Source: Aquimarina pacifica
Lineage (GTDB): Bacteria; Bacteroidota; Bacteroidia; Flavobacteriales; Flavobacteriaceae
Assembly: GCF_000520955.1 (NCBI RefSeq)
Contig: NZ_JACC01000042.1
Coordinates: forward strand, 1 to 32,000
Direction: 5' to 3'
Length of the DNA: 32,000 nt
Part shown: positions 1 to 32,000 of the stretch, in pieces
Layout: each line of letters opens with the position of its first letter
How positions within the stretch are numbered: the first letter of the stretch is position 1
Made by a program: the position numbers and the translations under genes
Notes under the pieces: generated by a model
Databases searched by the model: none
Told to the model about the DNA's origin: nothing
Seen by the model: only the letters and a program-made list of their open reading frames with translations

Positions 1-35
1 GTAAAGGATGTTTGTTTAACGTACCTAATGTTGGG

Positions 36-236
36 TAACGTTCTGTGTATGAAACGTAGCGTGCAAAATTGGCACTAACTTTTCGGGTTAACACAGAGCC
101 GAATTTTTATATTTTGTTTTAATTTTTCTCTTTTTAAAAGCCAAATTAAAAATTTGGCGGACTTTGTAAATAAACACCAAACTTTTGGTTTAGTACTTAT
201 TTAGCTATGTTTTCATACACTTTGTTAGCGGTAGTT
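36..236 (-). repeat. ~200-bp structured cassette-boundary repeat, copy 1
   Basis: Aligns by eye with 1059-1257 at roughly 85-90% identity with a few indels. Imperfect terminal inverted repeats: GTGTATGAAACGTAGC (45-60) versus GCTATGTTTTCATACAC (204-220). Central hairpin GCCAAATT-AAA-AATTTGGC (140-158). Internal direct repeats AACTTTTCGGGTTAACAC (77-94) and AAACTTTTGGTTTAGTAC (179-196). Overlaps the last ~13 codons of ORF 197-700. Confidence 0.85.
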
Positions 237-700
237 ATTTTCTTTTTTAACTGTTCAAAGCCTCCCCAATTAGAGCCACAATCTCTTTTGGTTACATCTA
301 AAAAATAGTTATTAGTTTCAACACTCCAAGATTTAGAATTACGACAAGAACTGCGAGCTTTAAAACTATCAGAAAACATAATTTGGAAAAAATGCATTAT
401 ATCAGATTGATTTTTTATTGATAATTCTGTTGTCCATTCCTCAATAACACGTCTTTTAAATAAGCTTGGATCTGGACAATTTACAGTGTCTTTTTGAAAG
501 TTTAGCATTAATTTTTCATTAGTCTTATAAATCTTCATGATTTCAAAGTGTCCGCCCCATTCTCCACAATCGGTATGTCTAGATTTGATTGTAATTGTAT
601 CTTCAATTGTCATGTCTAGGAATAAATCATTATTAAAATTTGATTTATTGCAGCTACATAAAATTAATACCAGCAATATTAAAAATTTGGTTTTAATCAT
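197..700 (-). CDS. hypothetical lipoprotein (cassette gene), with duplicated D-C-G-x-W-G-G motif
   Basis: 167-aa ORF. N-terminus MIKTKFLILLVLILCSC is a signal peptide plus lipobox Cys. Two internal copies of DCGEWGGHFE / DCGSNWGGFEQ. Start overlaps the stop of the upstream ORF by 4 nt (ATGA). No family recognised. Confidence 0.6.
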   Translation of the reverse strand: MIKTKFLILLVLILCSCNKSNFNNDLFLDMTIEDTITIKSRHTDCGEWGGHFEIMKIYKTNEKLMLNFQKDTVNCPDPSLFKRRVIEEWTTELSIKNQSDIMHFFQIMFSDSFKARSSCRNSKSWSVETNNYFLDVTKRDCGSNWGGFEQLKKKITTANKVYENIAK

Positions 701-1032
701 CGCTTAACCATAAATGAATTAAAAGATTTAATTGAGCTCATTTGTTGTCTCCAAAATAGGATAGGTATAAGACCACTTAAAGTTCCAATTGCGCCATAAA
801 AATATAGTAATGTAATTGTTGCAACTACGCCTAATCCAATACCGAAATATATTATCTTATTATTGACTTCAGCTTTTACATCATTCACGTGTTTCTTTTC
901 TATACTGCCGCAACTAAGACAATTTACTTTAAATTCTCTACCTTTTTCCATTTGTAAATCGTGCCTTGTATCAGCTTGAGATTTTATTTTTATGTCTTTT
1001 TTACAAGATTTACAATATGTATATAGATTCAT
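697..1032 (-). CDS. hypothetical zinc-ribbon membrane protein (cassette gene)
   Basis: 111-aa ORF. CKSC...(26 aa)...CLSC four-Cys pattern, followed by a hydrophobic segment IIYFGIGLGVVATITLLYFYGAIGTLSGLIPILFW. Translationally coupled (ATGA) to ORF 197-700. Confidence 0.55.
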   Translation of the reverse strand: MNLYTYCKSCKKDIKIKSQADTRHDLQMEKGREFKVNCLSCGSIEKKHVNDVKAEVNNKIIYFGIGLGVVATITLLYFYGAIGTLSGLIPILFWRQQMSSIKSFNSFMVKR

Positions 1033-1058
1033 TTTCTATTTTTTTTAGACATTACCGC

Positions 1059-1257
1059 TAACGGACTTGTGTATGAAACGTAGCGTGCAAAAAGACACTA
1101 ACTTTTCGGATAAACACAGAGCCGAATTTTTATATTTTGTTTTTAATTTTCTCTATTTAAAAGCCAAATTAAAAATTTGGCGGACTTTCTAAATATATAC
1201 AAACCTTTCGGTTAAGCACTTATTAGCTATGTTTTATACACCGTGTTGGCAGTAGTT
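1059..1257 (-). repeat. ~200-bp structured cassette-boundary repeat, copy 2
   Basis: Same architecture as copy 1. TIRs at 1069-1084 and 1226-1241. Hairpin at 1163-1181. Internal direct repeats at about 1096-1117 and 1198-1219. The left edge TTACCGCTAACGG is the reverse complement of the right edge GTTAGCGGTA of copy 1. Begins immediately after the stop of ORF 1257-1946. Confidence 0.85.
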
Positions 1258-1946
1258 TATTCTTCTATTTCTCCAAATCTATTTTTTCCCAAATAGTGGA
1301 TAAAAATTCTATCAATATTTGGTGGAGGCTGACTTTCTCTAATTAATCTTACTCTGTGTTCCAGAGGTACAGCTTTTGTCCATCCCTCAGGCATTCCAGC
1401 TTGTCTTTCAAAATCTTCAATAGTTAATCCAGATTCTTTTAAGTTTTTCATTGTAAAAAATTGTTTAGAGTCTATGTGTTTACCAAATTTTTGAAAAACT
1501 TCATAAATCAAATTTAAAATATTCTTAAAGTGAATATCACAAGCTGTTACAACGTCTTCATCTGGAATATACTCGTTTGAGGTTGGAGCTAATCTTTGGA
1601 AATTAAATTTCATTTTATCATTACCTTTTTCGTCAGTATAGGATGAAGCTCCTCCAATAACATAAAATCCTACTTTTTGCGATTCGTTTCTTGTCACCAG
1701 AAAAAACCGAGCGAGTTTGTCTTTAGCTAATTCGGTTTGTTTATTTTCATACCATTCAGAAAACCCATCTAAGTCAGAAATTGAAGCTTGTAATGCAAAA
1801 GTTACACTTCTGCAGGCTGACAAGAATGCACTTAAATAAAATTGTGGCTCATCTAAATGATGATAGTTCTCCTCTTCTCTCAATTTTTCTAAGAAGAAAG
1901 CAGTTTCATTAACTTTATTTTCTACTATGCCAAAACTTCTTCCCAT
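1257..1946 (-). CDS. hypothetical protein (first cassette gene downstream of the recombinase remnant)
   Basis: 229-aa uninterrupted ORF with no signal peptide. No motif I can assign to a family. Confidence 0.6.
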   Translation of the reverse strand: MGRSFGIVENKVNETAFFLEKLREEENYHHLDEPQFYLSAFLSACRSVTFALQASISDLDGFSEWYENKQTELAKDKLARFFLVTRNESQKVGFYVIGGASSYTDEKGNDKMKFNFQRLAPTSNEYIPDEDVVTACDIHFKNILNLIYEVFQKFGKHIDSKQFFTMKNLKESGLTIEDFERQAGMPEGWTKAVPLEHRVRLIRESQPPPNIDRIFIHYLGKNRFGEIEE

Positions 1947-1967
1947 TTCTAATTACTGCCAACAATT

Positions 1968-1993
1968 AAATATGTGTACCGGTACACATATTT
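1968..1993. repeat. perfect 26-bp palindrome AAATATGTGTACC|GGTACACATATTT
   Basis: Read directly from the sequence. Lies between the recombinase pseudogene stop (1997) and the first cassette start (1946). Confidence 0.9.
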
Positions 1994-1996
1994 CCA

Positions 1997-2565
1997 TTAT
2001 ATTTTTCCCAAATCTAGTGGATTTCTAATTGATTTAAAATTATTTACTGCGACTTGAGTATATATTTCAGTTGTTTTTGTACTACGATGTCCTATAAAGA
2101 GATTGAATATATCTGATATCAGTACCATTTTCTAATAAATTGTAGCAAAAGAATGTTTTAACATATATGGATCCACCGATTGGTTGATTTTAGCTTTTTT
2201 AGTACCTTATTTAACTATTTTAGATACACTGGCAATACAATATTTTCTTTGATCTTCAATTGCTTCAAATAAGTATAATTTTGGTCTGTATACTTTATAA
2301 TATTTTCTAAGACTCTATAGAACAGAGCGGCTACGAATCGTATATCGATTCCTATTACCTTTAGCTTGTCTTATCTTGATCAGCATACTTTTACTGTCAA
2401 TATCCCAGATTATTAGATTTAATTGTTCACTTCTTCGAAGTCCAGTAGAACATAATAGACTAAGTAATACATTTATGCTTTAAGTTTTTGCTTAGATCAA
2501 TCATTTTTATAGCATCTTCTAAGTCTATTTGTTTTGTTATAAGGATTTCTTTATTTATGCGCAAA
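1997..2565 (-). pseudogene. tyrosine recombinase/integrase, C-terminal catalytic domain remnant (3 in-frame stops, at least 1 frameshift, N-terminus missing)
   Basis: Minus-strand translation reads RINKEILITKQIDLEDAIKMIDLSKNLKHKCIT*, then a frameshift. It continues SLLCSTGLRRSEQLNLIIWDIDSKSMLIKIRQAKGNRNRYTIRSRSVL*SLRKYYKVYRPKLYLFEAIEDQRKYCIASVSKIVK*GTKKAKINQSVDPYMLKHSFATIY*KMVLISDIFNLFIGHRSTKTTEIYTQV...LGKI*. This carries the GLRxSE, HxxR-like (LKHSFAT) and GHxxxxTTEIYT(Y) boxes of the phage-integrase family. The ORF track calls no ORF here. Confidence 0.8.
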
Positions 2566-2727
2566 GCAAAAAACAAAAAGTAAAAATAAAAGTGCCTGTT
2601 ACTAAAATTGAAAGGCTATACGAATATGTAATTGAAAAGGTTTTACATAAAGAAAATATAAAAAAATATGGTAGTACCGCACAGCATATTAACACTGTTT
2701 AGTACTACCATACGGGGCAACATCTCA

Positions 2728-3129
2728 CTAACACAAAAAATTCTTGGCAATTTTTTTTGGTGGTTGTATAATGGCTTGTTTACTGTGATGATACCAATAA
2801 AGGTCTGTATGAACAATCGCACATAATTGGTTTTCGATATTAAAAAACCGACTCTTTATTGCTAATTTTTTTGTATCCGAAGTAGGTGCAAAACATTCTA
2901 AATTCACAAAAAAGGATTGCGTAAACATCAAGTTTTTTTGATAAATAATTTCTTCTTTTACTCCTTGTAGACCAAGTTGTAAACGTTGCATTTTTTGTTT
3001 CGAAAGACCTTTAGAAAATAAAAAGTTTTCGAACGCACGAGAGGTATATGATAAATATGCAAAACGTTGCATTACCATAAAATCATTTACATCATCTCCT
3101 GTTACTTTATATGCTTTTCTGTATATCAT
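2728..3129 (-). CDS. hotdog-fold thioesterase-like protein (tentative)
   Basis: 133-aa ORF. Its size and the N-terminal pattern (YKVTGDDVNDFMVMQRFAYLSY) resemble 4HBT/acyl-ACP-thioesterase-like proteins. The family call is weak. Confidence 0.45.
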   Translation of the reverse strand: MIYRKAYKVTGDDVNDFMVMQRFAYLSYTSRAFENFLFSKGLSKQKMQRLQLGLQGVKEEIIYQKNLMFTQSFFVNLECFAPTSDTKKLAIKSRFFNIENQLCAIVHTDLYWYHHSKQAIIQPPKKIAKNFLC

Positions 3130-3147
3130 TTGGGGTATAATTATGGG

Positions 3148-4041
3148 TTATTTTTTAAGCTTTCCTTTTTTATGTTTTCCCATCTGAAATGTTCTTGAGA
3201 TATTAAATCCAAAATGAATATCTCCGCCAAAGAAATCACCAGTAGATTCGGTGATAAAACTTTTTTCTATCATTGTAATAGAGTTGGATAAAATCATCTG
3301 AAAAACATGTCCTCCGGTCTCTATGTCTACACCAAATGCAATAGAGTTTGTAGTTTCGAAAGAAGATAATTGGTCAAGGGTATAATAATATTCAGCATTT
3401 ATAGACACCCGATTACTAATTTTGATACGATTACCAATACCAACCGCCAAAATATCATGAGGATCATTGGTAAGAGCTACCGAGTTTCTATGGATATAAG
3501 TCGGAGATACTTGTAACGAAAAACCGGGACTAAATTTTCTGGCCATTAAAATTTGAGCTGTGTAAGACATCTTTTGACTTGCTGTAGGTTCATTAGCAGG
3601 GTCGAAGTCTTTTAGTGTTCTATAGGCTGCACTTCCAAACATAGAAACCGATACGGGTAACGAATTAGGTCCTGTGCTTTGTTTTAGTACTTTGTATTTA
3701 AAAAAACCATCATATGTTTTATCAAAACTGCTTCGACCCAAACCAAGCATAAGATCATTTGTTACTCCATACTCAAACGCAAAGCGAATATTTGATTGGT
3801 CCAAACCATAGAGTTCATCAATACCTGTATTTATTCTTCCGAAACGGTGGGAGATAAGAAATACCAATCCTTTTTTTGGACTATTCTCTATAGAATGCCC
3901 GTTTAATATCCGGGTTCCCTTAAAAGTAGCAATGGTTATTATTTTGGTTTCTGGAGATTCGTTTTCAAGAATATCAAAAAGATCTTGAGAAAATCCTTTA
4001 AGACCGATAGTCAAAAAAGTAAGAAAGATTAGTTTTTTCAT
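3148..4041 (-). CDS. predicted outer-membrane beta-barrel protein (DUF5777-like), paralog A
   Basis: 297 aa with a signal peptide MKKLIFLTFLTIGLKGFSQ. Alternating beta-strand pattern and a C-terminal aromatic-rich strand (IHFGFNISRTF). About 40% identical by eye to ORF 10987-11892. Confidence 0.7.
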   Translation of the reverse strand: MKKLIFLTFLTIGLKGFSQDLFDILENESPETKIITIATFKGTRILNGHSIENSPKKGLVFLISHRFGRINTGIDELYGLDQSNIRFAFEYGVTNDLMLGLGRSSFDKTYDGFFKYKVLKQSTGPNSLPVSVSMFGSAAYRTLKDFDPANEPTASQKMSYTAQILMARKFSPGFSLQVSPTYIHRNSVALTNDPHDILAVGIGNRIKISNRVSINAEYYYTLDQLSSFETTNSIAFGVDIETGGHVFQMILSNSITMIEKSFITESTGDFFGGDIHFGFNISRTFQMGKHKKGKLKK

Positions 4042-4046
4042 GATGT

Positions 4047-4589
4047 TTACTTATAAGGTTGGTGATCTAGAGTGAAATCTATTTTTACGACTTCTGCTAT
4101 ATTTTTAATTACGATAGAAGGAATCTTGATATTATATTCTTCGACTGCCACAGGAAAACTACCGATTAGGAGAATGTTAGAATCATTTTTTGTTATTTCA
4201 ACTTCGGTTTGAATCTTTTTCGAAACTCCATGGATAGTCAATAAACCTTCTACGGTCGCTGTTTGGGGTCCAGAGGTTATGGTAGAGAACTGAAGAATTT
4301 TTCCCTTAAAAAATGCTTTTGGATATTTGTCAGACTCCACGTAATTTTCATTAAAATGCTCTTGCATTAGTAATTTTTCGAACATAAATGATTTCATTAA
4401 TATCGATATAGCAATGTCTCCGGTTTCTGCATCAATAATACTCAGAACCTGATGGTTTTTTGCAGTAATATCCTCTAATGGTGAGTGAGAATAGAAGGAA
4501 GTGAATCCTTTTTTTGTTATAAATTTTTTCTGTGCCTGTGCAACGTTTATAAGAAGTAGGCTCATGAATAGAATATGTATTGATTTCAT
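4047..4589 (-). CDS. YceI-family periplasmic lipid/polyisoprenoid-binding protein, paralog A
   Basis: 180 aa with a signal peptide. The conserved block SFYSHSPLEDITAKNHQVLSIID...EHFNENYVESDKYPKAFFKG is typical of the YceI-like domain. About 55-60% identical by eye to ORF 10452-10997. Confidence 0.85.
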   Translation of the reverse strand: MKSIHILFMSLLLINVAQAQKKFITKKGFTSFYSHSPLEDITAKNHQVLSIIDAETGDIAISILMKSFMFEKLLMQEHFNENYVESDKYPKAFFKGKILQFSTITSGPQTATVEGLLTIHGVSKKIQTEVEITKNDSNILLIGSFPVAVEEYNIKIPSIVIKNIAEVVKIDFTLDHQPYK

Positions 4590-4764
4590 TACAAGATTTT
4601 TTGTTAGTATTTTATTGATGATTTGAGGTTGTTTTAACTACGACCAATGCGAATAAAAAACAAAGGATTTACATAATCTGTGAAAACAGAATTTGGCTAA
4701 AAAGGTAATGTCTTGTTTAATCAGGTATGAACGAATGATGCGCATTTTTTTCTTTTTTTTAGAA

Positions 4765-5190
4765 TTAGTTAATAAGAATACATTGTATAAGAATTACATC
4801 CATGAGGTAACCTGTACAGACTCCCTTTATGGTGACATCTTGATCTTTCTTTAGAGAAGTGATTTTTTGTTTTTCTTCGGGCGAAATATGACAAATAACA
4901 TTCCCTGAAAACGAATTATCACTTAGCAGTACGATAGCTTTACCATTTACAGTATCTAACTCAGATATTTTACCAGAAACCTCTATGATTTGGTCTAAAT
5001 ATTTTGAGTTAGCCGTATTTTCATCAGTGCTATACTCGTTTAATAGTGTACTTGAACTAGTTACTATATTTGGTGTGATACTAGCAATATTTGCCGTCTT
5101 AGTATTGTATATATTGTTTGCAATAAGTACACCACCCGTAATAGTGAACAGTATCCATACCATCAAAAGCATTCTTTTAGTATTTATCAT
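4765..5190 (-). CDS. membrane-anchored OB-fold protein (tRNA_anti-like family), paralog A
   Basis: 141 aa with an N-terminal TM anchor. The core LLNEYSTDENTANSKYLDQIIEVSGKISEL...VICHISPEEKQKITSLKKDQDVTIKGVCTGYLMDVILIQCIL matches the pattern of the OB-fold putative-lipoprotein family. Paralog at 10028-10459. Confidence 0.7.
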   Translation of the reverse strand: MINTKRMLLMVWILFTITGGVLIANNIYNTKTANIASITPNIVTSSSTLLNEYSTDENTANSKYLDQIIEVSGKISELDTVNGKAIVLLSDNSFSGNVICHISPEEKQKITSLKKDQDVTIKGVCTGYLMDVILIQCILIN

Positions 5191-5215
5191 AGTATTATTT
5201 ATAAGTAGGTAAGAA

Positions 5216-5590
5216 TTAATTATCTAAGGCTCCACTATCAATCCAGCATTTTATTAATTCTATCTCATCATTGGTAAGAGATCCTCCTTGTGGCATTCTT
5301 CTACTAACTACTTGCCCGCGAATGTTTTGAGCATTAATACTTATATTCTCATATGTTCTTAAATCAGGAAATCTGCTACCCCCGTGACAACCAATACAAT
5401 TGGTGTCGATAATAGATTTGACGTCATCACTAAATGAGATCGTAGTATCACATACTTCGCTTTGCTCATCAGTATCAGGATCATTTTGTTCTGGAGTATC
5501 ATTTTGCTCATTGCCAGTTTCTTCTTCTACATTGTTTTCGCAGGCTAAAAAAGCAATGCTTGCAACTAAAATCAAGAGTGTTTTTTTCAT
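5216..5590 (-). CDS. c-type cytochrome-like lipoprotein with acidic linker
   Basis: CIGCH heme-binding motif and a downstream RRMPQGG (candidate axial Met). Start trimmed to MKKTLLILVASIAFLAC (signal peptide plus lipobox) at 5590. The track ORF extends to 5650 through a non-signal leader. Contains an Asp/Glu/Asn-rich linker. Confidence 0.7.
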   Translation of the reverse strand: MKKTLLILVASIAFLACENNVEEETGNEQNDTPEQNDPDTDEQSEVCDTTISFSDDVKSIIDTNCIGCHGGSRFPDLRTYENISINAQNIRGQVVSRRMPQGGSLTNDEIELIKCWIDSGALDN

Positions 5591-5780
5591 TTTCAAAGGA
5601 GTTTTTGGGTTTGTTTTTTTCGAACGTATCTGTTCTTGTTGTTGATGCAAAGTAACCGCGAATAGCGGGCTTACATCAAATTAAACTGTATGAAAGTGCG
5701 AAAATTAGGGTTGAAAGGGAAAAAATAGAACTGAACTAAACAGCATATTTTGGGGTATTTCTGATTTTTTGGCTGTCCCT

Positions 5781-6610
5781 TCATTACAAGGAGGAATGAC
5801 GAAGTAATCTTATTAATGAGAATAATTAAGATTATAGAGATTGCTGTACTACGTTCGCAATGACGCGTTATTGTCATTACGAGGAGGGACGACGAAGTAA
5901 TCTTATTAATGAGAATAATTAGATTATATAGATTACTTCACTACGTTCACAATGACGTGTTGTATTGTCATTACAAGGATTAACGACGAAGTAATCTTAT
6001 TAATGAGAATAATTAGATTATATAGATTACTTCACTACGTTCACAATGACGTGTTGTATTGTCATTACGAGGAGGAACGACGAAGTAATCTTATTAATTA
6101 GAGTAATTAGATTATATAGATTACTTCACTACGTTCGCAATGACGCGTTGTATGTCATTACGAGGAGGAACGACGAAGTAATCTTATTAATTAGAGTAAT
6201 TAGATTATATAGATTACTTCACTACGTTCGCAATGACGCGTTGTATGTCATTACGAGGAGGAACGACGAAGTAATCTTATTAATTAGAGTAATTAGATTA
6301 TATAGATTACTTCACTACGTTCGCAATGACGCGTTGTATGTCATTACGAGGAGGAACGACGAAGTAATCTTATTAATTAGAGTAATTAGATTATATAGAT
6401 TACTTCACTACGTTCGCAATGACGCGTTGTATGTCATTACGAGGAGGAACGACGAAGTAATCTTATTAATTAGAGTAATTAGATTATAGAGATTGCTTCA
6501 CTACGTTCGCAATGACGTGTTGTATGTCATTACGAGGAGGAACGACGAAGTAATCTTATTAATGAGAATAATTAGTTTATAGAGATTACTTTATTATGTT
6601 CACAATGGTG
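5781..6610. repeat. tandem hairpin-unit array, left block (9 units of 93-94 bp plus a degenerate left arm at 6584-6610)
   Basis: The TCATTAC(G/A)AGGAGG... motif recurs at 5781, 5874, 5968, 6062, 6155, 6248, 6341, 6434 and 6527. The units starting at 6062-6341 are identical. Confidence 0.95.
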
Positions 6611-6622
6611 TACTTTTACTTT

Positions 6623-6922
6623 ATGAAGAAGTCACATGTATATTTTATGACTAATAAAAATAATACAGTAATCTATATTGGTGTTACAAGTAATTTATTA
6701 AAAAGAGTATATCAACATAAAATGAAAGTATACAAAGGATTCGCTTCTAAATACAATTGTGATAAACTTGTTTATTTCGAAGAATTTGATGACATTAATC
6801 AAGCAATTACTAGAGAAAAGCAATTAAAAGCAGGTAATAGAAAACGAAAAGAAGATTTGATAAATGCTAATAATTTAGAATGGAATGATTTATCTAATGG
6901 CTGGCTATTTAACTTCACTTAA
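6623..6922 (+). CDS. GIY-YIG nuclease family protein (small COG2827/URI-domain type)
   Basis: HVYFMTNKNNTVIYIGVTSNLLKRVYQHK...GFASKYNCDKLVYFEEFDDINQAITREKQLKAGNRKRKEDLI carries the GIY(VYF)...YIG motifs, conserved Arg and Glu, and the K-x-W/G-x-R-x-K tail typical of this family. The track ORF starts at 6596, but those extra 9 codons lie in the degenerate repeat arm, so ATG 6623 is preferred. Confidence 0.85.
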   Translation: MKKSHVYFMTNKNNTVIYIGVTSNLLKRVYQHKMKVYKGFASKYNCDKLVYFEEFDDINQAITREKQLKAGNRKRKEDLINANNLEWNDLSNGWLFNFT

Positions 6923-6932
6923 TCAAATGTCT

Positions 6933-7972
6933 TCATTACAAGGAGGAACGACGAAGTAATCTTACTAATGGGAATGCTATATTATACAGATTGCTGCACT
7001 ACGTTCGCAATGACGCGTTGTATGTCATTACGAGGAGGAACGACGAAGTAATCTTATTAATTAGAGTAATTAGATTATATAGATTGCTTCACTACGTTCG
7101 CAATGACGTGTTGTATTGTCATTACGAGGAGGAACGACGAAGTAATCTTACTAATGGGAATCTATATTATACAGATTGCTTCACTACGTTCGCAATGACG
7201 TGTTATTGTCATTACGAGGAGGGACGACGAAGTAATCTTACTAATGGGAATCTATATTATACAGATTGCTTCACTACGTTCGCAATGACGTGTTGTATGT
7301 CATTACAAGGAGTAACGACGAAGTAATCTTATTAATGAGAATAATTAGATTATATAGATTGCTACACTACGTTCGCAATGACGTGTTGTATGTCATTACG
7401 AGGAGGAACGACGAAGTAATCTTATTAATTAGAGTAATTAGATTATATAGATTGCTTCACTACGTTCGCAATGACGTGTTGTATTGTCATTACGAGGAGG
7501 AACGACGAAGTAATCTTACTAATGGGAATCTATATTATACAGATTGCTTCACTACGTTCGCAATGACGTGTTATTGTCATTACGAGGAGGGACGACGAAG
7601 TAATCTTACTAATGGGAATCTATATTATACAGATTGCTTCACTACGTTCGCAATGACGTGTTGTATGTCATTACAAGGAGTAACGACGAAGTAATCTTAT
7701 TAATGAGAATAATTAGATTATATAGATTGCTACACTACGTTCGCAATGACGTGTTGTATGTCATTACGAGGAGGAACGACGAAGTAATCTTATTGATGAG
7801 AATAATTAGATTATAGAGATTGCTTCACTATGTTCGCAATGACGCATTATTGTCATTACGAGGAGGGACGACGAAGTAATCTTACTAATGAGAATGCTAT
7901 ATTATATAGATTGCTTCACTACGTTCGCAATGACGTGTTATTGTCATTACGAGGAGGAACGACGAAGTAATC
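6933..7972. repeat. tandem hairpin-unit array, right block (12 units of 90-94 bp, including ~2.2 copies of a 368-bp higher-order repeat)
   Basis: The TCATTAC motif recurs at 6933, 7025, 7119, 7209, 7300, 7393, 7487, 7577, 7668, 7761, 7853 and 7944. Pairs 7025/7393, 7119/7487, 7209/7577, 7300/7668 and 7393/7761 are each exactly 368 bp apart. Confidence 0.95.
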
Positions 7973-8020
7973 TTTTAAAAATAGAAAGAAATTGTTCAAA
8001 TGGTAATGAGATAGGTAACA

Positions 8021-9142
8021 TTACATATTTAACCATTGTTTGAACTCAGAAGCCTTATTTTTGCTAATAATGATTTCTACCGAAGAATCAGGTCGTACTA
8101 ATATCTTAAGCTGACTATTACCATATTTTATAATTTTTTCTATTGCCGCAATGCTAATTATAAATTGTCTATTTGCTCTAAAAAATATAGTAGTATCTAG
8201 GTTTGTATAAATATCATCAAGGCTATTATTACTAGTAGACTTTTTACCATCCTTAGATATAACATAAGTGATCGTGTTTTCTGTATAGATATAGGCAATC
8301 TCTGAAATTGCAATAGGAATTAATTCGTGTCTAATATAAGTAAGGATTCTTTTTTTACCAGAATCAGATAGGGACTCAGGTACATCCTCTTGAGTATCAA
8401 TTTCTGAGACCACTTTTTGTTGGTATGCAACAAGGTCTGTGTTAAGCTTCGATAAACTTATAACTTCGGTCTCTAAGTTTGTGTTTTTAAGTTCTAGTTG
8501 TTTTTCATAATTACTACCAATTAATCGAACAGCCAAAAATGAAGATAAAATGATAAGAACTCCCATTATAATAAATATATAGTAGAAGTTTCTTCGCAGT
8601 TTTTTCATCTGATCAGACATTTTTCCTACATTAATATGAGCCGCAACGATCCAATCAGAATTTTTTACAGGAGCTATATGTATGATTTCTGATGCTATCT
8701 CGAATGAATCAATACTTTGGGAACTATTAGATTTTTTTCTATTAATAAGAATTTCATATAATTCATCAGAGTTGATTTCTTGATTGGCAGAAGATAGAAG
8801 TAACTTATTCGAACTTACTTTTAGTCCTACTTTTGTAATATCAGGGTGACAGATTTCTTTTCCTGACCAGTCAAATAAACAAATGAAGCCAGTTTCGGTA
8901 TTAGAATTTTCTATTGTTTTTTGAACATCAGAAATGACTTTAGTTTTATCAATTCCTCCCTCAAGAAGAAACCCAATTAAATTAGCCATCTCGTTGGCTT
9001 CTCGTTTACTGGATTCTATTTGTACTTCGATTTGCTGGTTGGCACTTACTCTAATAAAATAGTGAACACTTAGAGAAGCTATAATCAAAAAAATAATTGA
9101 TATAGAGATAAAAGTCAGAAAATATAATTTGTCTTTTTTCAT
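8021..9142 (-). CDS. membrane-bound one-component regulator: TM, Cache-like sensor, TM, coiled coil, LytTR DNA-binding domain
   Basis: 373 aa with two hydrophobic segments (residues ~8-30 and ~185-207). The extracytoplasmic block GFICLFDWSGKEICHPD resembles Cache-domain signatures. The C-terminal ~100 aa (ILTYIRHELIPIAISEIAYIYTENTITYV...FFRANRQFIISIAAIEKI) match the LytTR pattern. No receiver domain. Confidence 0.8.
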   Translation of the reverse strand: MKKDKLYFLTFISISIIFLIIASLSVHYFIRVSANQQIEVQIESSKREANEMANLIGFLLEGGIDKTKVISDVQKTIENSNTETGFICLFDWSGKEICHPDITKVGLKVSSNKLLLSSANQEINSDELYEILINRKKSNSSQSIDSFEIASEIIHIAPVKNSDWIVAAHINVGKMSDQMKKLRRNFYYIFIIMGVLIILSSFLAVRLIGSNYEKQLELKNTNLETEVISLSKLNTDLVAYQQKVVSEIDTQEDVPESLSDSGKKRILTYIRHELIPIAISEIAYIYTENTITYVISKDGKKSTSNNSLDDIYTNLDTTIFFRANRQFIISIAAIEKIIKYGNSQLKILVRPDSSVEIIISKNKASEFKQWLNM

Positions 9143-9476
9143 GTGGTTAAGGTCACTTATTTGGGGTTTGGGGTATTAATAAAACGACTAATAAAGAGTT
9201 TTATTAATAAGACGAAAATAATATTTTTTTAGAAAATCATTTTAATTCCTTATTCCGAGTTTAATTTTTACGGGGAAATCTCTCAAAATTATACTAATTC
9301 TTTTATATGTGTTTTGTAGGTTTTCTCTGAGTTAGTCTGTATAATCAAAATTACCATAAACCCGAATGGTATTTTTTCCTTTTCAACACTATTTTTTTCC
9401 TCTTCGCATAGGTTTTTTGGCAAATTCCTTCTAATAGTTATTCATTTGCCTAAGGTAATCCCAAAAACAGATAATC

Positions 9477-9620
9477 ATGAAAACAATAATTTCTAGCTTC
9501 ATATTATATTTTTTATATGCCGCAACACTTCTTGTACTTATAACAAGTTGTAGGAATGATGATTCATATATAACTGATGATTCTGAAGATATAGAGGATG
9601 CAGAAGATTTGACAACGTGA
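9477..9620 (+). CDS. small predicted lipoprotein (47 aa), possibly the 5' part of a frameshifted gene extending to 9756
   Basis: Manual translation gives MKTIISSFILYFLYAATLLVLITSCRNDDSYITDDSEDIEDAEDLTT*, with signal peptide and lipobox LITSC. The +1 frame continues protein-like (DNKKYFCRRFSSGQYFIPCFGGSVTVKPKDENTGTRIMIDVVFNV*, ending at 9756). Below the ORF-track size cutoff. Confidence 0.3.
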   Translation: MKTIISSFILYFLYAATLLVLITSCRNDDSYITDDSEDIEDAEDLTT

Positions 9621-10027
9621 TAACAAAAAATACTTCTGCCGGAGATTCTCATCTGGTCAATATTTTATACCATGCTTCGGGGGGAGCGTCACAGTAAAAC
9701 CAAAAGATGAGAATACCGGTACAAGAATAATGATCGATGTAGTATTTAATGTATAAGATGAGTTTTATAGTAATATTAAAGTTTTGATTCTCATTGTATA
9801 AAGTGTTAAATAATAAATAACGTTACCATTGATATAATAGATGTGTACAATAAAAATTTAAGTTCGTTTCGTTTGGTTATTTGAAGAAGGTATGGGAGTT
9901 TAGTATAACTATTCTCCCGTATACTTCTATTTATGTTAAAATTTTATAAATTGTAAAAAAAATATAGAGAATGATTGGTGGATACTTTTGATGAGAATTA
10001 ATTTTGAATATGAGGTTGCTCAAGCCT

Positions 10028-10459
10028 ATGAATAAAAAAAACAAAATAATATATTTGACAGGAGGTATTGCACTATTTTTTGGTCTTTTTTTGTGGATAA
10101 ATAAAGGAGAATCTATTGATGTTACCACCATTTCTACAGAGGTAGGAATACGTTCGGAAGTATTGATATCTAAGTTTCGCGAAAATGAAGAATTAGCGAA
10201 TTCTATGTATACCGAAAAAGTAATAGAAATTAGTGGTGTCATAAAAGAAATCACTTTTTTGAACAATAGAACAACGATTGTATTGTATGGTAATGATAAA
10301 GGATCTTACATATTATGTGATATGCAATCAAGTCAAAAACAAGAAGTCAAAGACCTTAAAAAAGATCAAAACGTTTCAATAAAAGGTATTTGCAAAGGAT
10401 TTCTTAAAGATGTTATAGTGTTAAACTGTATTTTGATTAATAAAAAAATGGATGAATAA
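10028..10459 (+). CDS. membrane-anchored OB-fold protein (tRNA_anti-like family), paralog B
   Basis: Same architecture and conserved C-terminal block (KKDQNVSIKGICKGFLKDVIVLNCILI) as ORF 4765-5190. Start trimmed from 10004 to MNKKNKIIYLTGGIALFFGLFLW. Overlaps the next gene by 8 nt. Confidence 0.7.
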   Translation: MNKKNKIIYLTGGIALFFGLFLWINKGESIDVTTISTEVGIRSEVLISKFRENEELANSMYTEKVIEISGVIKEITFLNNRTTIVLYGNDKGSYILCDMQSSQKQEVKDLKKDQNVSIKGICKGFLKDVIVLNCILINKKMDE

Positions 10460-10997
10460 AATTCTAGCTCTCGTATTTTTTTTGATAACCATTACCAGCT
10501 TTGATTCAAAATCAGATCAGGTAATCGCGCGTCAGGGACAGGTTTCTTTTTTTTCTTATACTTCTGTAGAAAATATTGAAGCAAAAAATAATCAAGTGTT
10601 AAGCATTCTTGATCTGTCAAAAAATGAAATAGCCATCAGTATGCTCATGCGAGCGTTTGTATTTGAGAAATCACTTATGCACGAGCATTTTAATGAGAGC
10701 TATATAGAATCAGACATATATCCCAAAGCTACTTTTGAAGGTGCAATCGTAAATTTTGATCCACTAGCAGAAAAGCAAGTGAGAATCATAAAAGGAATAT
10801 TAAGTATTCATGGTATTGATAAAGAAATAGAAATAAAAACTACTATTGAGAATACGAATGAATCCTATATTCTAGAGGGAGACTTTACGGTAGAGGTTAA
10901 GGATTTTGATATCAAAATCCCGCCACTATTAGCAAGCAACATAGCAAAAACTATATCAATAAAATTTAGATTCGAATATCAGCCGTATGAACAATAG
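10452..10997 (+). CDS. YceI-family protein, paralog B
   Basis: 181 aa with a signal peptide. Contains SFFSYTSVENIEAKNNQVLSILD...EHFNESYIESDIYPKATFEG. Confidence 0.85.
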   Translation: MNKILALVFFLITITSFDSKSDQVIARQGQVSFFSYTSVENIEAKNNQVLSILDLSKNEIAISMLMRAFVFEKSLMHEHFNESYIESDIYPKATFEGAIVNFDPLAEKQVRIIKGILSIHGIDKEIEIKTTIENTNESYILEGDFTVEVKDFDIKIPPLLASNIAKTISIKFRFEYQPYEQ

Positions 10998-11892
10998 CAC
11001 ATGTTTTGTTTTATGTTTTTTTATAATGATGACATTGAGTATATCGGGACATGCCCAGAATTTACTTGATGCATTAGAAAAAGAGTATCCCGATACACCT
11101 CAGTATGAGATGGCTACTTTTAAGACCACGCGAATTGCATTGGGACATTCTATAGAAAATCGAAAAAAAGGAGTATTAGAAATAAGAACGACCAATAGAT
11201 TTTGGAATCTTCCTAATAATCAAGATAGTCAAAGTTTTTTTGTTGACAAAGTAAGTAGCAGAATAGCACTTGAGTACGGAGTTTCTGATAGAATGACAAT
11301 CGGGGTAGGAGGAACTACCTTTGATGGTGTTTTTGATGGTTTTCTAAAATATAAATTGATTAGACAGCGTAGTGATGCTAAAGGCTCTCCTCTAAGTGTT
11401 ACACTATTTCAAGGAGGATCCTATAGAAGCAAGCGGTTCGGAAATATTAATGCATTTGATGAGTTTTATGATAAAGTAGCTTTGACAAGCCAAGTATTAA
11501 TTGCACATAAATTTAATCCCAAATTTTCAGTACAATTGGCACCTACTTTTATTCATAGAGGGTCAACCGTTTTTGAAGAAGATCCAGAAAATCAATTTGC
11601 ATTGGGTATTGCAGCGAGACATAAGATAGGTGGTCATGCGTCAATAATATCAGAATATTATCATGTAATGAATCCCCTAGAATCTATTGATACTTATAAT
11701 GCCTTTGCACTAGGTGTAAATTGGGAGTTAAGTGATGTAATGTTACAATTCTATATGACAAATGCAAGAAGTACGGTAGAAGACGCATTTATAACACAAA
11801 CAACAAATAACTTTAATTTTAAAGATGGAAATTTTCACTTTGGCTTTAATGCAACATTTATTTTACACTTAAAGAACAAAAAACTAAAGTGA
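10987..11892 (+). CDS. predicted outer-membrane beta-barrel protein (DUF5777-like), paralog B
   Basis: 301 aa with a signal peptide. The N-terminal LLDALEKEYPDTPQYEMATFKTTRIALGHSIEN parallels paralog A. C-terminal FHFGFNATFIL strand. Overlaps the upstream gene by 11 nt, consistent with an operon. Confidence 0.7.
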   Translation: MNNSTCFVLCFFIMMTLSISGHAQNLLDALEKEYPDTPQYEMATFKTTRIALGHSIENRKKGVLEIRTTNRFWNLPNNQDSQSFFVDKVSSRIALEYGVSDRMTIGVGGTTFDGVFDGFLKYKLIRQRSDAKGSPLSVTLFQGGSYRSKRFGNINAFDEFYDKVALTSQVLIAHKFNPKFSVQLAPTFIHRGSTVFEEDPENQFALGIAARHKIGGHASIISEYYHVMNPLESIDTYNAFALGVNWELSDVMLQFYMTNARSTVEDAFITQTTNNFNFKDGNFHFGFNATFILHLKNKKLK

Positions 11893-11938
11893 TATAATAA
11901 GAGGAGGATTTATAGTATAAAATCAGATTTAAAAGGTA

Positions 11939-12835
11939 TTATGATTTTTTGGATTGTAGGGTACTATCCGGTAGGGGGATATAATCGGTCTCACCTTGTA
12001 CCATTTTAAAATCTTTGTTGATCCAGTCTTTTTTTGCCTTTTCGATTGTATCTCTACGCGAAGAAACAAAATTCCATTCAATGTGGCGTTCTTCCTCAAA
12101 AGGCGCTCCACCAAAAAGTAACAATCTTGTGTTTTCTCCCATAGTAAAAGAACAAGCATCATTTACTTTGGATATAAGCATATTACCATTTTCTATGCTA
12201 TCGTTGCAGGCTTCTATGTATCCTTCAACGACACAAATTCCGATTTCTCCCTTCAGATTTCCTTTAACAGAAATAGTTGATTTTTCTTTTGAAATAAGTT
12301 GTATCATAAACAAATCCGAATATACAGGTACGGGAGATTTTTTGCCATACCCTTGTCCCGCAATTAATGTGTATTCAACTCCCTTTTCTGACCAACTAGG
12401 TAACTCAGACTTTTCGGTATGCGAGAATTCTGGTTGTATATCTTCTTTATCCTTAGGGAGAGCCACCCATATCTGAAATCCATGAACGGGATATATATTA
12501 CCGTCTCTCATTTCTTTGGGAGTACGTTCGGTATGTACTACACCTTTTCCTGCGGTCATCCAGCCAACATTACCGGGTTTTATTGTCTTTACAGCGCCGG
12601 TACTATCACGATGCACAATTTCTCCTTCAAAAAGGTAGGTGAGCGTAGAGAGTCCTATATGCGGATGCTGACCCACATCCATAAATGTTTTAGGTCCGAT
12701 TTGAGAAGGCCCCATGTGATCTATAAAACAAAAAGGACCAACCATTCTCTTTTTTCTAAAAGGTATGAGTCTTCCTACCAAAAAATCCCCAATATCTCTA
12801 CTACGTTCTTCTATAATAATTCTGGTATTTGACAT
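11939..12835 (-). CDS. pirin family protein (bicupin)
   Basis: 298 aa. PFCFIDHMGP...GQHPHIGLSTLTYLFEGEIVHRDSTG...GVVHTE is the classic pirin N-terminal cupin metal-binding region. Confidence 0.9.
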   Translation of the reverse strand: MSNTRIIIEERSRDIGDFLVGRLIPFRKKRMVGPFCFIDHMGPSQIGPKTFMDVGQHPHIGLSTLTYLFEGEIVHRDSTGAVKTIKPGNVGWMTAGKGVVHTERTPKEMRDGNIYPVHGFQIWVALPKDKEDIQPEFSHTEKSELPSWSEKGVEYTLIAGQGYGKKSPVPVYSDLFMIQLISKEKSTISVKGNLKGEIGICVVEGYIEACNDSIENGNMLISKVNDACSFTMGENTRLLLFGGAPFEEERHIEWNFVSSRRDTIEKAKKDWINKDFKMVQGETDYIPLPDSTLQSKKS

Positions 12836-12920
12836 AGGACTTATAAATAAAGTGAACTAATTAATTTAATACTATCCTTTATAATTAATGAATAATAGGT
12901 AGACTGATTTGTTGGGATTG

Positions 12921-13139
12921 CTAAGAAGTAGGATCTTCGTAACTCAATGCTCCCGACGGGCATGCGTCAATTTGGTTTTTTAGATCTTTTATAGATGCTT
13001 TTTCTGGGGTAATCCAAGGTTTTTCTTTGGGCTTATAAACTTGTGGTAGTGTTTTTACACAGGTTCCTGCATGAATACATTTTTCTGGTTTCCAGATAAT
13101 AGTGAAATTATCTTTTTGATATTTTTTTATTATTTCCAT
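12921..13139 (-). CDS. divergent 4Fe-4S mono-cluster (ferredoxin-like) protein
   Basis: 72 aa. The pattern C-x-H-x3-C ... PW ... CPSGAL (KCIHAGTCVKT...KPWITPE...IDACPSGALSY) is typical of the Fer4_19-type small proteins. Confidence 0.7.
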   Translation of the reverse strand: MEIIKKYQKDNFTIIWKPEKCIHAGTCVKTLPQVYKPKEKPWITPEKASIKDLKNQIDACPSGALSYEDPTS

Positions 13140-13158
13140 TTTTTTGAACTATATAACT

Positions 13159-13449
13159 TTATGATCTTAATACGTCTTTTATGTCGTCTAATTTTTTAAA
13201 CATGGCATTAGCGAATGGACATAGAGGTAGTATCTTTAAGTTTTTCTCCCGGGCCATATGTACTATATGATACAAGAGTTTTTTACCGATACCTTGCCCG
13301 TTATATTCGGGTTCGACCTCTGTGTGATCAATGATAATAAAATCACTTCCCGGTATAGAATAGGTCATTAATCCAGCTTTTTTTTCTGATTCCCGAGCGA
13401 TGGCAACCCCTTTATTATCTCTTTCTTCTATTTCTATATCTATTTCCAT
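13159..13449 (-). CDS. small GNAT-like N-acetyltransferase (YjdJ type)
   Basis: 96 aa. HTEVEPEYNGQGIGKKLL...LKILPLCPFANAMFKK matches the short GNAT (Acetyltransf_CG-like) pattern. Confidence 0.75.
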   Translation of the reverse strand: MEIDIEIEERDNKGVAIARESEKKAGLMTYSIPGSDFIIIDHTEVEPEYNGQGIGKKLLYHIVHMAREKNLKILPLCPFANAMFKKLDDIKDVLRS

Positions 13450-13787
13450 TATAATTTAGTTTCTGACATGATCATAAGAACTAAAATAGGATTTAAAAGC
13501 TCTATATGAGATATTTATGTGTGGTTGGTATATTCTATAATTGAAGATATCAAAAAAAGTATGGAGAGACGCTATGAATTATAATTTTATTAACATGTTT
13601 TTAATCAAGTATATGCATTGTAAAATCTAATATTATATCTTATTATATCTTTGGGGTACTGCAAATGCTGCTATGCTTTTGTAATGAATGGTGCGAGGCG
13701 AGAATTTTTAAGCGTTATCATTTCATATAGATTAAAATTAAATTCGATAACTACTATTTTTGAAAATTTATCGATAAAACAATAATA

Positions 13788-14579
13788 ATGGCATTAAAAT
13801 TATTTGATTTAAAAGGAAAAATAGCCTTAGTAACGGGTGCTACTCATGGGTTGGGTCAAGCGATGGCCATAGGTTTGGGTAGGGCAGGAGCTACTTTAGT
13901 AATAAATGGAGCCTCCTCACAAGCCAAACTTGATAATGCAATTGCCGAATATAAAGCGTTAGACTTAAATGCTTATGGATATCTTTTTGATGTAACTGAT
14001 GAGGTTTCGGTGATCAAAAATATTAAAAGAATAGAACACGAGATTGGGGATATTGATATTTTGGTAAATAATGCAGGTATTATCAAAAGAACCCCTCTAG
14101 AGGATATGGATGTATCAGATTTTGAACAAGTAATAAAAGTAGATTTGGTAAGCCCGTTTATTATGTCTAAGCATGTTGTAAAAGGTATGATAAAAAGAAA
14201 AAAAGGTAAGATTATTAATATTTGCTCGATGATGAGTGAATTAGGACGTGATACTGTAGGGGCTTATGCAGCCGCCAAAGGAGGATTAAAAATGTTGACA
14301 CGTAATATGGCAACCGAGTGGGGCAAATATAATATTCAGGTAAATGGTATTGGTCCAGGTTATTTTGCGACAAGTCAGACTGCTCCCGTAAGAGTAGGAG
14401 GGCATCCATTTAATGAATTTATTATTGACAGAACACCGGCAGGTCGCTGGGGAGAGCCAGAAGATTTACAAGGGGCAGCAATTTTTTTGAGTACTAAAGC
14501 GAGTGATTTTGTAAATGGACAGATTATATATGTTGATGGTGGTATTCTAGCGACGATAGGAAAACCTTCTAATGAGTAA
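13788..14579 (+). CDS. SDR-family oxidoreductase (gluconate-5-dehydrogenase / KduD-like)
   Basis: 263 aa. TGATHGLG Rossmann motif, NNAG, catalytic S...YAAAK, PG motif. Confidence 0.9.
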   Translation: MALKLFDLKGKIALVTGATHGLGQAMAIGLGRAGATLVINGASSQAKLDNAIAEYKALDLNAYGYLFDVTDEVSVIKNIKRIEHEIGDIDILVNNAGIIKRTPLEDMDVSDFEQVIKVDLVSPFIMSKHVVKGMIKRKKGKIINICSMMSELGRDTVGAYAAAKGGLKMLTRNMATEWGKYNIQVNGIGPGYFATSQTAPVRVGGHPFNEFIIDRTPAGRWGEPEDLQGAAIFLSTKASDFVNGQIIYVDGGILATIGKPSNE

Positions 14580-14712
14580 AATAATCAGTAAATACACCAG
14601 ACGCTAGTAACTATTAGGATAAAAGTATGAGAAGACTAAAACCATTGTGCTCACAGTTTTTATTGATAGTTTAAAGTAATTAAGCATCGCGAGAAGAATT
14701 CAAAAAATTAAA

Positions 14713-14739
14713 GACCGTCTAAAGTAATTTTTGACGGCC
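14713..14739. terminator. bidirectional intrinsic terminator between convergent genes
   Basis: GACCGTC-N13-GACGGCC stem. T-rich run on the plus strand (TCTTATTTTTTTT) and on the minus strand (TTTAATTTTTT). Sits directly after the stop of the minus-strand gene at 14756. Confidence 0.6.
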
Positions 14740-14755
14740 TCTTATTTTTTTGAGG

Positions 14756-15076
14756 TTAAATTTCTACAATGTCAGCATTAGCTGTATTTTCTTTAACAGA
14801 ATTAATGCCGTTTTCCATTCCTGACTCAGAAGAATACATTTGACTACTTCCTATAATCTGACCATTACCAGCTTTTAGATTGAAATAAAATTTTCCGTCT
14901 TTGGATGTTTTACGCTCATATCGTCCATCTTCTTGAGCATTTTTTTTAATAGATTCTATTCCATTTTCTGCTGCAGACTTACTGTTATAGACTTCACTAC
15001 TTAGGATAACTTGTCCATTTTTTGCCTTTAATGTAAAATGATAATTAGAACCTTCTTTATTTTTGAGTTCAAACAT
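14756..15076 (-). CDS. YegP-family protein (two tandem DUF1508 repeats)
   Basis: 106 aa with two internal repeats (YHFTLKAKNGQVILSSEVYNSKSAAENGIESIKKNA / FYFNLKAGNGQIIGSSQMYSSESGMENGINSVKENT). Confidence 0.85.
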   Translation of the reverse strand: MFELKNKEGSNYHFTLKAKNGQVILSSEVYNSKSAAENGIESIKKNAQEDGRYERKTSKDGKFYFNLKAGNGQIIGSSQMYSSESGMENGINSVKENTANADIVEI

Positions 15077-15302
15077 GGGATAATATTTTGAGTTAATTTT
15101 TAAGCTTCTGATAAAATTATAGAATTATAAGGAGAAAGAAAAAATAATTTTAGGCTTCTGTATAATTATGCTTTTTATCGATAATAGATACACCTTGTCG
15201 AAAATAGAGTCATACACTAATATAAAATAATGGACAAAGGGAATTTTACGCATTAATTTTGTAATTTATTCAATCTTAAAAATCACTAAAAAACCATTAA
15301 TT

Positions 15303-16406
15303 ATGAAAAAAATCAACTTAGTTGTATTATTTGCTTTTCTAGGCTTTGCAATGCAAGCCCAACAGGACTTACCACAAAACCCTGAACCAGGAAAGTGTTA
15401 TGTTCGTTGTACAACTCCGGATGTCTATGAAAACCAAACAATACAAGTAAAACTTACTCCTGAGTATCGAAAACTCAAAACATACCCTGCAGAATATAAA
15501 ACAGTAACAGAGAAAGTGATTGTTAAGGCAGAATCAAAGAAATTAGTAGTTGTTCCTGCAAAATACAAAACAGAAACGATTACTTTCTTAAAAAAACAAG
15601 GGGCTAATACGCTAAAAGTTATTCCTGCTAAACTTGGCAATGGTTCAGAAACTGTAGAAATTAAGCCTGCTTATGCGCAATGGGAATTAGGTTCTCCTGC
15701 TCCTGACTGTGCTTCTGGTAACCCTGATGATTGTCGTTACTGGTGTTATAAAGGGTATCCTGCAGAATTTACAACCGTACCTGTAAAAACATTAGCTAAC
15801 GATGCTTCGACACAATCAAATCCAATTCCTGAGCAAAGTGGGACTTATACCAAAAGAGTGGTAGCAGAACCTGCACGTGTTGTAGAAGAAGTAATACCAG
15901 CAGAATATGGTACAATTACTAAAACAGTACTTGTAAAAGATGCATATACAGAAGAAGTAATTGTTCCTCCAACATTCAAAGAAGTGGTAAAAGAAGTATT
16001 AAAACAAAAAGGAGGGTTAACTACTTGGAAAGAAGTAGAGTGTTCTCTAGTTGAATATTCTGCATTACCAATTAACTGGAATTTAGGAAGTGCAACATTG
16101 ACTGCACAAGCAAAAAATATTATCGATACACGCTTAATGCCTGTATTAGCTAGTAACCCTGGTGTTAAAATGGAAATAGCTTCTCATACTGATGCTAGAG
16201 GTTCAAGAACAAATAATAAAGCACTTTCTGATAGAAGAGCACAATCTGTAGTAAATTACCTGATCTCTAAAGGTACGAATGCAAGTCGTCTTGTAGCTGC
16301 TGGATATGGAGAAACAAAACTCAAAAACAGATGTTCTGATGGTGTTACATGTACAGAAAGAGAGCATGCTGCTAACAGAAGAACAGAATTTAGACTAATT
16401 CAGTAA
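15303..16406 (+). CDS. OmpA-family peptidoglycan-associated protein
   Basis: 367 aa with a signal peptide. C-terminal OmpA_C-like domain (HTDARGS...NKALSDRRAQSVVNYL...GYGE...NRRTEFRLI). Confidence 0.85.
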   Translation: MKKINLVVLFAFLGFAMQAQQDLPQNPEPGKCYVRCTTPDVYENQTIQVKLTPEYRKLKTYPAEYKTVTEKVIVKAESKKLVVVPAKYKTETITFLKKQGANTLKVIPAKLGNGSETVEIKPAYAQWELGSPAPDCASGNPDDCRYWCYKGYPAEFTTVPVKTLANDASTQSNPIPEQSGTYTKRVVAEPARVVEEVIPAEYGTITKTVLVKDAYTEEVIVPPTFKEVVKEVLKQKGGLTTWKEVECSLVEYSALPINWNLGSATLTAQAKNIIDTRLMPVLASNPGVKMEIASHTDARGSRTNNKALSDRRAQSVVNYLISKGTNASRLVAAGYGETKLKNRCSDGVTCTEREHAANRRTEFRLIQ

Positions 16407-16440
16407 TTAGCTGTAGTCATTTATTTAACTAACTAACAAA

Positions 16441-16476
16441 AACTGATCTGCATAACATGTAGATCAGTTTTTTTAT
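16441..16476 (+). terminator. intrinsic terminator after the OmpA-family gene
   Basis: AACTGATCTGCAT-AAC-ATGTAGATCAGTT stem (one G-T pair), followed by TTTTTTT. Confidence 0.75.
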
Positions 16477-16635
16477 TTCTATATATAACTTACAAAGATA
16501 CTTGTTAGTAAAAGGTTTTGTTGTATAACAAGTAATTGATTAGAAGAGTGAATTTGTCTATCGTAGTAGTGTTGTAGGGGGTACTATCTATCTTTCTTTC
16601 CCCTTCTTTCCTTTCTTTGAAGTTTAAGGTGTTAT

Positions 16636-17085
16636 TTACTTAGAAAACTTATCTAATAATTCAAAATGATACCTCGGGTCTCTTAAAGAACTATACCCTG
16701 ATAACTCGTCCAGAATTTTACCTTTATAAGACATGATTTTTACTAACGGAAAGGATTTTTGGTCATTATATTCCTCTAGTAATTTATAGTTATGCGATTT
16801 TTGTTGCGGTGTAAGAAGATCTGTATTTCTAGGAATATCGACTTTTATAAATACATAAGAATCTTTATAGTTTTTGAATTTTTCGGTACTAAAAAAGTCT
16901 TCTTTTAGCATAATACAAGGCATACACCAATCACTTCCTGTAAAATACATAAGAATTGTCTTGCCATCATTTTTTGCGATCTCTTTTGCCGTATCAAAAT
17001 CCTGGACCCAAAGTTGATCTTTTGAGTTTTGTTGTGAAAAACCAATAAAGCTTAAAAAGCCAAAAACTAAAACGATATTTTTCAT
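16636..17085 (-). CDS. thioredoxin-fold protein (secreted, CxxC)
   Basis: 149 aa with a signal peptide. ILMYFTGSDWCMPC redox motif typical of Thioredoxin_7/DsbD-gamma-like proteins. Confidence 0.8.
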   Translation of the reverse strand: MKNIVLVFGFLSFIGFSQQNSKDQLWVQDFDTAKEIAKNDGKTILMYFTGSDWCMPCIMLKEDFFSTEKFKNYKDSYVFIKVDIPRNTDLLTPQQKSHNYKLLEEYNDQKSFPLVKIMSYKGKILDELSGYSSLRDPRYHFELLDKFSK

Positions 17086-17235
17086 TTGCTATAATATTAT
17101 ATTGATTAAATAACAAAAACTATTCCATAAAGACAACTTGTTTTTATGTATGTTGTTTTATTCTGTTGGTTGTTAGTTTATTATAGTTTAATCGTTCAAA
17201 AACCAAAGAAAAGTATGGTATTTACATTTTTAATA

Positions 17236-17559
17236 TTACATAAAATTATCTAGTCCCGGTATATTAGGCATTCCTTCTTTTGCAACTGCAGCCAATTCAG
17301 TCTCGTTTACTTGCGTCGCTTTTGCAATGGCCTTATTTACTGTAAGGATCAAATAATCTTCTAGTTGCTCTTTATCTTCTAGCAATTGATCCGCAATGGT
17401 AATACTTTTGATTTCTCGATTTGCCGTGATCGTTATTTTTAACAAGTCATCTGCGCTTTGCTCATCGACCAATACGGTATCTAATCTTTTTTTTGTTTCT
17501 TCTATTTTCTTTTGGGCTTCTTTTAGTTTACCCATCATTCCCATCATGTCTCCAAACAT
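17236..17559 (-). CDS. ybaB: YbaB/EbfC nucleoid-associated protein
   Basis: 107 aa. [19 protein letters not shown]...[14 protein letters not shown]...[17 protein letters not shown] is the family signature. Confidence 0.9.
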
Positions 17560-17629
17560 TGTGATTTCTGTTTTAAATTTATAAAAACAAAATTAGTATT
17601 TTGGCTGTTAATAAACTAACAAGATTATT

Positions 17630-19765
17630 ATGAAAACTCAACATGTTGTTTTCCTTTTATCCCTTACTTTTGCAACTTCGTGTAAAAAAAAGATCATGAC
17701 TACTGTGGATACCAAAGTTCAGACTCCTATCGCTAAAAAAATATCTTCAAATTTAGAGAAACATGAGGATCTTCGTGTAGATAATTATTTTTGGCTTAAT
17801 GATAGAGAGAATCCAGAGGTTATTGAGTATCTCGAGCAAGAGAATGCTTATAACGCTAAGATGACTGAGCATACTAAAGATTTTCAGGATTCACTTTTCG
17901 AGGAAATGAAGAGCCGCATCAAAGAAGATGATTCTTCTGTGCCTTATAAACTTAACGGATACTGGTATTTAACTCGTTATGAAAAAGGGAAAGACTACCC
18001 TATATATTCTAGAAAAAAAGAAACATTAGAAGCAGAAGAAGAGATTCTTTTTGATTGTAATAGAGAAGCAGAAGGACATAACTATTATAAAATGAGTGGA
18101 CTTAATGTAAGTCCAGATAATACATTGATCGCTTTTGGTGTTGATACATTAAGTAGACGAAAATATACGATACGAATAAAAAACCTTGTCACAGGAGAAG
18201 TATATCCCGAAAGTATTGAAACTACTACAGGAGGAAGCACTTGGGCTGCAGACAGTAAAACTCTATTTTATACAAAAAAGGATGACGAAACTCTTCGTTC
18301 AGATAAAATATATAGACATGTTTTAGGAACCCCAGTTTCTGAAGATGTTGAAGTCTACAATGAAAAAGATGATACATTCTATACGTTTGTCTATAAAACC
18401 AAATCCAAAAAGTTTTTAGTAATCGGTTCTAGTAGCACATTAACATCAGAATATAGAATTTTACGCGCCGATGATCCTATGGGGCAGTTTAAAGTTTTTC
18501 AACCTCGAACCCGAGGTGTAGAGTACGGAATTGCACATTATGAAGATCATTTTTATGTTTTGACGAATGCCGATGATGCTACTAATTTTAAGCTAATGAA
18601 AGTCTCTGATCAAAATACAACCAGAGAACATTGGCAGGATTTGATTCCGCATAGAGAGAATATATTACTAGAAGATATTGAGATATTTAAGGATTATTTG
18701 GTGATAAGTGAGCGTGATAATGGTCTCAATAAAATTAATATTAAAAGGTGGGATGGTACTGCTGACTATTATTTACCTTTTGACAATGAGACGTATACGG
18801 CCTATGTGAGTACAAATCCAGATTTTAATACCAAATACCTAAGGTATGCATATAATTCTTTAACAACTCCTAATTCGGTAATCGATTTTGATATGGAGAC
18901 TAAGGAAAAACATGTAAAAAAAGAACAAGAAGTATTAGGAGGTACATTTGATAAAAATAATTATGTGTCAGAACGCGTCTGGGCAACGGCAAACGATGGC
19001 ACCAAGATCCCCATATCTTTGGTATATAGAAAAGGGATACAAAAAAATGGAAAAAACCCCTTATTACAATATGGATATGGTTCTTATGGATCGACAATAG
19101 ACCCTTATTTTTCTACCGTACGATTGAGTTTGTTGGATCGAGGTTTTATTTATGCAATCGCACATGTGAGAGGAAGTGAGTATTTAGGAAGATCGTGGTA
19201 TGATGAAGGAAAACTTCTAAAAAAGAAAAATACATTTACTGATTTTATTGATTGTTCTTCTTTCTTGATTAATCAAGGATATACTTCTTCGGATCATTTA
19301 TATGCTATGGGAGGCTCTGCAGGAGGATTATTAATGGGTGCAGTTATAAATATGGCACCAAAATTGTATAATGGTGTTGTAGCTGCCGTACCTTTTGTAG
19401 ATGTTGTAACCACTATGCTTGATGATAGCATCCCGTTGACAACTGGTGAGTATGATGAGTGGGGTAACCCTAATGAAAAGGTGTATTATGAATATATGAA
19501 GTCATATTCGCCTTATGATAATGTGATCGCTCAGGAATATCCTAATATGTTGGTAACAACAGGTTTGCATGATTCTCAGGTTCAGTATTGGGAACCTGCG
19601 AAGTGGGTAGCTAAGTTAAGAGAATTAAAAACCGATACGAATGTATTATTATTGCACACGAATATGGATGCAGGACATGGCGGAGCTTCAGGTCGATTTG
19701 AAGCACTAAAAGAAGTAGCAGAAGAATATGCATTTTTACTAGATTTAGAAAGTATAAAAGATTAA
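17630..19765 (+). CDS. ptrB: S9A prolyl-oligopeptidase-family peptidase (oligopeptidase B / protease II-like)
   Basis: 711 aa. N-terminal D.Y.WL.D...PEV..YL..EN block and beta-propeller region. Catalytic GGSAGG serine motif, and downstream D and H (DAGHGG). Confidence 0.88.
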   Translation: MKTQHVVFLLSLTFATSCKKKIMTTVDTKVQTPIAKKISSNLEKHEDLRVDNYFWLNDRENPEVIEYLEQENAYNAKMTEHTKDFQDSLFEEMKSRIKEDDSSVPYKLNGYWYLTRYEKGKDYPIYSRKKETLEAEEEILFDCNREAEGHNYYKMSGLNVSPDNTLIAFGVDTLSRRKYTIRIKNLVTGEVYPESIETTTGGSTWAADSKTLFYTKKDDETLRSDKIYRHVLGTPVSEDVEVYNEKDDTFYTFVYKTKSKKFLVIGSSSTLTSEYRILRADDPMGQFKVFQPRTRGVEYGIAHYEDHFYVLTNADDATNFKLMKVSDQNTTREHWQDLIPHRENILLEDIEIFKDYLVISERDNGLNKINIKRWDGTADYYLPFDNETYTAYVSTNPDFNTKYLRYAYNSLTTPNSVIDFDMETKEKHVKKEQEVLGGTFDKNNYVSERVWATANDGTKIPISLVYRKGIQKNGKNPLLQYGYGSYGSTIDPYFSTVRLSLLDRGFIYAIAHVRGSEYLGRSWYDEGKLLKKKNTFTDFIDCSSFLINQGYTSSDHLYAMGGSAGGLLMGAVINMAPKLYNGVVAAVPFVDVVTTMLDDSIPLTTGEYDEWGNPNEKVYYEYMKSYSPYDNVIAQEYPNMLVTTGLHDSQVQYWEPAKWVAKLRELKTDTNVLLLHTNMDAGHGGASGRFEALKEVAEEYAFLLDLESIKD

Positions 19766-19853
19766 TTAAAAAAAATAGTGTAACTTCGTAACGTTTTTGT
19801 AACAGTTAATGGTCCCCCTATAATGCCATAAACCTGCGTTAAAACACAACTAT

Positions 19854-20894
19854 ATGAGAGAAGATATTAAGGCTTATAATAATGTTTTAGAACTTATTGG
19901 TAATACACCACTGGTGAAATTAAACAGAATTATGAAAGGCTTTCCGGGAAATTACTATGCTAAAATAGAATCTTTTAACCCGGGGCACTCCACAAAAGAT
20001 AGAATAGCACTTTATATAATAGAAGAAGCTGAGAGAAAAGGTATTCTTAAACCCGGTAGTACTATTATTGAGACTACCAGTGGTAATACAGGATTTAGCT
20101 TAGCAATGGTAAGTATTATAAAAGGCTATGATTGCATACTCGCTGTAAGTTCTAAATCATCAAAGGATAAAATAGCAATGCTCAAGAATATGGGAGCAAA
20201 GGTCTATGTATGTCCTGCACATGTAAGTGCTGATGATCCAAGATCTTATTATCAGGTAGCAAAAAAGTTACATAGTGAACTACAAGGTTCAGTATATATC
20301 AATCAATATTTTAATGAACTTAATATTGATGCACATTATAATTCTACCGGTCCCGAGATATGGGAACAAACTAATGGTAAGATCACACATTTTGTAGCTT
20401 GCTGTGGAACTGGCGGTACTATTTCTGGTACAGCCAGATATTTAAAAGAGCAAAATAAGAATGTACGCGTACTAGGTATCGATGCATATGGATCTGTTCT
20501 TAAAAAATATCATGAAACTAGAGAATTTGATAGTGAAGAAATTTATCCATATCGTATAGAAGGGTTAGGTAAAAATTTAATCCCTACAGCTACCGATTTT
20601 GATACTATCGATAAATTCGAAAAAGTAAGTGATGAGGATAGTGCACATACGGCTAGAGAGCTGGTAAAGAAAGAAGGAATGTTTCTAGGATATACCAGCG
20701 GGGCAGCATTACAAGGTGTGAAACAATTGGCAGAACAAGGAGAGTTTGATGAGGATAGTAATGTAATTGTTATTTTACCCGATCATGGATCACGATATAT
20801 GAGTAAGGTATTTAGTGATGATTGGATGATGGAACAAGGATTTTTTGATAGTAAAAACGAAGTAGATGCCGCAAAGGTTGAATTCGTAAAATAA
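19854..20894 (+). CDS. PLP-dependent cysteine synthase / cystathionine-beta-synthase-fold enzyme (no CBS domains)
   Basis: 346 aa. NPGHSTKDR (PLP lysine), [14 protein letters not shown] phosphate loop. Confidence 0.85.
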
Positions 20895-20913
20895 AATATA
20901 ATATAATTACATA

Positions 20914-20947
20914 AAAAAGCATCTAATGATAATTTGATGCTTTTTTT
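20914..20947 (+). terminator. intrinsic terminator
   Basis: AAAAAGCATC-N12-GATGCTTTTT stem followed by a T-run. Confidence 0.7.
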
Positions 20948-21204
20948 GTGGGTATATACGAGATATAAGTTTATACCAGTACATTCAACGTGTACATGGT
21001 GTAAGTATTTGATTAGTGAATTGTAGGTGTGTTTGTAGTATTTATTTAAATTACAGGCATTCAATAAACTAACGTATTAGCATGTAGAAGAGAAAAAGAA
21101 TTTGACAATGGCCGATTATTTTATCTGAGTGATTTAGAATATAATTATGTCATCAAATCAATTTTCCGTATTTTCGCACACTTAAAAGAAACAATTTTTG
21201 ATAA

Positions 21205-22464
21205 ATGAGAGATTTATTTGATAAGATTTATAAAGACAAAGGACCGTTAGGAAAATGGGCGGATAGAGCAGAAGGGTATTTTGTTTTTCCTAAACTAGAA
21301 GGTCCTATATCAAATAGAATGAGGTTTCAAGGGAGAGAAGTTATTACCTGGAGTATCAATGACTATTTGGGATTAGCAAATAAAGAGGAAGTTCGTAAAG
21401 TAGATGCAGAAGCTGCTGCGGCATATGGTTCTGCATATCCTATGGGAGCAAGAATGATGAGCGGTCATACAGATTTGCATGAACAATTACAAAATGAACT
21501 TGCTGAATTTGTTGATAAAGAAGCTGCCTATTTGTTAAATTTTGGATATCAAGGTATGGTATCTACTGTTGACGCATTGGTAAGTAAGGATGATATTATC
21601 GTATATGATGTAGATGCGCATGCATGTATTATTGATGGAGTAAGATTACATCCAGGAAAAAGATTTACATATCGTCATAATGATATAGAAAGCATTGACA
21701 AAAACTTAATGCGAGCTACCAAAATGGCTGAAAAAACTGGAGGAGGAATTTTATTGATTTCTGAAGGTGTTTTTGGGATGCGTGGTGAACAAGGAAGGTT
21801 AAAAGAAATTGTTGCGCTAAAGGAAAAGTATAATTTTAGACTTTTTGTTGATGATGCACACGGATTTGGTACTTTGGGCGCTACAGGAGCAGGAACAGGA
21901 GAGGAGCAAGGCGTACAAGATCAGATAGATGTGTATTTTGCTACATTTGCAAAGTCTATGGCAAGTACAGGAGCTTTTATTGCCGCAGATCAGGAAATTA
22001 TAGATTATTTAAAATATAATTTACGTTCTCAAATGTTCGCTAAATCATTGCAGATGCAATTAGTGGTTGGGGCATTAAAACGCTTGGATATGCTGAGAAC
22101 AATGCCAGAATTAAAAGCAAAATTGTGGGAAAATGTAAATGCATTGCAAAATGGATTGAGAGCTCGTGGTTTTGATTTAGGAACTACACAGAGTTGTGTA
22201 ACTCCTGTATATCTAAAAGGTAGCATTCCTGAAGCTATGGCTCTGGTAAAAGATCTTAGAGAGAATCATGGGATCTTTTGCTCTATAGTAGTATATCCAG
22301 TGATACCAAAAGGATTGATTTTATTGAGACTAATTCCTACAGCTTCTCACACGATGAAAGATATAGAAGAAACATTAGTAGCTTTTTCCGCGATTCGAGA
22401 ACTATTAGAAAACGGAACCTACAAGCGTATGTCTGCCGCATTAGCAGAAGCTATGGGAGAATAG
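21205..22464 (+). CDS. alpha-oxoamine synthase family PLP enzyme (serine-palmitoyltransferase / cysteate-acyltransferase-like)
   Basis: 419 aa. WSINDYLGL, DDAHGFG, and TFAKS (PLP lysine) motifs of the AONS/SPT/Kbl family. The N-terminal extension and length fit the SPT-like branch better than BioF or Kbl. Confidence 0.85.
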   Translation: MRDLFDKIYKDKGPLGKWADRAEGYFVFPKLEGPISNRMRFQGREVITWSINDYLGLANKEEVRKVDAEAAAAYGSAYPMGARMMSGHTDLHEQLQNELAEFVDKEAAYLLNFGYQGMVSTVDALVSKDDIIVYDVDAHACIIDGVRLHPGKRFTYRHNDIESIDKNLMRATKMAEKTGGGILLISEGVFGMRGEQGRLKEIVALKEKYNFRLFVDDAHGFGTLGATGAGTGEEQGVQDQIDVYFATFAKSMASTGAFIAADQEIIDYLKYNLRSQMFAKSLQMQLVVGALKRLDMLRTMPELKAKLWENVNALQNGLRARGFDLGTTQSCVTPVYLKGSIPEAMALVKDLRENHGIFCSIVVYPVIPKGLILLRLIPTASHTMKDIEETLVAFSAIRELLENGTYKRMSAALAEAMGE

Positions 22465-22490
22465 TAGAAAAAAAATATTTGATTTAAAAA

Positions 22491-22519
22491 AGGCTATCTG
22501 GAAATGATAGCCTTTTTTT
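22491..22519 (+). terminator. intrinsic terminator
   Basis: AGGCTATC-TGGAAAT-GATAGCCT followed by TTTTTT. Confidence 0.8.
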
Positions 22520-22667
22520 ATGTTCTATCTTCAAACCTAATCACAAGGTTTTTTAACACTTAATCAAATCTAGCTTACTACCTAGAACATAAAGATTTTT
22601 CGGGCCGCTTCTTAACGTGTTAGTTTGAGACTTTGTTATCGTATAATAATATCTTCTGACTATTTAA

Positions 22668-24830
22668 TTAATTAGGATTATGTTTTTTGATAGGTTGTTT
22701 TTTAGGTATTTGCATAGATATAATTGCTCCACTACGTTTTTCGTGAGTGTCAATATGTAAGATACCACCTAAGTCATTTAGGCGATTTTTTATGTTTAAT
22801 AACCCTATTCCTGGTTTTGTAGAGGTAGGGTCAAATCCTTTTCCATTATCTTCAAAAAGTAGATGAATGATATCATTTATTAGATCAATTTGAATATTTA
22901 CTTGTGAAGCATTGGCATGCTTGATGGTATTGGTAATTAGTTCTTGAAGAATGGCAAATATTTCGTTATGAATTTGTGTATTTAGGTCATTAATATCATT
23001 TTCTGGATATGCAATAACTGAGATAGAAAGGTTACTGCCTTCACCGATATTAGTCATGTATTTTTTTATCAGTACGATAAAATCATTTTTATAGAATTTA
23101 TCAGGAAGTAGATTATGAGATAATGTTCGTACTTGTTGATAGGTTTCATCTAATTGGTTATAAAGGTTTTTAGTGCTTAATGATTGTCTAGAAAGATCTT
23201 CAAATTGTAATTTTAAGGCAGCGAGATTACCGCCAATGCTATCATGAAGCTCTTGTGCTACACGCTTTCTTTCTTTATCCTGCCCACCAATTGAGGCTTT
23301 GACTAATTTTAACTCTTGGTCTTTAATTAGAGCTAGTATTTTTTGCTCGTTGATTTGTTTTTGCTGTTTTTGAAATATCCAAAATATAATACTACCGATA
23401 ATCAATAACAGGGATAATAATATTATAAAGAAGTAGAACTGTTTTTGCTTTTGTTTTGCCTCATGAACAACTTTGATTTGTTCTTCTTTTTCCTGATTAA
23501 GCCTTACTATTGTAAGTTTTTTCTTTTTGGTATCGTATTCTTTTTCTAGTTGGGCAACTTTAGTATATACTTCAGTATTCATAATAGAATCCTTAAGTGT
23601 GTAGAAGTTTTTAAGATGTGTTAATGCTTTTTTTGGTTGATTTATTTTTTCATAATACAGGCTATATGCTTTTTCTAGATAAATTGTATTAGTGGTAATT
23701 TTTGGAGTTTTTTTATTTATCGTCTCTAATTCTTTAATTAGTTCTTTTGCTTTTGTATAGTCTCCTTTTTCAAGATATAAGGTGATCAAAGCCTGAGTAG
23801 AGTCATATTTTAGAGTTTCTTTTTTAATTTGTTTTGCACTATTATATGCTTTTATAAAATAGCTTTCTGCTTTATGATTGTTTTTTAGATTATTAAAATA
23901 TAGTTTTCCCTTCTCAAGATAGATAATTGATAAATGACCAATATTGTTCATTTTTTTTGCCAAAAAAATAGCAGAGTCACCAGATTTTTCTGCTTCTTTA
24001 TTGAGGTTAAGATAGCGTTGGGATTCTGCTAAGGCCATATAATTGACCAATAAGGTAAATTGATTATTATTTTTTCTACTAAAAATAATTCCTTTCTCTA
24101 AGTAATATGTTGCAGTTTCATATTGTTTCCATTTGTTATAACAACTTCCTAATAAACTATATGTACTGGCTATATGTTTTAGGTCTTTATGTTTTTCTTT
24201 TATTTCTAAGGATTTTAGGAAACTTTTTGCTGATTTTTCATAATTACTTAATTTAGAGTATAGTACTCCCATGTGTTCATAGGTTTCATGAATTTTGGTG
24301 ATATAATTACTACGATTTGCTGCAATAATTGTAGAATCCATATAATCGATAGCTTTATAATAATCATCATCCATATATGACATCAACCCCATTTTGTCAT
24401 AATATGTAATCCAGCTTTTACTATCTGGATACTCCTTAAGTAATGTTCGAGCTTTTTTTAATAGGTCTCTGGCTTTATCATACCCTTTCCCTGCCAGAAT
24501 TACATTAACTTTTTCGCAATATGCATAGGATAATTCTTCTTTAGCATTTATTTTTTCGCCCAAAGCAATCGCTTTATTTATAAAGTATAAAGAAGAATCA
24601 ATTTTGATTTGGTTTGCATATTGAAATCCAATTTCTGTATAGATCTCTACTTGACATTTTGTAGAGACTTTGGGTAACATTTTGTAGCAATATTGGATAA
24701 TCTCTTCTGTATTATTTGTTGTATCGACATGGGTTCGCCATTGCGTACATATATCATTAATCTCGTTAGAGGATAAGCAAAAAGAGTTCAGAGAAATAAA
24801 AAGGAAAATGGTGGTAGTGAATCGGTTCAT
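22668..24830 (-). CDS. TPR-repeat sensor histidine kinase (HisKA_3 / NarL-partner type)
   Basis: 720 aa. Signal/TM segment, then ~400 aa of TPR-like repeats, a TM segment (FYFFIILLSLLLIIGSIIFWIF), a coiled coil, the H-box AQELHDSIGGNLAALK, and an HATPase_c domain (ELITNTIKHA...DNGKGF...GIGLLNI). No response-regulator gene is adjacent. Confidence 0.85.
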   Translation of the reverse strand: MNRFTTTIFLFISLNSFCLSSNEINDICTQWRTHVDTTNNTEEIIQYCYKMLPKVSTKCQVEIYTEIGFQYANQIKIDSSLYFINKAIALGEKINAKEELSYAYCEKVNVILAGKGYDKARDLLKKARTLLKEYPDSKSWITYYDKMGLMSYMDDDYYKAIDYMDSTIIAANRSNYITKIHETYEHMGVLYSKLSNYEKSAKSFLKSLEIKEKHKDLKHIASTYSLLGSCYNKWKQYETATYYLEKGIIFSRKNNNQFTLLVNYMALAESQRYLNLNKEAEKSGDSAIFLAKKMNNIGHLSIIYLEKGKLYFNNLKNNHKAESYFIKAYNSAKQIKKETLKYDSTQALITLYLEKGDYTKAKELIKELETINKKTPKITTNTIYLEKAYSLYYEKINQPKKALTHLKNFYTLKDSIMNTEVYTKVAQLEKEYDTKKKKLTIVRLNQEKEEQIKVVHEAKQKQKQFYFFIILLSLLLIIGSIIFWIFQKQQKQINEQKILALIKDQELKLVKASIGGQDKERKRVAQELHDSIGGNLAALKLQFEDLSRQSLSTKNLYNQLDETYQQVRTLSHNLLPDKFYKNDFIVLIKKYMTNIGEGSNLSISVIAYPENDINDLNTQIHNEIFAILQELITNTIKHANASQVNIQIDLINDIIHLLFEDNGKGFDPTSTKPGIGLLNIKNRLNDLGGILHIDTHEKRSGAIISMQIPKKQPIKKHNPN

Positions 24831-25147
24831 TGTAGTGAATAATTAATCTGTGTGATCTTGTTTTAGTATAAAAAAGTTGGTAAGGCTTTTTTGGGGTATA
24901 GCAGATTGTTGGTTAATTTTTGTGATCAGGGGTAAATGTATTAATATATTTTAGATATATACTTCATGAATATATAGTAAGGTTAAAATTAAGGTTGCTA
25001 AAAACTAAAGGATATCAAAATACCTCCTAGCCATAAAAAAGCAGAAAAATATTGTCTTCATCTATACGTTTGGTTTAAGATAAGATATCATAGTACATGC
25101 AAAGTGTGAGTGATGTAATCTGGCATTACGATATATAATATGTTGAT

Positions 25148-25203
25148 AATCATTTTACATGGAATAATTCCAAAAATAAGGAATTATTCCATGTAAAATG
25201 ATT
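25148..25203. promoter_or_regulatory. perfect 24-bp inverted repeat (8-nt spacer) upstream of the polymerase cassette; candidate operator or leader hairpin
   Basis: AATCATTTTACATGGAATAATTCC-AAAAATAA-GGAATTATTCCATGTAAAATGATT, followed by a T-run. Each arm contains the sub-palindrome GGAAT-N-ATTCC. A Bacteroidetes-type -7 box candidate TAATTTTG lies at 25213-25220, and the ATG at 25242. Confidence 0.6.
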
Positions 25204-25241
25204 TTTTTGTAGTAATTTTGTAGTTCATAAACGATGTGTAA

Positions 25242-26621
25242 ATGCAAAATCAATTATATGCAGTTATTGATGTAGAAACTACAGGTGGTGGTATTATGGG
25301 CAACCGTATAACAGAGATTTGCATTGTGCTACTACAGGGGACTACGGTTATTGACAAGTTTACTTCTTTGGTTAATCCAGAGCAGCATATCCCTCCTTTT
25401 ATTACAGGACTTACGGGTATTGATGATGATATGGTCAGAAATGCACCGACATTCGATGAGGTTGCTGATCGTATTTTAGAAATGACTACAGGAGCTATTT
25501 TCGTAGCTCATAATGTTAATTTTGACTATAATGTAGTTCGAGGAGAGTTTAAAACGCTAGGATATGCATTTGTTAGAAAAAAACTATGTACTGTACGTCT
25601 TGCAAGAAAATTAATACCAGGGTTACTTTCTTATAGTTTAGGGAAGCTTTGTTCATCACTTAATATCCCATTAGTAGATCGGCATCGTGCAGAGGGTGAT
25701 ACCGATGCTACAGTACTTTTGTTTCAAAGAATTTTGGCACTTGATCCAGAGCATATATTAATAAATACTTTTTTGAATGCTCGTTCTAAAGAAGCAACGC
25801 TTCCGCCACATCTTAGTGCAGATCATATAAATGCATTACCAGAAGAAACAGGTATTTATTTGTTTAGAGATCAAAAAGGTACTGTTATTTATGTAGGTAA
25901 GGCAAAAAATATAAAACAAAGGGTGTTAAGTCATTTCTATGATAAAAAGAATAAAGAATATACTCTTGGTCAAAATACTTATACTATTGACTATGAAGTT
26001 ACAGGTAATGAATTGATCGCTTTATTGTTAGAGGCAGATAAAATACATCAATATTATCCTAAGTTTAATAGCGCTCAAAAAAAACCAGTGATTCCGTATC
26101 GGATATTACAGTATACGAATAGAAAAGGGGTGATACAATTAGCCATTGACAGATCAAAAAAAATAGACCATTCGTTAGAAGTTTTTTATAAGAGATCTGA
26201 TGCTATTGAGCGATTAGAACAGCTATGTTTTGATCATCAACTCTGTCCTAAATACTGTAATCTGCAAAATACAACAGCACATTGTTCTCATTATCGTATT
26301 AAGAATTGCAAAGGGATATGTCAGGATAAAGAATCTGTAGCATTGTATAATATACGAGTACAGAGTGCATTAGCATCATTACAAGAACAAAAAGAGAGCT
26401 ACCTGATACGGGAAAAAGGTAGAGCTATAGATGAACATAGTTTTGTAATGATACAAAACGGAATATATAAAGGGTTTGGGTATGTTCATCAATCAGAGCA
26501 AGTATCACATTTTGATGATTTTGAAACTTTTTTGATACAACAAAAACACACGTACCATACTACCAAAATCATTAAAAGCTATGTACGTAAAAATGGGGGA
26601 AATAATATTATATATATGTGA
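25242..26621 (+). CDS. DnaQ-like DEDDh 3'-5' exonuclease fused to a UvrC/Cho-type GIY-YIG nuclease domain
   Basis: 459 aa. Exo I AVIDVETTG, Exo II FVAHNVNFDY, Exo III HRAEGD. Then GIYLFRDQKGTVIYVGKAKNIKQRVLSHF...EALLLEADKIHQYYPKFN (GIY-YIG as in the UvrC N-terminus). Confidence 0.85.
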   Translation: MQNQLYAVIDVETTGGGIMGNRITEICIVLLQGTTVIDKFTSLVNPEQHIPPFITGLTGIDDDMVRNAPTFDEVADRILEMTTGAIFVAHNVNFDYNVVRGEFKTLGYAFVRKKLCTVRLARKLIPGLLSYSLGKLCSSLNIPLVDRHRAEGDTDATVLLFQRILALDPEHILINTFLNARSKEATLPPHLSADHINALPEETGIYLFRDQKGTVIYVGKAKNIKQRVLSHFYDKKNKEYTLGQNTYTIDYEVTGNELIALLLEADKIHQYYPKFNSAQKKPVIPYRILQYTNRKGVIQLAIDRSKKIDHSLEVFYKRSDAIERLEQLCFDHQLCPKYCNLQNTTAHCSHYRIKNCKGICQDKESVALYNIRVQSALASLQEQKESYLIREKGRAIDEHSFVMIQNGIYKGFGYVHQSEQVSHFDDFETFLIQQKHTYHTTKIIKSYVRKNGGNNIIYM

Positions 26622-26771
26622 ACAGGCGTATACTTTTTGAGTAAAAAGGCTACTTATACTATTTTTTTGGTTGTATAAAAATGCTACGGTATCCAAAAAT
26701 TGTAAAATATAGGTGCAAATTTTTTTATATCGAATACAAGAGTGTACTCCAGTTCTATAAAAAGAAATGGT

Positions 26772-27992
26772 ATGGATACAACGATTATACATTTTGATCT
26801 GGATACTTTTTTTGTGTCTTGTGAGCGTCTTTTAGATAGTAGATTAAATAATAAACCTGTGATTGTAGGAGGTACCGGAGATCGAGGTGTAGTGAGTGCA
26901 GCAAGTTATGAGACGAGGGCCTATGGTGTTCATTCGGGGATGCCGATGAAGATGGCTAGACAATTATGTCCTAATGCAATATATATACGTGGTAATGCAG
27001 GTACCTATACCAAGTTTTCAAAATTGGTGACAGAAATATTACAGGGTGAAGTACCTGTTCTCGAAAAAGCAAGTGTTGATGAGTTCTATGCAGACCTTAC
27101 CGGTATGGATCGATTCTTTGGGTGCTATAAGTTTGCATCAGAATTACGAAGTAAAATTATTCGTGAATCAGGATTGCCAATTTCTTTTGGGCTTTCTGTA
27201 AATAAAACTGTTTCAAAAATTGCTACCAATGAAGCAAAACCTAATAATCAATTAAAAATTGATACAGGATATGAAAAAGCTTTTTTGGCTCCTTTATCTA
27301 TCAAAAAAATACCTATGGTAGGGGAGAAGACCTATCGTACATTTTGTAATATGGGAATCAAAAATGTGCATACAGTACAGCAAATGCCTGTCGAGATGAT
27401 GACCTCTGTATTCGGAAAAAATGGCCGTGTCATTTGGCAACGCGCTAATGGTATAGATCGCAGTCCTATTATAAAATATCATGAACGCAAATCTATTTCT
27501 AGTGAGCGTACCTATGGGCAGGATACTACTGATAGTACAATGTTAAAAACTACGATTACAGCAATGGCAGAAAATCTGGCTTTTCAATTGCGAAGAGGAG
27601 GGAAACTAACATCTTGTGTTACTGTAAAGATTCGTTATTCTGATTTTCAGACCTATTCAAAACAACTGAAAATACCGTATACCTCGGCAGATCACCATTT
27701 AATTCCTATAGTGATGCAGCTTTTTGACCAATTGTTTAGTAGAAGGTTGTTAATACGTCTTGTAGGAGTGCGATATAGTAGTTTGACAACAGGTACGTAT
27801 CAAATTAATTTGTTTGATGATGAAAAGAAAACAGTCAACCTATATAAGGCTATGGATGCAATACGTATTCGTTATGGAGATCGGAGTATTATGCGCGCAG
27901 CAACGATGGGGGACGGAGCGCGTACAGTAGGAAACTTTACCAACCCTTTTAACGGAGAACCTCCTATTGTTTTGGCACATAGGACGCAGTAA
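26772..27992 (+). CDS. dinB: Y-family DNA polymerase IV (catalytic residues intact)
   Basis: IIHFDLDTFFVSCE and SVDEFYADLTG keep the catalytic Asp/Asp/Glu. SFGLSVNKTVSKIATNEAKPN (HhH/thumb) and a little-finger region follow. Start trimmed from 26742 to MDTTIIHFDLD. Confidence 0.9.
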   Translation: MDTTIIHFDLDTFFVSCERLLDSRLNNKPVIVGGTGDRGVVSAASYETRAYGVHSGMPMKMARQLCPNAIYIRGNAGTYTKFSKLVTEILQGEVPVLEKASVDEFYADLTGMDRFFGCYKFASELRSKIIRESGLPISFGLSVNKTVSKIATNEAKPNNQLKIDTGYEKAFLAPLSIKKIPMVGEKTYRTFCNMGIKNVHTVQQMPVEMMTSVFGKNGRVIWQRANGIDRSPIIKYHERKSISSERTYGQDTTDSTMLKTTITAMAENLAFQLRRGGKLTSCVTVKIRYSDFQTYSKQLKIPYTSADHHLIPIVMQLFDQLFSRRLLIRLVGVRYSSLTTGTYQINLFDDEKKTVNLYKAMDAIRIRYGDRSIMRAATMGDGARTVGNFTNPFNGEPPIVLAHRTQ

Positions 27993-28003
27993 TAGATGGT
28001 AAA

Positions 28004-28168
28004 CCCGCTTTATGTAGTAGCATCTATTATAACTCAAAACTACTGCAAAAACTGGCGCTTCGCTACATTTTTTGTAGTCACCATAGTGGTGCTATGCAGA
28101 AAACAAGAAAATGCCAGTGTTTATGCTAGTTTTAGACCTCATTACGAAGTTCTACTGCATAAAGCGGG
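28004..28168 (+). other. ~165-nt nested-stem structured element in the dinB-dnaE2 spacer
   Basis: Outer 17-bp stem CCCGCTTTATGTAGTAG (28004-28020) / CTACTGCATAAAGCGGG (28152-28168), with one T-G pair. Inner complementary pairs CTGGC (28052-28056) / GCCAG (28113-28117) and CACCA-TAG-TGGTG. CTACTGCA is duplicated at ~28041-28048, which offers an alternative pairing partner. Confidence 0.5.
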
Positions 28169-28179
28169 GTAAAAGATTT

Positions 28180-28210
28180 AGATCTCAGGTTTATAAGACC
28201 TACGAGATCT
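28180..28210 (+). promoter_or_regulatory. hairpin/palindrome 49 nt upstream of the dnaE2-like start
   Basis: AGATCTCAGGT-TTATAAG-ACCTACGAGATCT (7+4 bp stem). No T-run, so not a classic terminator. Confidence 0.4.
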
Positions 28211-28258
28211 TTACAAAAAAAGTAACGCATAATTGGTATACTACCAAATCAATATACA

Positions 28259-31200
28259 ATGTATCTAAACAATCACTCATATTATAGTTTACGTTATGGT
28301 ACTATATCAGAAACTGAGTTGTTGGGTATGGCTCAACAGCATGCTTGTACATATTTTCCTCTTACAGATATTAATAACACTTCTGGCTGTTTAAATTTTA
28401 TAAGAAAAGCCCCTTCGTTTGGGATACGGCCTATAGTAGGGATTGATTTTCGTAATGATGCTCATCAATGTTATGTATGTCTAGCTAAGAATAATAAAGG
28501 TTTTCTTGAGCTTAACGAGTTTCTTTCTGAGTACTTACATCAGAAAAAAACAATACCAGATGAGGCTCCTCCTTTTACAGATAGTTTGGTGATTTATCCG
28601 TTTGAGAATGTATTGGCGTTAGATAAAGTTACTTTTTTAGAGTATGAATATATTGGGATAGGGCTTGCAGATGTCAATAAACTACGTTTTTCAAAATATA
28701 GTGAGTTTACAGATAAGTTAGTAGTGCTACACACCGTTAGCTTTCGCGATAAGCGAGATTTTAATACACATCGATTATTACGTGCTATTGATACTAATAT
28801 GTTATTGAGTAAATTACCAGAATCACAGCAAGGAAAAGTAGAACATAGAATGTATTCGTCAGCTGTTTTTGAAGAGGTTTTTGAGCAATACCCGCATATT
28901 CTTAAAAATACAGATAGACTACTTTCTCAATGTAGTATATCATTTGATTTCTCAAGAGATAGAGAAAACCAGAACTTAAGTACAGTGTTTGATAGTGTAG
29001 AGAAAGATTATCAAAAACTGGTAGCGCTTTGTGAAATAGGGTTGCCAAAACGCTATGAGGAGGTAACAGAGGCAATCCGAAAACGTTTAGAGAAGGAACT
29101 CAGTTTAATTAGACAACAAAATTTTGTAAGCTTCTTTTTGATTAACTGGAAAATTATTCGGTATGCAAAATCCAAAGATTATTTTCATGTAGGTCGCGGT
29201 AGTGGTGCCAATAGTATTGTAGCTTATTTATTAGAAATTACCGATGTTGATCCTATAGAACTTGACTTGTATTTTGAGCGTTTTATGAATTTATATCGTT
29301 CTAGTCCTCCTGATTTTGATATTGATTTTTCTAGCTGGGATCGAGAAGATATTACCCGTTTTATTTTTGAAACCTTTGGGCACAAAGGCCAGGCAGCATT
29401 ATTGGGGGCTTATGTTACTTTTAAGCATAGTGGTGCAGTACGAGAATTAGGTAAGGTGTTTGGGCTTCCTAAGCATGAGATAGACAGGCTTAGTAATGGT
29501 AAATATATACCCGAAAAACTCGATGAGATTTCGAGACTAGTACTGCGTTATGCAAAATATCTACAAGGGCGCCCAAATTATATTAGTATTCATGCTGCGG
29601 GGATATTGATTTCAGAAAAACCGATTCATTACTTCTCGGCAACACATTTACCTCCCAAGGGATTTCCTACTGTACAATTTGATATGCATATTGCAGAAGA
29701 TGTAGGGTTGTATAAGTTCGATATTTTGGGGCAACGTGGATTAGGGAAAATAAAAGATGCGATTGCGATTATCAAGGACAATCATCCAGATGTTAGGTTG
29801 CCAAATATTCATAATGCAACTCCTTTTTTTAACGATGCTAATATCAATGCTATGATTGAGAAAGCAGAATGTATAGGCTGTTTTTATGTAGAATCTCCCG
29901 CTATGCGAATGTTATTAAAAAAATTAGGAGTACGTGATTACTTAACATTGGTAGCTGCAAGTTCTATTATACGTCCGGGAGTTGCTAAAAGTGGAATGAT
30001 GCGAGAATATATTTTACGCCACAAAAATCCTGAACGAAGAAAGCAAGCGCACCCAATATTGTGGGATATTATGCCTGATACGTATGGTGTGATGGTATAT
30101 CAGGAAGATGTAATCAAAGTTGCGCATCATTATGCAGGACTTGACTTGGGAGAGGCTGATGTATTACGAAGAGGAATGAGTGGTAAGTATCGCTCCCGCG
30201 AAGAATTTCAGGCAGTAAAGAATAAATTTATTACCAATTGTCGTAAGCGAGGAGAAGCCGATGACGTAATTTTTGAAGTCTGGCGACAGATAGAAAGTTT
30301 TGCAGGATATGCTTTTGCAAAAGGACACTCTGCATCATATGCTGTAGAATCTTATCAGAGTTTGTATTTAAAGTGCTATTATCCATTAGAATATATGGTA
30401 GCTACGGTGAATAATGGAGGTGGGTTTTATAACGTAGAAACCTATTTGCATGAAGCACGAATGAATGGAGCAAGTATTCATGCCCCTTGTATTAATACAA
30501 GTTTGATAGAAACCATTATTAATACTAACGAAATTTATTTAGGGTTTCAACATTTGCAAGGATTAGAGAAACGTACAATGCTTAAGATCATTAGTGCCAG
30601 AGTGAATGGGAGCTTTAGTTCTCTAGAGGATTTTATAGATCGTGTGCCTCTTTCTATAGAGCAGTTAGATATTCTAATTCGTATTGATGCTTTTAGAATT
30701 TTAGGAATGAATAAACGAAGTTTATTATGGGAAGCATATTATAAGTGTACTCATGAAATAGTTGATGAATCTCAGCAACAGTTGTTTAGAGTAGATGTCA
30801 AGGGTTTTACATTACCAGAATTTACGATTACAGATTTAGAAAATGCTTTTGATCAATTAGAATTGCTAAATTTTACACTTTATGATCCTTTTATTTTATT
30901 AGAAACAGCACCAATAAATACAATATTAACTACTGATCTATCTCTTTATTTACATAAAATTGTAGTGATATATGGATATTTGGTTACGGCAAAAAATACA
31001 TCGACATCCAAAGGAGATCGTATGTTTTTTGGGACGTTTCTGGATCAGAAAGGACAGTGGATTGATACGGTACATTTTCCGCCAGTAGCAAAGAAATATC
31101 CGTTTCGAGGAAAAGGGATTTATCGAATTACCGGAAAAGTAGTTTCTGAGTTTGATTTTTTGAGTATCGAAGTCATTAAACAAGAAAGAATGCCTTATCG

Positions 31201-31282
31201 ATCAGATCCAAGATTTGATACTACATATAATCGCAAAGAATTGCCAGAAGACCAATCAAAACCTTTTAGGTTGTTGAGGTGA
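28259..31282 (+). CDS. dnaE2: accessory DNA polymerase III alpha-subunit homolog (short, DnaE2/ImuC-like)
   Basis: 1007 aa. N-terminal PHP-like region (NNHSYYSLRYG), palm/fingers motifs (GRGSGANSIVAYLLEITDVDP, PDFDIDF, FDILGQRGL, IIRPG, YQEDV, AFAKGHSASYA), and a C-terminal OB-like region. Too short to be the replicative DnaE (about 1400+ aa in this phylum). Confidence 0.88.
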   Translation: MYLNNHSYYSLRYGTISETELLGMAQQHACTYFPLTDINNTSGCLNFIRKAPSFGIRPIVGIDFRNDAHQCYVCLAKNNKGFLELNEFLSEYLHQKKTIPDEAPPFTDSLVIYPFENVLALDKVTFLEYEYIGIGLADVNKLRFSKYSEFTDKLVVLHTVSFRDKRDFNTHRLLRAIDTNMLLSKLPESQQGKVEHRMYSSAVFEEVFEQYPHILKNTDRLLSQCSISFDFSRDRENQNLSTVFDSVEKDYQKLVALCEIGLPKRYEEVTEAIRKRLEKELSLIRQQNFVSFFLINWKIIRYAKSKDYFHVGRGSGANSIVAYLLEITDVDPIELDLYFERFMNLYRSSPPDFDIDFSSWDREDITRFIFETFGHKGQAALLGAYVTFKHSGAVRELGKVFGLPKHEIDRLSNGKYIPEKLDEISRLVLRYAKYLQGRPNYISIHAAGILISEKPIHYFSATHLPPKGFPTVQFDMHIAEDVGLYKFDILGQRGLGKIKDAIAIIKDNHPDVRLPNIHNATPFFNDANINAMIEKAECIGCFYVESPAMRMLLKKLGVRDYLTLVAASSIIRPGVAKSGMMREYILRHKNPERRKQAHPILWDIMPDTYGVMVYQEDVIKVAHHYAGLDLGEADVLRRGMSGKYRSREEFQAVKNKFITNCRKRGEADDVIFEVWRQIESFAGYAFAKGHSASYAVESYQSLYLKCYYPLEYMVATVNNGGGFYNVETYLHEARMNGASIHAPCINTSLIETIINTNEIYLGFQHLQGLEKRTMLKIISARVNGSFSSLEDFIDRVPLSIEQLDILIRIDAFRILGMNKRSLLWEAYYKCTHEIVDESQQQLFRVDVKGFTLPEFTITDLENAFDQLELLNFTLYDPFILLETAPINTILTTDLSLYLHKIVVIYGYLVTAKNTSTSKGDRMFFGTFLDQKGQWIDTVHFPPVAKKYPFRGKGIYRITGKVVSEFDFLSIEVIKQERMPYRSDPRFDTTYNRKELPEDQSKPFRLLR

Positions 31283-31374
31283 TTTATGTTTTATTAGGTG
31301 TAAAATTTTATAACTAAGTATTTTTCACTCTAAAGTATAACACTATCTTTGGGCGCTTACAAACTCATCAGTAG

Positions 31375-31417
31375 TATATGATTTCAAATACGCTAATTGT
31401 TTATTTGAAATCATATA
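31375..31417. promoter_or_regulatory. perfect 16-bp inverted repeat with 11-nt loop
   Basis: TATATGATTTCAAATA-CGCTAATTGTT-TATTTGAAATCATATA. Lies between the dnaE2-like stop (31282) and the next start (31463). No T-run follows. Confidence 0.45.
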
Positions 31418-31462
31418 ATCTGCTTAGGATTTACATACTAGTCAAGTATAAAGCATACAATT

Positions 31463-32000
31463 ATGAATATTATCCTTACAGGAGCAACAGGTACTTTGGG
31501 ATCAAAAGTTTTATATGAATTTTTGACAGACAAGTTTGATGAAATTGAAAAAATATATCTTTTTGTAAGAAAAAAAGGAAATACATCTCCAGAATCACGA
31601 ATCAAAAAAGTAATTACTAGTGAATATGCTCCTGATACTATTAAGAAGAATCTAGATGCAGTATTAGAAAAAATAAAGGTGATTACTTCTGATGATTTTT
31701 TAAATCCTGCTGCTTTTTTGTCTAAAGAGGAAACTAACTATTTTATTCATTCTGCAGGGTATGTCAATCTATCCGTAAATCCTGATCAGGAGGATGAAAT
31801 TTTTAATGAGAATTTTGGATTTACAAAGAAGATTTTTAATTCATATGTAGATTATTTGCATAAGTTTATTTACATAAGTACTGCATTTTCGATAGGTAAT
31901 ATGGGAGGTGTTATAGATAATGACTACCTAAAAAAAGAGGAAGTTACCTATCGTAACTATTATGAGAAATCAAAGCATACTACAGAAAAATTTTTAGTAG
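31463..32000 (+). CDS. SDR/NAD-binding protein of the thioester-reductase (NAD_binding_4) / epimerase type, 5' partial (runs off the window)
   Basis: Manual translation from ATG 31463 gives MNIILTGATGTLGSKVLYEFL...YFIHSAGYVNLS...FIYISTAFS...YYEKSKHTTEKFLV. It carries the TGATGxLG Rossmann motif and a YxxSK catalytic motif, with no stop before the window end. Absent from the ORF track because it is open-ended. Confidence 0.7.
   Translation, partial: MNIILTGATGTLGSKVLYEFLTDKFDEIEKIYLFVRKKGNTSPESRIKKVITSEYAPDTIKKNLDAVLEKIKVITSDDFLNPAAFLSKEETNYFIHSAGYVNLSVNPDQEDEIFNENFGFTKKIFNSYVDYLHKFIYISTAFSIGNMGGVIDNDYLKKEEVTYRNYYEKSKHTTEKFLV

Follow-up and report, generated by a model that had tools for sequence, protein, structure and literature searches.

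In the DNA analysed here, a 32,000-nt stretch of Aquimarina pacifica contig NZ_JACC01000042.1 (the window), positions 1-2473 probably form the head end of a cassette array in the chromosome. The array would belong to an integron-like platform family, a reading to which we give a probability of about 80%. We regard the locus as a decayed representative of this platform, which is related to rAID.

Two elements and two complete cassettes in the window

Elements A and B, each of about 200 nt and both of type 1, share 87% column identity when aligned. An nhmmer search with a 52-member profile put A at 27-236 and B at 1050-1257, in each case on the minus strand and after a minus-strand gene, as a first-pass annotation had described. 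No further credible element was found by this profile in the remaining 30.7 kb of the window. The 32 kb thus contain two copies, neither of them outside the array, and the unit shows no scattering. On the coding strand, element A (37-226) extends from AAC(A) at 226-224 as far as (C)GTT at 39-37; for element B (1060-1247) the corresponding limits are AAC(A) at 1247-1245 and (C)GTT at 1062-1060. The arms of element A lie at 220-204 (L'') and 60-44 (L'), and the element contains the stop codon (197-199) of a 167-aa ORF. The terminal inverted repeats proposed earlier are present, with GTGTATGAAACGTAGC (45-60) complementary to GCTATGTTTTCATACAC (204-220), as are the central hairpin GCCAAATT-AAA-AATTTGGC (140-158 and 1163-1181) and the internal direct repeats, which are AACYTTTYGG motifs. 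The boundary boxes are real too, and more regular than had been described. On the minus strand, the hairpin of element B (1181-1163) has a terminator-like score and is directly followed by TTTTAAA.

The order on the coding strand is GTTGGCAG (1962 to 1955), a 229-aa ORF, CTGCCAAC, element B, GTTAGCGG, ORFs of 111 and 167 aa, CCGCTAAC, element A, GTTACCCAAC and the window edge. Cassette 1 (1245-1962, minus strand, 718 nt) is limited by GTTGGCAGTA (1962 to 1953) and the matching ACTGCCAAC (1253 to 1245), with boundary complementarity at 9/10 positions. Cassette 2 (224-1062, minus strand, 839 nt) is limited by GTTAGCGGTA (1062 to 1053) and TACCGCTAAC (233 to 224), which are complementary at 10/10 nt. 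A third cassette begins on the minus strand with (C)GTT|ACCCAACATT (39 to 27), which fits the cassette-start consensus GTT-R-N5-M-A-T-T built from 113 exact cassettes (see below). Only its first 39 nt (1-39) are present before the left edge of the window cuts it off, in line with the leftward continuation of the array that had been suspected.

The 229-aa ORF of cassette 1 (1257-1946, minus strand) encodes a member of family PF26900 (phage lambda Ea47) that is 100% identical to A. pacifica hypothetical protein P0121; homologues were found outside arrays in other taxa. Cassette 2 carries two minus-strand ORFs, one encoding a 111-aa zinc-ribbon-like protein with a hydrophobic C-terminal segment (697-1032) and the other a 167-aa protein with a lipoprotein-like N-terminus (197-700). 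They are translationally coupled through an ATGA overlap at 697-700. Searches of the three proteins against Pfam, NCBIfam and PADLOC yielded nothing informative, with no family match for the two ORFs of cassette 2 and no immunity or defence match for any of the three, and the proposal that these cassettes are immunity or defence genes thus found no support.

The recombinase remnant and the attI-like site

A tyrosine-recombinase pseudogene, also recognised in the first-pass annotation, occupies 1997-2473 on the minus strand. Only the C-terminal 158 or so codons are left, interrupted by three in-frame stops and two frameshifts, and the N-terminal ~215 codons are absent. The remnant is 56% identical to the intact recombinase of locus L028. 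It reads YMLKHSF where HxLRHSF is expected, so that both the His and the Arg of the catalytic HxxR are changed (YxxK). The divergent zinc-ribbon gene that partners the recombinase in one subgroup is also missing from the window, and the description of the locus as decayed or sedentary holds on both counts. With a dead recombinase, the two cassettes and the start of the third are frozen in place, barring action in trans by a paralogue encoded at another site in the genome.

An attI-like site (1960-1996, minus strand) adjoins the pseudogene. It consists of a 22-nt perfect palindrome, ATATGTGTACCGGTACACATAT (1969-1990), which begins 4 nt past the recombinase stop codon, followed by TTAATT and the putative crossover GTT at 1962-1960. 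Twelve other loci show the same layout behind the stop codon of the recombinase, namely a short inverted repeat, a 2-6-nt spacer and GTT-R-N6-AT(T). A tRNA scan of the window found none, and there is consequently no tRNA-linked att context there. On these points, with phage and ICE att contexts left aside, the outcome favours the cassette reading of the first-pass annotation: the recombinase is of Xer/IntI type and its intact copies head arrays.

An element family in marine Flavobacteriaceae

The evidence within the window itself is limited to two elements and a dead recombinase. The element family was found in at least 119 stretches from at least 24 named genera of marine Flavobacteriaceae, and also in marine metagenomes. 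In total, nhmmer detected 378 elements in 119 loci and the present window. All copies had the same orientation in 82 of the 84 multi-copy loci, with a median gap of 832 bp between elements; the densest array held 10 copies per 8 kb, and blocks sharing one contig point to array lengths of 23 kb or more. Elements measure 183-210 nt between the boxes. AACA and CGTT are invariant and the core is 85-90% identical across genera, and at least four sequence subtypes can occur within a single array. Copies are frequent at contig ends and there are many per genome; the elements appear to break short-read assemblies.

In these other genomes the unit abuts the 3' ends of unrelated ORFs, in co-oriented arrays directly after them, and cassette content varies, both as the first-pass annotation had anticipated. 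The cassette ORFs are hyperdiverse, 155 ORFs falling into 153 families. This survey compared loci rather than strains at one locus, and used approximate cassette limits and ATG starts only, so that ORFs were undercounted. Pfam matches covered 88 families, including GNAT, glyoxalase, HNH, Mrr, addiction-module antidote, SOD and SUKH. Immunity-type signals were confined to SUKH/SMI1_KNR4, seen in L120, and Imm27, matched weakly in L042, among the cases noted; most of the 139 cassette proteins gave no immunity-family signal.

No match to the platform was found in the phage collections searched. The plasmid collections gave only two weak matches, to a plasmid or chromid of Cytophagales, and no analogue of a mobile integron was seen there. 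Rfam gave no real match to the elements at gathering and E-value thresholds, and inspection by eye revealed no Bacteroidetes-type promoter (-33 TTTG / -7 TAnnTTTG) conserved across element subtypes. Full-text literature searches, which did not cover most subscription journals and so do not prove absence, turned up no account of integron-like arrays from Flavobacteriaceae.

Cassette boundaries are complementary and break at CGTT

Between neighbouring elements, the 7 nt past the CGTT of the first are reverse-complementary to the 7 nt that precede the AAC of the second. Among adjacent element pairs, 80 of 182 (44%) were perfect at 7/7 and 62% matched at 6/7 or better. The corresponding values were 0.4% and 7% when the two flanks of the same element were compared, and 0.5% and 4% for random pairs. 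This complementarity between CGTT and AAC boundaries is the signature of integron cassettes. It is missing, at the level of at least 6/7, from 38% of adjacent pairs; these likely reflect undetected diverged elements or decay, a question that we have not resolved.

The exact cassettes (n=113) have a median length of 722 bp. Their longest ORF is co-oriented in 106 and covers a median of 94% of the cassette, with a 5' leader of 23 nt and a stop codon 14 nt ahead of AAC.

Natural breakpoints were observed at the same positions. In Aquimarina longa SW024 one cassette is present in two arrays, L056 and L049, with about 99.9% identity (two mismatches) from CGTT| to |CGTT; the flanks are unrelated and the upstream elements are of different type. 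A GNAT cassette in L076 and L028 is 99.8% identical with the same breakpoints; both loci were sequenced in the same isolate-sequencing project, which leaves cross-contamination possible for this pair. Cassettes thus reappear as discrete modules in differing contexts. No direct duplications or target-site duplications were detected at the flanks of the elements.

The terminal arms covary and the sites fold

The terminal L''/L' stem comprises 14 pairs, 11 of which show compensatory changes. In the alignment 97.2% of stem cells were paired, compared with 75.1% in shuffles (0/500 reaching this value), and the covariation score was 0.518 compared with 0.127. The covariation is purely Watson-Crick, with no single changes of the G-U type. 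A symmetric double-stranded binding site would also give perfect Watson-Crick covariation.

Element A gave a fold z-score of -3.8 in its array context. When it was reconstituted with its own cassette start, the two strands gave z-scores of -5.1 and -5.7, beyond what chance would produce. The predicted fold consists of an R stem of 10 bp and an L stem, separated by an asymmetric loop of 3/5 nt.

The recombinase family

Intact arrays are headed by a Xer-like recombinase of about 373-375 aa and an attI-like site. Homologues of the recombinase lie upstream of, and co-oriented with, the arrays in L028, L042, L050, L016, L113 and L097. A search that started from the protein found attI and rule-obeying arrays in three of four genomes (L120, L130 and L131) and attI only in the fourth (L129). 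The protein is a simple Xer/IntI-type tyrosine recombinase with an extra N-terminal domain of about 100 aa, and its catalytic R-K-H-R-H-Y residues are invariant. The divergent neighbour in one subgroup is a zinc-ribbon gene of about 125 aa; neither its product nor the N-terminal domain of the recombinase matched any Pfam family above cut-off. NCBI records name these recombinases ambiguously.

The recombinase aligns contiguously and end to end with XerA (4a8e, 5hxy). Against VchIntIA (2a3v), residues 271-297 of the query (27 aa) stand opposite IntI residues 175-243 (69 aa), and TIGR02249 was matched in two stretches with a score of 175.8, below its cut-off of 265. Judged from these alignments, the IntI-specific insertion is absent. 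In integrons this insertion binds extrahelical bases, and recognition of a hairpin by a recombinase that lacks it would require another solution. The integron-like character first proposed for the locus therefore stands for the cassette logic but not for a classical integron, given that the IntI insertion is absent and the sites are about 190-210 nt long.

Relation to rAID-1, integrons and pdif modules

The rAID-1 clusters of Bacteroidales have a XerD-type tyrosine recombinase at the head end and, in the same orientation, an array of short orphan genes with conserved repeats in the intergenic gaps (10.1101/471110; 10.1101/2025.05.03.651265). In these two papers their likeness to integrons is given only as a resemblance (Ross et al., 10.1101/471110, 2019; 10.1101/2025.05.03.651265, 2025). 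For comparison we used Bacteroides-type arrays on three IMG/VR contigs (L171, L174 and L169), whose identity as rAID-1 is inferred. The flavobacterial recombinase is 38% identical (E 3e-66) to the recombinase heading these arrays, which in turn shares 76% identity with a 'recombinase' of Bacteroides fragilis; the 38% match spans part of the N-terminal domain. This relationship bears out the rAID-like reading of the first-pass annotation. The cassette rule, TT+N7 and N7+AAC, also holds in the inferred rAID-1 arrays, with sites of about 60 nt. In the Bacteroides-type arrays TT is preceded by G at attI but by A at the elements, which places the crossover next to TT.

The two systems share a co-oriented XerD-family recombinase at the head (in the window, the pseudogene at 1997-2473) and short orphan genes with intergenic repeats (in the window, 229, 111 and 167 aa with two elements). 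Orphan immunity proteins are typical cassette products in rAID-1, and some flavobacterial cassettes encode SUKH/SMI1_KNR4 or, by a weak match, Imm-like proteins. They differ in host, the flavobacterial platform occurring in marine Flavobacteriaceae with traces in Cytophagales and rAID-1 in gut Bacteroidales; in element length, about 200 nt with a conserved core compared with about 60 nt; and in the crossover box, CGTT in Flavobacteriaceae and CATT in the Bacteroides-type arrays. The recombinase identity of 38% is under the 50% that defines rAID-1, the GC skew of rAID-1 arrays, which are poorer in GC than their recombinase or genome, is weak in the window array (30.5% GC compared with 32.8% in the rest of the window), and an immunity-family signal is missing from most flavobacterial cassettes.

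With integrons, such as the Vibrio cholerae superintegron with its VCRs, the platform shares a site split at [G]|TT, a cassette whose start complements the R'' in its own site, AAC/GTT core triplets, and an R box, asymmetric spacer and L box in which structure is conserved rather than sequence. The cassettes are similarly compact, apparently promoterless and hyperdiverse (GNAT, glyoxalase, toxin-antitoxin), and attI adjoins the recombinase gene. The flavobacterial recombinase, however, lacks the IntI additional domain and has an extra N-terminal one, its sites are 183-210 nt with a conserved core whereas attC sites are about 57-141 bp, and the distal part of the R box is N6-7 rather than RYYY. 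Co-orientation of integrase and cassettes is a further shared feature, being the arrangement of 'inverted integrase' integrons. Opposite orientation is the usual arrangement according to Boucher 2007, in the account given in PMC4889954. IntegronFinder detects integrons by an integron-integrase and an attC covariance model (PMC4889954), and a preprint that worked with IntegronFinder 2.0.5 predictions lists Bacteroidota with the clades in which no integrons had previously been found (10.1101/2024.07.02.601686).

The flavobacterial arrays also resemble pdif modules in having gene modules with Xer-type sites at their limits. The pdif modules of Acinetobacter plasmids are discrete gene modules with short sites for a Xer-type tyrosine recombinase, these being 28-bp double-stranded XerC/XerD sites served by the host chromosomal Xer proteins. 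To our knowledge they have no dedicated head recombinase, long structured element or cassette-specific complementary arms, whereas the flavobacterial platform has all three.

A model for cassette recombination and its alternatives

An intact platform consists of the recombinase, an attI-like site after its stop codon, and co-oriented, compact, mostly single-gene cassettes. Each cassette ends in an element of about 190-210 nt comprising N7-AAC(A), the L'' arm, the conserved core, the L' arm and (C)GTT. The data show this anatomy, the boundary rule, the covariation, exact natural breakpoints and the association with the recombinase. The 7 nt after GTT are part of the next cassette, with the consequence that the first 10 nt of a cassette (GTT+N7) are the reverse complement of its own N7+AAC. 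In the model that we propose, the element of a circular cassette would close into a long hairpin with an R-box stem, asymmetric internal loop and L-box stem as in attC. We infer, for the single strand from indirect evidence only (the cassette-specific complementary arms and the fold z-scores), that the adjacent recombinase would cut beside the TT of (C)GTT, that its substrate would be a folded single strand, and that cassettes would be excised by recombination between two elements and inserted at the attI GTT. No experiment stands behind excision, circles or insertion.

The same platform might instead work by double-stranded recombination, L'-spacer-GTT being an ordinary core-type site of the Xer/pdif kind with no folded strand involved. 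The end-to-end alignment with XerA without the IntI insertion, the purely Watson-Crick covariation and an attI-like site that lacks an R'' partner all fit this possibility, which we consider unlikely without dismissing it. The N7 arm, however, differs from cassette to cassette and yet complements the far end of the same cassette, which would be useless to a protein that reads double-stranded DNA and useful for an obligate pairing stem. Several L-arm sequence types beside one recombinase, and reconstituted sites that fold far better than shuffles, also favour the folded single strand.

Two further explanations were considered. Terminal inverted repeats, the absence of coding capacity and many copies per genome, often at contig ends, could suggest a selfish repeat of the MITE/REP type that is intergenic by happenstance. 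Such a repeat is hard to reconcile with uniform orientation in 82 of 84 loci, with copies confined to arrays directly after ORFs and without target-site duplications, or with a window in which both copies lie in the array; moreover, the two flanks of an element show no relation to each other, in contrast to the complementary flanks of a cassette. On the grounds of orientation, array placement and complementary cassette flanks we rejected this reading, which we find scarcely tenable. We give little credence, though somewhat more, to the idea that the elements act mainly in transcription or as RNA (a terminator plus leader, or a 3'-UTR) and are shuffled by homologous recombination between them. 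The central hairpin, GC-clamped and accompanied by a T-run when read on the coding strand, and a core 85-90% identical across genera are consistent with it, and homology between elements could support such recombination. Against this, duplicated cassettes break exactly at CGTT despite upstream elements that are only about 50% identical and differ in type, the covariation lacks G-U intermediates, the boundary rule holds in Bacteroides arrays with unrelated sites of about 60 nt, and there is no Rfam family match. The elements could well act as terminators in addition.

Implications

By a narrow margin we favour the broader view that Bacteroidota have an integron-type lineage of their own, which would comprise rAID-1 (~60-nt sites) and the platform of marine Flavobacteriaceae (~200-nt sites), with Xer-like recombinases lacking the IntI domain and the same [G/A]|TT crossover and hairpin-site logic. 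If this is true, either integron-style recombination is much older than IntI or it arose by convergent evolution. It would give rAID-1 a concrete, testable mechanism, in which crossover takes place beside the TT of CGTT or CATT, the site is a hairpin and attI follows the stop codon of the recombinase. Integron surveys have a gap here: the flavobacterial family shows the same cassette logic at work with its own kind of recombinase and of site. A large marine cassette pool missed by tools built on IntI and attC models would become accessible, opening hyperdiverse compact accessory genes to discovery, and an explicit model of the platform would improve the annotation of Flavobacteriaceae genomes.

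Repeats and cassette boundaries at the left end of the window

The first-pass annotation had described two repeats of about 200 bp, each with terminal inverted repeats, a central hairpin and two internal direct repeats, and all of these features were found. Positions 1-260 and 1020-1285 aligned with 87% column identity, and a profile of 52 family members placed the two copies at 27-236 (element A) and 1050-1257 (element B), both on the minus strand. The same profile gave no further credible copy in the other 30.7 kb of the window. Each copy carries the terminal inverted repeats GTGTATGAAACGTAGC / GCTATGTTTTCATACAC, the hairpin GCCAAATT-AAA-AATTTGGC and two AACYTTTYGG motifs. A run of T lies 3′ of the hairpin on the minus strand, and the copy at 1181-1163 scored as terminator-like; hairpin and T-run together may give the element an added role as a terminator of cassette transcripts. 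No tRNA and no Rfam family was detected at the window array.

An ORF search gave three minus-strand reading frames, of 229 aa (1257-1946), 111 aa (697-1032) and 167 aa (197-700). The latter two overlap at an ATGA, and the 167-aa frame has its stop codon inside element A. Read along the coding strand, the recombinase remnant is followed by a 22-nt palindrome, TTAATT, GTTGGCAGTA, the 229-aa ORF, ACTGCCAAC and element B, and then by GTTAGCGGTA, the 111-aa and 167-aa ORFs, TACCGCTAAC, element A, GTTACCCAAC and the window edge. An inverted repeat of 9-10 nt, particular to each gene block and ending GTT / AAC, encloses that block, and the flanks of one element do not match one another. The boxes flanking the elements are cassette boundaries: a cassette, consisting of a gene block and its own element, starts with GTT+N7, and N7+AAC precedes its element.

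The element family and the boundary rule

The family was collected by searching species-representative genomes with an exact 22-mer from the element. Matches were obtained in at least 119 stretches from 24 named genera of Flavobacteriaceae. Among the matches listed, Aquimarina contributed 36 stretches, Tenacibaculum 15, Cellulophaga 11, Winogradskyella 6 and Maribacter 5, with fewer each from Zobellia, Polaribacter, Kordia and others. The element was also present on single MAG contigs of Saprospiraceae and Cytophagales, and a 27-mer retrieved 33 metagenome contigs, many labelled marine or TARA. Many of the 22-mer matches were terminal on short contigs, which is what a repeat that breaks assemblies would produce. 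Searching these loci with nhmmer yielded 378 elements. All copies shared one orientation in 82 of 84 multi-copy loci, the median gap between elements was 832 bp, with up to 10 copies per 8 kb, and blocks on the same contig (L028 with L037, and L081 with L068) imply arrays of at least 23 kb. Related, partly degenerate elements were seen on large plasmids or chromids of Cytophagales, in Flammeovirga kamogawensis p1 (L128:10943-14496) and a Persicobacter plasmid (L127:11978-12152), with no recombinase detected in the 11-12 kb of flanking sequence examined; the element family thus extends beyond Flavobacteriaceae. A full type-1 element, 85% identical, was also found on a 796-bp contig (L062) from a 'Chloroflexota' MAG, a label that most likely reflects a binning error and not the real host.

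The boundary rule was tested by comparing GTT+7 at the 3′ end of each element with 7+AAC at the 5′ end of the next. Perfect 7/7 matches were found in 80 of 182 adjacent pairs (44%), and 62% matched at six or more positions. The corresponding values were 0.4% and 7% for the two ends of the same element, and 0.5% and 4% for random pairs. The rule was not met in 38% of adjacent pairs, presumably owing to missed or decayed elements. The 113 cassettes delimited exactly by the rule had a median length of 722 bp. Their longest ORF was co-oriented with the element in 106 cases and covered 94% of the cassette at the median, with a leader of 23 nt and a stop codon 14 nt upstream of AAC. In five of the 113 the longest ORF was reversed relative to the array. 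A 1.8-kb cassette at L028:3420-4891, in an Aquimarina array, carries two genes opposite in strand to the array, which we read as nucleotidyltransferase-like and CDP-alcohol-phosphatidyltransferase-like. The cassette consensus is GTT-R-N5-M-A-T-T ... A-rich-C-N6-Y-AAC, and AACA and CGTT did not vary among 52 aligned elements for which both boundaries are known. Both this site anatomy and the complementary arms specific to each cassette are thus observed features.

Natural breakpoints and cassette content

In Aquimarina longa SW024, one cassette occurs on two scaffolds (L056 and L049) with about 99.9% identity (two mismatches). Near-identity starts exactly at CGTT|GTGCAACATT, spans the ORF, the R″ box (one arm of the site) and the whole downstream element, and ends precisely after ...AAGTCCGTT. 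Upstream, the two copies adjoin elements of differing type (about 50% identical); downstream, their neighbouring cassettes are unrelated. A GNAT acetyltransferase cassette, 99.8% identical between loci labelled Tenacibaculum (L076) and Aquimarina (L028), showed the same breakpoints between unrelated flanks; because both assemblies originate from a single project, contamination has to be considered for this pair. Homologies of cassette size, with differing neighbours, were also found between three other pairs of loci (L091/L110, L006/L013 and L058/L077). Homologous recombination between elements would not give a single-nucleotide junction position across differing element types. The exact natural breakpoints are observed, and they constitute direct evidence, at the level of sequence comparison, for the cassette as the putative mobile unit.

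The cassettes are compact and hyperdiverse: 155 cassette ORFs fell into 153 families. Pfam matches among 139 cassette proteins were spread across 88 families, nearly all single occurrences. They included GNAT (3), glyoxalase/bleomycin resistance (2), HNH (2), Mrr (2), NADAR, SRA and an addiction-module antidote, and other loci contributed superoxide dismutase, an MmeI-type enzyme, HamA, NOV_C, DUF5677 and SUKH/SMI1_KNR4. Cassettes include more than small orphans: in Winogradskyella ursingii, one (L130:10820-11545) encodes an Fe/Mn superoxide dismutase, and a second (L130:14076-17128) encodes an MmeI-type restriction-modification enzyme exceeding 1000 aa. This content resembles that of sedentary chromosomal integrons.

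The cassettes of the window had been put forward as candidate immunity or defence genes, a proposal that found no support, since none of their proteins gave a defence or immunity match. The 229-aa protein, 100% identical to a hypothetical protein of Aquimarina pacifica, belongs to the phage lambda Ea47 family. Homologues without an element occur in unrelated contexts, beside a methylase (L122), in a prophage-like region (L123) and in a 79%-identical copy (L124), which fits capture of the gene from outside. This last homologue, at L124:1690-2440, lies in a higher-GC, non-array context without an element; its homology reaches about 20 nt upstream of the ATG through ATTGTTAGTAAGTAGAA, GTT included, and it may represent either a former cassette now at a secondary site or the ancestral gene.

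The recombinase and its attI-like site

A tyrosine recombinase remnant had been noted upstream of the repeats on the same strand, and it was confirmed on the minus strand at 1997-2473. Its translation comprises the C-terminal 158 residues and reads GLRRSE ... AKG ... HSFAT ... GHRSTKTTEIYTQV. It contains three in-frame stops and two frameshifts, has YMLKHSF where the catalytic HxLRHSF is expected, and lacks the N-terminal ~215 codons. The A. pacifica window copy of the platform is unable to act in cis, and the window contains the decayed head of an integron-like platform. Beside the array, at 2728-5650, lie ordinary-looking chromosomal genes, all on the minus strand, encoding a 4HBT_2 thioesterase, a DUF5777 beta-barrel, YceI, a tRNA_anti-like protein and a protein with a weak match to cytochrome c. 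A 93-bp tandem repeat forms two blocks, which lie at 5781-6607 (8.9 copies, 95% matches) and 6933-7974 (11.3 copies, 89% matches), show higher-order periods of 275 and 368 bp, and are flanked by the cytochrome-c-like ORF (5216-5650, minus) and an ORF at 8021-9142 (minus). A CRISPR reading of these repeats was rejected because the units are contiguous, and the plus-strand ORFs within the blocks are probably not genes.

Homologues of the remnant were found by tblastn upstream of, and co-oriented with, arrays at six loci (L028, L042, L050, L016, L113 and L097). The intact protein of the Aquimarina locus L028 has 373 aa, with Phage_integrase and SAM-like domains and an extra N-terminal domain of ~100 aa without domain assignment. 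Its best NCBIfam model was NF040815, "site-specific tyrosine recombinase/integron integrase" (222 bits against a cut-off of 220), and the IntI model TIGR02249 reached 176 against a cut-off of 265, in two stretches. The closest solved structures were archaeal XerA (4a8e, 5hxy), with a contiguous alignment, whereas against VchIntIA (2a3v) 27 residues stood opposite 69 that include the IntI-specific domain. The platform recombinase thus falls outside IntI. Across seven family members, the catalytic residues R, K, H, R, H and Y did not vary. The family comprises at least 7986 database proteins at E<1e-20, many of them named "integron integrase" by NCBI via NF040815.

In the reverse approach, loci were chosen by the recombinase protein and not by the repeat. 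A recombinase, an attI-like site and a rule-obeying array were found together in Aquimarina sp. AD10 (L120), Winogradskyella ursingii (L130) and Aureibaculum luteum (L131); the Hanstruepera flava locus (L129) had the attI-like site and no recognisable elements. The attI-like site consists of a short inverted repeat (e.g. GGATATAC...GTATATCC), a 2-6-nt spacer and GTT-R-N6-AT(T), and lies 40-110 nt past the recombinase stop codon at 13 loci, including the window, where it occupies 1960-1996 with the shared layout. The association of arrays with a dedicated recombinase and an attI-like site is thus observed. Immediately upstream of the recombinase, and divergent from it, all five loci examined in the window remnant's subgroup carry a gene for a conserved treble-clef zinc-ribbon protein of ~125 aa (L028:7611-7982 (+), L120:9552-9908, L129:7523-7912, L130:7532-7909 and L131:7507-7902) with the motif CLxCGxxLxGRxDKKYCxxxCKS ... 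FFTHYWKNxKGDVYLF.YEYGF. It matched no Pfam family above cut-off and its gene is missing from the window. The protein could be an accessory factor or regulator of the platform.

Predicted folding of the site and the proposed single-stranded substrate

RNAalifold predicted one long-range stem of 14 pairs joining the ends of the element. Compensatory double changes were observed in 11 of the 14 pairs, one of which occurs as GC in 23 sequences, as AU in 21 and as CG in 8. With the AAC/GTT pairs added, 97.2% of cells were paired, compared with 75.1% in shuffles (none of 500 reached this value); the covariation score was 0.518 against 0.127 in shuffles, and slid registers gave 18-39%. Four or more sequence subtypes, with matching arms particular to each, occur within single arrays (L029, L037, L072 and L102), so a single recombinase would have to accept them by shape or by a few conserved bases. 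When element A was joined to its own cassette start, as in a circular cassette, the reconstituted site folded into an R stem of 10 bp and an L stem, separated by an internal loop of 3 versus 5 nt, with z-scores of -5.1 and -5.7 on the two strands.

By inference, the adjacent recombinase would catalyse excision between two elements and insertion between attI and an element, with cleavage next to TT, and the element would act as a folded single strand. Recombination might instead act on double-stranded DNA. The platform recombinase lacks the IntI domain and the covariation is purely Watson-Crick, both of which are compatible with a double-stranded substrate; indeed no G-U-type single change was found in 884 cells of the stem, suggesting a constraint on DNA rather than RNA. 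The arms, however, are complementary and yet variable, and a protein reading double-stranded DNA would not need them. We therefore consider a double-stranded substrate unlikely, and it is on these arms that the proposed folded single strand rests.

Relationship to rAID-1 and to integrons

The rAID-1 arrays have been described as runs of short orphan genes with conserved repeats between them and a co-oriented XerD-type tyrosine recombinase at the head, restricted to Bacteroidales, with no mechanism given (10.1101/471110; 10.1101/2025.05.03.651265). Scanning viral contigs with the recombinase alignment identified loci with a recombinase whose match covers much of the extra N-terminal domain, starting at about residue 17-46. 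The protein of one such contig, L174, is 76% identical to "recombinase [Bacteroides fragilis]" and 38% identical to the flavobacterial L028 protein (E 3e-66). At these Bacteroides-type loci the GC content is 42-56% in the recombinase genes and 34-42% in the arrays that follow them, a contrast also described for rAID-1. Three such arrays, filed as 'viral' in IMG/VR (L174:8940-12100, L171:1090-4200 and L169:9024-9618), have intergenic sites of about 60 nt and also obey the boundary rule: perfect TT+N7 / N7+AAC pairs tile them (four, three and one, respectively); by chance, roughly one pair, scattered, would be expected in each locus. When reconstituted, the sites gave an R stem of 9-10 bp together with an asymmetric loop and an inner stem-loop (z -3.6 to -6.2). 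Our assignment of these contigs to rAID-1 as published is an inference, made without a comparison with the B. fragilis reference locus. The [G/A]TT+N7 ... N7+AAC detail of the site is not given in the rAID papers (10.1101/471110; 10.1101/2025.05.03.651265).

In these arrays TT is preceded by G at the attI-like site and by A at the elements (CATT), so that the first cassette starts GTT and later ones ATT. This switch puts the point of exchange between the preceding base and TT, where integrons are known to have it.

Bacteroidota are listed among the clades previously found without integrons in a 2024 preprint working with IntegronFinder predictions (10.1101/2024.07.02.601686). Our literature search, the coverage of which was incomplete, returned no description of such arrays in Flavobacteriaceae, and a prior description is not excluded. 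The platform works like an integron, is a relative of rAID-1 and fails some defining features of both: it differs from integrons in a recombinase without the IntI domain and in sites of about 200 nt, and from rAID-1 in a recombinase less than 50% identical to those of rAID-1 and in its Flavobacteriales hosts.

Follow-up and report, generated by a model that had tools for sequence, protein, structure and literature searches.

The 2.2-kb repeat block of Aquimarina pacifica lies between two minus-strand genes, facing the 3' end of one and the promoter region of the other. It was found to consist of 41 hairpin elements, 21 on the plus strand and 20 on the minus strand, grouped around a GIY-YIG gene. 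The earlier note had described one array filling the intergenic space, but the block is divided by an open reading frame for a 99-aa GIY-YIG protein (6623-6922, plus strand) into two arrays, one on each side of the gene. We use the window to mean the whole 32-kb stretch of DNA that was analysed; copies of the elements were sought outside the block and none was found in the remaining 30 kb of the window. The plus-strand elements are called R and the minus-strand elements L, and the gene takes the place of a short spacer between a degenerate L element and an R element. The features are as follows.

5780-6609, no strand: left array, 9 R and 9 L elements alternating (R, linker, L, spacer)
5780-5809, plus: R element, type A, 30 nt, left array edge; TTC replaces GTC
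5839-5864, minus: L element, type G, 26 nt
5873-5902, plus: R element, type A
5931-5956, minus: L element, variant GTCATTGTGA...GTAATC
5967-5996, plus: R element, type A variant
6025-6050, minus: L element, variant
6061-6090, plus: R element, type A consensus GTCATTACGAGGAGGAACGACGAAGTAATC
6119-6144, minus: L element, in its own orientation GTCATTGCGAACGTAGTGAAGTAATC
6154-6183, plus: R element
6212-6237, minus: L element
6247-6276, plus: R element
6305-6330, minus: L element
6340-6369, plus: R element
6398-6423, minus: L element
6433-6462, plus: R element
6491-6516, minus: L element, type G GTCATTGCGAACGTAGTGAAGCAATC
6526-6555, plus: R element
6584-6609, minus: degenerate L element directly 5' of the gene; 6 mismatches, start in its own orientation ACC, not GTC
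6610-6622, plus: short leader from the degenerate L element to the ATG; contains TACTTTTA
6623-6922, plus: ssn-like gene, 99-aa single-domain GIY-YIG nuclease (Pfam PF01541, E = 6e-17)
6932-7972, no strand: right array, 12 R and 11 L elements
6932-6961, plus: R element, 9 nt past the ssn stop codon; TTC replaces GTC
6989-7014, minus: L element, type G
7024-7053, plus: R element
7082-7107, minus: L element, type G
7118-7147, plus: R element
7174-7199, minus: L element, type G
7208-7237, plus: R element
7264-7289, minus: L element, type G
7299-7328, plus: R element, variant
7357-7382, minus: L element, type G variant
7392-7421, plus: R element
7450-7475, minus: L element, type G
7486-7515, plus: R element
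7542-7567, minus: L element, type G
7576-7605, plus: R element
7632-7657, minus: L element, type G
7667-7696, plus: R element, variant
7725-7750, minus: L element, type G variant
7760-7789, plus: R element
7818-7843, minus: L element, type G variant
7852-7881, plus: R element
7909-7934, minus: L element, type G
7943-7972, plus: R element, right array edge; the LytTR stop codon is 48 nt away

The tandem repeats of 93 bp that had been claimed were observed at 5781-6607 (8.9 copies, 95% matches) and at 6933-7974 (11.3 copies, 89% matches), both with period 93, and higher-order periods of 275 and 368 are also present in the block. One 93-bp period is made up of two inverted elements, a 30-nt element on the plus strand (GTC-ATTAC-GA...GAA-GTAAT-C) and a 26-nt element on the minus strand (GTC-ATTGC-GA...GAA-GCAAT-C). 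The 30-nt element matched the plus strand 21 times against 0.00 expected from 100 shuffles and its inverted partner was found 20 times. In the window, the GTC is kept in 19 of the 21 R and 19 of the 20 L elements and the 3' C in all of them. The order is like that of a BIME cluster, with head-to-head pairs 8-10 nt apart and tail-to-tail pairs 26-29 nt apart. All the parts described before can be seen: three helices, a GAGGAG segment, an 8-10-nt 'loop' and AT-rich linkers of three types (26-29 nt). The spurious repeat-derived ORFs are present too. A CRISPR array is rejected, in line with the earlier note, since the elements alternate in orientation and both spacer kinds are themselves repeated; a coding repeat is likewise rejected on the anatomy of the block.

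The 99-aa protein shows 100% identity with a protein of Aquimarina pacifica. Its Pfam GIY-YIG domain spans residues 3-75 and other significant domains are absent. The protein shows 45% identity over 88 aa (E = 2e-29) with the 94-aa N. gonorrhoeae orthologue of SsnA, and tblastn in a 7.3-Gb database gave E = 4e-17; its homology is thus within the E < 1e-10 used for Ssn by Chenal et al. 2025. Residues Y7, Y18 and E65 align with Y6, Y17 and E64 of SsnA, the residues mutated in published work (PMC11893778), and are invariant in a nine-sequence cross-phylum alignment. As far as sequence can tell, the protein therefore has the single domain of about 90-115 aa, the homology and the three catalytic positions of an Ssn nuclease. 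More than 1,250 homologues were found, identity across Flavobacteriaceae genera is 77-86%, and comparison of the gene with 35 orthologues gives a dN/dS of about 0.09. No model specific to the Ssn family is found in NCBIfam or PADLOC, and phmmer gave no match among PDB chains at E <= 0.01. In the leader, TACTTTTA resembles the TAnnTTTG -7 box of Bacteroidota promoters and is a candidate promoter box.

Our comparison of 81 loci from different species shows that gene and repeats occur together. The density of half-sites is 3.06 per kb up to 1 kb from the gene against 0.24 per kb beyond 1.5 kb, and half-sites flank the gene on both sides in 51 of the 81 loci and on at least one side in 70. The consensus cGTCATTRCGA...GAAGYAATCT was observed in 45-63 loci. 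Tandem arrays abut the gene in about 30 loci, and the A. pacifica array is the largest among the 81. The orientation of the elements around the gene varies, with L-gene-R in 23 loci, L-gene-L in 11, R-gene-L in 9 and R-gene-R in 7. Homologues of 35-50% identity are also flanked by GTC-tagged hairpins, with lineage-specific stems; for example, such hairpins were found in distant loci of N. gonorrhoeae (dRS3/NTS), S. meliloti, Azospirillum lipoferum, Novosphingobium and an Acidobacteria MAG. A loss of gene-proximal GTC as a general rule of self-protection was rejected because an intact cGTC is located right after the stop codon in many loci.

A perfect terminal stem of exactly 5 bp was found in 315 of 524 unique elements, and beyond it lie a GA/GAA internal loop, one or two further pairs and a triloop. 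One stem position covaries, being G-C (302) or A-T (184) against G-T (34) and A-C (21), and the covariation of the outer stem represents few independent events because it rests largely on two ancient haplotypes. Inside the element, pair 11-17 of the 26-nt class is AU in 21 and GC in 18 cases, and pair 14-18 of the 30-nt class is GC in 18, AU in 7, CG in 5 and UA in 1. The 26-nt class has 94.1% of its cells paired against 89.2 +/- 0.7 in shuffled sets and the 30-nt class 96.6% against 88.0 +/- 0.9, values reached by 0 of 500 shuffles in each class. These compensatory changes within both classes argue for a hairpin inside each element. Taken over 80 related loci, the covariation shows that the conserved pairing lies inside the 26-30-nt element and not between neighbours, so each element would fold alone. 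Both covariation-backed hairpin subtypes could offer new specificities to tools that cut ssDNA.

The closest known counterpart is the Ssn nucleases with their NTS/SRM repeats (Chenal et al. 2025, Nat Commun 16:2388), of which N. meningitidis SsnA (NMV_0044, CDD cd10448) is an example. Shared features are a GIY-YIG protein with one domain and about 94-99 aa (45% identity, catalytic Y, Y and E kept) and oriented hairpins on both sides of the gene with a 5' GTC, a stem that starts with ATT and a C after ...AAT. In both systems the motifs also cluster in both orientations, as in an NTS-ssnA-NTS architecture. Neisseria NTS, however, has a continuous 8-9-bp stem whereas the A. pacifica stem is interrupted; here two subtypes (26-nt G-type and 30-32-nt A-type) alternate in opposite orientation, and the strictly periodic tandem array at the gene differs from the hundreds of dispersed copies known there. 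The published SRM search pattern, HGTCWYN(0-2)YYVSBRHN(0-5)WNVSBRGN(0-2)RNCYNB, is a heuristic from 29 genomes (PMC11893778). It gave 0 matches in the window and in the 80 related loci, whereas the Neisseria locus has 9 matches and the Azospirillum locus 4. The interrupted stem and the longer interior of the flavobacterial elements lie outside what it accepts. The pattern thus misses a whole flavobacterial, and probably also an acidobacterial, class of motifs; therefore the reported presence of motifs near the gene in 71% of Ssn homologues (PMC11893778) is likely to be an underestimate.

By sequence, the repeats match the "CGTC REPs" (Di Nocera et al. 2013, BMC Genomics 14:522), a class found in Bacteroidetes among five phyla and including Neisseria dRS3 and Rickettsia RPE-4/-6. 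The (C)GTC tag, the A-T pairs at the start of the stem, the short 3' tail and the predominance of head-to-head dimers are common to both. The 8-9-bp stems and 4-5-nt loops of CGTC REP families 1-4 are not found in the A. pacifica elements, and no dedicated enzyme was reported for CGTC REPs whereas a GIY-YIG gene is embedded in this cluster. What places the block with SRMs and CGTC REPs is the presence, on both sides of the gene, of 26- and 30-nt hairpin-forming inverted repeats with GTC immediately 5' and C immediately 3' of the palindrome.

Two other kinds of system show a partial likeness. E. coli BIME-2 consists of alternating Y and Z units with two spacer kinds, and the A. pacifica block similarly has two palindromic unit types that alternate in orientation with two spacer kinds. 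It also has one conserved nuclease gene amid its own repeats, as RAYT systems of Enterobacteria and Pseudomonas do, and its head-to-head dimer resembles the REPIN doublet. The enzyme, however, is a hydrolytic GIY-YIG nuclease and not an HUH/Y1 transposase, the tag is GTC and not GTAG, and no sign of transposition chemistry was seen; on these features of the locus, the GIY-YIG gene and the GTC tag, the block falls outside the REP/RAYT (REPtron) class. The earlier note had named a known REP/BIME-type element with a RAYT partner as counting against its reading; of this, the element type holds but the partner does not, being the GIY-YIG enzyme. Freestanding GIY-YIG homing endonucleases (relatives of phage T4 Seg/I-TevI) are similar in that the gene lies at or beside predicted cut sequences and shows presence/absence polymorphism among related genomes. 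In contrast to these, the A. pacifica protein has no extra DNA-binding domain, its predicted substrate is a set of multicopy ssDNA hairpins with motifs intact beside the gene, and the ssn protein is conserved and partly syntenic across genera.

We therefore consider it highly probable that the block is an Ssn/Ssn-related-motif (SRM) locus in which ORF 6623-6922 encodes an Ssn-family nuclease and the 41 elements are its cognate hairpins. The proliferated hairpin element with a GIY-YIG association proposed in the earlier note agrees with this, since the elements flank a GIY-YIG gene, but its claim of rarity does not stand, as the Ssn/SRM system was published in 2025 and the CGTC-tagged REP class in 2013. 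The block is an unusually large and regular example of the known system and not a new kind of element, and it does not overturn current understanding. What appears to be new is that the flavobacterial motif escapes the SRM pattern, that two subtypes alternate and that the array is so large. A conspicuous, previously unannotated repeat block is thereby assigned to a system that is one paper old, and the Ssn system is extended to marine Flavobacteriaceae.

For SsnA and three homologues, binding to their own motif is confined to ssDNA and to one strand, and cleavage occurs upstream of the motif, in which the GTC tag and the 3' C are of critical importance (PMC11893778). In Neisseria, a role in restricting ssDNA has been shown. 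By analogy with the Neisseria and Wolbachia enzymes, from which the ssDNA and strand specificity and the cleavage site are extrapolated, the most likely mechanism is that each element would form its own hairpin when the DNA becomes single-stranded during replication, transformation or conjugation. The nuclease would then bind the hairpin strand-specifically, by means of the GTC tag that precedes the stem and the C that directly follows it, and would cut the bound strand a few nucleotides upstream of the GTC. The predicted cut position here is inside the short head-to-head spacers. The two R elements with TTC (5780, 6932) are expected to be bound without being cut.

In Aquimarina sp. AD10 and A. 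gracilis, nine flanking genes are found in the same order but ssn and the half-sites are absent. These two syntenic sites show that the block is a lineage-specific insertion, and that the whole block entered this intergenic site in the A. pacifica lineage. The empty sites are a clean natural example of the gain of ssn plus repeats, which bears on whether the system is mobile or domesticated. After entry, the array probably expanded in place as units recombined unequally or slipped during replication, which is suggested by five consecutive near-identical units (99-100%; left-array units from 6060 to 6514 are 99-100% identical) and by a 4-unit (368-bp) higher-order repeat in the right array, where 6978-7277 and 7346-7645 are 99% identical; the recombination or slippage hotspot considered earlier is in keeping with these recent signs. 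Breaks made by the nuclease may, speculatively, have stimulated the local expansion, and the 41-element array is a convenient substrate for asking whether the nuclease makes the repeats unstable.

Alternatively, transposition could have built the array, with ssn and its hairpins as an active IS-like or 'REPtron'-like selfish element whose REPIN-like hairpin dimers are copied singly beside existing copies by the nuclease, as has been suggested for RAYT/REP/BIME systems. The two congeners without the block are consistent with this, and in most species the ssn loci have differing genomic contexts; for example, the Azospirillum block sits between sufB and sufC, and the flanking genes of the window showed no synteny with the 80 ssn loci. 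Furthermore, the gene is present in two full copies in some arrays (L043, L044) and in truncated copies in others (L016, S. meliloti), gene-less element clusters were found kilobases from ssn, and the gene is located in the head-to-head spacer, the predicted cleavage zone, in a plurality of loci. Chenal et al. also remarked on a resemblance to IS (PMC11893778). Neither target-site duplications nor defined element ends were found, and the remaining 30 kb of the window has no other copy. Several groups of loci are syntenic across genera, which together with the strong purifying selection suggests a vertically kept, possibly domesticated ssn gene. GIY-YIG enzymes hydrolyse DNA, and we know of no strand-transfer or ligation activity in the superfamily, which speaks against transposition. 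Blocks of identical units and a 4-unit higher-order repeat are also the product of unequal crossing-over and not of serial single insertions. This reading is on the whole unlikely, though with some chance of being right. We regard as slightly more doubtful the proposal that flavobacterial Ssn is a self-propagating 'REPtron', a GIY-YIG counterpart of RAYT/REPIN in which cleavage in the head-to-head spacers would drive both the insertion of gene and repeats at new sites and the tandem amplification of dimers; its unit may be a conserved heterodimer of G.A-pair-rich hairpins, with the 26-nt G-type on one strand and the 30-32-nt A-type on the other.

The long hairpins between elements could themselves be functional, independently of the nuclease, as a zipper of competing 65-84-nt stems that acts as a DNA cruciform, a recombination hotspot or a replication barrier. 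The mutually exclusive long folds of the earlier note do exist as predictions, with ssDNA energies of -10 to -11 kcal/mol (z -1.9 to -2.5) for L-spacer-R and -13.4 kcal/mol (z -4.7) for R-linker-L, and for a 275-nt stretch the value is -33.6 kcal/mol (z -3.75). Single elements, with weak nearest-neighbour ssDNA energies of -1.2 and -2.2 kcal/mol (z about 0; -8.9 for Neisseria NTS), are predicted to be less stable than the long inter-element hairpins, and the energy model may give too little weight to the conserved GA/GAA internal loops. However, the conserved pairing and the compensatory changes are within each element. Of 293 neighbouring pairs from up to 36 loci, 217 (91 of 120 head-to-head, 126 of 173 tail-to-tail) combine two elements that are each Watson-Crick inside but do not match one another, and the opposite pattern was observed in 1 pair only. 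Neighbours are thus systematically heterotypic, so that both long helices carry a mismatch or wobble, which does not fit a 65-nt double hairpin as the unit. In addition, some relatives (L060) have same-orientation element arrays, which are unable to form long hairpins. We find a function of the long hairpins to be very unlikely.

The copy number could be misjudged because the block comes from one draft assembly and five consecutive units are 99-100% identical. It was considered whether assembly produced so large and regular an array as an artefact, from a true locus of only a few units. The protein is present in that assembly only (1 contig), and the 465 bp of near-identical units and the 99% identical 368-bp repeat exceed short-read length. 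Many homologues are located on very short metagenome contigs, which shows that such repeats break assemblies. Comparable gene-flanking arrays were nevertheless observed in about 30 independent assemblies, among them a complete genome (L044, Mariniflexile sp. AS56) and chromosome-level records (L049), and the unit variants of the A. pacifica block follow a consistent higher-order pattern and are not collapsed. An artefact is accordingly judged highly improbable.

An RNA-level role, with REP-like stem-loops in a LytTR read-through transcript or the ssn mRNA that stabilise, terminate or insulate transcripts as REPs do in E. coli (PMC3733652), would suit an array between a gene's 3' end and the next promoter region, but it is highly improbable: no Rfam family matched the array at E <= 1 (a search of 5000-9000 gave a chance carA match outside it), no terminator-like sites were found, SsnA binds neither RNA nor dsDNA (PMC11893778), and it would be left unexplained why the repeats are so tightly linked, across phyla, to the gene of a DNA nuclease. 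The structured RNA array suggested by the earlier note loses ground on the same points, and its argument that a C-A mismatch becomes G-U in minus-strand RNA fails on the outer helix, which is opposite (G-T on the plus strand, C-A on the minus strand), so that the wobble/mismatch asymmetry favours neither strand.

That the left array edge retains part of another ssn copy was rejected, as the similarity begins only at the R element. Close relatives of ssn were absent from IMG/VR viral contigs, where three weak partial matches were seen; G-type motif matches in viral contigs were mostly single and could be due to chance, and an Ssn-like ORF was found on only 1 of 120 motif-hit contigs. Literature on GIY-YIG together with repeats, RAYT, MITE, YhbQ or box sequences gave nothing relevant, while the pairing of 'dRS3' with 'GIY-YIG' leads to the Ssn paper.

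The repeats at 5781-7972, which the earlier note had described as one 2.2-kb array of 93-bp double-hairpin units, are real but form two arrays flanking a GIY-YIG nuclease gene (ssn), an ORF to which that note gave too little weight. Tandem Repeats Finder gave two arrays of period 93, one of 8.9 copies at 5781-6607 (95% matches) and one of 11.3 copies at 6933-7974 (89% matches, with higher-order periods of 275 and 368). The gene is as follows:

6623-6922, + strand, GIY-YIG ORF of 99 aa between the two arrays (Pfam E = 6e-17)

A 30-nt element, GTCATTACGAGGAGGAACGACGAAGTAATC (type A, R below), was found 21 times on the + strand at ≤3 mismatches, with 0.00 copies expected in shuffles, and its imperfect inverted partner, GATTRCTTCACTACGTTCGCAATGAC (type G, 26 nt, - strand, L below), 20 times; the rest of the 32-kb window holds no further copies of either. 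The elements are ordered R, (linker, L, spacer, R) x 8, linker, degenerate L, gene, R, (linker, L, spacer, R) x 11, and the gene therefore stands where one short spacer would be. All of the structural features noted earlier were found in the array (helices, GAGGAG segment, 8-10-nt 'loop', three types of AT-rich linker), as were repeat-derived ORFs in the window. The window contains the largest cluster of half-sites (single elements with boxes cGTCATTRCGA ... GAAGYAATCT) among the loci examined, with 39 within 1 kb of the gene (median 5, next-best 22), and its array is the largest and most regular of these, the copy number being that of one draft assembly. The GTC tag is lost in the left-edge element (5780-5809, TTC) and in both elements adjoining ssn (6584-6609, ACC in its own orientation; 6932-6961, TTC). 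Tag loss beside ssn is no general rule because other loci keep an intact cGTC adjoining the gene. In Neisseria the tag is required to cut and not to bind (PMC11893778).

The window protein matches an Aquimarina pacifica protein at 100% identity; its homologues across Flavobacteriaceae, at 77-86% identity, number more than 1,250. We fetched 80 loci, each from a different species (81 including the window). Tandem repeats of period 90-210 abut the gene in about 30 loci, and the boxes or their reverse complement occur in the flanks of nearly all. Half-sites number 3.06 per kb up to 1 kb from the gene, against 0.24 per kb past 1.5 kb, and flank the gene on both sides in 51 of the 81 loci. Two subtypes, G-type (24-26 nt, 63 loci) and A-type (30-32 nt, 45 loci), alternate in opposite orientations. 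Among the relatives L002-L080, 16 loci have an upstream element whose end lies 20-23 nt ahead of the ssn ATG. In many loci a conserved TATATTT that resembles the Bacteroidota -7 box (TAnnTTTG) precedes the ATG by 3-5 nt, pointing to a promoter that overlaps the upstream element and to a nearly leaderless ssn mRNA. Clusters of the same elements lacking ssn were observed 2-6 kb from the gene in three loci (L020 9752-10276; L007 26-218; L053 2775-4030); some Flavobacteriaceae genomes thus carry dispersed elements too, whereas the remainder of the window has none.

The conserved unit is the single element. Within half-sites, the variable base of ATT[R]C covaries with that of G[Y]AAT (G-C 302, A-T 184; G-T 34, A-C 21). 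Most neighbouring half-sites differ in type, and in 91 of 120 head-to-head and 126 of 173 tail-to-tail pairs the two members are each internally Watson-Crick but mutually mismatched; only one pair has the reverse pattern. Formal pair counts confirm that every element is an independent hairpin. Pairing reaches 96.6% of cells in the 30-nt class (88.0 +/- 0.9 in shuffles) and 94.1% in the 26-nt class (89.2 +/- 0.7), values equalled by 0 of 500 shuffles in each case. As examples, pair 7-26 of the 30-nt class is AU 20 / GC 11 and pair 14-18 is GC 18 / AU 7 / CG 5 / UA 1, while the inner pairs of the 26-nt class are AU 21 / GC 18 and CG 31 / UA 6. Conserved GA/GAA internal loops break up the stems of both classes and may form sheared G.A pairs. 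Nearest-neighbour energies are at odds with one hairpin per element: single-element ssDNA folds are weak (-1.2 and -2.2 kcal/mol), against -10 to -13.4 kcal/mol for the long hairpins proposed earlier. Such long hairpins may therefore arise physically, but the covariation within elements shows that they are not the conserved fold. In a Urechidicola MAG (L060, 5299-6896), about 21 elements on both gene sides lie nearly all in one orientation at 60-63-nt spacing, an arrangement incapable of long inter-element hairpins.

As judged from its sequence, the block combines an Ssn nuclease gene and its cognate hairpin repeats of the CGTC type. The earlier observation is confirmed in part and its interpretation supported in part: a proliferated hairpin element is supported, the long hairpin as conserved unit and the implied novelty of the system are not. 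The nuclease-hairpin association is already published for the Ssn family (Chenal et al. 2025, PMC11893778). SsnA of N. meningitidis is a 94-aa single-domain GIY-YIG protein (CDD cd10448) that binds the NTS motif CGTCATTCCCGCGMAVGCGGGAATCYRG only as ssDNA and on one strand only, cuts a few nucleotides upstream of it and is inactive on dsDNA and RNA; the GTC tag is critical to cutting and the C past the palindrome to binding (PMC11893778). 'Ssn-related motifs' (SRM) lie near the gene in 71% of homologues, the system restricts transformation by NTS-bearing DNA in Neisseria, and Chenal et al. pointed out a likeness to IS elements and RAYT/REP/BIME; their main text does not mention Bacteroidota or tandem arrays (PMC11893778). 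The window protein shares 45% identity with the gonococcal orthologue of 94 aa (E = 2e-29), keeps the equivalents of SsnA Y6, Y17 and E64, and is under strong purifying selection (dN/dS ~0.09). Its elements resemble the CGTC-tagged REPs of Di Nocera et al. 2013 in their GTC tag, A-T-first stem, short 3' tail and head-to-head habit. Those REPs are known from alpha-proteobacteria, Neisseria (dRS3), Rickettsia, Chlorobi, Bacteroidetes and others, and were judged to 'apparently lack a dedicated transposase' (PMC3733652). A tblastn search of plasmid and chromid records with the window protein gave matches in just the CGTC-REP taxa, at 35-50% identity. The linkage of motif and gene crosses phyla, the gene of the distant homologues being flanked in each case by GTC-tagged hairpins with lineage-specific stems:

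N. gonorrhoeae, hairpin CGTCATTCCCGC..GCGGGAATC, beginning 3 nt past the stop codon, in a cluster
S. meliloti, hairpin CGTCATCCTCGGG..CCCGAGGATCCA, flanking the ssn homologue
Azospirillum lipoferum, hairpin CGTCATCCCCGCGAAGGCGGGGATCCAG, in a block between sufB and sufC
Novosphingobium, hairpin flanking the ssn homologue
Acidobacteria MAG, hairpin GTCATTCTGAGCG...CGAAGAATCTG, flanking the ssn homologue

The A. lipoferum block (hairpin-ssn-hairpin, 1373-1881 of L083, from plasmid AZO_p3 of strain 4B) looks like an insertion into the suf operon.

By analogy with the Neisseria and Wolbachia enzymes, the window nuclease would bind and cut its own elements. Once either strand is single-stranded, each element would fold and be bound, and the bound strand would be nicked a few nucleotides 5' of GTC. 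In the window, the predicted nick sites fall in the head-to-head spacers of 8-10 nt; the + strand would be served by the 21 type-A elements and the - strand by the 20 type-G elements. More speculatively, nicks could enlarge the array by promoting unequal exchange, and the system could limit uptake of element-bearing ssDNA.

That ssn and its repeats are a mobile element is a reading kept alive, although not demonstrated, by two full ssn copies inside tandem duplications (L043 5330-6294; L044 5998-7337), by truncated copies (the 3' end in S. meliloti, L082 1150-1820; the 5' end in L016, 6488-6592) and by gene-less element clusters kilobases away from ssn. Full and partial copies in arrays indicate that the duplication unit can span gene plus repeats.

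The presence of the block is polymorphic. The window's flanking genes were found at none of the other 80 ssn loci, several groups of which are syntenic with one another across genera. We located orthologous regions via the neighbouring LytTR protein, and nine flanking genes were found in the same order in Aquimarina sp. AD10 (complete genome) and A. gracilis, where both regions lack ssn (tblastn E >= 1) and half-sites. Between LytTR and cytochrome c, AD10 has a spacer of 326 bp and the window one of ~2.4 kb. With two empty syntenic sites, the block is therefore a lineage-specific insertion whose gain these sites record; clean loss from both AD10 and A. gracilis is less likely. Following this gain, amplification was local and recent: within the array, identity is 99-100% among the units from 6060 to 6514, and a 368-bp block of four units recurs at 99% identity, a pattern that marks unequal recombination or slippage of recent date and not a series of independent insertions. 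Mirrored paralogous three-gene cassettes (tRNA_anti-like, YceI and a DUF5777-type outer-membrane protein) flank the LytTR gene (8021-9142) at 3148-5190 (-) and 10004-11892 (+), an arrangement kept in AD10 and A. gracilis.

What appears new is modest. The published SRM search pattern gave 0 matches in the 81 loci (9 in the Neisseria locus, 4 in the Azospirillum locus), and the flavobacterial elements all escape it. The interrupted hairpin, with its two conserved subtypes alternating in opposite orientation, the size and regularity of the window array, and the empty sites showing gain of the block also appear to be new. The alternating G-type and A-type subtypes recall the Y and Z units of E. 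coli BIME-2.

The G-type motif pattern also matches at least 120 IMG/VR viral contigs; among the 120 listed (L085-L204), only L088 has an Ssn-like ORF. Single matches could be due to chance given the size of the collection, and the few contigs with 3-6 copies (e.g. L120, L136, L101, L151, L107) may be prophage or host DNA. Every L element with its linker yields a sigma-70-like TTGCGA-N18-TATAAT match, once per unit on the - strand (5831-7930). These matches make up 19 of 27 promoter-like hits (region expectation 17.5) and are probably irrelevant in Bacteroidota, whose promoter consensus differs.

Follow-up and report, generated by a model that had tools for sequence, protein, structure and literature searches.

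Small orphan nucleases of the GIY-YIG type are known to be tied to the hairpin repeats that surround them, a link that was established experimentally in 2025 (PMC11893778). In single-stranded DNA, hairpin repeats with a CGTC tag (NTS/SRM) are bound by the nuclease SsnA, which cleaves the strand immediately 5' of the repeat (Chenal et al., Nat Commun 2025, PMC11893778), and mutagenesis has marked the CGTC tag, the ATT at the start of the stem, the AAT at its end and the following C as important positions. For the Neisseria enzyme a role in transformation was demonstrated, and both the SRM-ssn-SRM layout and the likeness to insertion sequences and REP/RAYT were already noted in the same work, the main text of which mentions neither Bacteroidota nor tandem arrays. 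A superfamily of CGTC-REPs was reported earlier in Bacteroidetes, Neisseria, Wolbachia and Rickettsia (Di Nocera et al., BMC Genomics 2013, PMC3733652); no dedicated enzyme was found for these repeats, and the description includes no tandem arrays of 20 dimers. The locus presented here therefore opens no new field, and the initial annotation of its sequence was mistaken in holding that the association was not an established model, as association, layout and analogies had all been published.

The window, i.e. the whole 32-kb stretch of Aquimarina pacifica DNA that was analysed, contains what is likely to be an Ssn/SRM locus, composed of a 99-aa Ssn-family GIY-YIG endonuclease and its cognate CGTC-tagged repeats in opposite orientations. 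As the initial annotation had it, the GIY-YIG gene lies between a degraded left arm and a right arm, inside an array of 93-bp units. The features are (with 'right arms' given as SRM(+) and 'left arms' as SRM(-)):

5651..8020, no strand: the whole intergenic region, from a cytochrome-c-like gene to a LytTR regulator gene (2.37 kb)
5781..6583, no strand: upstream part of the array, nine SRM(+) alternating with eight intact SRM(-), period 92-94 bp (TRF, arm searches, unit table)
6584..6610, minus strand: degenerate SRM(-), the 'degraded left arm', in register with the array, GATTACTTTATTATGTTCACAATGGTG (unit table, mismatch statistics)
6611..6622, plus strand: 12-nt leader from the SRM(-) to the start codon, TACTTTTACTTT
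6623..6922, plus strand: ssn, encoding an Ssn-family nuclease of 99 aa with GIY-YIG as its single domain (Pfam, NCBI protein identity, BLASTP to an SsnA orthologue)
6929..6961, plus strand: SRM(+) directly 3' of the gene, GTC at 6929-6931 and ATTAC stem from 6935 (arm search, unit table)
6962..7974, no strand: downstream part of the array, 11 further SRM(+)/SRM(-) dimers and a terminal lone SRM(+) at 7943-7972 (TRF, unit table)

The open reading frame had at first been taken to start at 6596, but the start codon is the ATG at 6623, from which a product of 99 aa is obtained that is identical to the NCBI protein of Aquimarina pacifica. PF01541 matches residues 13-85 of the 108-aa frame (E=8e-17), no second domain is present (Pfam, NCBIfam), and the protein is thus a single-domain GIY-YIG protein of less than 150 aa; NCBIfam gave weak sub-threshold matches only, to UvrC and intron-endonuclease models. 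BLASTP aligned it to the 94-aa SsnA orthologue of N. gonorrhoeae with 45% identity over 88 aa and an E-value of 2e-29, where Chenal et al. accept homologues at E<1e-10 (PMC11893778), and Y7, Y18 and E65 align ungapped with Y6, Y17 and E64 of SsnA, the residues mutated in the published work (PMC11893778). On this sequence evidence the window nuclease is a clear homologue of Ssn. The YhbQ-type branch was rejected, as the match to the UPF0213 structure 1ywl in a PDB sequence search is weak (E=0.17). A phage homing endonuclease is argued against by the single domain and by the phage collections, in which the nuclease had no match; viral contigs yielded three partial weak matches only.

Both repeats that adjoin the gene are altered. 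The SRM(-) at 6584-6610 begins exactly 93 bp past the preceding left arm and shows 7 mismatches to the canonical arm and 5 to the local variant of units 1 and 2, all transitions; at fixed register this corresponds to P=3e-7 for the canonical arm and P=3.6e-9, i.e. about 4e-9, for the local variant, and none of the background 27-mers at 59,406 positions came closer to the left arm than 9 mismatches. The similarity that had been proposed for this stretch is thus significant; on the minus strand its tag reads CACC instead of CGTC. It is followed by the 12-nt leader; the corresponding gap in most related loci measures 20-23 nt and contains a TATATTTR box, which we take to be a putative Bacteroidota -7 promoter element. 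On the other side, the 29-nt right arm was correctly placed at 6933-6961, starting 10 nt beyond the TAA stop (6920-6922) and leaving 322 bp between the two gene-flanking arms, but it is not fully intact as had been supposed, for its GTC tag has shifted by 3 nt (GTC-TTC-ATTAC, with TTC at 6932-6934) and CGAGG has become CAAGG. Because the tags of both gene-adjacent SRMs are damaged or displaced, Ssn may fail to cut there.

The arms had been viewed as two halves of one hairpin. They are not: judged by its tag and covariation, each arm is a full CGTC-tagged repeat that folds on its own, of the form (C/T)GTC, 5-bp stem ATTRC, purine-rich loop of 12-16 nt, return stem GYAAT and C, and in the unit table every intact copy reads (C/T)GTC-AT. 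Stem position 1 is an A-T pair in 209 and position 2 a T-A pair in 244 of 282 repeats, while position 4 is G-C in 123 repeats, A-T in 97 and mixed in 28. The covariation score of the stem (0.305) was reached by none of 500 shuffles (0.195 +/- 0.016), and slid controls attained at most 0.197. As each arm is a full SRM, the 93-bp unit is an inverted SRM dimer, most likely a heterodimer of two SRM subtypes; such repeats were also found singly or in direct orientation. It follows from the tandem arrangement that a gene in the loop of one unit and a gene between two tag-outward dimers are the same sequence, and either arm pairing is predicted to fold about equally well. A lone flavobacterial SRM is predicted to be a very weak hairpin, at -1 to -2 kcal/mol not more stable than shuffled sequence, which suggests that recognition may differ from that in Neisseria.

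The published SRM pattern, HGTCWYN(0-2)YYVSBRHN(0-5)WNVSBRGN(0-2)RNCYNB, gave no match in the window and none in 80 flavobacterial loci, against 9 matches in a 3.2-kb Neisseria locus, and a generic pattern used at first (GTC, any 5-bp stem, C) lacked stringency, matching the background of the window 14 times (5 before and 9 after the array). We therefore used a tightened hairpin pattern, controlled by positional profiles and shuffles. The functional NTS signature (GTC tag, ATT...AAT stem, following C) is present in the gene-flanking repeats, with 41 window copies. Since the published pattern is blind to the flavobacterial repeats, ssn genes 'without SRM' probably make up a smaller fraction than has been reported.

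The array as a whole comprises 20 units and spans 5781-7974, interrupted by the GIY-YIG gene. Tandem Repeats Finder called 93-bp arrays at 5781-6607 and 6933-7974 and periods of 93, 275 and 368; the arm searches of the window matched the right-arm consensus 21 times and the left-arm consensus 19 times, every one inside 5781-7972, with no match in shuffled sequence. According to the unit table, the tag-to-tag loop of the remaining units is short, as had been noted, with a range of 8-10 nt rather than 9-10 nt, and the spacers (26-29 nt) consist of a few recurring variants. That these spacers recur instead of being unique, together with the absence of any Rfam family match at gathering threshold in the whole window, rules out a CRISPR-like or guide array. 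Units 3-6 are identical, i.e. four consecutive units, and a 368-bp block is duplicated in that units 10-13 recur as units 14-17. On account of both, the dimers have in all likelihood increased in number at this site through tandem duplication, by unequal recombination or by slippage. The MITE-like character earlier ascribed to the units does not hold, because they were amplified in tandem and not dispersed, and a MITE or insertion sequence with terminal inverted repeats was rejected on finding all 41 SRM copies of the 32-kb window within one tandem array, no border duplication and a hydrolase-type nuclease. Elsewhere, blocks of ssn plus array were duplicated whole (loci L056 and L053). The repeats also create long spurious open reading frames, which can mislead annotation.

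In three other Aquimarina species the orthologous intergenic region measures 270-326 bp and contains neither ssn nor SRM, versus 2.37 kb in the window, from which we infer that the block of array plus gene is a lineage-specific insertion. The empty orthologous sites for which the initial annotation proposed a search do exist, and the gene-plus-repeat block occurs at variable positions, e.g. at three different positions of one conserved gene block in Lutibacter, Tenacibaculum and Robertkochia, but the empty sites do not have the hairpin-only form; since no hairpin is present there, the gene has at these sites not homed into a pre-existing one. The left flank of the window array aligns with the empty sites for about 95 nt, with a junction too diverged for an exact insertion point, and comparison with the empty sites revealed no target-site duplication at the array borders. 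Neither tblastn nor local DNA alignment found a convincing second ssn remnant at the left edge of the array beyond the shared SRM, and the paralogous operons on either side of the locus share no inverted repeat at the DNA level.

Gene and repeats could be neighbours by coincidence, that is, the hairpins could be ordinary terminator or regulatory repeats among which a GIY-YIG gene came to lie by chance. Beyond the intergenic position of the hairpins nothing speaks for this extremely improbable reading, which is effectively refuted by the recurrence of the pairing in 80 flavobacterial loci and other phyla, and which the missing Rfam match and the absence of the repeats from the intergenic region of the congeners contradict as well. 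Within 250 bp of ssn the hairpin density in the 80 flavobacterial loci is 3.7 per kb per strand, versus about 0.1 beyond 1 kb, which is near the shuffled background, an enrichment of about 30-fold. A tag-proximal SRM(-) lies at most 45 nt upstream of ssn in 45 of 81 loci and an SRM(+) at most 40 nt downstream in 48, with both flanks occupied in 28, where chance would give 0.03 per 40 nt. Many genera have tandem dimer arrays next to ssn, and the gene-repeat pairing also occurs in Neisseria, Azospirillum, Rhizobium, Novosphingobium, Spirosoma and Planktothrix, so that the proposed bracketing of GIY-YIG relatives by inverted repeats is borne out in many genomes. The SsnA orthologue of N. gonorrhoeae is itself bracketed by canonical NTS repeats, and the Neisseria layout has an NTS(-) upstream and an NTS(+) 3 nt past the stop. 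The tag-inward layout is not universal: the tags point outward in the Rhizobium and Novosphingobium homologues, and of 44 gene-spanning SRM pairs detected under strict criteria only 19 have their tags facing inward.

The main reading of the initial annotation is that of an active selfish element, in which an SRM-bracketed ssn would be the autonomous form, the inverted SRMs its terminal repeats and the 93-bp dimers MITE- or REPIN-like derivatives mobilised by Ssn. The contexts are very diverse (573 flank families among 81 ssn loci, the largest common to 8), empty sites exist, cassette boundaries are tight (20-23 nt upstream, 1-7 nt downstream), and four genomes have two ssn loci each: Algibacter mikhailovii (L013/L037), Lutibacter (L068/L071), Lutibacter UBA8495 (L059/L060) and Gelidibacter (L029/L072). 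In Robertkochia ssn is flanked by a 100%-identical 93-nt direct repeat that ends 2 nt beyond a tag, and in Azospirillum it is wedged between sufB and sufC. A Tamlana locus (L016) retains, between intact SRMs, an internally deleted ssn of which codons 1-35 and the last codons remain; units with a gene can thus give rise to units without one, as had been suggested, and deletion is a plausible origin of the gene-less dimers. The analogy with insertion sequences was moreover raised in the Ssn paper (PMC11893778). Nevertheless, we regard an active element as unlikely, given that the gene-less units of the window form one tandem array with block duplications and are not dispersed, that the SRM density in flavobacteria falls to near background beyond about 1 kb, that the window array shows no target-site duplication at its borders and that tag orientation relative to the gene differs among lineages. 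GIY-YIG enzymes are hydrolases, and we know of no strand-transfer activity among them.

Alternatively, Ssn and its array could form a domesticated host system without mobility, which would, for example, restrict incoming single-stranded DNA or shape its recombination as in Neisseria and for which the array would be a by-product of hairpin-induced replication slippage. This is possible, if rather unlikely: it accords with the part of Neisseria SsnA in transformation (PMC11893778), with the high conservation of the protein (73-86% identity across genera), with the single locus in most genomes and with the signatures of tandem duplication. However, the flavobacterial SRMs are concentrated at ssn (10 kb per genome covered), unlike a genome-wide restriction marker, and the block is absent from the orthologous site of the congeners. 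Also against it, natural transformation is to our knowledge not known for Aquimarina.

In the Ssn/SRM reading that we prefer, the enzyme would be expected, by homology with SsnA of Neisseria and Wolbachia, to bind the SRM only in single-stranded DNA and to nick a few nt 5' of the tag; the earlier suggestion that the nuclease targets the hairpin agrees with the published biochemistry of its homologues (PMC11893778). The two arms turn their tags towards one another, which would place both predicted nick sites within the 8-10-nt loop, the position that the gene occupies. The gene and its two flanking SRMs represent the family-typical SRM-ssn-SRM cassette, which probably arrived by insertion in the Aquimarina pacifica lineage, the flanking dimers having multiplied in place through tandem duplication. 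Here the system might serve to restrict incoming single-stranded DNA, as it does in Neisseria, or it might persist selfishly, or both.

It seems improbable that Ssn itself generates the repeat arrays and travels with them. The enzyme would nick directly 5' of each CGTC tag, so that a dimer nicked at both of its outward-facing tags would have its two nicks staggered by one dimer length, and fill-in and rejoining would yield a tandem dimer duplication; regular arrays with short, length-variable tag-to-tag junctions would be explained, and an ssn cassette captured at such a break would come to lie exactly between two tags. The window gene between facing tags, the 93-nt repeats of Robertkochia and the dimer on either side of ssn in Azospirillum fit this course of events. 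If true, it would constitute a hydrolytic route to repeat amplification and gene mobility, driven by a nuclease for single-stranded DNA, and would provide the enzyme-less CGTC-REP superfamily with its propagating enzyme. More immediately, the Ssn/SRM pairing is extended to the Flavobacteriaceae, with a repeat variant that is invisible to the published search pattern; the empty sites, the internally deleted cassette and the gene-plus-array duplications offer comparative material for the hypothesis of present or past cassette mobility, and enzyme and repeat make up a new candidate enzyme/site pair for single-stranded-DNA tools.

Among known systems, GIY-YIG homing endonucleases of the I-TevI type share the catalytic fold and the location of the gene at the predicted cut position of its own product, but the window protein neither has a DNA-binding domain nor is encoded in an intron or intein, nothing in phage collections matches it, and Ssn homologues cut only single-stranded DNA. 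With REP/REPIN-RAYT, BIMEs and IS200/IS605 the locus has in common a usually single-copy nuclease gene between inverted hairpin repeats and an enzyme that reads the single-stranded repeat through a short unpaired tag, and also the organisation of the repeats in inverted dimers and clusters; those systems differ in their HUH/Y1 transposase with covalent intermediates and their GTAG tag, as opposed to a GIY-YIG hydrolase and a CGTC tag, and in that REPINs are dispersed whereas the window dimers are in tandem. The CGTC-REP superfamily (PMC3733652) likewise has an unpaired CGTC/TGTC tag at one end, a short unpaired tail, a stem that opens with A-T and T-A pairs and frequent inverted dimers including heterodimers, yet families CGTC-1 to CGTC-4 have stems of 8-9 bp and loops of 4-5 nt where the window has 5 bp and 12-16 nt. 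Compared with the published Ssn/NTS-SRM systems (PMC11893778), the flavobacterial repeats deviate in their 5-bp AT-rich stem and 10-30-nt GAGG...CGAA loop (versus a 9-bp GC-rich stem and a 3-5-nt loop) and in forming long, regular heterodimer arrays at ssn where hundreds of dispersed copies were described. They agree with them in the homologous single GIY-YIG domain of ~95-100 aa with the same catalytic residues, in the CGTC tag, the ATT start and AAT end of the stem and the following C, and in the inverted repeats on both sides of the gene, with an SRM(+) right after the stop and the clustering of repeats around the gene.

The gene enclosed by the 93-bp tandem array, ssn, starts at the ATG at 6623 and encodes a protein of 99 aa that is identical to the NCBI entry "GIY-YIG nuclease family protein" of Aquimarina pacifica. 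Its ORF carries a GIY-YIG domain (PF01541, E=8e-17), and no other domain was found in it with Pfam and NCBIfam. Small single-domain GIY-YIG proteins of CDD family cd10448 have been described as site-specific nucleases (Ssn; Chenal et al. 2025, PMC11893778). Their target is a hairpin repeat (the NTS in Neisseria, and more generally the Ssn-related motif or SRM), which they recognise in single-stranded DNA only, with the cut a few nucleotides upstream of it; SRMs occur near 71% of the ssn homologues, and on both sides in 42% (PMC11893778). A comparison with the Neisseria nuclease SsnA was possible because two 2.17-Mb N. gonorrhoeae chromosomes (NZ_CP119140.1 and NZ_CP119142.1) are registered as plasmids in PLSDB, and were matched in a tblastn search of that plasmid collection. 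The match is an ORF of 94 aa, the length reported for SsnA, which aligns without gaps to the window protein over 88 residues (45% identity, E=2e-29) and places Y7, Y18 and E65 of the latter opposite Y6, Y17 and E64, i.e. the SsnA residues mutated by Chenal et al. (PMC11893778). The Neisseria gene is preceded by an NTS in reverse orientation and followed, 3 nt past the stop codon, by one in forward orientation; the window shows the same layout. A second GIY-YIG-like gene of the window (within 25242-27992), unrelated to ssn, encodes a 459-aa protein with a DnaQ-like exonuclease N-terminus and a middle region that weakly matches the GIY-YIG N-terminal motif (tblastn E=0.001); it adjoins a gene for a DinB-like Y-family polymerase.

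The array, the arms and the gene all lie where the initial annotation had placed them, the two array parts being those delimited by Tandem Repeats Finder:

5781-6607: 93-bp tandem array, upstream part
6584-6610: degraded left arm, exactly 93 bp past the preceding left arm
6623-6922, + strand: ssn
6933-7974: 93-bp tandem array, downstream part

The same program reported higher-order periods of 275 and 368 bp in the array and, elsewhere, two copies of a 23-bp tandem repeat (24654-24700). All matches to the right-arm (n=21) and left-arm (n=19) consensus in the window fall inside 5781-7972, with none in shuffled sequence, and the array, with 20 units, is the largest among the loci examined. The degraded left arm, whose resemblance to the canonical arm had been put forward from inspection, withstands scrutiny: it is in register (fixed-register probability ~4e-9) and differs by transitions only, at 5 positions from the neighbouring variant and at 7 from the canonical arm, whereas the closest 27-mer among 59,406 background positions has at least 9 mismatches. 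Ten nt separate the ssn stop codon from the right arm, and the two arms lie 322 bp apart; the loops of the other units measure 8-10 nt, slightly wider in range than the 9-10 nt first given. The right arm beside the gene, described earlier as intact, is present but has its GTC tag displaced by 3 nt. Damaged or displaced tags are confined to three SRMs of the array: the immediate neighbour of the gene on either side, and the outermost SRM on the left. The simplest explanation is that copies at the edges of tandem arrays commonly diverge faster than the others. It is possible that the defects shield the gene borders from self-cutting, but other loci have intact tags there. The array also yields spurious ORFs of up to 147 aa (5952-7970, + strand) with periodic text such as VITRRNDEVILLIRVIRLYRLLHYVRNDALY, which gene callers could report as proteins.

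The right arm reads (T)GTC-ATTAC-GAGGAGGAACGACGAA-GTAAT-C on the + strand and the left arm CGTC-ATTGC-GAACGTAGTGAA-GCAAT-C on the - strand, while the Neisseria NTS has the form CGTC-ATTCCCGCG...CGCGGGAAT-C (PMC11893778). All three share an unpaired GTC tag and a stem that begins with ATT and ends with AAT, followed by a C; mutagenesis of the NTS showed that the tag governs cutting and that the C after the stem is the most important base for binding (PMC11893778). Because of this shared signature, each arm is a complete SRM, and the 93-bp unit is an inverted dimer of two SRM subtypes. That each SRM has a stem of its own is supported by the repeats of 80 related loci, which were gathered with a search pattern that put no constraint on the stem bases. 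Stem position 4 is G-C in 123 repeats, A-T in 97 and mixed in 28, and rarer stems pair as well (ACTAC/GTAGT, ATGGC/GCCAT and ACTGC/GCAGT). In an alignment of 125 sequences the stem covariation score was 0.305, against 0.195 +/- 0.016 for shuffles (matched by 0 of 500) and at most 0.197 for slid controls. The predicted folding energy of a lone SRM is that of a weak hairpin (-1 to -2 kcal/mol), against -9 to -11 kcal/mol when the left arm pairs with the right arm. A right arm can also pair over the 28-nt spacer with the left arm that follows it, and this fold is equally good (-10.4 kcal/mol). As both pairings fold equally well, a gene in a hairpin loop and a gene between two dimers are one and the same sequence in a tandem array.

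A scan of species-representative genomes recovered 80 loci from many genera of Flavobacteriaceae, with proteins that are 71-85% identical. The density of SRM-like hairpins is 3.7 per kb per strand at distances of up to 250 bp from ssn and drops to about 0.1, near the shuffled level, beyond 1 kb. Of 81 loci, 45 have a tag-proximal SRM(-) no more than 45 nt upstream (mode 20-23 nt) and 48 an SRM(+) no more than 40 nt downstream, which starts 1 nt past the stop codon in 13 of them; both sides are occupied in 28 (chance expectation 0.03 per 40 nt). Under strict detection, the neighbouring pairs that span the gene have their tags toward it in 19 cases, away from it in 6 and in direct orientation in 19. 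Tandem arrays of SRM dimers accompany ssn in, among others, Mangrovimonas (period 104 bp), Lutibacter (90 bp, 8 copies), Mariniflexile (187 bp), Algibacter (115 bp) and Formosa (121 bp). More distant homologues are likewise bracketed by inverted repeats, with tags toward the gene in Neisseria and Azospirillum and away from it in Rhizobium and Novosphingobium. On plasmid AZO_p3 of Azospirillum lipoferum, the homologue (L093), with an SRM dimer on each side, sits between sufB and sufC of an otherwise standard operon; that on plasmid p1 of Planktothrix agardhii (L089) has TGTC-tagged repeats and is enclosed by an MmeI-type restriction-modification gene and DISARM drmA, a defence-island context.

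The gene order around the array (the DUF5777/YceI/OB-fold operons, a cytochrome-c-like gene and a LytTR regulator) is conserved in Aquimarina sp. AD10, A. gracilis and A. algiphila. The orthologous intergenic region of these three species measures only 270-326 bp, with ssn and SRMs both absent from it, and the left flank of the array aligns with these sites for ~95 nt. Since the flanks are conserved and the sites of the congeners are short and empty, the 2.2-kb block is an insertion in the A. pacifica lineage. Empty sites, which the initial annotation had proposed to look for, thus exist, but they hold no hairpin. The operons on either side are paralogous and diverged (OB-fold 'tRNA_anti-like', YceI and DUF5777; 3148-5190, - strand, and 10004-11892, + strand), and point outward, in opposite directions, on the two sides of the ssn/LytTR/cytochrome-c region, a paired arrangement that is conserved in the three other species; no inverted repeat was found between them at the DNA level in the window. 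A conserved seven-gene block contains ssn in Lutibacter, Tenacibaculum and Robertkochia, each time between another pair of genes; of the matching empty junctions, one measures 13 bp. Few flanking gene families are common to the 81 loci. The Robertkochia aurantiaca locus (L050) has ssn flanked by a 100%-identical 93-nt direct repeat (4878-4970 and 5323-5415) that comprises the 3' half of an SRM(+), a spacer and an SRM(-), with identity stopping 2 nt past the CGTC tag; upstream of it, two SRMs meet tag-to-tag as a loop-less GACGTC.

Units 3-6 of the window array are identical and units 10-13 recur as units 14-17, which is the signature of tandem duplication and not of separate insertions; in Mariniflexile and Lacinutrix, entire blocks made up of ssn and its array are present in duplicate. 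A Tamlana sp. locus (L016, 5496-5614) holds, in a tandem second copy of the cassette, an internally deleted ssn between intact SRMs: both SRMs, the promoter region and codons 1-35, fused to the last few codons, are retained and the middle is lost. Here the change from a gene-bearing to a gene-less unit is seen directly at an intermediate stage. The earlier proposal that the short units are gene-less miniatures thus gains support as a route, but not as transposition. The comparative evidence for past mobility is real, and it does not give the way in which the cassette moves.

The analysis itself demonstrates homology, repeat signature, association, insertion, tandem growth and a deletion intermediate. 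By extension of the published biochemistry, the window protein would bind each SRM in single-stranded DNA and nick it ~3 nt 5' of the tag, an offset obtained by arithmetic from published oligonucleotide lengths (PMC11893778). In a left-arm/right-arm pair the tags point toward one another, so that the two predicted nicks would land in the 8-10-nt loop, the site of the gene. The system may serve to restrict incoming single-stranded DNA, as it does in Neisseria, or may persist selfishly, or both.

The interpretation first offered for this locus is partly supported, but its essentials are not new, having already been published (PMC11893778). With the degenerate SRM pattern as published, 9 repeats are found in the 3.2-kb Neisseria locus, while neither the window nor any of the 80 flavobacterial loci gives a match, and the main text of PMC11893778 makes no mention of Bacteroidota, Flavobacteria or tandem arrays; the flavobacterial repeats are thus a divergent SRM subclass, so far uncounted. 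We place the window locus among the Ssn/SRM loci; its repeat is divergent and its tandem array of dimers unusually large. The SRM-ssn-SRM layout and its likeness to insertion sequences were noted before, and a parallel between Ssn/SRM and REP/RAYT/BIME has already been drawn (PMC11893778). The window repeats differ in stem and loop dimensions from the four described CGTC-REP families, and they fit the CGTC-tagged REP superfamily (Di Nocera et al. 2013, PMC3733652), which takes in Neisseria dRS3, was reported in Bacteroidetes and in 2013 "apparently lacked a dedicated transposase" (PMC3733652).
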